Source: Burkholderiales bacterium
Lineage (GTDB): Bacteria; Pseudomonadota; Gammaproteobacteria; Burkholderiales; SG8-39
Length of the DNA: 34,292 nt
NCBI GenBank assembly: GCA_046263015.1
Contig: JBHELS010000251.1
Span: forward strand, 1-34,292
Direction of reading: 5' to 3'
The notes beneath the pieces were generated by a model. That model was not told the origin of the DNA, searched no databases, and saw only the letters and a list, made by a program, of their open reading frames with translations. The position numbers and the translations under genes were made by a program. Position 1 is the first letter of the stretch; the number at the start of each line of letters is the position of its first letter. Shown here piece by piece: positions 1-34,292 of the stretch.

Positions 1-587
1 GACACTTCGCCCGCGAGCGCGGCGTTGACCGCCTCCGGCGTCGACTTGAACGGGATGTGCTGCAGCTTGACGTTGCCGAGCATCGCCAATACTTCGCCCG
101 AAATGTGCATCGAGGTGCCAGTGCCGCCGGAGGCGTAGGTAAGCTCGCCCGGCTTTTGCCGCGCGAGCGCGAGCAGCTCGGCGAGCGTATTGACGCCGAG
201 CGTCGGCGGCACGACGAGCACATTCGGATTGCTCGCGACGAGCACGATCGGCGTGAAGTCGCGGATCGCGTCGTACGGCAGCCCCTTATAGATCGACGGA
301 TTCGCGCCGTGCGTGCTGGAAGACGCCATAAGGAGCGTGTGGCCGTCGGGCGCCGACTTCGCCACCGCATCGGCCGCGATGTTGCCGCCGGCGCCGGCGC
401 GATTCTCGATCACGATCGGCTGTCCGAGCCGCGGCCCGAGCTTCTCGCCCACCATGCGCGTCAGCACATCGGCCGCGGCACCCGGACCGATGGTGACGAA
501 GATGCGCACCGGCTTGGATGGATAGGCCTGCGCCGCGGCGGCGAGCGACACGGCGAGCGCGGCGATAGCAACGAGCGTTCGGAACAT
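1..587 (-). CDS. Bug/TctC-family tripartite tricarboxylate transporter substrate-binding protein (C-terminus cut by window edge)
   Basis: Absent from the ORF track because it runs off the window. Reverse-strand translation from ATG 587 gives MFRTLVAIAALAVSLAAAAQAYPSKPVRIFVTIGPGAAADVLTRMVGEKLGPRLGQPIVIENRAGAGGNIAADAVAKSAPDGHTLL... This shows a signal peptide plus the ENRxGAGG motif shared with the other Bug paralogues here. AGGAGG (revcomp of 593-598) lies 5 nt upstream. Confidence 0.9.
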   Translation of the reverse strand, partial: MFRTLVAIAALAVSLAAAAQAYPSKPVRIFVTIGPGAAADVLTRMVGEKLGPRLGQPIVIENRAGAGGNIAADAVAKSAPDGHTLLMASSSTHGANPSIYKGLPYDAIRDFTPIVLVASNPNVLVVPPTLGVNTLAELLALARQKPGELTYASGGTGTSMHISGEVLAMLGNVKLQHIPFKSTPEAVNAALAGEV

Positions 588-643
588 CAGCACCTCCTCT
601 GCGGCAATAATCCGCTCAAGCGGATGACAAAGCAACGCGGACC

Positions 644-1365
644 ATGAGGCAGCAACGAGCCGTCATCATCGGCGGCTCCATCGGCGGCCTCTTTGTCGCG
701 AATCTCCTCGCGCGCGCGGGTTGGCAAGTGGAGCTCTACGACCGGGTGGCGGACGACCTCGCGGGCCGCGGCGCGGGCATCGGCACGCACGACGAGCTCT
801 TCAACGTGATGCGCGCGCTCGGCATCGCGATCGACGATTCAATCGGCGTGCAAGTTTCCGAGCGCGTGTGCCTCGCCTCGAGCGGCGAAGTGGTGCATCG
901 ACTCGCGTGGCGCCCATGTGATGACGCACTGGGTGCGCATCTACCGGCCGCTCCGCGAGCGCGTCCCGCTCGCGAGCCATCACCCGGGCCGCGCGTTCGT
1001 CGACTTCAGCGACGACGACGATGAAGTCGTGGCGCATTTCGACGATGGCAGCTCGGCGCGCGCCGACCTCCTGGTCGGCGCCGACGGCCTTCGCTCCACG
1101 GTGCGCGCCTGCCTCTTTCCCGGTCGAGCCGCGCTACGAGTTAAACGCCGACGTCGAGGCCGCGCTCAAACGCTACGCGGACCTGCGCGGCGAGTTCGGC
1201 CGGCGCTGCGTCGCCCGGGGCCGGCGCCTTGGCGCGTACATCGAGGCTCGGGCGCGGCCCGAGCGCCAATGGTCCGCCGAAGCTCTCGACCAGCGGCCGG
1301 AGCGGCTCCTGCGCGAGATCGGCGCCACCATGGCCGAAATCCCCGAGCTTTCGCACGAAGTTTGA
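644..1365 (+). pseudogene. FAD-dependent (group A flavoprotein) monooxygenase relic: two frameshifts plus an internal deletion
   Basis: ORFs 644..1024, 918..1454 and 1021..1365 each carry one consecutive piece. First the Rossmann GxGxxG (AVIIGGSIGGLFVANLLARAG), then THWVRIYRPLRE...LLVGADGLRSTVRACLFP, then the C-terminal ALKRYADLRGEFGRRCVARGRRLGAYIE. Frames switch near 915 and 1120. The middle third, including a GDAAH-type motif, is missing in all frames. Confidence 0.75.
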
Positions 1366-1450
1366 CAAGCCGATCCTTGGGTCCCGCGCAAGCGGAGTGT
1401 GACAAAAGCACGCTAATATGCGCGCACCTCGGGGAGGAGGAGCAGGAGCC

Positions 1451-2242
1451 ATGAGCCAAAAACCGACCTACCGACTCACACCGAAGGGCCGCTCGGCGCT
1501 CGCCGCAAGGGCGAGCGTGCCGGTCCCCCTCGATTGCGCCAGCATCCTCGGAATCCTCGACCGCACGAGCGATCCGCTCGTCATCCGGAGTTATCTCGCG
1601 GGTTATCTCGCTCATGTGGTCGACGACTGGCTCACCGCGTTCGAAGCCGACGGTCTCATCGAGCGCACCGCGGCCGCGCCCGCTCTGAAGCTGCCAGCGA
1701 CCTTGACACCGATCAGCGCCGTGAGCGACGAGGACATGGAGCGAGAAGTGTCCTTCGCCGACATGTCCCTCACGCGTATCGGCGTCTACATCGCGCAGGA
1801 GCGCATCGCGCGACGGACTCCGAGCAAGAAGAGCCTCGGCGACACCATCGCGCTCGTGGTCGAGGACGACCCCGACCAGCTCGCCCTCGCGCGCCTACGC
1901 CTCGCCACGGCCGGCTATACCGTCGCGGCGGCCGATAGCGTGCAGGCGCTCTACCGGTACCTCGAGCGCAATACTCCGGACGCGATCTTTCTCGACGTCA
2001 ACCTTCCCGACGGCAATGGCTTCGAGGCGCTCGCCGCACTTCGCCAGGACGAGAGGTACGCGCAGCTCCCGATCATCATGGTCACCGTGCGAAGCGACCC
2101 GCAGGACATCTCCAAGGGCCTCGCGCTCGGCGCCGAAGGCTACGTCACGAAGCCCTACGGCAAAAACACCCTCGAGTACGTGCTGCGCTCGGTGATGAAG
2201 CAGGAGCTGCCGGTCGCCGCGGAAATCCGCGCCGCCGCGTAG
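1451..2242 (+). CDS. Orphan response regulator: unknown N-terminal domain plus C-terminal CheY-like receiver
   Basis: ORF 1418..2242. ATG 1451 was chosen because GGAGGAGGAG (1433-1442) precedes it. The C-terminal ~120 aa is a receiver domain (ALVVEDDPDQ, DAIFLDVNLPDGNGFE, PIIMVTV, GAEGYVTKP). I do not recognise the first ~150 aa. Confidence 0.8.
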   Translation: MSQKPTYRLTPKGRSALAARASVPVPLDCASILGILDRTSDPLVIRSYLAGYLAHVVDDWLTAFEADGLIERTAAAPALKLPATLTPISAVSDEDMEREVSFADMSLTRIGVYIAQERIARRTPSKKSLGDTIALVVEDDPDQLALARLRLATAGYTVAAADSVQALYRYLERNTPDAIFLDVNLPDGNGFEALAALRQDERYAQLPIIMVTVRSDPQDISKGLALGAEGYVTKPYGKNTLEYVLRSVMKQELPVAAEIRAAA

Positions 2243-2381
2243 CGCTTCGATCAGTAGCTAATTCCGCGTGCCGTAACAGCGTGGCCGCGCGGTCGCCCTG
2301 AGGCCGTTCTTCTATTAAGGGCAAGCGCTCCGGCAGGTTCGCGCGACAATTGTCGCTTTGTCACCCGCAGCACCATCGATG

Positions 2382-3491
2382 CTAGAACACGACCACGCTT
2401 CGGATGGATTCACCGGCATGCATCAGGTCGAAAGCCTTGTTGATTTCCGGCAGCGTGAGCTTGTGCGTGATCAGGTCGTCGATATTGATCTTCTTTTCCA
2501 TGTACCAGTCGACGATCTTCGGCACGTCGGTGCGGCCTCTCGCGCCGCCGAACGCCGTACCCTTCCATACGCGGCCGGTGACGAGCTGGAACGGCCGCGT
2601 CTTAATCTCCTGGCCTGCGCCCGCCACGCCGATGATGGTCGAGACACCCCAGCCGCGGTGGCAGCACTCCAGGGCTTGGCGCATGAGCTCGACATTGCCG
2701 ACACACTCGAAGCTGTAGTCCGCGCCACCGCCCGTGAGCTCGACGAGGTGGGCGACCAGGTCACCTTTCACCTCCTTCGGATTGACGAAGTGCGTGAGAC
2801 CGAACTTGCGCGCGAGCGCCTCGCGCTTTGAGTTCAAATCGACGCCGACGATCATGTTGGCGCCTACCATTCTTGCGCCTTGCACGACGTTGAGTCCGAT
2901 GCCGCCGAGCCCGAACACGACGACGTTCGCGCCGGGCTGGACCTTGGCAGTGTTGATCACGGCCCCGATTCCGGTGGTGACGCCGCAGCCGATGTAGCAG
3001 ACTTTGTCGAACGGCGCGTCCTTGCGAATCTTCGCGACGGCGATCTCCGGCAACACGATGTAATTCGCGAAGGTCGAGCAGCCCATGTAGTGATGAATCG
3101 GCTTGCCGCCGATGGTGAAGCGGCTCGTGCCGTCGGGCATCACGCCTTTGCCCTGCGTGGCGCGAATCGCCGTGCAGAGGTTAGTCTTGCGCGAGAGGCA
3201 CGACTTGCATGCGCGGCATTCCGGCGTGTAAAGCGGAATGACGTGGTCGCCCTTTTGCACGCTGGTCACGCCCGGGCCGACCTCGACGACGATGCCCGCG
3301 CCTTCGTGGCCGAGGATGGAGGGAAAGAGGCCCTCGGCGTCGCTGCCTGAACGGGTGTACTCATCGGTATGGCAGATACCCGTCGCCTTGACTTCGACCA
3401 GCACCTCCCCTGCCTTCGGCCCGGTGAGCTGCACCGTCTCGATGCTCAAAGGCTTGCCCGCTTCCCAGGCTACCGCCGCGCGTATGTCCAT
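2382..3491 (-). CDS. frmA: S-(hydroxymethyl)glutathione dehydrogenase / class III alcohol dehydrogenase
   Basis: 369-aa ORF with zinc-ADH signatures: GHEGAGIVVEVG, structural-zinc Cys cluster CRACKSCLSRKTNLC, NAD fold VFGLGGIGL, and the class III-type C-terminus HAGESIRSVVVF. Confidence 0.95.
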   Translation of the reverse strand: MDIRAAVAWEAGKPLSIETVQLTGPKAGEVLVEVKATGICHTDEYTRSGSDAEGLFPSILGHEGAGIVVEVGPGVTSVQKGDHVIPLYTPECRACKSCLSRKTNLCTAIRATQGKGVMPDGTSRFTIGGKPIHHYMGCSTFANYIVLPEIAVAKIRKDAPFDKVCYIGCGVTTGIGAVINTAKVQPGANVVVFGLGGIGLNVVQGARMVGANMIVGVDLNSKREALARKFGLTHFVNPKEVKGDLVAHLVELTGGGADYSFECVGNVELMRQALECCHRGWGVSTIIGVAGAGQEIKTRPFQLVTGRVWKGTAFGGARGRTDVPKIVDWYMEKKINIDDLITHKLTLPEINKAFDLMHAGESIRSVVVF

Positions 3492-3622
3492 TTGCTCTCC
3501 TCTCGACCACTCACAGTTTGAATGAAAAAGAGGCGCGGCCGCACGCGCGCTAAGCGAAACGCCATGCGCCCTGCGAAGCGCCGACGCCGCCGCTGGCAGC
3601 GCTTCCCGTGCATCATTGCAAC

Positions 3623-3916
3623 GTGAGAGTGAGCCTCATGGTCGCGCTCCTTTTTGCGGCCCCGTGCGGGGCGCAGGAGCTTCCGGATCCGGGACGGCGC
3701 CTGTCGCAGGAGGAACTGGCCGCTGATCGCGACAAGCCGCAAGCGCCGGTGAAAGCAGGCGCCGACGCTCGCACGTCGGTGCCGACGCGCGATGCGCAGG
3801 CCTGCGAAAGCGCCCGGCGCTATTATCAGCTCGCCTGCCGTGCGCCCTACTCGCCGCAGTCGCGCAGCATGCAGTGCAATGAAGCCTACGCGATGTATCG
3901 CCAGAACTGCCCGTGA
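3623..3916 (+). CDS. Small exported cysteine-containing protein, function unknown
   Basis: ORF 3608..3916. The start is uncertain (GTG 3608, 3623 or 3629, or ATG 3638). Signal-peptide-like VRVSLMVALLFAAPCGA/QE. The mature part has 4 Cys (QACESARRYYQLACRAP...MQCNEAYAMYRQNCP). The stop overlaps GTG 3913 (GTGA). Confidence 0.5.
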   Translation: MRVSLMVALLFAAPCGAQELPDPGRRLSQEELAADRDKPQAPVKAGADARTSVPTRDAQACESARRYYQLACRAPYSPQSRSMQCNEAYAMYRQNCP

Positions 3917-3927
3917 AAGGCAACGCC

Positions 3928-4938
3928 ATGAACGTGATCGACGCGGACGGCCACGTCACCGAGACCCAGGACCAAGTGGTGAAGTATCTTGACGAGCCGT
4001 ATCGCCGGCGGCCTTCCGGCATGTTCTTCTATCCGTGGGACGGCTGGGATCGGCGCATGCTCGGCAAGTACCACGAGTTCGCCGGCACGTCGGACGCATG
4101 GCTCGCGGCGCTCGATCGCGGCGGGATGGAAATGGCGGTGCTCTATCCCACGCTCGGCCTTTTCATGTCCTTCCTCAAGGACCGGCAATGGGCGGTGGCG
4201 CTTTGCCGCGCGTACAACTCGTTCATGCATGAAGAATTCACGCGGAAGACACCGCGCCTCAAGGCCGTCGCCCTTCTGCCGCTTCAGGATCCCGAAGCGG
4301 CAGCAACCGAGCTGCGGCGCGCGGTGCGCGAGCTCGGGGCGGTCGGCGCGATGCTCGCCGCGGATGGCTCACATCTCCTCGGCGATGCACGCTTCGCGCC
4401 GATCTATGAGGAAGCCGAGCGGCTCGACGTCATGCTCGGCGTGCACGCGTCGGGCTCGCATCTCGGCGGCGGCGGGCTCGAGCTCTTTCCGTCCTTCATT
4501 CAAACGCACACCTGCTCGCACGCGTTCGGCCAGATGCGGCAGCTCACCTCGATCGTTCTCGATGGGATTCCGGAGCGTTTCCCGAAGCTGCGGCTCGCCT
4601 TTCTCGAAGCGGGCTGCGGCTGGGCGCCGTATTGGATCGAGCGGATGGACGAGGAGTACGCGAAGCGCTCATCCGAGGCGCCGGCGCTGAAGAAGAAGCC
4701 GAGCGCCTATGTGCGCGCTGGGAAGATCTATTTTTCCTGCGAGGCGGATGAGTGCCTGCTGCCGCAGGCGCTAACGCTCATTGGCGAGAACCAGATCGTG
4801 TATGCGTCGGACTATCCACACTGGGACGGAAGCTATCCGCATTCGCTCGAGGAGCTGCGCGAGCGCGAAGATCTCTCGGAAGGGCAGAAGCGGAAGGTGC
4901 TCGCCGAGAACGCGCGGCGGCTTTACAACTTCGCCTAA
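3928..4938 (+). CDS. Amidohydrolase-2 (ACMSD-like) family metal-dependent hydrolase
   Basis: ORF 3913..4938. ATG 3928 is preferred (AAAGG about 7 nt upstream), but GTG 3913 is possible. N-terminal IDADGHV and C-terminal SDYPHWDG ligand motifs are typical of the amidohydrolase-2 family. Confidence 0.85.
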   Translation: MNVIDADGHVTETQDQVVKYLDEPYRRRPSGMFFYPWDGWDRRMLGKYHEFAGTSDAWLAALDRGGMEMAVLYPTLGLFMSFLKDRQWAVALCRAYNSFMHEEFTRKTPRLKAVALLPLQDPEAAATELRRAVRELGAVGAMLAADGSHLLGDARFAPIYEEAERLDVMLGVHASGSHLGGGGLELFPSFIQTHTCSHAFGQMRQLTSIVLDGIPERFPKLRLAFLEAGCGWAPYWIERMDEEYAKRSSEAPALKKKPSAYVRAGKIYFSCEADECLLPQALTLIGENQIVYASDYPHWDGSYPHSLEELREREDLSEGQKRKVLAENARRLYNFA

Positions 4939-4939
4939 G

Positions 4940-5016
4940 CCGTCGCCCCCGCGAAGGCGGGGGCCCAGTTTCAATATGAAAACCCATCGGTCCCCGCCTG
5001 CGCGGGGACGACGGCC
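4940..5016. repeat. REPIN-like double hairpin in a convergent intergenic region (probable bidirectional terminator)
   Basis: Hairpin 1: GCCCCCGC-gaag-GCGGGGGC (4945-4964). Hairpin 2: GTCCCCGC-ctgc-GCGGGGAC (4990-5009). The outer arms CCGTCG (4940-4945) and CGACGG (5009-5014) are also complementary. It lies between the stop at 4938 (+) and the stop at 5024 (-). Confidence 0.6.
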
Positions 5017-5023
5017 GCAGGCG

Positions 5024-5407
5024 CTAGTTCAGGACGGCGTGGCCGCGACCCTTCATGCAGTTCGAGACGATCTGGCGTCGCTCGCGCGCGCCAGCGCCGG
5101 CGCCTTTAGCGCCGCCGAGGACGGCGCCGCCGCCCGCGGCCTGGCCGACCAAGTTCCTGTGGCCGGTCGCAACGGCGAGTCCCGCGCCTAGCGCAGCGCC
5201 GACGCCCGCACCGCCGACCGTGCCGGCGCCTGCGCCGGGCGCCTGCTCGGCGAGCTGCTGGCACTCGGCGAGATCGCTTTCGTAGCGCTCGGGATGCTGC
5301 GACATCTTCGGATCCACCACCGGGCGATGCGCGCCGCATCCGGCAATTGCGATCATGACGGCAGGCAGCACGACGAGAGCCGCGGTCCTCCTGATATTTT
5401 TCTTCAT
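5024..5407 (-). CDS. Glycine-zipper outer-membrane lipoprotein (17-kDa surface-antigen-like)
   Basis: Internal ATG 5407 of ORF 5024..5491 is preceded by AAGGAGGA (revcomp 5411-5418). Lipobox IAIAG|C. Gly/Ala zipper GAGAGTVGGAGVGAALGAGLAVATG. Confidence 0.8.
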   Translation of the reverse strand: MKKNIRRTAALVVLPAVMIAIAGCGAHRPVVDPKMSQHPERYESDLAECQQLAEQAPGAGAGTVGGAGVGAALGAGLAVATGHRNLVGQAAGGGAVLGGAKGAGAGARERRQIVSNCMKGRGHAVLN

Positions 5408-5580
5408 CGATCCTCCTTGTGCTCCTACCCTACCGCGAATTGGCGCGTGGCGAAAGGGCGCGCCTCCTGGCCAGTGGCGCTCGCGGTACACAACGTTACA
5501 CCTGTTGCACTTTCGCTCTTCTTTCGCGCGCGTACGCAGAGTCCAATGTCCGCGTCGTAAACACTAACTGGAGGATCGTC

Positions 5581-5877
5581 ATGTTGAAGAGGTTGATCGT
5601 TGCACTCGCCGCTCTCGGTATTTCTACGGCCGCGCTCGCGGGCGGCAAGCACCGCCATGACCATAAGCACCATGGTCATGAGCACGGCGGCAAGCACCAC
5701 GGCCATGCTCACGAGCATCACGGCCATCACGGTAGCGATAAGGGCAATCACGGCGGGCAGTACGGCGGTAATCACAACTATGGCGGCAATTACGGCGGCG
5801 ATCGCGGCAATTACGGCGATCGCTACCGTGGACGCCGCGCCGCGATCGTCGAGCCGCAGACCGTCGCATTGGTGTAA
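5581..5877 (+). CDS. Exported histidine-rich / Gly-Tyr-Asn-rich low-complexity protein (possible periplasmic metal binder)
   Basis: ATG 5581 within ORF 5419..5877, with GGAGG 7 nt upstream. Signal peptide MLKRLIVALAALGISTAALA. Then GGKHRHDHKHHGHEHGGKHHGHAHEHHGHHG followed by NHGGQYGGNHNYGGNYGGDRGNYGDRY. Confidence 0.75.
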   Translation: MLKRLIVALAALGISTAALAGGKHRHDHKHHGHEHGGKHHGHAHEHHGHHGSDKGNHGGQYGGNHNYGGNYGGDRGNYGDRYRGRRAAIVEPQTVALV

Positions 5878-5915
5878 CGAAGAAGCGTCCGGCCGGCCGC
5901 CGGCGCCAAGCGACT

Positions 5916-6395
5916 TCAGCCGGCGGCCTGGTCCGCCGGCGGCTCGCCTTCGCGAATGATGCGCTGCCACCCGTTCGGACAGTCCTTCACGTCGGGGTAG
6001 TAGGCGTTCTCCCTCGGGCAGAAGATATCGCCCGGCGTTTGCGGTGTCGGTGTGCCTTCGAATTTCTCGACGTAGATGGGCGGCAGCGCCTCGCGGGCGA
6101 CGTAGTCCGGACCGTAGTAGTAGGGCGGCGGCAGGTAGTAATAGCCGTATGGCCACGACCAGAAAAGAAACGGCCCGCCAATGAAGAAGACGCTGTGTCC
6201 ATGGTGCCTGAAAGGCGTGGGCGCCCCCGTCATGGGAAGGGGGCGCGAGAAGCGCGAAAAGGCGCCGCTACGCGCGGCCGAGGCACCGGCGCCGGAGAAG
6301 CGCGAGGCGGAGCGCCGGCCCGCGGCCCAGCTCTCGTCCGTCGCGAGGAGCGCGACCGCCGCGGCGAGAGCGATTCCTATCGTCCGTACTCTCAT
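5916..6395 (-). CDS. Exported Tyr/Pro-rich protein with C-terminal Cys motif, function unknown
   Basis: ATG 6395 with AAAGGAAA upstream. Signal peptide MRVRTIGIALAAAVALLATDESWA. WSWPYGYYYLPPPYYYGPDY segment. C-terminal FCPRENAYYPDVKDCPNGWQRI. It starts 15 nt downstream of the M20 peptidase stop on the same strand. Confidence 0.7.
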   Translation of the reverse strand: MRVRTIGIALAAAVALLATDESWAAGRRSASRFSGAGASAARSGAFSRFSRPLPMTGAPTPFRHHGHSVFFIGGPFLFWSWPYGYYYLPPPYYYGPDYVAREALPPIYVEKFEGTPTPQTPGDIFCPRENAYYPDVKDCPNGWQRIIREGEPPADQAAG

Positions 6396-6410
6396 TTTCC
6401 TTTGACCGCG

Positions 6411-7787
6411 CTACTTCTCGCCAAGATCCCAATATACCCCCGCCATGATGCCGAGCGCCTCGCGCGCGACCGGCGCAAGGAGATGCTCGTTCGGCGCATG
6501 CTGCGAGCAGGCGGCATAGGAGTGCGGAATCCACACCGTGGGAAGCCCGAGGATGTCGGCGAAGACCTCGTTAGGCAGCGACCCGCCGAGGTTCGGCAGA
6601 ATGGCGGGCTTGCTGCCGGTGGTCCGCTCGATGGATGCCGCGGTCCATTTGACCCATGGCGACTCGGGGTCGAGGCGCGTTGCGTAGAAGACGGCTTCGC
6701 GCGCAGGCTCGACCTTCACCATCGGAAAGCCCGAGCGCTCGAGATGGCGCCGCAGCGCCGGGAGGATGTCGTTCGGATCGATGCCCACGACGTAGCGAAG
6801 CTGGCAGGTCGCGCGCGCTAGTCCCGGGATGGCGTTGACCGGTCGCTCGGGATTGCCCGTGACGAAGGCGAGGACCTCGAAGCTCGACCAGCCGAAGACG
6901 CGCTCTGGCGGCGTGAGACCCGGCTCGCCCCAACCCTCGTCGATCGAGGGACCGTCGTCGCCACCGGAGACTTCGAGATCGGCGAGCGCGCGGCGCACGG
7001 ACGGGGTGAGCGTGCTCGGCCGCCATTCGGGCACGCGGATTGAGCCGCGGGCATCGGTGATCGAGGCAATGGCATGCGCAAGGACAATGCCGGGATTCGC
7101 GAGCAGGCCGCCCCAGTTGCCCGAGTGATGCGCAGCTTGGCGCAAATCGACGGTCAGGTGGAAATTCAACGCGCCGCGCGTGCCGAGGTAGATGGTCGGG
7201 CGCTGCGGCTGAAGCCGCGGGCCGTCCGAGGAGATGAGCACATCGGCGCGAAGCAGCGCCTGGTTCGCCTCGCAGAATTCCTTAAGTCCGGGCGAGCCCA
7301 TCTCTTCGCCGGTCTCGATCAAAACCTTCAGGTTGAAGCCGAGCTTGCCGCGCGTGCGTAGCACGGTCTCGATCGCCGCGAGGTTGATCGTGTGCTGGCC
7401 CTTGTTGTCGGCCGTGCCGCGGCCATAGATGCGTTCGCCCTCCTGCTTTAGCGTCCAGGGCCCGAGTCCCGGGCGCCATTCGTTTTCCTGTCCGCGAATG
7501 ACATCGCCGTGTCCGTAGAGGAGCACGGTCGGGCGTTTCGGATCCTCGATCAGCTCGGCGACAAGGAAAGGTCCGCCCTTGCCCTTCGGATTCGCGAAGA
7601 TGCGGCTTTGCAGGCCGAGACGCGCAAGGCTCTCCGACATTTCGATGTCGAGGTAGCGCTCGAGCTCGCTCTGGCGCTCCGGGTTCTGGCTCTCGGTCGG
7701 GATGGCAACGCGCCGCGCGAGGTCGGCGTGGAAGCCGCCGGAGTCGAAGTACTTGTGCGCGGCTTCAATGGCGGTCTGTCGGCTCAT
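6411..7787 (-). CDS. M20-family metallopeptidase / dipeptidase
   Basis: 458-aa ORF. LLYGHGDVIRGQ, WTLKQEGERIYGRGTADNKGQ and IETGEEMGSPG are the classic M20 metal-ligand and catalytic motifs. Confidence 0.9.
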   Translation of the reverse strand: MSRQTAIEAAHKYFDSGGFHADLARRVAIPTESQNPERQSELERYLDIEMSESLARLGLQSRIFANPKGKGGPFLVAELIEDPKRPTVLLYGHGDVIRGQENEWRPGLGPWTLKQEGERIYGRGTADNKGQHTINLAAIETVLRTRGKLGFNLKVLIETGEEMGSPGLKEFCEANQALLRADVLISSDGPRLQPQRPTIYLGTRGALNFHLTVDLRQAAHHSGNWGGLLANPGIVLAHAIASITDARGSIRVPEWRPSTLTPSVRRALADLEVSGGDDGPSIDEGWGEPGLTPPERVFGWSSFEVLAFVTGNPERPVNAIPGLARATCQLRYVVGIDPNDILPALRRHLERSGFPMVKVEPAREAVFYATRLDPESPWVKWTAASIERTTGSKPAILPNLGGSLPNEVFADILGLPTVWIPHSYAACSQHAPNEHLLAPVAREALGIMAGVYWDLGEK

Positions 7788-7889
7788 AGCGACGGATTGT
7801 GCTGGGAAAAACCGACCCTGTCTCGGTCTGTCATCCGTATCGCGGTTCGTGCGTTATAGGAAGCTGCAGTAATAACCACAGGAGGAAGT

Positions 7890-8186
7890 ATGAAGCTGCT
7901 GCAGAGTCTTATTCTTGCCGCCCTCGTGGCAGTCGGCGGGTCCGCGTTCGCGCAGACCACCACGCCGAAGGACACGGTGAAGGCCGACAAGGAGCAGATC
8001 AAGAAGGACAAGGATCAGATCAAGGCCGATCGCAAGGCCGGCAACAAAGACGCCGTCAAAGCCGACCAGGACAAGCTGAAGTCGGACCAGGCGAAGATGA
8101 AGGCGGATCGCAAAGCCGCCCGCGATGCAAAAAAACAAGCGAAAGCACAGGGCAGCACCGCGACGCCCGCGCCGCAAACGAAGTAA
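7890..8186 (+). CDS. Exported lysine-rich protein built of 11-residue repeats (LEA-like amphipathic helix)
   Basis: GGAGGAAG lies 3 nt upstream of ATG 7890. Signal peptide MKLLQSLILAALVAVGGSAFA. Then VKADKEQIKKD / KDQIKADRKAG / NKDAVKADQDK / LKSDQAKMKAD repeats. A terminator follows. Confidence 0.75.
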   Translation: MKLLQSLILAALVAVGGSAFAQTTTPKDTVKADKEQIKKDKDQIKADRKAGNKDAVKADQDKLKSDQAKMKADRKAARDAKKQAKAQGSTATPAPQTK

Positions 8187-8203
8187 CGCTAGTCGCGATT
8201 ACT

Positions 8204-8240
8204 AGGCCCGCCGCCGCCAGGTGTCGGGCCTTTTTCTTTT
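8204..8240 (+). terminator. Rho-independent terminator
   Basis: AGGCCCG (8204-8210) pairs with CGGGCCT (8225-8231) and is followed by TTTTTCTTTT (8231-8240). It lies 18 nt after the stop at 8186. Confidence 0.7.
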
Positions 8241-8284
8241 CCGGTATCGTGGCGCGGCCGCGAACTTAGAAACCGCTGACCGGA

Positions 8285-8674
8285 TTGAGCCTTCGCTACG
8301 ACATCGAGCCGCGCGTCGGGTATCTCTATGTCGCCATCACCGGTACGCTCGCCGTCGATTCGGCCGAGGTGGCGCTCGCGGACGTGTTCGCCGTCGCCGC
8401 GCGGGCGCGTCAGCCGCGCATCCTCCTCGACTGCTCTAGCCTCTCAGGCGCCTGGGGCCCGACCGAGCGCTACGCCGTTGGCTCGTTCATCGCAGGCGAG
8501 ATGGAGCGCCGCGCGAGCCAGTTCCCGGAGCGGCCTCGGCTTGCGATCTATGCGGTGGCGCCGCTCATGGACCCGAACCGCTACACACAAACCGTCGCCA
8601 CCAACCGCGGCGCGCTCGTGCGCGCTTCCGATAGCCTGCAGGAGCTCCTCTCCTGGCTCGGCGTTAAAGAGTGA
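8285..8674 (+). CDS. Hypothetical protein, possibly SpoIIAA/STAS-like fold
   Basis: 129-codon ORF with a TTG start and high third-position GC. The pattern YLYVAITGTLAVDSA...ILLDCSSLSG resembles STAS-type domains. This is a weak, motif-level call only. Confidence 0.5.
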   Translation: MSLRYDIEPRVGYLYVAITGTLAVDSAEVALADVFAVAARARQPRILLDCSSLSGAWGPTERYAVGSFIAGEMERRASQFPERPRLAIYAVAPLMDPNRYTQTVATNRGALVRASDSLQELLSWLGVKE

Positions 8675-8704
8675 CAGTCACCATTTTAAAAGGGTGACTG
8701 TCAC
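8671..8704. repeat. Perfect 12-bp inverted repeat GTGACAGTCACC / GGTGACTGTCAC with 10-nt AT-rich spacer; each arm is itself palindromic
   Basis: Read directly: 8671-8682 and 8693-8704 are exact reverse complements. It fills the gap between the stop at 8672-8674 (+) and the stop at 8707-8709 (-). Confidence 0.85.
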
Positions 8705-8706
8705 GG

Positions 8707-10308
8707 TTACGGCAGGCCGACCACCAGCGCGTCTTTCGGGTAGGTGATGACGTAATCGGCGACGAATTTCAGCGTCTCGCCCGGGGCGAGCGGCTGCTCC
8801 CACGCGTAGACGCCGCGGCGCTCTTCCCAGTTGGCGCTCTTGGGCTTGGGCTGGAAGCTGGTCTCGACCGAGATCTGATCGTTCACCGCCACCGGCGCCG
8901 CTTCGAGGAGCAGCAGCTCGACCGGAACCTTGTGCCGGCTGGTGACCGTGTACAGCGTCGAGACCTGCCGCTCGGCCCGCTGGCCGATCAGGCCCGCGGC
9001 GCCGCTTCGGTCCTTCAGGCGGTTGATCGCCACCTGCACGCGATCGTCGCGGCCAAAGGGCAGCACCACTTTGCTTTTCGCCTGCGCTTGCCAGTAGGTA
9101 GAGCCAACATAGGCGCCGTCGCGATAGAGCTGCATGTCGCCCGGGATCCAGACGCCTTGGGGCGTGTCCGCTTCGGCGGTGACCGTGGCGGCGACGTCGC
9201 GACGCGGCACGATACGGATTCGCTGCTTGACGGCGAGCGCTTGCGTCGCGAGCGCGACGGTGGTCTGCCGGCCGTCCGCGGCAATATCGACTCGGCCCGG
9301 CACGTCGAACTCGGTCGCGTACTCGGTCTCGAACTGCTCGATCTTCGCTTCGCTCGCGTCCGCCCGCTCGCGCAGGAGCCCGCGCGCCGCAGGCGCTTGC
9401 GCGACCGAGGATGAAAGGAGCGCGTCGGTCATCGCCTTGGGCTGCGGCGGCCGAATGACGAGCTGCCAGGGGTTGGGGTCGATCAGCTGCGCAGCGCGAG
9501 GCTGGCCGGTGGAGAGTCGGAGCTTCACGCCGCGCCAATCCTCGCCCGTGCGCTGCGACACCGCGGCTTGGCGCTCGAGCTCCACGCGCGACGTGGCCGA
9601 ATCGAGCGACGCGCGATACGTCGGACGCCATCCAGCGTTGGCGACGTGATACGCGGCGCGAACTTCGCCCGCCCGCGTCGCCGAGTAGGCGATGCTGAGC
9701 GTGCGTACATCGCGCGCTCCGCTTCTCAGGCGTGCGAGATCGCCTTCGAGCATCGCGACGGTCTTGGCAACCTCGCGTTTCTTGATCTCGATCCGCTGGA
9801 TGCTGCCGTAAGCATCCGCGCCGCCGCGGCGGATCGCGTCGAGGAGCGCAGGCAGCGCCTTCGGGTCGATGGCGATCGCCGGCTGCTTTTCGTCCGCGCC
9901 GGGACGGCGGCTGAGCGAGGCGAGATAGTCGCGCACGAGCTCGGCCGTCTTGATTTGGGCATCGAGCGCTGCGGTCTCGTCTTTGAGCGCCTGGATCTTC
10001 GCTTCGAGCGCCGCCTCACGTGCGCCGAGCGACTCGGCCCTGCTCATATCGTGCACGGCGATCTCGCCGATGATGATGCCCGCGTCCGCTTCTACGCGAA
10101 GCGTGCGCATGTCGAAGTTGGCCGGCAGACCGGCCATCTCGAGGCGCCCTGAGCCGGCGGCGGCGCGCGCGGAGCGCTCGATCGTCGCGCTACCGGGGTA
10201 AAGGGTCACGCTCGCGATGCGACTGGAGTCCTGCGCCGCCGCAGAAGCGGCGAATGAAATGACAACGACTGCGGCGCCGGCCGCGGCACCGATAGCGGGG
10301 TGTTTCAT
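8707..10308 (-). CDS. DUF4139/DUF4140-type conserved exported protein (mucoidy-inhibitor MuiA-like family)
   Basis: 533-aa ORF. ATG 10308 with AAGGAGGAA upstream. Signal peptide ...ISFAASAAAQD. Central coiled coil (EAKIQALKDETAALDAQIKTAE). Long beta-rich C-terminal domain. The architecture matches that family from memory; no search was done. Confidence 0.8.
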   Translation of the reverse strand: MKHPAIGAAAGAAVVVISFAASAAAQDSSRIASVTLYPGSATIERSARAAAGSGRLEMAGLPANFDMRTLRVEADAGIIIGEIAVHDMSRAESLGAREAALEAKIQALKDETAALDAQIKTAELVRDYLASLSRRPGADEKQPAIAIDPKALPALLDAIRRGGADAYGSIQRIEIKKREVAKTVAMLEGDLARLRSGARDVRTLSIAYSATRAGEVRAAYHVANAGWRPTYRASLDSATSRVELERQAAVSQRTGEDWRGVKLRLSTGQPRAAQLIDPNPWQLVIRPPQPKAMTDALLSSSVAQAPAARGLLRERADASEAKIEQFETEYATEFDVPGRVDIAADGRQTTVALATQALAVKQRIRIVPRRDVAATVTAEADTPQGVWIPGDMQLYRDGAYVGSTYWQAQAKSKVVLPFGRDDRVQVAINRLKDRSGAAGLIGQRAERQVSTLYTVTSRHKVPVELLLLEAAPVAVNDQISVETSFQPKPKSANWEERRGVYAWEQPLAPGETLKFVADYVITYPKDALVVGLP

Positions 10309-10353
10309 ATTTCCTCCTTGTACGACCTATAAACGGACCGCGCCGGCATTCGG

Positions 10354-10382
10354 GTTAAAGCGTGACTGTCACCAATTACAAT
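10354..10382 (+). promoter_or_regulatory. Third GTGACTGTCACC palindrome lying in the spacer of a promoter-like TTAAAG-N16-TACAAT upstream of the ABC exporter
   Basis: GTTAAAGcGTGACTGTCACCAATTA (10354-10378) matches GTTAAAGaGTGACAGTCACCATTTT (8663-8687) at 21/25 positions. TACAAT lies at 10377-10382, 47 nt before the TTG 10429 start. The promoter assignment is inference only. Confidence 0.3.
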
Positions 10383-10428
10383 AGCGGTTAAGAAAAGCGC
10401 GGCCGCAGAGCCGCTTGAAAGGAAAGTC

Positions 10429-12302
<1,874 letters not shown>

Positions 12303-12303
<1 letters not shown>

Positions 12304-12476
12304 TGCTGGCGGGCATCGTCGTCCCGACCTGCGCGTTCTTCGCCGCAACCTATTTCATCCGGCGCTGGATGAACGCGAACGACATCCCGAAGGGCATCGC
12401 GCGTGGTATGGCGGTCTTCACACTCGCGCTTGCCGTCTCTTATGTCGTCGGCTGGCTCGTCGGGCAGATTTCGTAG
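12303..12476 (+). CDS. 57-aa two-helix membrane protein, function unknown
   Basis: ATG 12303 overlaps the exporter stop (TGATG). MLAGIVVPTCAFFAATYFI...GMAVFTLALAVSYVVGWLVG gives two hydrophobic spans. GC-rich third positions. Confidence 0.5.
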
Positions 12477-12523
12477 CTAAGTAACGAAATAATTACGCGC
12501 CTCTCCCCCGATTTCGGCGCGGT

Positions 12524-12555
12524 TGTCAGGCACCGAACTGCAGCGCGTTGCCTGA
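12524..12555 (+). repeat. Direct repeat copy B (32 nt), intergenic; forms a 9-bp hairpin TGTCAGGCA/TGCCTGACA
   Basis: TGTCAGGCACCGAACTGCAGCGCGTTGCCTGA followed by CA. The stem is perfect here but weakened in copy A. Confidence 0.85.
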
Positions 12556-12562
12556 CAGCAGG

Positions 12563-12581
12563 ATTACGTACTTAGTACCGA
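12563..12581 (+). repeat. REP-like element, copy 1 (2 mismatches to ATTACGTACTTGGTACGGA)
   Basis: ATTACGTACTTAGTACCGA. It directly abuts the TAA stop (12582-12584, minus strand) of the Bug gene. Confidence 0.6.
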
Positions 12582-13541
12582 TTATTCCAGCCGGATATTC
12601 GCCGCCTTGATGATGCTCGCGTAGCGTTCCTGCTCGCGGGCGAGGAAGCCGGCCATTTCATCCGGCGAGCTCGGCGCGGGATCGAGGCCGAGGCTCGCGA
12701 GGCGTTCCCGCATGTCGGATTGCTGAAGAATGCGGTGCATCTCGGACGATAAGCGCTGCAGCACCTCGCGCGGCGTGCCGGCGGGCGCCGCGTAGCCAAT
12801 CCAGGCGGCGGCATCGAAGCCTTTGAGATCGGTCGTTTCTGCGATCGGCGGCACGTCGGGCATCGCCACCGTGCGCTTCGCGCTCGACACGCCGAGCGCC
12901 TTCAGGCGTCCGGACTTCACATGCGGCAGCGTCGCGGCGATGGTTTCCATGGTGTAGGTGATCTGCCCGTTGATGATGTCGGTAATCGCGGGTGCCGTGC
13001 CCTTGTAGGGCACATGGCGCGCCTTGATGCCCGCCGTATGGTTGAAGAGCTCGGCGAAGAGATGCGCGGTTGCACCGGTGCCCGAAGAGGAGAACGTATA
13101 TTTGTCCGGGTTGGCACGCAGCTCGGCGATGAACTCGCGCGCGTTATTCGCCGGGAACGAAGGATTGGTGACGAGCACGTAAGCATTGCGGCAGATGAGG
13201 CTGATCGGCGCGAGGTCCTTCAGCGGATCGTAGGTGAGCTTCTGCAGCGAAGGCATGATCGACACCGGGCCGCTCGACGCCGCGAGCAGCGTGTAGCCGT
13301 CGGCCGCGCTCTTCACCACCGCATCCGTGCCGATCGAGCCACCGGCACCGGGCTTGTTGTCGACCACGAAGGGCTGACCGAGCGCCTGCTGCAGCTTATC
13401 CGCCACCACGCGCGCCGCGATATCGGTGGCCTGTCCCGGCGGCCAGGGCACGATCACCTTCACCGGCCGATTTGGATAAGTCTGCGCCGCTGCCGCGGCA
13501 GACACGACCAGCCATAGGACGGCGAACGAAATGCGAAGCAT
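12582..13541 (-). CDS. Bug/TctC-family substrate-binding protein
   Basis: Internal ATG 13541 of ORF 12582..13697, with GAGGAGG upstream. Signal peptide MLRISFAVLWLVVSAAAAAQ. YPNRPVKVIVPWPPGQATD. DNKPGAGG. Confidence 0.9.
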   Translation of the reverse strand: MLRISFAVLWLVVSAAAAAQTYPNRPVKVIVPWPPGQATDIAARVVADKLQQALGQPFVVDNKPGAGGSIGTDAVVKSAADGYTLLAASSGPVSIMPSLQKLTYDPLKDLAPISLICRNAYVLVTNPSFPANNAREFIAELRANPDKYTFSSSGTGATAHLFAELFNHTAGIKARHVPYKGTAPAITDIINGQITYTMETIAATLPHVKSGRLKALGVSSAKRTVAMPDVPPIAETTDLKGFDAAAWIGYAAPAGTPREVLQRLSSEMHRILQQSDMRERLASLGLDPAPSSPDEMAGFLAREQERYASIIKAANIRLE

Positions 13542-13787
13542 CGGATTCCTCCTCGGGGCGCCGATGCTAGCGCATCCATCCGGACTATCGGCGGAGCAAA
13601 CCGCACGTCGCGCATATGTCGTGAAATGCCAGCGCCGCATCGCCGAGGGCGCGGGCCACGCACCACCGCTCCGCCTCCATCCATGTTTTCCCGTCAAGGC
13701 GCCACGAGAGCTGTCGCATTCCCGCTACGACGCCCCCACCTGAGTGGCGCATCGCTTACAAACGCGCCGCCCGGTAGGGTAGGCGTC

Positions 13788-14462
13788 GTGAAGCGGCTCG
13801 TCCTTTTCTCTCTCGCACTCGGCGCCCTCGGCGGATGCTCGTCCCTCCTGCCGAAGAGCGCGGAGACGAGCGGCGATGCGAAGACCGCGTGGCATAGTTA
13901 CCGCCAGGCCGAAGAGACCTTTGCGCGCATCATCCCAGGCAAGACGACTGTTGAGGAGCTGCGAGCCGAGCATCTCGACCCGCGGGCCAACGCCAACATG
14001 CGGGTCGTGCCACGCTACGAGGTCGTGCAGCGCTTCGTGGTAAACAGCACGATCACGCCCGCCGACCTGGACGACGGCGTGCGCCAATGCCTCGAAGCGA
14101 AGGAGGCGTGCACCGCCTGGGAAATCAGCCAGCAGACGCTCGAGAAGAAGCGCATCGGAAACGCCGCTCTCGACCTGCTGCGCATGCGCCGCGAGACCCA
14201 GAGCTCCGGCTGGCGCTTCAGCGGACTTCTGCTTCTAAAAGAAGGCGTCGTGATCTACAAGCTGACTGGCGGCCAGCCGGGTATCCTTGAGATCGCGAAC
14301 AGCGAGGACAACCTCGCGCCGCTGCAGCTCGTTGGCAGCAAGCTGAACGCGTTGAACGGTATCGACGTCACCGACGTGCGTAACGGCATCAAGTCCGCCG
14401 GCACACCGGCGCCGAGCGGCAACACCGGCGACCCGGTCACCGCCTTCGGCATTCGCCGCTAG
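13788..14462 (+). CDS. Lipoprotein, function unknown
   Basis: GTG 13788 within ORF 13626..14462. Lipobox LGALGG|C. I recognise no motif in the remaining ~200 aa. Confidence 0.6.
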   Translation: MKRLVLFSLALGALGGCSSLLPKSAETSGDAKTAWHSYRQAEETFARIIPGKTTVEELRAEHLDPRANANMRVVPRYEVVQRFVVNSTITPADLDDGVRQCLEAKEACTAWEISQQTLEKKRIGNAALDLLRMRRETQSSGWRFSGLLLLKEGVVIYKLTGGQPGILEIANSEDNLAPLQLVGSKLNALNGIDVTDVRNGIKSAGTPAPSGNTGDPVTAFGIRR

Positions 14463-15428
14463 CTACTTCAGTAAGCCTGCGCTGCGCGCGATCTCGCGCA
14501 CGCGCCGCTGCTCGTCGCGCATCTCGGCAAGCATTTTTTCGGGCGGCGCATAGTCGGCGACGATGCCGAGCGGTTTCAGCCGGCTTGCGAGCTCGGGCGC
14601 GCGGATCGCGCGCTCGAGCGCCGGCACGAGCGCCGCGGTCACCTCCCTCGGTACGCCCGCCGGCGCGAAGAATCCGGTCCACACGCCAAAGAGCGGCTGC
14701 GCGAAGCCGAGCTCCGTGAGGGTAGGAATATCGGCGAACTCGGGCCACTTACTCGAGATGGCGAGCCCGCGCACCGCACCGCTCGTGAGGTGCGCGGTCA
14801 TCGTGCCGAGCGCGAGGATCACGCCTTCGATGTGGCCGCCGCGCATCGCGGTGACGGCCGGCGCGGCGCCCGTGAAAGGCACCATGGTGATGTTCGCCCC
14901 GGTAAGCGAATTGATGAGGCGCACGCAGAAGTCGCCGACCGAGCCGACGCCGGCGGTGCCGATCCTTACCGCGCCAGGATTTTTCTTCGCTTGCTCGATC
15001 ATCTCTCCGAATGTCCTGAACGGCTGGTCGGCGCCCACCGCGAGAATGCTGGGCGAGCGCATCGCGAGCGCTAGCGGCGTGAGATCGGTGAGCGGATCGT
15101 ACGCGGCCACCTGTGGTTCGAGGATCGCGCGGTAGACGAGTGCGGCGTTATTCGGGATGCCGATCGTCGCGCCGTCCTTCGCCGCCTTGACCACCAGTTC
15201 GGTGCCGAGCGCGCCGCCCGCGCCCGGACGGTTCACCGGCACGATGGACACCTTGAGCTCGCGGGCGAGGCGCTCGGCCATTGCGCGCGCCGCGGTGTCG
15301 GTCGCATCCCCCGCGGCGAGGGGGATGATGAGCGTCACCGGCCCGGACGGATAGCCCTGCGCGAAGCCAAGCGGCGCGGCGAGCGTGAGCGCCGCGGCGA
15401 AGAGCACGCCAATGAAACGCAGACGCAT
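14463..15428 (-). CDS. Bug/TctC-family substrate-binding protein
   Basis: 321-aa ORF. Signal peptide MRLRFIGVLFAAALTLAAPLGFAQ. YPSGPVTLIIPLAAGDATD. NRPGAGG. It starts 4 nt after the upstream gene's stop. Confidence 0.9.
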   Translation of the reverse strand: MRLRFIGVLFAAALTLAAPLGFAQGYPSGPVTLIIPLAAGDATDTAARAMAERLARELKVSIVPVNRPGAGGALGTELVVKAAKDGATIGIPNNAALVYRAILEPQVAAYDPLTDLTPLALAMRSPSILAVGADQPFRTFGEMIEQAKKNPGAVRIGTAGVGSVGDFCVRLINSLTGANITMVPFTGAAPAVTAMRGGHIEGVILALGTMTAHLTSGAVRGLAISSKWPEFADIPTLTELGFAQPLFGVWTGFFAPAGVPREVTAALVPALERAIRAPELASRLKPLGIVADYAPPEKMLAEMRDEQRRVREIARSAGLLK

Positions 15429-15432
15429 GCAG

Positions 15433-16299
15433 CTAGCCCACGACGAGCGCGCCGTGCTCGCTCTGTCCGTCGGTCATGCCGCGCGCCTTCATCCAGTCGT
15501 AGGCACGGTTGAAGAGCTCGGGGTCGTAGTAGTCGACGTGCTTATAGCGCACGAACGCGCGTAAAAGCTCGCGCGGCTCGAGCGCGCCCTTGGCGTGCGC
15601 GGTGACGTGATGCGCGTATTTGTAGAAGTCGGCGTTGATGAGATCCACCGCCTCATTTTCGGCGTCGTAGTAGCGCTTGCGCTCGTCGGGCGTAAGGTCC
15701 GCGGCCACCACCTCGCCGCCGCGATAGAAGCACGCGGCGATGACGTGCGCGCCTTCTTTGAGCGCCAGGCTGATGAAGGGCTCCATCACCGTGATGGCCC
15801 GGTACTCGCGGCTCTTCAACCCTTGCCAGCGAAACTGCGGCAGGCCGCCCTGCTGGATCTTCACGTGCTCACGCCCGACCGCGCTCTCGAGCATCTGCAA
15901 GGTCGTGTAGTGCGAGCCGGTGAGCTCCTGCACGACGACCGGCACATCCGCCATGTCACGCGGCGTCTGCAGCTTCTCATCGAAGGTGACAATCGCCTGC
16001 GCCGCGACCGCCGCGCGCAGCGCCGCCAGGCGGCCGCCGCGCTTGCCGCGCTCGAGCCGGTCGATGCTCGCCCACTCGCAGACGTTGTAGCTGTCCGCGG
16101 CGCCGCACTCGAACATTTCTTCCTTCAAGCGCTCGAATACTGACTTGTCGACGCTGTCGCGCTCGCGGTCGGCGTAGCTAGCGCTGAAGCTCACATCGAG
16201 CCCCGCGCGCGTGAACAGGCCTTCCTCGATGCCGACGATCACCGGCAGATCGAAGACCGGGTTGTTCGGTGCGATGCGAACCTGGGGACGTTCGGCCAT
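15433..16299 (-). CDS. NMT1/THI5-like periplasmic-binding-protein-fold protein without signal peptide
   Basis: Internal ATG 16299 of ORF 15433..16419, preceded by GAAGGAAAG. It begins MAERPQVRIAPNNPVFDLPVIVGIEEGLFTRAGLDV, a type-2 PBP N-terminus, with no hydrophobic leader. Confidence 0.65.
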   Translation of the reverse strand: MAERPQVRIAPNNPVFDLPVIVGIEEGLFTRAGLDVSFSASYADRERDSVDKSVFERLKEEMFECGAADSYNVCEWASIDRLERGKRGGRLAALRAAVAAQAIVTFDEKLQTPRDMADVPVVVQELTGSHYTTLQMLESAVGREHVKIQQGGLPQFRWQGLKSREYRAITVMEPFISLALKEGAHVIAACFYRGGEVVAADLTPDERKRYYDAENEAVDLINADFYKYAHHVTAHAKGALEPRELLRAFVRYKHVDYYDPELFNRAYDWMKARGMTDGQSEHGALVVG

Positions 16300-16396
16300 G
16301 ACTTTCCTTCTCGCTTGCGATGAGCTCCGAGGATACACCGCCAAGGCGGGAGCACCCGTTGTGCGACCCCCATGGCACGGCGACAATCTACGCCTC

Positions 16397-16702
16397 ATGA
16401 GCAACGCACCGCACGACATGGGCGGCGAGCCCGCCGGGCCGATCGATACGGTCGATCACGGCATGAAGTTCTGGGAAAAGCAGGCGAACGCGCTTCGCAA
16501 CACGCTGACGAGCGGCAAGATCGTGCGCCTCGATGAGCTGCGGCGCGCCGCCGAAGACCTGGGCAGCCGCTACTACGAGCTCGAGTACTTCGAGCGCACC
16601 ACCGAGGCGCTGCGCCGCGTGCTGCTCGAGCAGGGCTACTTCACCGAAGCCGAGCTCGCCGCGAAGATGGCCGAAGTGCGCCGCCGCTATGACCCTGCCT
16701 AG
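16397..16702 (+). CDS. Nitrile hydratase beta-subunit N-terminal-half homologue (thiocyanate hydrolase beta-like)
   Basis: ATG 16397 within ORF 16211..16702. MSNAPHDMGGEPAGP matches the HD(L/M)GG start of NHase beta. About 100 aa only. Confidence 0.75.
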   Translation: MSNAPHDMGGEPAGPIDTVDHGMKFWEKQANALRNTLTSGKIVRLDELRRAAEDLGSRYYELEYFERTTEALRRVLLEQGYFTEAELAAKMAEVRRRYDPA

Positions 16703-17003
16703 CGCCTATACCGAGGCAGCTGCGCGGCGCTTCAATATGGGCGATCGGGTGCGCGTGAAGCACGCCTTTCCGCCCGGTCACCGCCGCACGCCGCAGTACG
16801 TGCGCGGCAAGTCGGGCGTCATCGAACGCGTCTGCGGCCCCTTTGCCAATCCGGAGGAGCTCGCCTATGGGTTCGACGGCGAGCCAAAGCGCGTGCTCTA
16901 TCGCGTGCGCTTCCGGCAGCGCGATCTGTGGCCCGACTACGCCGGCGCCGACGGCGACCATCTTGAATTGGAGATCTACGAACATTGGCTGGAGCCGGCA
17001 TGA
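16689..17003 (+). CDS. Nitrile hydratase beta-subunit C-terminal-half homologue (thiocyanate hydrolase alpha-like)
   Basis: ATG 16689 overlaps the previous gene by 14 nt. FNMGDRVRVKHAFPPGHRRTPQYVRGKSGVIERV...LYRVRFRQRDLWPDY resembles the SH3-like C-terminal half of NHase beta. Confidence 0.75.
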   Translation: MTLPSAYTEAAARRFNMGDRVRVKHAFPPGHRRTPQYVRGKSGVIERVCGPFANPEELAYGFDGEPKRVLYRVRFRQRDLWPDYAGADGDHLELEIYEHWLEPA

Positions 17004-17617
17004 AGCATCACGACCACGACCACGCGCACGACCCCAGCTTCGACGAGGGAGCGCCGTGCGAGTACGAAATCATGAGCCGCGCCATGCAGGAGCTGCTCGA
17101 AGCGAAGGGCGTGATCAGCGCCGAGCAGGTGCGCCGGCGCATGGAGCAGTTCGACTCCGACTTTCCGCAGCGCGGGGCGCGCGTCATCGCGCACGCCTGG
17201 CTCGACGCGGATTTCAAGCGGCGCCTCCTCGCCGATGGCAAGCGCGCGTGCGCCGAGTACGGCATCGATCTCGAGGCGGATCGGCTGATCGCGGTGGAGA
17301 ACACGGCGCACGTGCACAACGTGATCGTGTGCACCCTCTGCTCGTGCTATCCGCGCGCGCTCCTCGGCATGCCGCCCACCTGGTACAAAAGCGAAAATTA
17401 TCGTCGCCGCGTAGTGCGTGAGCCACGCGCGGTGCTGCGTGAGTTCGGCACCGTCATTGCCGACGACGTGCAGGTGCGCGTGCACGATTCCAACGCCGAT
17501 ATGCGCTACGTCGTGGTGCCGATGCGCCCTGCAGGGGCCGAGGGCTGGAGCGAAGCGCGTCTCGCTTCAATCATCACGCGCGACGCGCTCGTCGGCGTCA
17601 CCTTGCCGAAGCCGTAA
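17000..17617 (+). CDS. Nitrile hydratase alpha-subunit homologue, cobalt-type claw (thiocyanate hydrolase gamma-like)
   Basis: ATG 17000 overlaps the previous stop (ATGA). Metal site VCTLCSCYP. His/Asp-rich N-terminus MKHHDHDHAHD. C-terminus RYVVVPMRPAGAEGWSE. Confidence 0.9.
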   Translation: MKHHDHDHAHDPSFDEGAPCEYEIMSRAMQELLEAKGVISAEQVRRRMEQFDSDFPQRGARVIAHAWLDADFKRRLLADGKRACAEYGIDLEADRLIAVENTAHVHNVIVCTLCSCYPRALLGMPPTWYKSENYRRRVVREPRAVLREFGTVIADDVQVRVHDSNADMRYVVVPMRPAGAEGWSEARLASIITRDALVGVTLPKP

Positions 17618-17637
17618 ATAGGGACTGTCCCTATTTA
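17615..17637. terminator. Perfect 23-nt palindrome TAAATAGGGAC-T-GTCCCTATTTA overlapping the stop codon; terminator hairpin or protein-binding site
   Basis: Read directly. 11-nt arms around a central T. It includes TAA 17615-17617. No T-tract follows. Confidence 0.4.
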
Positions 17638-17718
17638 TTCGGGTTGGGGTGATCCTTGGGAACGCCTCTTGCCATGGCGAAGTAACGCCGGCCGCTCGCA
17701 GCCGGCAAAGGAGACGCC

Positions 17719-18183
17719 ATGGCGATGGTGATCGTCGGATTGCTTAAGGATGCGCACCAGGCACGGGGGCTTATCCGCGCGCTGGACGATGCTGGGTTCA
17801 GCGGCGACGATATGGACATGCAAGGCGGCCTTCTCGCCGAGCTCACGCAGCGCGGCGTCCCAGACCAGGATGCCGCCGCCTTCGCCGAAGGCGTGCGCCG
17901 CGGCGGGGCGCTCGTCTGCGTGCGCGCCGAAGAAGGCGCCGAGGCTGCCGAGGCCGCCTCGCTCATGCACGAGCACGGTGCGCTCGACATCGAAGCCTGC
18001 CGGGCGGGCTGGCGCGGCGCCGCTGAAAAGGTGCAACCGGATCCGCCCGCTGAGCACTACGCGGCCGCCTTCGGCGAATATCCGAGTGGGCCGGGCCGGG
18101 TGTACGAGGACGCGCGATACAGCGGCCCCGAGCGGCGCGTGGCGGACGCGCCTTATCGCGGCGCGAACCGCCGCTCGATCTAG
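17719..18183 (+). CDS. Hypothetical protein with YflT-like general-stress N-terminal domain
   Basis: AAAGGAGA lies upstream of ATG 17719. VIVGLLKDAHQARGLIRALDDAGFSGDDMDM and AFAEGVRRGGALVCVRA resemble the general stress protein 17M-type pattern. Motif-level call only. Confidence 0.55.
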   Translation: MAMVIVGLLKDAHQARGLIRALDDAGFSGDDMDMQGGLLAELTQRGVPDQDAAAFAEGVRRGGALVCVRAEEGAEAAEAASLMHEHGALDIEACRAGWRGAAEKVQPDPPAEHYAAAFGEYPSGPGRVYEDARYSGPERRVADAPYRGANRRSI

Positions 18184-19952
18184 TCGCGAAGCGTCATGAC
18201 GGCGATCTTGCGCGCGCGGAAGTAAGGCAGTACGACGCGCACCGGCTCGCCGGCCGCCTCGTGCACCGAGATGTAACGCGGCTCGGCGCCGCGCGTCGGC
18301 AGATCGAACGCCGTCCAGTTGTTCGTCGCCGGGTCGTAGCGCAGCACCCGGTCCGCGCCCCAGAGATTGGTCCACGGCCGATGCCGGCTATCCACGTGCA
18401 CGTGATAGGGCTGCATGCGCTTTGGCAGCGGCACATAGCTTACCTCGCGCGTGCGCGTATCGATGCGCGCGAGGTTCGCGCCCCAGGAGTTCCCGACCCA
18501 CAGCACGTCCGCGTTCTTGTCCGTGCCCATGCGCCGCGGTCCCTGCGCATACGGCAGCGGATTATTGAAGTCGGGCTGGCTATAGCTCTTGTAAAACTCC
18601 ATGTCCTCGCGTCGCACGCGCGCAAATTCTTCTTTCAGCGGCGCAAGCTTGATTTCCGACGCCTTGCCGCTTTCGCCGTCGGCAACGCCGATGATGTCGT
18701 GGATCATCACCGCCCAATAGCCGTTGCCGGCCCGGTCGGCCGCCGCGCCATAAGTAATCCCGGTTCCCGTGGGAAGCTTGTAGCTCGCGGTCTTGTACTC
18801 GGTCCACTCGCCGCTCTGCGGGTCGAAGCGCAGCACGCCGTCGGGCGCCGAGGCCCAAATGCGGCCCTTGCCGTCGTAATCGACCGTAGTCGCGCCGCCG
18901 GTGGGCGACATGCCTTCGGGCGGGATGAACACCTCGATCGTCTCGGTGCGCGGATCGACGCGTCCCAATCCGCCGCGACCCGGGTTGATGTTGAACCAGA
19001 TCATGCCGTCGGGGGTGCGCGTCATGCCGTGGCTTTGCGCCGCAAGCCCGCTCTTGGCCGGGATCCTGAAGAGCTTCACCGCGCCCGTGCGCGTGTCCAC
19101 TCTTCCGATCGAGGTGCGCTTGTTCGGAATGTTGCAGGTGAACCAGACGTGGCCCGCGTTGTCGAGCCACGCGTCGTGTACGCCCCATCCCGGAATCAGC
19201 GTCGAAGGCGTGCCGAGCGCCCAGTCCGAGCCGTCGTTCTGCACGAAGTTGGGCGCTAGCCCGGCGTCGGCATCGAGCGGCAAATCGAACTCTCGGATCT
19301 CGACCCGCGCCGCCTCGCCGCTCGGACGCGGCTCGAGCGCCGGTTTGGCCGTGGCATTCGGTCCACGCGCCCGCGCGAGATACGCGCCGAGCGCTTTTTG
19401 ATGATGCTCGAGAATCCCCGTCGGCGTCGCGCGCTCCTTCGCCATGTAGCTGCCATAGACGTTGGCGTTCTTCATGAGCTCGATGATCGCGTTCCAGCCC
19501 GCCTCGTCGAATCGGTGCTGCAGCGGATAGCTCGCCGTGTGGCAGCTCGTGCAGCCGTTCCTCACCAGCTGCTTCATGCGCCGGTCGTCGTCGGTGGCCT
19601 CCGGCAACGAGTCGAGCGCCAGGTTTCCGGGAAGCTGGCGATAGGTCTGCTCGGAGTCCTTATTGCGCGCGAGCTTTAGACCGACGTCGCGATCGACGGA
19701 GAGATCCACGGCGCTGCGCGCCGTCTGGTACCCGATCGCCTGGGCCGAGACGCGATAGCTACCCTCCGACAGCGGGGAAAATTCGAACCTGCCCGCCTTG
19801 TCGGTGAAGACGCTGGTCGTGATCGTGCCGGCCTTGGCGGACACCGTGACCCCGGCCATTTTTTCGCCGCTTGCCGAAAGCACGGTGCCGGTAAGCCGGT
19901 TGTCGGCGTGCGCGAGCGGCATGACAAAGACCAGGCAAAGCAAAAGGCGCAT
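18180..19952 (-). CDS. Exported carboxypeptidase-regulatory-like domain + c-type heme motif + beta-propeller (Vgb-lyase-like repeats) protein
   Basis: Internal ATG 19952 of the 830-aa ORF, preceded by GAGGAGGG. Signal peptide MRLLLCLVFVMPLAHA. LTGTVLSASGEKMAGVTVSA...GRFEFSPLSEGSYRVSA. Heme site NGCTSCH. Repeated blades GHVWFT, GMIWFN, GRIWAS, GNGYWAV, DVLWVG. Confidence 0.8.
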   Translation of the reverse strand: MRLLLCLVFVMPLAHADNRLTGTVLSASGEKMAGVTVSAKAGTITTSVFTDKAGRFEFSPLSEGSYRVSAQAIGYQTARSAVDLSVDRDVGLKLARNKDSEQTYRQLPGNLALDSLPEATDDDRRMKQLVRNGCTSCHTASYPLQHRFDEAGWNAIIELMKNANVYGSYMAKERATPTGILEHHQKALGAYLARARGPNATAKPALEPRPSGEAARVEIREFDLPLDADAGLAPNFVQNDGSDWALGTPSTLIPGWGVHDAWLDNAGHVWFTCNIPNKRTSIGRVDTRTGAVKLFRIPAKSGLAAQSHGMTRTPDGMIWFNINPGRGGLGRVDPRTETIEVFIPPEGMSPTGGATTVDYDGKGRIWASAPDGVLRFDPQSGEWTEYKTASYKLPTGTGITYGAAADRAGNGYWAVMIHDIIGVADGESGKASEIKLAPLKEEFARVRREDMEFYKSYSQPDFNNPLPYAQGPRRMGTDKNADVLWVGNSWGANLARIDTRTREVSYVPLPKRMQPYHVHVDSRHRPWTNLWGADRVLRYDPATNNWTAFDLPTRGAEPRYISVHEAAGEPVRVVLPYFRARKIAVMTLRD

Positions 19953-19965
19953 GAGCCCTCCTCGG

Positions 19966-20280
19966 CTAATCGGGACTGGGAACCGTCTTGATATAGGCGA
20001 CGATCGCGTCGATCTCGGCCGGCTCGAAGTGATATCTGAAGCCGGGCATCTTGGCGCTACCGTTGGCGATGAAGACTCGCATCGCATCCTCGTTGCCGCC
20101 GAGCGAAGCGCGCGAGAGCGTCGGACCGTATTGCACGCTCGTCGGCTGCGGTTTCGTGTGGCAGACACGACAGGACTGGTTGAATAGCCGCATGCCGAGA
20201 AGCGCTCGATCGTCGAGCTTTCCTTGCGCAGCCGCCGGACCGGCGACAAACAGGATCGCGACGAGCATGGCGCGCAGCAT
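19966..20280 (-). CDS. Mono-heme class I cytochrome c
   Basis: ATG 20280 preceded by GGAGGAGGAGG. Signal peptide MLRAMLVAILFVAGPAAAQ. CRVCH heme site. Distal Met in AKMPGF. Its stop lies 13 nt before the next gene's start. Confidence 0.85.
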   Translation of the reverse strand: MLRAMLVAILFVAGPAAAQGKLDDRALLGMRLFNQSCRVCHTKPQPTSVQYGPTLSRASLGGNEDAMRVFIANGSAKMPGFRYHFEPAEIDAIVAYIKTVPSPD

Positions 20281-20321
20281 GAGCCTCCTCCTCCGTGGCG
20301 GCACGATCCTATACTGAAACC

Positions 20322-20810
20322 ATGAACTCGCTCTCGATCCTCGCCGAGCCGGCGGCTGCCCGACTCGTCTCCCGGCGCGAAACGATCGCGGTCGCGGAGT
20401 CCGCGGCCGGCGGCCTGATCAGCGCCGCCCTCCTCGCCGTGCCGGGCGCCTCGGCCTACTTCGTCGGCGGCGGCGTTATCTACACCGCCAGCGCGCGGGA
20501 ACGGCTGCTCGTGGTGGCTAAGGAAGAGATGCGCGGCCTGCGGCCGGCGACCGAGGCTTACGCGAAGCTGACCGCGCATCGCGTGCGCGAGCGGCTCGGC
20601 ACGATTTTGGGACTCGCGGAAACCGGCGCCGCCGGGCCGACCGGAAACCGCTACGGCGATGCGGCCGGCCATGCGTGCATTGCGCTTGCCGGGCCGCTCG
20701 AGCTTGTCATCACTGTCGAGACGGGAAGCGCAGAGCGCGAAGACAACATGTGGACCTTCGCGCGCCGCGCGCTCGCGCTACTTAGCGAAGCGCTGCAAAA
20801 AACTCAATGA
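20322..20810 (+). CDS. CinA C-terminal-domain / nicotinamide-nucleotide amidohydrolase (PncC-like) protein
   Basis: ORF 20295..20810. ATG 20322 is preferred. TIAVAESAAGGLISAALLAVPGAS and ETGAAGPTG are CinA_C hallmarks. Confidence 0.8.
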   Translation: MNSLSILAEPAAARLVSRRETIAVAESAAGGLISAALLAVPGASAYFVGGGVIYTASARERLLVVAKEEMRGLRPATEAYAKLTAHRVRERLGTILGLAETGAAGPTGNRYGDAAGHACIALAGPLELVITVETGSAEREDNMWTFARRALALLSEALQKTQ

Positions 20811-21840
20811 TCTCTTGTGCGAGCGCCTGCGGCTCCTCGAGGGCCGCGAAGTGGCCGCCGCGCCGCATCACCGTCCAACGCCGGATGTCGGTGTATGCCT
20901 TGGCGGCAAGCGAGCGCGGCGGGCGCAGGATTTCCTTCGGAAACTCGGCGTAGCCGACCGGCACGCGCACCGTGTCGAACGGCCAGGGCCGATGCAGGCG
21001 CGCGTAATAAGGCCAGAACGAAGAGCCGATCGCGCCCGTGAACCAGTAGAGCGAAATATTGGCGAGCAGGTCGTCGCGCGAGATGCCGCCATCGCTCCAG
21101 GTGCGAAACTTCTCTGCGATCCAGGCGGCCAGCCCCGCCGGTGAATCGGTGAGCGCGTAGGCGAGCGTCTGCGGCTTGGTCCCCTGGATCCACTGGTAGC
21201 CGGTTTCCTCCTTCAGCCAGTGTGCGAGACGCTCGAGATAGGCGCCCTCCTCCGGTGTTTCGGCGGCGATTTTCGGATCACGGCGCACCGCGAGCAGGTT
21301 GAGATGGAGACCGATCACGCGCTCGGGATGGTGTGCCGCAAGCCGTGAGCCGATGAACGCGCCCCAGTCGCCCCCCTGCACGGCGAAGCGCTCATAGCCG
21401 AGCGCGCGCATGAGATCGGCGAAGCAGTCGGCGATTTCCTCGGTGCCAAAGCGCGGCTGCCCCGGCGCGAAAGAAAGCGTGTAGCCCGGAAGCGACGGCG
21501 CGACGACGGTGAAATGCTCGCGAAGGAGCGGAATGATCCCGCGGAATTCGACGATCGAGCCCGGCCAGCCATGCACAAGGAGAAGCGGCATGGGCTTCGG
21601 TCCGCGGCCTGGGTCGTGGATGAAATGCAGATCGATGCCGTGCAGGCGCGTGGTGAACTGCGGGAAGGCGTTGATGCGCGCTTCCTGCGCGCGCCAGTCG
21701 AAACTATCCCGCCAGTCATGCACGAGTGTGCGCAAATGCTCGAGGCTCGTGCCGGTCGACCAGGCGGGAAGCGGCGGCTCGTCGGCAAAGCGCGTGCGCG
21801 CAAGGCGCTCGCGCAGGTCGGCGAGCGCCGCATCGGGCAC
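20782..21840 (-). CDS. Epoxide hydrolase (microsomal-type, EH N-terminal domain + alpha/beta hydrolase)
   Basis: VPDAALADLRERLARTRFADE, LLLVHGWPGS and nucleophile elbow QGGDWGA. The only canonical start is GTG 21840, yet homologous-looking codons (IRPFELH) continue upstream with no start codon. Confidence 0.8.
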   Translation of the reverse strand: MPDAALADLRERLARTRFADEPPLPAWSTGTSLEHLRTLVHDWRDSFDWRAQEARINAFPQFTTRLHGIDLHFIHDPGRGPKPMPLLLVHGWPGSIVEFRGIIPLLREHFTVVAPSLPGYTLSFAPGQPRFGTEEIADCFADLMRALGYERFAVQGGDWGAFIGSRLAAHHPERVIGLHLNLLAVRRDPKIAAETPEEGAYLERLAHWLKEETGYQWIQGTKPQTLAYALTDSPAGLAAWIAEKFRTWSDGGISRDDLLANISLYWFTGAIGSSFWPYYARLHRPWPFDTVRVPVGYAEFPKEILRPPRSLAAKAYTDIRRWTVMRRGGHFAALEEPQALAQEIIEFFAALR

Positions 21841-21927
21841 GTGAAGCTCGAAGGGACGGATGCGCGATTGTGCCGCTAAAGAAGCGCCCGCGGCTGCGGC
21901 GGAAAGAAATGCAACGCGCGCGAATTC

Positions 21928-22122
21928 TTACGGCAGTTGCGGCTCGGTTTCCAGATCGCGAAGTCGCTCGAGGCGGGCCTTCAGCTCCTTGGCGTCGAGG
22001 AACACATGCAGCGCGCGGGTGCGCGCCACGCAGGGCGGGAGCTCGTTAAACACAAGCCAGGCGTTCTCCTCGACCTGCTTCAGCTTTCGAAGAAGCTCAG
22101 CATCGTCCGCGAGCGACGCCAT
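21928..22122 (-). CDS. 64-aa hypothetical protein, in the same frame as the epoxide hydrolase downstream
   Basis: ATG 22122. GC-rich third positions. No recognisable SD and no motif recognised. Confidence 0.35.
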   Translation of the reverse strand: MASLADDAELLRKLKQVEENAWLVFNELPPCVARTRALHVFLDAKELKARLERLRDLETEPQLP

Positions 22123-22144
22123 GCGCGCACGTTAGCAAAGCGCG

Positions 22145-22170
22145 CCGGCGGCCGCAGTCGCGGCCGCCGG
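22145..22170 (-). terminator. GC-rich hairpin CCGGCGGCCGC-agtc-GCGGCCGCCGG downstream of the DUF883 gene
   Basis: 11-bp perfect stem. On the minus strand it is followed by CGCGCTTTGC, a weak T-run. Confidence 0.35.
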
Positions 22171-22265
22171 AAAGCCGCGTCACTGATTCGCGACAGCGCT
22201 CGAGCCGACGCTCTTCGCGCCGTGCATTGGGAATCGGCGCCTGAGGCCGATTCCGTAAGCGCTTT

Positions 22266-22523
22266 TCAGCCGCGCCGGGACGCCATCATGAGGAGCGCGC
22301 CCATCACGACGCCGACGCCGAAGCCGATGCCGACGGCGGCCCACGGGTTTTGCTGAACCGTCTCGTCGGCGAAGCGGCCGTATTCGCGCGCGCGCTCGGT
22401 GATGCCGTCCAGGACGTCGTTCAACTGTCGCTTGGCGGACTCTAGCGTCTCCTCGGCCTGCTCCTGGTACTCGCGCATATCATTGGTGGTGCTGCCAAAC
22501 TGGGGTTGCTGATTCGGCGTCAT
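22266..22523 (-). CDS. DUF883 (ElaB/YqjD-like) tail-anchored membrane protein
   Basis: Internal ATG 22523 preceded by AGGAGG. Helical N-terminal part. C-terminal NPWAAVGIGFGVGVVMGALL anchor. Confidence 0.8.
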   Translation of the reverse strand: MTPNQQPQFGSTTNDMREYQEQAEETLESAKRQLNDVLDGITERAREYGRFADETVQQNPWAAVGIGFGVGVVMGALLMMASRRG

Positions 22524-22563
22524 GGGGCCTCCTGTCGAGAACGCAGTGCCTCGAGCAAAGAGC

Positions 22564-22911
22564 ATGCCTTCGCGCGCGATCGCCGCGGTGCGCTACGCGC
22601 TGCGCGGCATTCGCTTCATGCTCGGCGAGCGCAACTGCCAGGTGCTGGCGGCCGCAAGCGCCGCGGCGGTCGCGGCGGGCGGGTACTTCGGGCTCTCGAC
22701 GCTCGAATGGTGCGCGGTGGTGCTCGCGATCTCGGCGGTCTGGGTGGCGGAGGGACTGAACACGGCGCTCGAGCGCCTCGCCGATCTCGTTTCTCCGGGC
22801 TATCACCCGCTTGCGGGCAAAGCGAAGGACCTCGCGGCCGGCGCGGTGCTGATCGCGGCGCTCGGCGCCGTTTCGATCGGCATCCTCATTTTCGGGCCGC
22901 GCCTCGTCTAA
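22564..22911 (+). CDS. dgkA: Diacylglycerol kinase (prokaryotic DgkA family)
   Basis: ATG 22564 within ORF 22522..22911. VAEGLNTALERLADLVSPGYHPLAGKAKDLAAGAVLIAA parallels the E. coli DgkA core (EILNSAIEAVVDRIGSEYHELSGRAKDMGSAAVL). About 115 aa with 3 TM segments. Confidence 0.85.
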   Translation: MPSRAIAAVRYALRGIRFMLGERNCQVLAAASAAAVAAGGYFGLSTLEWCAVVLAISAVWVAEGLNTALERLADLVSPGYHPLAGKAKDLAAGAVLIAALGAVSIGILIFGPRLV

Positions 22912-22943
22912 CATCGCCGTTTGACTCAAGCGGAGGAAGCACC

Positions 22944-23564
22944 ATGATCGATATCTACGCCGCCGGCACGTCGAATGGCATGCGCGCGCGCATCGCCCTC
23001 GAAGAGTGCGGCCTCAAATACAACTGGCATCCGATCGACCTCGCGAAGGGCGAGCACAAGACGCCGCAGTTCCTCGCGCTGAACCCCATGGGGCAGATCC
23101 CGGTGATCGTCGATAACGAAGGCCCACGCGGAACGAAAGTCACACTCGCGCAGTCGAGCGCCATCATGGTGTACTGCGCCGAGAAAGCGGGCAGATTCAT
23201 TCCCAACGACGCGGGCAAGCGCGCCGCGATGTGGGAGGCGTACATGAGCGCCTCGACCGATATCACGCCGGGATTCGGCTCGGTGAACGCCTGCCTGCGC
23301 GCCAAGGATCCCGCGCCCTATGCCGCGGCGGGCGAGATGTTCAAGCAGCGGCTAAAGGGCTACTTCAAGGTCTGGGACGACTTCCTCGGCAAACGAAAAT
23401 ATGCCGCGGGCGAAGAGCTCACCATCGCCGACCTCTCGCTCTACGCGGGCTACTGGCGCACCAAAGGGGCGCTGCCCGACCTCGTCGAAAGCATGCCGAA
23501 CTTGGCCCGTTGGGGCGGCGAAATCGCCGCGCGGCCCGGCATCCAGCGCGCGACCAAAATCTAA
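22944..23564 (+). CDS. Glutathione S-transferase
   Basis: ATG 22944 after GGAGGAAG. N-terminal thioredoxin-like part (NPMGQIPVIVD, LAQSSAIMVY) and C-terminal helical domain. The long upstream extension of ORF 22506..23564 is rejected. Confidence 0.85.
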   Translation: MIDIYAAGTSNGMRARIALEECGLKYNWHPIDLAKGEHKTPQFLALNPMGQIPVIVDNEGPRGTKVTLAQSSAIMVYCAEKAGRFIPNDAGKRAAMWEAYMSASTDITPGFGSVNACLRAKDPAPYAAAGEMFKQRLKGYFKVWDDFLGKRKYAAGEELTIADLSLYAGYWRTKGALPDLVESMPNLARWGGEIAARPGIQRATKI

Positions 23565-23583
23565 TCCGTACCAAGTACGTAAT
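23565..23583 (-). repeat. REP-like element, copy 2 (perfect), directly after the GST stop codon
   Basis: TCCGTACCAAGTACGTAAT on the + strand. 23561-23585 is the exact reverse complement of 24646-24670. An extra partial duplication AAGTACGTAC follows at 23584-23593. Confidence 0.8.
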
Positions 23584-23845
23584 AAGTACGTACTCGAACA
23601 GCGACCGGCAAAGACGCCGTCAATGGGGCGGGGCCTTCGGCACGCTCGTCCTCCTCATCGCCATCGGCGTCGCCGGCTACTACGCGTACAAATACTTCGT
23701 CGAAGCCGAGGAGCAACCGAGTTGCAAAGCCCAGCTCAACCGCTGCATCGCGAACTGCCGCAAGACGACTTCCGAAGCGCCGCAGGCGCAAGCCTGCCAG
23801 GAAGCCTGCGAGCGCGATGCCGATGCGTGCGAACGCAAGCGCTGA
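23582..23845 (+). pseudogene. Start-less coding remnant: TM helix + Cys-rich tail
   Basis: The frame of ORF 23231..23845 reads ...RRRQWGGAFGTLVLLIAIGVAGYYAYKYFVEAEEQPSCKAQLNRCIANCRKTTSEAPQAQACQEACERDADACERKR, with GC-rich third positions. There is no ATG, GTG or TTG between REP copy 2 and the TM helix. Confidence 0.45.
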
Positions 23846-23851
23846 CCGGAT

Positions 23852-23870
23852 TCCGTACCAAGTACGTAAT
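23852..23870 (-). repeat. REP-like element, copy 3 (perfect), left flank of the RAYT gene
   Basis: TCCGTACCAAGTACGTAAT. It overlaps the RAYT stop codon (23870-23872) by 1 nt. Confidence 0.8.
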
Positions 23871-24601
23871 TATTCTGTAAGCAAAACGAGCTGCCCGGGC
23901 TCACGCTCGGCGGCGGCGTTACGTTGCGCGGGTCGTCCGGCCTTGGCGCGCCCAAGCCGCGCTCCGTCTTTCTCGAGCTCGGCCTTCAAGCGCTCGCCCG
24001 CAAGCGCATAGCCGCAATCGGTCGCTTCGCGGAGTTGCGAAACGAACTCGGTTTCATCATCGCCGGCCACCAGCTCGCCGTAGGCACGTAGCCGCGTGCG
24101 TCGCTCAAGGCCGAGCGCCAGATACTCCGGATGCGGCGTGAGTAGCTCATCGATGCGAATGCCCGCGTTGCCGGAATAACTGGACCACGGGTACGCGTCA
24201 GGGGACTCCACCATGCGCGCACGCACCGGATTGCGCTCGATGTAGCGGTAACAGGCGATGACGTAATCCGCCGACTCCACCAGACACGACCTGAACGGAT
24301 GCTGCCAGAGCGCGCCGCTCATGCCGTAGCGGCGATTGAAGTAGGTGGCGTAGGCGCGCCCGAGATCGCGCATCAGCAGTGCACAGCCCTCGCTCTCGGA
24401 CGCGGTTAAGAGCAGATGCACATGGTTCGTCATGAGGCAATAGGCATGCACGGCGCACCGGCGGTGGCGCGAGCACTCGCGCAGCATCGACAAGTAAACG
24501 AGCCGGTCGTTGTCGTGCCGGAAGGTGTTCTGCCGGTTGTTGCCGCGCTGGCGCACATGCAGCGCCACCTCGGGCACGATCAGCCTCGAATGCCTCCCCA
24601 T
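23870..24601 (-). CDS. REP-associated tyrosine transposase (RAYT; IS200/IS605 TnpA-like Y1 HUH enzyme)
   Basis: ORF 23870..24628, starting at ATG 24601 or 24628. N-terminus HVRQRGNNRQNTF. HUH motif in CLMTNHVHLLL. Catalytic Tyr motif ACYRYIERNPVRARM. Confidence 0.88.
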   Translation of the reverse strand: MGRHSRLIVPEVALHVRQRGNNRQNTFRHDNDRLVYLSMLRECSRHRRCAVHAYCLMTNHVHLLLTASESEGCALLMRDLGRAYATYFNRRYGMSGALWQHPFRSCLVESADYVIACYRYIERNPVRARMVESPDAYPWSSYSGNAGIRIDELLTPHPEYLALGLERRTRLRAYGELVAGDDETEFVSQLREATDCGYALAGERLKAELEKDGARLGRAKAGRPAQRNAAAEREPGQLVLLTE

Positions 24602-24647
24602 GCCGGCATAACGGCGCAGCCGGCACATCGGTTGACGACAAAAAGTT

Positions 24648-24666
24648 ATTACGTACTTGGTACGGA
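24648..24666 (+). repeat. REP-like element, copy 4 (perfect), right flank of the RAYT gene
   Basis: ATTACGTACTTGGTACGGA. It directly abuts the TAA stop (24667-24669, minus strand) of the ParB-like gene. Confidence 0.8.
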
Positions 24667-25656
24667 TTAGTCTTCGTCGGGCGCGCCGCCCGAGGCGACG
24701 ATGTCTTCCTGCTTCACCTTGTCGACGTTGAAGCGCTCGACCTTGCTGCGAATGGTGTTGATGAGATCGTCGAGCTCAGGCGCCTCTTTCATGAAGCGCA
24801 GGGGATTCGAGCGCGCGATGACGAACGACTTGAGATACGGGCTGACAAATCCCTTGGCCTTCAGCTTCTTCACCACCTCGTTCACGCGCTCATCGAGCTC
24901 GAGCAGCTTCTCCGATCTTTTCTCGTGGGCGCGCAGCGCTTTCGAAAGTGGCTCGTCCGTGAATTCGGTGAGGCGGCGCACGAAGGAGTGGTAGACGGCG
25001 CCGCTGAAGCGCGGACTTTTCTCGTAGCAAAGGCCCATTGTCACGAACGACGCTTCCTCCAGATAGAAGGAGACGTCCTTCTCCGTCTTCTGCGGATCCT
25101 CGTCGATCAGGCTGCGGTAGATGCGGATCACCTCGAGTGACTTGTCGCGCAGGTTGTGCGCCTTCTCGGTGTTGAGCGCGAGGATCTGCCACGCGATCTC
25201 GCGCTTCGGTACGACCAGCGCCGTGATCGCTTTCGCGCCGAGCCGCCGCATGGCTTCCAGGCGATGGCGCCCGTTCGGCGTCCAGAACCCTTTCTCCGGC
25301 GCGGTGACGGCGATGATCGGATCGAGGAACATGCCGGTGCGGTCAAGCACATCGGCGAGCCGCCGGTGATGCGCTTGCGAAAGATCGCGTTGAAACGGCG
25401 TTGGCTCGATCGCATCGATCGGCAACACGGCGGCGATCACCGGCTGTCTTCCGAGCGGGTCGTGATAGCAGCCGAGCACAAAGCCGCCTTCGTTTTCGAT
25501 GCGCGTTTTGACTTCGTTCGCATCGCCCGCGAGCGTATCGAGTCGACATTCACCGGCGCTCAAGCCGCGCGAGAGCGCCTTTGCTTTGCGCGGACGACGG
25601 CGCGGCGCGGCGCGCTTGAGCGCGCTCCTGCGGGCCGCGGGTTTAGCAGTGCCCAT
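24667..25656 (-). CDS. ParB/Srx-fold (ParB N-terminal domain) protein with basic N-terminal tail
   Basis: ORF 24667..25758. The start is uncertain (ATG 25656, 25674 or 25680). LPIDAIEPTPFQRDLSQAHHRRL and TPNGRHRLEAMRRLGAKAI are ParB/sulfiredoxin-type motifs. N-terminal tail AKPAARRSALKRAAPRRRPRKAK. Confidence 0.75.
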   Translation of the reverse strand: MGTAKPAARRSALKRAAPRRRPRKAKALSRGLSAGECRLDTLAGDANEVKTRIENEGGFVLGCYHDPLGRQPVIAAVLPIDAIEPTPFQRDLSQAHHRRLADVLDRTGMFLDPIIAVTAPEKGFWTPNGRHRLEAMRRLGAKAITALVVPKREIAWQILALNTEKAHNLRDKSLEVIRIYRSLIDEDPQKTEKDVSFYLEEASFVTMGLCYEKSPRFSGAVYHSFVRRLTEFTDEPLSKALRAHEKRSEKLLELDERVNEVVKKLKAKGFVSPYLKSFVIARSNPLRFMKEAPELDDLINTIRSKVERFNVDKVKQEDIVASGGAPDED

Positions 25657-25672
25657 GTGTATAAACGGAAGC

Positions 25673-25900
25673 ATGAGCATACCCACGCTGGAACGCAAAC
25701 GCTTCATGGTAGGCAAGTACGAGATCATTGCGCAGCCCGTTCCGAACTCCGCGCACATGCTTTGCTACAACGTATTCGTCGATGGCAACCGCATCGGTGC
25801 TCTTCTTTCGATGCCCACCGAATCCGATTGCCGGTTTCTCGAGAACCCGCCGCCGGTGCCCGGCCGGCCGAAGAAAAACCTGCCTTCGTCGAATCCCTAG
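25673..25900 (+). CDS. 75-aa hypothetical protein, divergent from the ParB-like gene
   Basis: ATG 25673 within ORF 25499..25900. MSIPTLERKRFMVGKYEIIAQPVPNSAHMLCYNVFVDGNRIGALLSMPTESDCRFLENPPPVPGRPKKNLPSSNP. Mostly G/C third positions. Weak GGAAG upstream. Confidence 0.45.
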   Translation: MSIPTLERKRFMVGKYEIIAQPVPNSAHMLCYNVFVDGNRIGALLSMPTESDCRFLENPPPVPGRPKKNLPSSNP

Positions 25901-25944
25901 TCGCTATTGTCGGCCCGCGCAGGGGCTCGCGGCTTCGAGCGAGT

Positions 25945-25963
25945 ATTACGTACTTGGTATGGA
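25945..25963 (+). repeat. REP-like element, copy 5 (1 mismatch)
   Basis: ATTACGTACTTGGTATGGA. It lies 9 nt from the pqiB-like stop codon (25973-25975). Confidence 0.7.
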
Positions 25964-25972
25964 TTTAGAGTC

Positions 25973-26839
25973 TTACTTCTCGGCCGGCAGGGGAATCTTC
26001 GGCGCCCAGCCGAGCCACTCCTTCTTCGGCTGATCGTAGAGGAAGAAGACGGTGCCGGGCTTCGCTCGCGCGGTGCCGGGCGGGGTTGCGAACTCGATGC
26101 CGCCGGTGATGAAGGAGCGCAGCGACTCGAGCTCGATCTGGATGCCCTTCAAGAGGCCCGCATTGACGTTGAGCCCGCTCACGTCCCAGAAGGACGAGCC
26201 CTCGCGAACCAGCGCCGCGAAGCGCGGAAAGATGACCACGTGCACGTCCGCCGAGAGCGCGTTCGGCGCAAGGTCGATCTTCTGCACCACGCCCACCTCG
26301 ACGCCGCGGTAATACACCGGCGCGTCGGCGCGCATTTTCGGATGCTCGGCGCGCAGCACGATCCTGAGACCGCCTTCGATGCTCGAAGGCGGCGTCTCGA
26401 GGCCGGTGAACTCGCTTTGCAGCGGCGCGCCCTCTTTCCCCGGAATCACGCTGATCTCGGGGCCGGAGAGCACCGTCGCGAGTCCCGTCACCTGACCGAA
26501 CCCGACGCGCGGTCGCACGATCCAGAACTGGCTGCCCTCGCGCGCCATGCCCTCGCCCGACTTCGTGAGCCGGATGCGGATCACCGCGTGCTTTTCATCC
26601 TTGGCGAGGGTCACGCCGGTCACCTCGCCCACCTGCACGCCGCGATAACGCACCGCCGTCTGCCCGGCGCGCAAGCCCGCGCCGTCGTTGAACGTGACAT
26701 AGATCTGCGGCCCATAGTCCTGCCAGCGATTGAAGATCAGGTAGGCCGCGACCGCGAGCGCCATCACGGGCACGATCCACACCAGGCGCAATACGCGCCG
26801 GCGCCGCACTCTCGCCTTCGGCAGGTCTTCGCCCGTCAT
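25973..26839 (-). CDS. PqiB/MlaD-family MCE-domain protein (two MCE domains)
   Basis: 288 aa. N-terminal TM LRLVWIVPVMALAVAAYLIF. Two MCE-like units (VRYRGVQVGEVTGV..., VYYRGVEVGVVQKI...). Its start overlaps the pqiA-like stop (ATGA). Confidence 0.85.
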   Translation of the reverse strand: MTGEDLPKARVRRRRVLRLVWIVPVMALAVAAYLIFNRWQDYGPQIYVTFNDGAGLRAGQTAVRYRGVQVGEVTGVTLAKDEKHAVIRIRLTKSGEGMAREGSQFWIVRPRVGFGQVTGLATVLSGPEISVIPGKEGAPLQSEFTGLETPPSSIEGGLRIVLRAEHPKMRADAPVYYRGVEVGVVQKIDLAPNALSADVHVVIFPRFAALVREGSSFWDVSGLNVNAGLLKGIQIELESLRSFITGGIEFATPPGTARAKPGTVFFLYDQPKKEWLGWAPKIPLPAEK

Positions 26840-27447
26840 CGCTCTCTATTCCAGATGAGCTTCGGGTCGAAGCTCTGTGAGGCAAGCATCGTCAGCACCA
26901 CGACGCAGGTGAAGGCGAGCAGCCCCGGGCCGGGTATCACCCGTCCCAGGTCGCCGAGCTTGACGAGCGCGACGAGCACCGCGAGGAGGAAGACATCGAG
27001 CATCGCCCACGGCCCGATGGCGTCGATGAACTTGTAGATGTGCGTGCGTCCGCGCAGGCGCCGGCCGCGGCCCCACTTGGCGCTCGCCACGAGAAACAGG
27101 AGCCCCAGGAGCTTGAAGAGCGGCACGACGATGCTCGCGAGGAACACCACCGCCGCGACGAAATACTCGTTGTATTGCATAAGGCTCACGACGCCGTCCC
27201 AGATGGTGTTCTCCGAGTACGTGCCGTAGATATTCATCATCAGGATCGGATAGATGTTCGCGGGCACATAAAGGACGAGCGCGGCGAGGGTCAGCGCAAG
27301 GGTAACGTCCGGCCCGCTCGCGGGCCGCTCCGTAATGGTCGACCCGCAGCGGATGCACTCCGCGCTCGTGCCCGGCGCCAGATCCGCCACCGCCTGCGCG
27401 AGGCCGCAGGTCTCGCACGCAAGGATGGTATCCGCGGTCTCGGCCAT
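26836..27447 (-). CDS. Paraquat-inducible protein A (PqiA) family, single-repeat half-size form
   Basis: 203 aa. Zinc-ribbon CETCG...CIRCG followed by four hydrophobic spans. This is half the length of the E. coli two-repeat PqiA. Confidence 0.85.
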   Translation of the reverse strand: MAETADTILACETCGLAQAVADLAPGTSAECIRCGSTITERPASGPDVTLALTLAALVLYVPANIYPILMMNIYGTYSENTIWDGVVSLMQYNEYFVAAVVFLASIVVPLFKLLGLLFLVASAKWGRGRRLRGRTHIYKFIDAIGPWAMLDVFLLAVLVALVKLGDLGRVIPGPGLLAFTCVVVLTMLASQSFDPKLIWNRER

Positions 27448-27522
27448 GGCCTTTTCGACCGTATCGCGGCCATAGGGGTTCCTGCTCTATAGTTCGCCCC
27501 TTTCCCCGGGGTGCCAGCGCCT

Positions 27523-28110
27523 ATGCTCCGTTTGCTCGTTCTTGTCGCGGCCTTGCTACTTGGCGGCTGCGGCTACAACCAGATCCAGTCCTCCGACGAG
27601 CAGGTGAAGGGGGCATGGTCCGAGGTGGTCAACCAGTACCAGCGCCGCGCCGACCTGATCCCGAACCTGGTGAACACCGTGAAAGGGTTTGCCCAGCAGG
27701 AAAAGGACGTGTTCATCGGCGTCACCGAGGCGCGTGCCAAGGCGACCTCGGTGCAGGTGACGCCGCAGACGGTGGACGACCCCGAGGCTTTCCAGCGCTT
27801 CGTGCAGGCACAGCGCGAGGTCACCGGCGCCCTTTCGCGCCTCCTCGCCGTGGCCGAGAACTACCCGCAGATCAAGTCCGACGCCAACTTCCGCGAGCTG
27901 CAGGCGCAGCTCGAAGGCACCGAGAACCGCATCGCGGTCGCACGCCAGCGGTTCATCAAGTCGACGCAGGAGTACAACACCCTCGTACGGCAATTCCCCA
28001 CAAACCTCACGGCGATGGCCTTCGGCTACAAGCCGAAGCCGCAGTTCACCGTCGAGGACGAGAAAGCGATCGCCAAGCCCCCGACGGTCGACTTCGGCAC
28101 CAAGAAATGA
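27523..28110 (+). CDS. lemA: LemA family protein
   Basis: ATG 27523 (GTG 27511 is possible). Lipobox/anchor LLLGGCGYNQIQ. VKGAWSEVVNQYQRRADLIPNLVNTVKG is the LemA signature region. Confidence 0.9.
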   Translation: MLRLLVLVAALLLGGCGYNQIQSSDEQVKGAWSEVVNQYQRRADLIPNLVNTVKGFAQQEKDVFIGVTEARAKATSVQVTPQTVDDPEAFQRFVQAQREVTGALSRLLAVAENYPQIKSDANFRELQAQLEGTENRIAVARQRFIKSTQEYNTLVRQFPTNLTAMAFGYKPKPQFTVEDEKAIAKPPTVDFGTKK

Positions 28111-29033
28111 TTTCGCTTTGCCCCCCTGTTAAGGGGGGCGTGAGCCGCAGGCGAACGGGGGGTTTTGCTTTCCTGCTTCTCCTCTCGCTCTTCATCTCGT
28201 TCATGGCGCGGGCCGCTGATATTCCACCGCTCAAGGCGCGCGTCACCGACCTCACCAGCACGCTTTCGGGCGAGCAGCGCTCGGCGCTCGAGCAGACCCT
28301 CGCGGAGTTCGAGCGTCGCAAAGGCGCGCAGCTCGTCGTCCTCATGGTCGCGAGCACCACGCCCGAGACGGTCGAGCAATACGCCGTGCGCGTCGAGGAA
28401 GCGTGGAAGCTCGGCCGCAAAGGCGTCGACGATAGTCTTCTGCTGGTCATCGCGAAGAACGACCGTCGCCTGCATATCGAAGTGGGCTACGGCCTCGAGG
28501 GCGTGGTGCCCGACGCGGTGGCAAAGCGCGTGATCGAGGACGACATCGTGCCGCGCTTTCGCCAGAACGATTACTACGGCGGCATCCGCGCCGGCATGGA
28601 TCGGCTGATGCGTTTGGTCGAGGGCGAGAAGCTGCCGCCGCCGATTGCGCGCAACGCTCATCCGCACGACGAGCGCCTGCCGCTCGAGTGGCTGCTGCCG
28701 CTTGCGTTCCTCGCGCTCTTCTTCGGCAGGGCGCTGCGCGCGCTCTTCGGCCATGCGGCCGGCGCGAGCGTGACGGGCGCGCTTGCCGGCGTCCTCGGTT
28801 GGGCGATCTTCGGCACGCTCGTGGCGGCCATTGCGCTCGCGGTGCTCGGCCTCTTTCTGGGCCTCGTCACGGGCGCCGTGCCCTCCAGCCGCCGGCGCTT
28901 CGGCGGCGGCTGGTCTTCGGGCGGCTTCGGCGGCTGGGGCGGCGGCTTCGGCGGCGGCGGCTTCGGGGGCGGGGGCGGCTTCGGTGGCGGCGGCGGCTCT
29001 TCCGGCGGCGGCGGCGCGAGCGGATCGTGGTGA
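28107..29033 (+). CDS. TPM-domain protein (YgcG-like) with TM segments and Gly/Phe-rich tail
   Basis: ATG 28107 overlaps the LemA stop (ATGA). VTDLTSTLSGEQRSALEQTLAEFERRKGAQLVV...RRLHIEVGYGLEG is a TPM domain. C-terminal tail GGFGGWGGGFGGGGFGGGGGFGGGGG. Confidence 0.85.
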   Translation: MISLCPPVKGGVSRRRTGGFAFLLLLSLFISFMARAADIPPLKARVTDLTSTLSGEQRSALEQTLAEFERRKGAQLVVLMVASTTPETVEQYAVRVEEAWKLGRKGVDDSLLLVIAKNDRRLHIEVGYGLEGVVPDAVAKRVIEDDIVPRFRQNDYYGGIRAGMDRLMRLVEGEKLPPPIARNAHPHDERLPLEWLLPLAFLALFFGRALRALFGHAAGASVTGALAGVLGWAIFGTLVAAIALAVLGLFLGLVTGAVPSSRRRFGGGWSSGGFGGWGGGFGGGGFGGGGGFGGGGGSSGGGGASGSW

Positions 29034-29515
29034 GGCGCGCTCTAAAGCATCTCTTCACGCCGAGCTGGCTCACGCAGCGGCCGTTCGGCGCGGCGACCTT
29101 GCGCGCGATCGAGCGCGCGATCGAGGACTCGGAGCGGCGCCACCGCGGCGAAATCCGCTTCGCCATCGAGGGGCCGCTGCATCCCGCGCACCTGCGCCTC
29201 TCGCCGCGCAGCCGCGCGCGCCAAGTGTTCTCGCTCCTCGAAGTCTGGGACACCGAGGAGAACACCGGCGTCCTCCTCTATGTCCAGCTGGTCGATCGCG
29301 CGATCGAGATCGTCGCCGACCGCGGCATCGCCCAGCGCGTGCCGCAAGCCGACTGGGAGCACATCTGCCGTGCGATGGAGCGCGCTTTCAAGGCGCGCCA
29401 ATACGAGGAAGGCGCGCTCGGCGCGATCTCGGCCGTGACCGAGATCCTGGCGCGCGAGTTTCCCGCCGGCGCCGCGAATCCGAACGAGTTGCCCGATAAG
29501 CCGGCCCTCCTATGA
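29030..29515 (+). CDS. TPM-domain protein (second, cytoplasmic-type)
   Basis: GTG 29030 (or 29027) overlaps the previous stop (GTGA). ERRHRGEIRFAIEG...NTGVLLYVQLVDRAIEIVADRGI. Confidence 0.75.
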   Translation: MRRALKHLFTPSWLTQRPFGAATLRAIERAIEDSERRHRGEIRFAIEGPLHPAHLRLSPRSRARQVFSLLEVWDTEENTGVLLYVQLVDRAIEIVADRGIAQRVPQADWEHICRAMERAFKARQYEEGALGAISAVTEILAREFPAGAANPNELPDKPALL

Positions 29516-30198
29516 GATACGAGCTCTATTACTGGCCCACGATCCAGGGCCGCGGCGAATTCATCCGCCTCGCGCTGGAAGACGCGGGCGCCGACTATGT
29601 CGATGTCGCGCGAAGGCCCAAAGGCATGGAGGCGATGCTGCGCCTGATGAAAAGCGAGGCGCTGCGCAAGCCGCCCTTTGCGCCGCCTTTCCTGCGCGCG
29701 GGCGAGCTGGTGATCGCACAAACCGCGCTCATTCTGTATTGGCTCGCGCCGCGGCTCGGACTGGCGCCGAGGAGCGAGCCGGCGCGCCTGTGGCTCCATC
29801 AGCAGCAGCTCACGGTGAGCGACTGGCTCACCGAACTGCACGACACGCATCACCCGATCGCAAGCGGGCTCTACTACGAAGAGCAAAAAAGCGAAGCGCT
29901 CCGCCGCGCCGCCGATTTCCGCGCCAACCGACTGCCGAAATTCATGGATTACTTCGAGCGCCTCGAGCGCGGCAAGCCGGTCAGCTATGTCGAGCTCTCG
30001 CTCTTCCAGGTGATCGAGGGACTGCGCTACGCGTTCCCGAACGCCATGGCGAAGCTCGAGCCGAAGTATCCGAACCTCGTCGGCGTGCACGAGCGCGTCG
30101 GCGCGCGCCCGCGCCTTGCGACCTATCTGCGCTCGAAGCGCCGCATCGCTTTCAACGCGCAGGGCCTCTTCCGCCACTATCCCGAGCTCGACCGATAA
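29512..30198 (+). CDS. Glutathione S-transferase family protein
   Basis: ATG 29512 overlaps the previous stop (ATGA). MRYELYYWPTIQGRGEFIRLALEDAGADY start and C-terminal GLFRHYPELD are typical of a bacterial GST subfamily. Confidence 0.8.
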   Translation: MRYELYYWPTIQGRGEFIRLALEDAGADYVDVARRPKGMEAMLRLMKSEALRKPPFAPPFLRAGELVIAQTALILYWLAPRLGLAPRSEPARLWLHQQQLTVSDWLTELHDTHHPIASGLYYEEQKSEALRRAADFRANRLPKFMDYFERLERGKPVSYVELSLFQVIEGLRYAFPNAMAKLEPKYPNLVGVHERVGARPRLATYLRSKRRIAFNAQGLFRHYPELDR

Positions 30199-30210
30199 AT
30201 TGGGGGCGGA

Positions 30211-31422
30211 TTGAGCTCGACTGCTGCTTCCTTTCCGGCGCTGCGCGAGCCGGTGTTCCGCCGCTATTTCGCCGGCGCGGCGTCGCTCATGATGGCGGAC
30301 TCCATCGAGCACGTCATCAGCTACTGGATGATGTGGCAGAAGTTTCAATCGCCGGCGCTCGCGGGCTTCGCCGTCATCTCGCACTGGGTGCCGTTTCTCT
30401 TCTTCTCCGTGTGGTCAGGCGGCCTCGCCGATCGCCGCGACCCGCGCCGCATCATCCAGCTCGGCATGGCAGTTTTCATGGCCGTGTCGATCGGTTGGGG
30501 GGTGCTTTTTCTCGCCGATGCGCTCCAGATGTGGCATGCAGCCGCGCTTCTCATCCTCCACGGCCTCGCGGGCGTCCTCTGGGGCCCGGCCGCGCAGGTC
30601 TACATTCACGACATCGTCGAGCGCGAGGCGCTCGCGAGCGCCGTGCGGCTCTCGGCCACCGCGCGTTGGCTCGGGCTGCTGATGGGACCGGCGGTCGGCG
30701 GCGTCATCCTTCTCGCGCTCGGACCCGCTTGGGGCATCCTCTTCAACGCTGCGCTTTATCTTCCGTTCATCCTCTGGCTATGGAAGGCGCCTTATCGCCA
30801 TCGGCATGCGGCGGCGGCCTTGCGCGGCTTTGCCGACGTTGTCGCCACCTGGCGCGCCGTGCGCGAGAACCGCGTCCTCGTTTCCATGGTGGCGCTCGTC
30901 GGCGGCGCCTCCTTCATCGTCGGCAACGCCTACCAGGCGCAGATGCCCGAATTCGCGCACGACCTCGCGGATGGCGACGGCGGCTTCACCTACAGCGCGC
31001 TCTTTGGCGCCGACGCCGCGGGCGCGCTGTGTGCGGGACTCGCACTCGAAGCGCGCGGACTGCTGCCGCCCCGGGCGCGCACGGCGTTCTTGCTCGCGGC
31101 GGGCTGGTGCCTGGCGATCGGCAGCTTCGCCGCGATGAAGAGCTATCCACTCGCGCTCCTCGTTCTCTTCTGCGCCGGCTTTCTCGAGCTCTCCTTCTAC
31201 GCGATGGCGCAGGCGCTCGTGCAGATGAACGCACCCGAGGCGATGCGCGGTCGCGTGATCGGTCTCTTCAGTATGTCGGCGCTCGGCCTTCGTTCGTTCA
31301 GCGGCGTGACCGTCGGCCTGGTTGGCAGCCTGATCGGCATACACTTGTCGCTCGCCCTCGCCGCCGCGCTTCTACTCGCCTTTATCCTCCTCACGCTATG
31401 GAAAATGCTGCCCGGACGATGA
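30211..31422 (+). CDS. MFS transporter
   Basis: 403-aa ORF with a TTG start 12 nt after the GST stop and GGGGGCGGA in the gap. About 12 hydrophobic spans. GGLADRRDPRR loop motif. Confidence 0.85.
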   Translation: MSSTAASFPALREPVFRRYFAGAASLMMADSIEHVISYWMMWQKFQSPALAGFAVISHWVPFLFFSVWSGGLADRRDPRRIIQLGMAVFMAVSIGWGVLFLADALQMWHAAALLILHGLAGVLWGPAAQVYIHDIVEREALASAVRLSATARWLGLLMGPAVGGVILLALGPAWGILFNAALYLPFILWLWKAPYRHRHAAAALRGFADVVATWRAVRENRVLVSMVALVGGASFIVGNAYQAQMPEFAHDLADGDGGFTYSALFGADAAGALCAGLALEARGLLPPRARTAFLLAAGWCLAIGSFAAMKSYPLALLVLFCAGFLELSFYAMAQALVQMNAPEAMRGRVIGLFSMSALGLRSFSGVTVGLVGSLIGIHLSLALAAALLLAFILLTLWKMLPGR

Positions 31423-31745
31423 GAGACGCGAGCTACTTCCTCGTGGTGCGCTTTTGGATCGCGCCCGGCGCCGAGCCGCAGGTATCGCGCTGGCTCGAGG
31501 GCGGCCACATGGCCGAGGTCGTGCGCCAGCCCGGGTTCCTCTGGGTGCGGCGCCTGAAGCTTGCCGAGCGCGACCCCTCCGGCTGGAGTGCGCACGCCAT
31601 GCTCTACGGCATCGACTCGCGCGCCGCCTACGACACCTACATGGCAAATAGCGCGCTGCACGCGCGCTTCAAAAAGGAGCGCGAGCCGTTCGAGGCCAAG
31701 ATGCGCATCGAGCGCTTTGCGGGCGAGGTCGACTACGCGCTATGA
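31419..31745 (+). CDS. Small dimeric alpha/beta-barrel-like (DUF4286/ABM-like) protein
   Basis: ATG 31419 overlaps the MFS stop (ATGA). This is only the last 108 codons of the 668-aa ORF 29739..31745. YFLVVRFWIAPGAEPQVSRWLEGGHMAEVVRQPGF pattern. Confidence 0.6.
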   Translation: MRDASYFLVVRFWIAPGAEPQVSRWLEGGHMAEVVRQPGFLWVRRLKLAERDPSGWSAHAMLYGIDSRAAYDTYMANSALHARFKKEREPFEAKMRIERFAGEVDYAL

Positions 31746-32119
31746 AGATCGATTGGAACGTCGGCTTGGTCTCGCACCTTGGCATCGAGTTCGTCGAAGT
31801 CACCGCCGATCGCGTGCGCGCGCGTCTGCAAGTGAGCGACAGGCTCCTCACCACCACGGGTGTCGTGCACGGCGGCACGCTCATGGCTTTCGCCGATACC
31901 ATCGGTGCCGCGGGCACCGTCGCGAACTTGGGCGAGGGCCAGCGTACCGCCACGCTCGAATCCAAAACCAACTTCATCGCCGGCTGCAAGTCCGGATGGG
32001 TGACCGCGGAGGCGACACCGATCCACAAGGGCAAGCGCACGCACGTCTGGGAGACACGCATCACCGACGAAGCGGGCAAGCTCCTTTCGGTCACCACGCA
32101 GACGCAGATCATCCTGTGA
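31742..32119 (+). CDS. PaaI-family hotdog-fold thioesterase
   Basis: ATG 31742 overlaps the previous stop (ATGA). GVVHGGTLMAFADTIGAAG and KGKRTHVWETRITDE motifs. Confidence 0.85.
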   Translation: MKIDWNVGLVSHLGIEFVEVTADRVRARLQVSDRLLTTTGVVHGGTLMAFADTIGAAGTVANLGEGQRTATLESKTNFIAGCKSGWVTAEATPIHKGKRTHVWETRITDEAGKLLSVTTQTQIIL

Positions 32120-32970
32120 GGCGGCTCGCCGCCGTCCTCCTTCTCCTACCCACCATGGCCATCGCTCTCGACGTTCAAGGTCACCGCGGCGCCCGCGGCT
32201 ACCTGCCGGAGAACACGCTGCCCGCGTTCAAGCGCGCGCTGGAATTGGGCGTGACCACGCTCGAGCTCGACACCGGCATCACGCGGGACGGCGTCGTCGT
32301 CGTGCATCATGATCGCCGCCTTAATCCCGACGTCGCGCGCGGCCCCGACGGCCAATGGCTCACGGCCCCGGCGCCGACGATCTACTCGCTCACGTTTGCC
32401 GATCTGCAGCGCTACGACGTTGGCCGCCTCCGCCCGGGAAGCGACTACGCCCGTCGCTTCCCCGAGCAGCAGCCGCTCGACGGCACGCGCGTCCCGCGCC
32501 TTGCGGATCTCTTCGCACTCGCCCGGTCGAGCGAGGTGCGCTTCAACATCGAGACCAAGCTCCTGCCGACGCACGCGGACGAGACGGTGGGCCCGAAGGA
32601 ATTCGCGCACGCGCTCGTCGCGGAAATCCGCAACGCCGGGCTCGAACGCCGCACGACCATCCAGTCGTTCGACTATCGAACGCTCAAGATCGTCGAGGGC
32701 GAGGCGCCAGAAATAGAAACGGTCTACCTCACCGAGGCCGAAGATTCCGTGCCGTCGAAGGTGCACGGCGTCGGCGGCAAGATCTGGTCGCCCGATTACC
32801 GCGCGCTCGGCAAAGCGACGGTCGACGAGGCGCATCGTCTCGGTCTTCGCGTCGTCGTCTGGACGGTGAACGAGCCCGCCGATATCACGCGCATGATCGA
32901 GTGGCGTGTCGACGGCATCATCAGCGACTATCCCGATCGCGTGCTGCACGCCCTGAAAGCCCGCCCATGA
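32116..32970 (+). CDS. Glycerophosphodiester phosphodiesterase (GDPD family), exported
   Basis: GTG 32116 overlaps the previous stop (GTGA). Leader VRRLAAVLLLLPTMAIA. QGHRGARGYLPENTLPAF, ELD and HHD motifs. VVVWTVNE. Confidence 0.85.
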   Translation: MRRLAAVLLLLPTMAIALDVQGHRGARGYLPENTLPAFKRALELGVTTLELDTGITRDGVVVVHHDRRLNPDVARGPDGQWLTAPAPTIYSLTFADLQRYDVGRLRPGSDYARRFPEQQPLDGTRVPRLADLFALARSSEVRFNIETKLLPTHADETVGPKEFAHALVAEIRNAGLERRTTIQSFDYRTLKIVEGEAPEIETVYLTEAEDSVPSKVHGVGGKIWSPDYRALGKATVDEAHRLGLRVVVWTVNEPADITRMIEWRVDGIISDYPDRVLHALKARP

Positions 32971-33920
32971 GAATTTGGCTCGCCGCCTTCCTCGTCGCCT
33001 GCGCGTCTGCGGCATTCGGACAGCCCTATCCGAATAAGCCGATCAAATTGATAGTGGGCTATCCGCCCGGCGGCTCCGGAGACTTCCTCACGCGTCTCGC
33101 GGCCGATGAGCTGACGAAGGAGCTCGGCATCGCCGTGGTGGTCGAGAACCGGCCGGGCGCCGGCGGCAACATCGCCCACGACCTGGTGGCGCATTCGCCG
33201 CGCGATGGCTATACCGTGCTCAACGCGACGCACATGGCGATCAATCGCGCGCTGTACAAGAACGTGACGTACGACCCGGACAACGATTTCGCGGCGGTAA
33301 CGCGTATCGCCACCGGACCGACGGTGATTTGCATCAACCACGATCTGGCGGTGAAGGATCTGCGCGAGTTGATTGCCTATGCGAAGCAGAACCCCGGCAA
33401 GCTCTTCCACGCCTCCGCCGGCTATGGCTCGGCGCCGCACCTCGCCTCGGTGCTCTTCGAAGCGGTCGCCGGCATCCAGTTCACGCATGTGCAGTTCAAA
33501 GGCGGCGGACCGGCCACGCAATCGCTCCTCGCCGGCGATACGCAGGTCAATTTCGCCACCGCGCCCACCGTCATGGGCTTCGTACGCGCGGGACGCCTGC
33601 GCGCGCTCGCGGTGAGCTCGCGCCATGCGTCGCCCGCGGTCCCCGGCATCCCCGGGGCCGAGGAAGCGGGATTACCGGGCTACGACTTCACGTTCTGGTT
33701 CGGCTTGTTCGTGCCGGCGGGCACACCGCCCGCGGCGATCGAGCGCCTGCACGGCGCCATGGTGAAGGGGCTCGGGAAGCCCGAGGTACGCGACAAGATT
33801 GCGCTCCAGGGTATGGACGCGACGCCCTCCCCCTCGCCGGCGGCGTTCGCGGCGGAGGTGAAGAAGGAAACACCCTATTGGGAGAAGCTCGTGCGCGACT
33901 CCGGCGCCAAGGTCGAATAG
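32967..33920 (+). CDS. Bug/TctC-family substrate-binding protein
   Basis: ATG 32967 overlaps the previous stop (ATGA). Signal peptide MRIWLAAFLVACASAAFGQ. YPNKPIKLIVGYPPGGSGD. ENRPGAGG. Confidence 0.9.
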   Translation: MRIWLAAFLVACASAAFGQPYPNKPIKLIVGYPPGGSGDFLTRLAADELTKELGIAVVVENRPGAGGNIAHDLVAHSPRDGYTVLNATHMAINRALYKNVTYDPDNDFAAVTRIATGPTVICINHDLAVKDLRELIAYAKQNPGKLFHASAGYGSAPHLASVLFEAVAGIQFTHVQFKGGGPATQSLLAGDTQVNFATAPTVMGFVRAGRLRALAVSSRHASPAVPGIPGAEEAGLPGYDFTFWFGLFVPAGTPPAAIERLHGAMVKGLGKPEVRDKIALQGMDATPSPSPAAFAAEVKKETPYWEKLVRDSGAKVE

Positions 33921-34292
33921 ATGCCGCCCGTCACGCAGTGGCTGCTGATCGCCAATGTTGCCGTGTATGTGCTCGAAAACTCGGGGATGTTCCCGGCGGA
34001 CGCGTTCGCGCTCTGGCCGCCGGGCGGGTTCGAATCGCGCTTCGAGCCATGGCAGGTCGTCACCTACAGTTTTCTGCACGCCAATCTCGCGCACATCTTC
34101 TTCAACATGCTGGCGCTCTACATGTTCGGCGGCGAGGTCGAGAGCCTCTTCGGCTCGCGCTTCTACGCGCAGTACTACTTCGCAGCGGTGATCAGCGCGG
34201 CGCTCTGCCACCTGATCGTCACCGCAGCGATGGGCGCGGCGCAGGTGCCGATGGTCGGGGCCTCCGGCGGGATTTACGGGTTGCTGCTCGCC
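33921..34292 (+). CDS. Rhomboid-family intramembrane serine protease (C-terminus cut by window edge)
   Basis: Not in the ORF track as such. ATG 33921 directly follows TAG 33918-33920. WQVVTYSFLHANLAHIFFNMLALYMFG and catalytic GASGGIYGL motifs. Confidence 0.85.
   Translation, partial: MPPVTQWLLIANVAVYVLENSGMFPADAFALWPPGGFESRFEPWQVVTYSFLHANLAHIFFNMLALYMFGGEVESLFGSRFYAQYYFAAVISAALCHLIVTAAMGAAQVPMVGASGGIYGLLLA

Follow-up and report, generated by a model that had tools for sequence, protein, structure and literature searches.

The region at 23561-25965 of the DNA analysed here is very probably a REPtron/TIRtron, that is a domesticated HUH-Y1 gene housed among long-resident chromosomal genes. The window, a complete 34-kb MAG contig, holds five copies of a short repeat (REP), four of them local to the HUH-Y1 tyrosine transposase-like gene (RAYT), and was compared with a set of 80 metagenome loci (L-numbered) and two MAG contigs. 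In this arrangement the RAYT would sit where resident ParB-like and TM/Cys-rich genes converge, in the gap between their 3' ends, flanked on both sides by inverted copies of its cognate 22-28 nt palindrome (copies B and C), with outer copies A and D as separate lineage-specific copies of a dispersed repeat in the two neighbouring intergenic gaps, A downstream of GST and D downstream of pqiB. The genes lying between inner and outer copies would be long-standing residents of the chromosome. On the model of E. coli TnpA-REP, the RAYT would nick and rejoin repeat hairpins on single-stranded DNA and so spread the repeats, and a bias towards sites close to its own gene would explain their local pile-up. 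Gaps filled in this way would also be fragile, and in relatives the repeat-filled gaps coincide with presence or absence of the RAYT, replacement of RAYT and repeat type, erosion of small ORFs and kb-sized inversions.

The repeat is an imperfect palindrome of 22-28 nt with the core ATTACGTACTTGGTACGGA, and the full form of the RAYT-cognate palindrome is (a)ATAATTACGTAC-TTG-GTACGGAATT. The sequence-only reading had placed four copies within 2.4 kb, the inner two flanking the HUH-Y1 gene, and a fifth elsewhere, and all five were found. Copy A (23561-23585, minus strand) overlaps the GST stop codon (C-TAA-TCCGTACC...). Copy B (23849-23870, minus strand) spans 23849-23881 together with its conserved 5' flank CTTACAGAATA, which codes for the RAYT C-terminus ..LLTE* and its stop codon. 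Copy C (24646-24670, plus strand) lies upstream of the RAYT and overlaps the ParB-like stop codon, and copy D (25945-25965, plus strand) lies 7 nt from the pqiB stop and carries the single mismatch attributed to it, located in the stem (GTATG), which breaks the stem and leaves a weak hairpin. The fifth, diverged copy of the same repeat is at 12563-12584 (plus strand), in a gap shared with remnants of other repeat families. Adjoining copy A at 23574-23594 (plus strand) is a partial tandem duplication of one REP arm (AAGTACGTAAT-AAGTACGTAC), which as single-stranded DNA forms the strongest local hairpin (-6.7 kcal/mol, z = -3.45), contains a core match with two mismatches (23580-23592) and belongs to family D3. 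Hairpins formed by the REP copies in the window are weak (for copy C a 5-bp stem, -3.2 kcal/mol), which counts against the REPtron/TIRtron reading.

Copies A and C proved to be exact 25-nt reverse complements as had been claimed, and none of 100 dinucleotide shuffles gave any match. The 13-nt core at up to two mismatches occurs 6 times where 0.03 occurrences are expected, and together with the shuffles this rules out chance clustering of the repeats. The 100% identity of A and C over 25 nt including flanks fits a recent copying event and fits a functional pair equally well. The 5' GT[AG]G tetranucleotide of canonical RAYT-associated REPs is absent from both strands of the consensus aATAATTACGTACTTGGTACGGAATT, another point against that reading. 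Between the 5' REP and the RAYT start lies the motif GTCAACCG (24629-24636, minus strand), which is conserved in 15 of 16 RAYT loci. A fixed orientation of the repeat relative to the upstream gene was also considered as the cause of the nested polarity, and across 37 copies, using a crude GC3-based gene call, the GGAATT end pointed toward the gene 3' end in 16 cases versus 3. We claim no such orientation rule, since the repeat can run into a stop codon at either end and the REP D gap of relatives (L007, L037, L038) holds its copy the other way round. The REP cores score as weak terminator-like hairpins only because of their A/T-rich tails, a σ70 promoter scan found no promoter and a search of the whole window against Rfam gave no family match.

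The RAYT occupies 23870-24601 (minus strand, 243 aa), with an in-frame ATG at 24628 extending it to 252 aa. An exact-sequence look-up gave no match for the 252-aa form as the database protein starts at the downstream ATG, and this NCBI entry (P0121, on the 34,292-nt contig) matches the RAYT at 100% identity across its 243 aa. The protein matches Pfam Y1_Tnp (PF01797) at 3.2e-12 and NCBIfam REP_Tyr_transpos (NF047646) with 67 bits, under the cut-off of 80, which likewise speaks against the REPtron/TIRtron reading. Placing its fold required a profile and a structure model, a single sequence being insufficient: phmmer with the RAYT alone against the PDB gave no match, a profile search from the RAYT reached ISDra2 TnpA and 4ER8, and an AlphaFold model (pLDDT 85) had as its top Foldseek PDB match 4ER8_A (E = 1.3e-7, TM(target) 0.76 over 161 columns), which is E. 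coli TnpA-REP in complex with a REP hairpin. Behind it came the transposases of IS608 and ISDra2 (E ~5e-5 to 1e-4), and as modelled the RAYT fold is closer to TnpA-REP than to IS200/IS605 transposases. The model also has a helical tail at residues 158-211. Pfam found no family in the 110-aa C-terminal tail and so no DnaA_C or HTH assignment is made.

The motifs TNHVHLL, LWQ (LWE in relatives), YIERNP and PWSS are present, and across 28 homologues NHVH and YIERNP are invariant, with YIELNP in the RAYTs of L051, L054 and L060. Judged against a published motif table (Table 1, PMC6006769) rather than that study's HMMs, the length (243 aa against ~238 aa), NHVH, W[EQ], YIE[RL]NP, SS after the Y motif and the C-terminal extension all match subclass 2.1, so that the predicted protein fits the TnpA-Y1 subclass 2.1 / RAYT group 1 / TIRYT type. 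Its nearest homologue among 5.8 billion proteins is 74% identical and no second identical copy was seen.

The gene content given by the sequence-only reading, with a RAYT, a start-less TM/Cys ORF, a ParB-like gene, a divergent 75-codon ORF, GST and pqiB/pqiA, was as described. On the left flank is the GST gene (22947-23564, plus strand) and on the right (25973-27447, minus strand) are half-size pqiB-like (288 aa) and pqiA-like (203 aa) genes, which are full length relative to all relatives. The TM/Cys-rich small ORF (23630-23845, plus strand) has no ATG, GTG or TTG start, and its orthologues (~82 aa) begin with ATG or GTG in L007, L038, L046, L040, L035 and L078. In the window the first orthologous GTG position falls at the REP A boundary and the second reads CGG, and because no usable start codon is left this resident gene is probably decaying here. 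A mere frameshift from the out-of-frame ATG at 23624 was rejected, as alignment of the relatives shows that the orthologous GTG starts have been lost. The ParB-like gene (24667-25656, minus strand, 329 aa) carries a ParB N-terminal domain, with a PHROG ParB-like match at 3.6e-5 and a weak match to Pfam ParB_N. It has more than 8000 homologues, the nearest 92% identical, and an exact-sequence look-up of the protein from our own ORF call gave no match. Its AlphaFold model was of low confidence (pLDDT 59) and was therefore left out of the fold search. The 75-codon ORF (o75; 25673-25900, plus strand), which diverges from the ParB-like gene, is conserved as a small gene: 34 of the 80 related loci have it, and in several relatives it has been deleted beside repeats. 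PADLOC gave no defence-system match for the RAYT, ParB-like, o75 or TM/Cys proteins.

The ParB-like gene had been thought, by eye, to favour A/T-ending codons relative to its neighbours. This did not hold, with a GC3 of 0.81 versus a window mean of 0.82 ± 0.05 (36 ORFs) and a CAI of 0.671 versus 0.673 ± 0.031 (12 long window genes). It seems low only next to pqiB, pqiA and LemA (GC3 = 0.89). The GC content of 23565-25963 is 0.622 versus 0.661 for the window, and only the RAYT (CAI 0.572) and o75 (CAI 0.547) score low against the same 12 genes. At the level of the gene, GC3 and CAI give no sign of a foreign origin of the ParB-like gene, which is indistinguishable from the rest of the window.

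At least nine loci have the order pqiA-pqiB-o75-ParB-like-TM/Cys-GST but no RAYT, with ParB-like, o75 and TM/Cys lying between pqiBA and GST (L078, L040, L043, L044, L045, L046, L039, L062 and L064), and in L046 there is no repeat in any of the three gaps. Apart from 23833-24671, which is REP, RAYT, REP, the window is collinear with the close relative L078. The ParB-like gene is syntenic in 60 of 80 loci, and together with o75 and TM/Cys it keeps its synteny with pqiBA, GST, LemA and an epoxide hydrolase whether the RAYT is present or absent. Judged from this comparison the ParB-like gene is a conserved resident gene of the clade and not cargo. The outer repeat copies are not a conserved pair, as their presence, family and orientation vary among relatives: REP A is missing from the closest relatives covering that gap (L035, L078, L038) and present at the same position in L060, and other repeat families fill the same gaps in other relatives. 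Among 17 related loci, each RAYT in this gap has a matching inverted repeat pair where the contig covers both flanks, and the type of repeat flanking it differs by lineage, as in the 'orthogroup/orthoswitch' pattern of PMC3686654. The repeat of the window is itself dispersed in relatives, with at least 22 copies in 16 stretches of the related MAG SMAG_U11817 and further copies in BP_20, BP_17, U1175 and U4650, several of them forming inverted doublets 50-75 nt apart. Four of the 22 SMAG_U11817 copies are at this locus (L028, L005), so that enrichment near the RAYT recurs.

How the RAYT came to be patchily distributed bears on the most serious rival explanation, a possible one which we nonetheless regard as doubtful, that the REP-RAYT-REP module is still mobile or exchangeable and that different RAYT lineages repeatedly entered the same repeat-seeded gap, so that patchiness would reflect repeated gains and replacements and not one ancestral gene with losses and drift of the repeats. 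Such exchange would account for the ParB-like proteins of L034 and L049 being 96% identical where their RAYTs are 53% identical with different repeat types, and for the corresponding 95% against 62% in L051 and L054, although homologous recombination between strains could also separate the history of the flanks from that of the RAYT. RAYTs from unrelated contexts (DctM|SBP, DUF1501|DUF2207) nest within the RAYTs of this gap, in neighbour-joining trees of metagenome fragments that carry no support values, and the RAYT and ParB-like trees, built in the same way, partly agree (window+L035+L036; L037/38+L048). Sister loci with and without a RAYT and the atypical RAYT codon usage are also in keeping with gain. 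Pairwise RAYT and ParB-like identities however correlate (Spearman 0.41), and the RAYT-less doublet of L040 keeps both the GTCAACCG motif and the RAYT 3' end, remnants that look like an in-place deletion scar, that is a loss.

Recombination of larger segments between REP ends had been proposed alongside mobilisation, and it is this part of the proposal that stands. In L034 and L049 the segment equivalent to 23846-25972 of the window (REP B to REP D) is inverted with repeats at both junctions, and a TM/Cys gene in reversed orientation lies between repeats in L052, L054 and L055. These inversions are known from relatives and not from the window itself. They support recombination between REP ends, for which catalysis by the RAYT is only a candidate, and mobilisation of cargo was not borne out. 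It is improbable, in our estimate, that repeat pairs bounding kb-sized gene segments are real substrates of this group 1 RAYT, driving inversions (such as those fixed in L034/L049 and L052/54/55) and module replacement in the same gap; if true, a 'domesticated' Y1 transposase would actively shape local gene order besides spreading 25-nt repeats. We consider it about as improbable that the inverted pairs form a RAYT-driven inversion system acting as a regulated or recurrent switch of gene segments. Both kinds of inversion in relatives would suit such a system, but they are fixed differences between diverged lineages and not variation within a population. Host recombination, or template switching during replication, can produce inversions at short inverted palindromes with no enzyme dedicated to the task. 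No Y1 HUH enzyme is known to invert double-stranded segments, which also counts against a switch.

That the RAYT locus served as a landing pad, with ParB-like, o75 and TM/Cys recruited beside a pre-existing RAYT, is very unlikely. The gap downstream of the ParB-like gene holds an MFS transporter in L007 and L058 and so can take other DNA, but the distribution of the ParB-like gene is much broader and more stable than that of the RAYT, and its linkage to GST, pqiB or the epoxide hydrolase holds down to 65% identity, a level at which the RAYT is nearly absent. This makes the RAYT the variable element and its neighbours the fixed ones. The REP-bounded accessory cassette of the sequence-only reading, in which the outer inverted pair delimits a composite mobile element and the RAYT moves the ParB-like gene and small ORFs as cargo, is scarcely credible despite the nested inverted geometry, the identity of A and C and the atypical RAYT codon usage, since the supposed cargo has native ParB-like codon usage and keeps its place and order in the RAYT-less relatives (repeat-free in L046), comparison with a close relative gives a clean insertion or deletion only for the inner REP-RAYT-REP module, the block is in a foreign context in 0 of 80 loci, the outer copies are unconserved and REPtrons are not thought to move as units (PMC6006769). 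The sequence-only reading had itself named, as evidence that would refute the cassette, relatives with these genes at the locus but no REPs or RAYT, and a composition like that of the flanks; the comparison turned up such relatives and a native composition of the ParB-like gene, which refutes the cassette.

The REPtron/TIRtron that we favour can be set beside several known systems. The E. coli K-12 REPtron likewise has a single HUH-Y1 gene (tnpA-REP/yafM) flanked by inverted pairs of a genome-dispersed palindrome, these being REP/BIME pairs according to the summary of Ton-Hoang 2012 given in PMC6006769. E. coli TnpA-REP is however a 165-aa protein of subclass 2.2 (DHLH, YIHYNP), whereas the window protein is of the 243-aa subclass 2.1 type with a helical C-terminal extension. 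E. coli REPs, which have GTAG on the 5' side and longer stems with bulges, directly adjoin the gene and have no other genes between them, whereas the window repeat is without GTAG and its outer copies lie one gene further out.

The TIRtron/TIRYT of Di Nocera et al. 2013 (PMC3733652) corresponds to TnpA-Y1 subclass 2.1 (PMC6006769) and RAYT group 1 (PMC5581495; Bertels group 1), and the RAYT of the window shares its length and motifs. The TIRYT-associated GGGGWSAS occurs in the inverted repeats of the orthologous RAYTs of L041, L049 and L093 (GGGGACAG, GGGGCCAG) and in the RAYT flanks of L042 and L047 but is absent from the window's repeat, which is a short self-complementary variant. TIR families around TIRYTs are repeated and moderately abundant as singles, dimers or clusters (PMC3733652), and the 16-mers flanking group 1 RAYTs have on average ~12 genomic occurrences. 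PMC6006769 found no REP-like sequences for subclass 2.1, which counts against our reading here, and the clear REP-like/REPIN-like behaviour of the present repeat thus extends that survey. The REPIN-RAYT systems of Pseudomonas fluorescens and Stenotrophomonas (PMC3116915, PMC3686654) share syntenic RAYTs with different repeat classes, inverted doublets and RAYT loss with repeats persisting, but belong to group 2/3 (subclass 2.2/2.5) with proteins of ~150 aa, GTAG REPs and hundreds of copies, as against a group 1 type RAYT and tens of copies here. IS200/IS605 elements (IS608, ISDra2) have the catalytic fold, HUH and Y motifs, short hairpins at both ends and lack of target duplication at the filled site in common with the locus. 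Their ends are not inverted repeats of each other, and they show multiple near-identical copies, Y---Q and often a tnpB partner, in contrast with the Y---NP, the flanking inverted copies of a dispersed palindrome and the lack of tnpB seen here.

A RAYT that moves cargo would, if true, have extended the known roles of these proteins, and the evidence speaks against cargo moving here. What the comparison provides is a natural series at a single chromosomal gap of soil Burkholderiales, from empty through single repeat and doublet to the full REP-RAYT-REP module, in which RAYT and repeat type vary by lineage and local inversions of two kinds have repeats at their breakpoints. It also links a RAYT of the group 1 / subclass 2.1 type to a short, dispersed, doublet-forming repeat, though one large survey scored no REPs for such proteins. 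The older TIRYT observations thus gain support from this locus, which also offers candidates for biochemistry. From sequence comparison it would add a member to the known REP/RAYT systems, one in which repeat pairs appear as local inversion breakpoints in relatives.

We identify the locus as a REPtron/TIRtron, a group 1 type RAYT surrounded by resident genes, with extra repeat copies in the adjoining gaps. Its gene content is as the sequence-only reading described, with a GST gene (22947-23564, +), a TM/Cys-rich ORF without a start codon that ends at 23845 (+), the Y1_Tnp gene or RAYT (23870-24601, -), a gene for a ParB-N-domain protein (24667-25656, -), a 75-codon ORF divergent from this ParB-like gene (o75; 25673-25900, +) and pqiB-like and pqiA-like genes (25973-27447, -). 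The window comprises an entire 34,292-nt NCBI contig of a Burkholderiales MAG, on which this RAYT is protein P0121. In the E. coli PqiB model only the N-terminal half is matched by the pqiB-like protein (288 aa), and in the PqiA model only the C-terminal half by the pqiA-like protein (203 aa); as both are full length in all relatives examined, their half size is natural and does not stem from truncation by the repeats. A region of Gly-rich GGC/TTC tandem repeats with a period of 9-21 nt (28900-29040), where GC reaches 0.78, lies downstream of LemA within a long ORF (27615-29033), in its glycine-rich C-terminal portion.

Our repeat search placed the copies of the repeat (ATTACGTACTTGGTACGGA) where they had been reported, namely REP A (23561-23585, -), REP B (23849-23870, -), REP C (24646-24670, +), REP D (25945-25965, +), whose stem carries a mismatch, and a fifth, diverged copy (12563-12584, +). 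A and C are indeed exact 25-nt reverse complements, with zero matches in shuffles of the window. An alignment of 37 copies from the window and related Burkholderiales MAG contigs gave the consensus aATAATTACGTAC-TTG-GTACGGAATT, a short imperfect palindrome with a 10-bp stem, one A·G mismatch and a 3-nt loop, and as ssDNA this consensus has a fold energy of -5.7 kcal/mol (z = -4.4). The outer stems of the window copies are eroded (C, -3.2 kcal/mol) and the stem of D is broken. The repeat ends (AATT) frequently overlap stop codons, for example TAA-TCCGTAC after the GST and ParB-like genes, and this overlap with the stops of the upstream genes accounts for the 25 nt shared by A and C, both of which have the sequence C-TAA-TCCGTACCAAGTACGTAATAA when read along the upstream gene's sense strand. 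One repeat arm is partly duplicated in tandem next to REP A (AAGTACGTAAT-AAGTACGTAC; 23574-23594), and a similar duplication, with TAGTACGAAATATC twice, occupies the same GST/TM-Cys gap of the related locus L041; both may be footprints of repeat insertion or slippage. Around the fifth copy, a gap between convergent genes also holds relics of several other repeat families (ATTTCGTAGCTAAGTAACGAAAT, AATTACGCGCCTCTCCCCCGAT, TGTCAGGCACCGAACTGCAGCGCGTTGCCTGACA), and an TGTCAGGCACCGAAC element recurs 252 nt upstream at 94% identity within the 3' end of the preceding gene (12470-12590 and 12272-12303 in all).

In order to place the block in relatives we annotated 80 metagenome loci encoding ParB-like relatives with the window proteins, adding three related contigs from a genome scan (two of MAG SMAG_U11817, and L007). 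With the ParB-like gene on the plus strand the usual order is LemA-, pqiA+, pqiB+, o75-, ParB+, optionally RAYT+, TM/Cys-, GST- and, further on, epoxide hydrolase+. The ParB-like gene has at least one of GST, pqiA, pqiB, LemA and epoxide hydrolase as a neighbour in 60/80 loci, and a RAYT is present in only 17/80. In the 30 informative loci with at least 78% ParB-like identity, the ParB-like gene is followed downstream by a RAYT in 12, the TM/Cys gene directly in nine, GST in four, a flipped TM/Cys gene in three, an MFS transporter in one and none of the genes searched in one. The close relative L078, a long contig with a ParB-like protein 91% identical and flanking proteins about 85-94% identical, is collinear with window 28500-24672 and 23832-22001 and lacks only 23833-24671, the segment with REP C, the RAYT and REP B. 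In L043, L046 and L078 a repeat-free interval of 0-15 nt separates the stop codons of the two convergent genes, and L046 carries pqiA-pqiB-o75-ParB-TM/Cys-GST with no RAYT and zero repeats in all three gaps. These genes at this locus without REPs or a RAYT are what the sequence-only reading had itself set against its proposal of a REP-bounded accessory cassette, and synteny and composition together refute the cassette, cargo and landing-pad interpretation. Downstream of the ParB-like gene, L007 (2482-3684) and L058 (1093-2082) have an MFS transporter gene in the gap in place of a RAYT, and in L007 an additional 99-aa ORF separates GST from the TM/Cys gene. The bin of the L007 contig is Chloroflexi, which is probably wrong, since the contig shares synteny and about 76-80% nucleotide identity with the Burkholderiales window.

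With regard to composition, the ParB-like gene has a GC3 of 0.81 and a CAI of 0.671, which matches the 0.673 ± 0.031 of 12 long window genes, and the RAYT (0.572) and o75 (0.547) have low CAI values. The impression that the ParB-like gene prefers A/T-ending codons, the one observation that was not confirmed, holds only relative to pqiB, pqiA and LemA (GC3 0.89). The GST gene directly adjoins pqiB in six loci of a more distant clade (L066, L067, L072, L074, L077, L088), where the ParB-like gene lies on the other side of GST; this is a reshuffled neighbourhood and not an empty site.

As a pair, the outer copies A and D are not conserved. L035, L078 and L038, the closest relatives covering the GST/TM-Cys gap, lack REP A, the more distant L060 has an equivalent copy at this position, and the gap is occupied by other repeat families in L041, L048, L045, L039, L043, L044 and L028. 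As A is absent from close relatives and 100% identical to C, the comparison suggests that it is a recent copy. In the pqiB/o75 gap L007, L037 and L038 carry the same repeat in reverse orientation, L005 has a repeat doublet, L041, L047 and L078 have GGGG-type palindromes and L044, L046 and L048 are empty. The 'nested' polarity of the outer two copies has a chance of 1/4, the inner pair being inverted by construction.

The RAYT (243 aa) matches Pfam Y1_Tnp (3e-12) and fell below the cut-off of the curated RAYT model NF047646 (67 vs 80 bits). A profile of 11 RAYT orthologues gave a weak match to ISDra2 TnpA and E. coli TnpA-REP in which the HuH and Y motifs line up, and the best match of an AlphaFold model (pLDDT 85) was 4ER8, TnpA-REP bound to its REP hairpin (E = 1.3e-7, TM 0.76), with IS608 and ISDra2 next. 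Its length, motifs (NHVH, W[EQ], YIE[RL]NP, WSS) and helical tail match TnpA-Y1 subclass 2.1 (PMC6006769, Table 1), an assignment made on published motifs only. According to Quentin et al. (PMC6006769) this subclass corresponds to RAYT group 1 of Bertels and to the TIRYTs of Di Nocera et al. (PMC3733652), in whose flanks GGGGWSAS is frequent (PMC3733652); exactly such flanks border the same-gap RAYTs of L041, L042, L047, L049 and L093, e.g. ATCGGGGACAGGTACGTAATT. REP-like sequences were not found for subclass 2.1 by Quentin et al. (PMC6006769), and Bertels et al. (PMC5581495) report about 12 occurrences per replicon for group 1 flanking 16-mers. A motif, GTCAACCG or GTCAAC(C/G), lies just upstream of the RAYT start and 10-45 nt downstream of the 5' repeat (window 24629-24636, -) in 15/16 RAYT loci (listed are the window, L028, L034-L038, L048, L049, L051, L052, L054-L056, L060 and L093); it could be a promoter element, its complement containing TTGAC, an operator or a cleavage site. 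The 3' repeat has a conserved 5' flank, CTTACAGAATAA, that supplies the final RAYT codons (..LLTE*; 23870-23881), and in L034 (1850-1885) the ORF continues into the repeat itself (..NYVLSTEFE*).

Every RAYT found in this gap has its own inverted repeat pair, whose type varies by lineage (seven or more types), the same pattern as the orthogroup/orthoswitch pattern of Pseudomonas and Stenotrophomonas (PMC3686654). RAYTs may have entered or been replaced in the gap repeatedly, as opposed to one ancient gene undergoing losses and repeat drift, and we regard this as less likely than not. The RAYT and ParB-like trees agree only partially, L034 and L049 sharing 96% ParB-like and 53% RAYT identity and L051 and L054 95% and 62%, and in a neighbour-joining tree RAYTs of unrelated contexts (L114-L118) nest among those of this gap. 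RAYT-containing and RAYT-less states both occur in sister loci, and L040, whose doublet lacks a RAYT and retains the RAYT 3' end and the GTCAACCG motif that precedes nearly all these RAYTs, seems to bear the scar of a deletion in place.

That larger segments recombine between REP ends, the other proposal of the sequence-only reading, gains comparative support from repeat-bounded inversions in relatives. Relative to the window, L049 and L034 align on the plus strand in their TM/Cys and pqiB flanks and on the minus strand in the o75-ParB-RAYT segment, the inverted piece being window 23846-25972 (REP B to REP D), with a repeat doublet at the TM-Cys/o75 junction and a repeat at RAYT/pqiB. In L052, L054 and L055 a flipped, repeat-bounded TM/Cys gene lies between the ParB-like gene and the RAYT. 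Such rearrangements may have been driven by the RAYT, by host recombination or by template switching at palindromes. o75 has been deleted or truncated in L036, L005, L034 and L049 and absent between pqiB and the ParB-like gene in L051-L055, and the TM/Cys gene is N-terminally truncated in L028, and in the window its start has been lost. A small ORF, o75 or TM/Cys, is often truncated, deleted or start-less beside repeat-entered gaps (L036 2520-2580; L005 7470-7600; L034 1-100; L049 150-300; L028 1320-1575; window 23585-23630).

A genome scan for TTACGTACTTGGTAYGGA, with each species represented once, recovered the repeat from five soil Betaproteobacteria/Burkholderiales MAGs, and matches in unrelated taxa were single only, as expected by chance. 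SMAG_U11817 has at least 22 copies (up to 3 mismatches) across 16 stretches, in which six pairs are inverted doublets with 50-75 nt spacing, the REPIN arrangement. With a group 1 type RAYT, tens of short palindromes and some doublets, the system fits a 'TIRtron with a repeated family'. What makes it valuable is the polymorphic series at a single gap, the repeat-bounded inversions in relatives and the clear link to repeats of a RAYT subclass recorded in one survey as having none.
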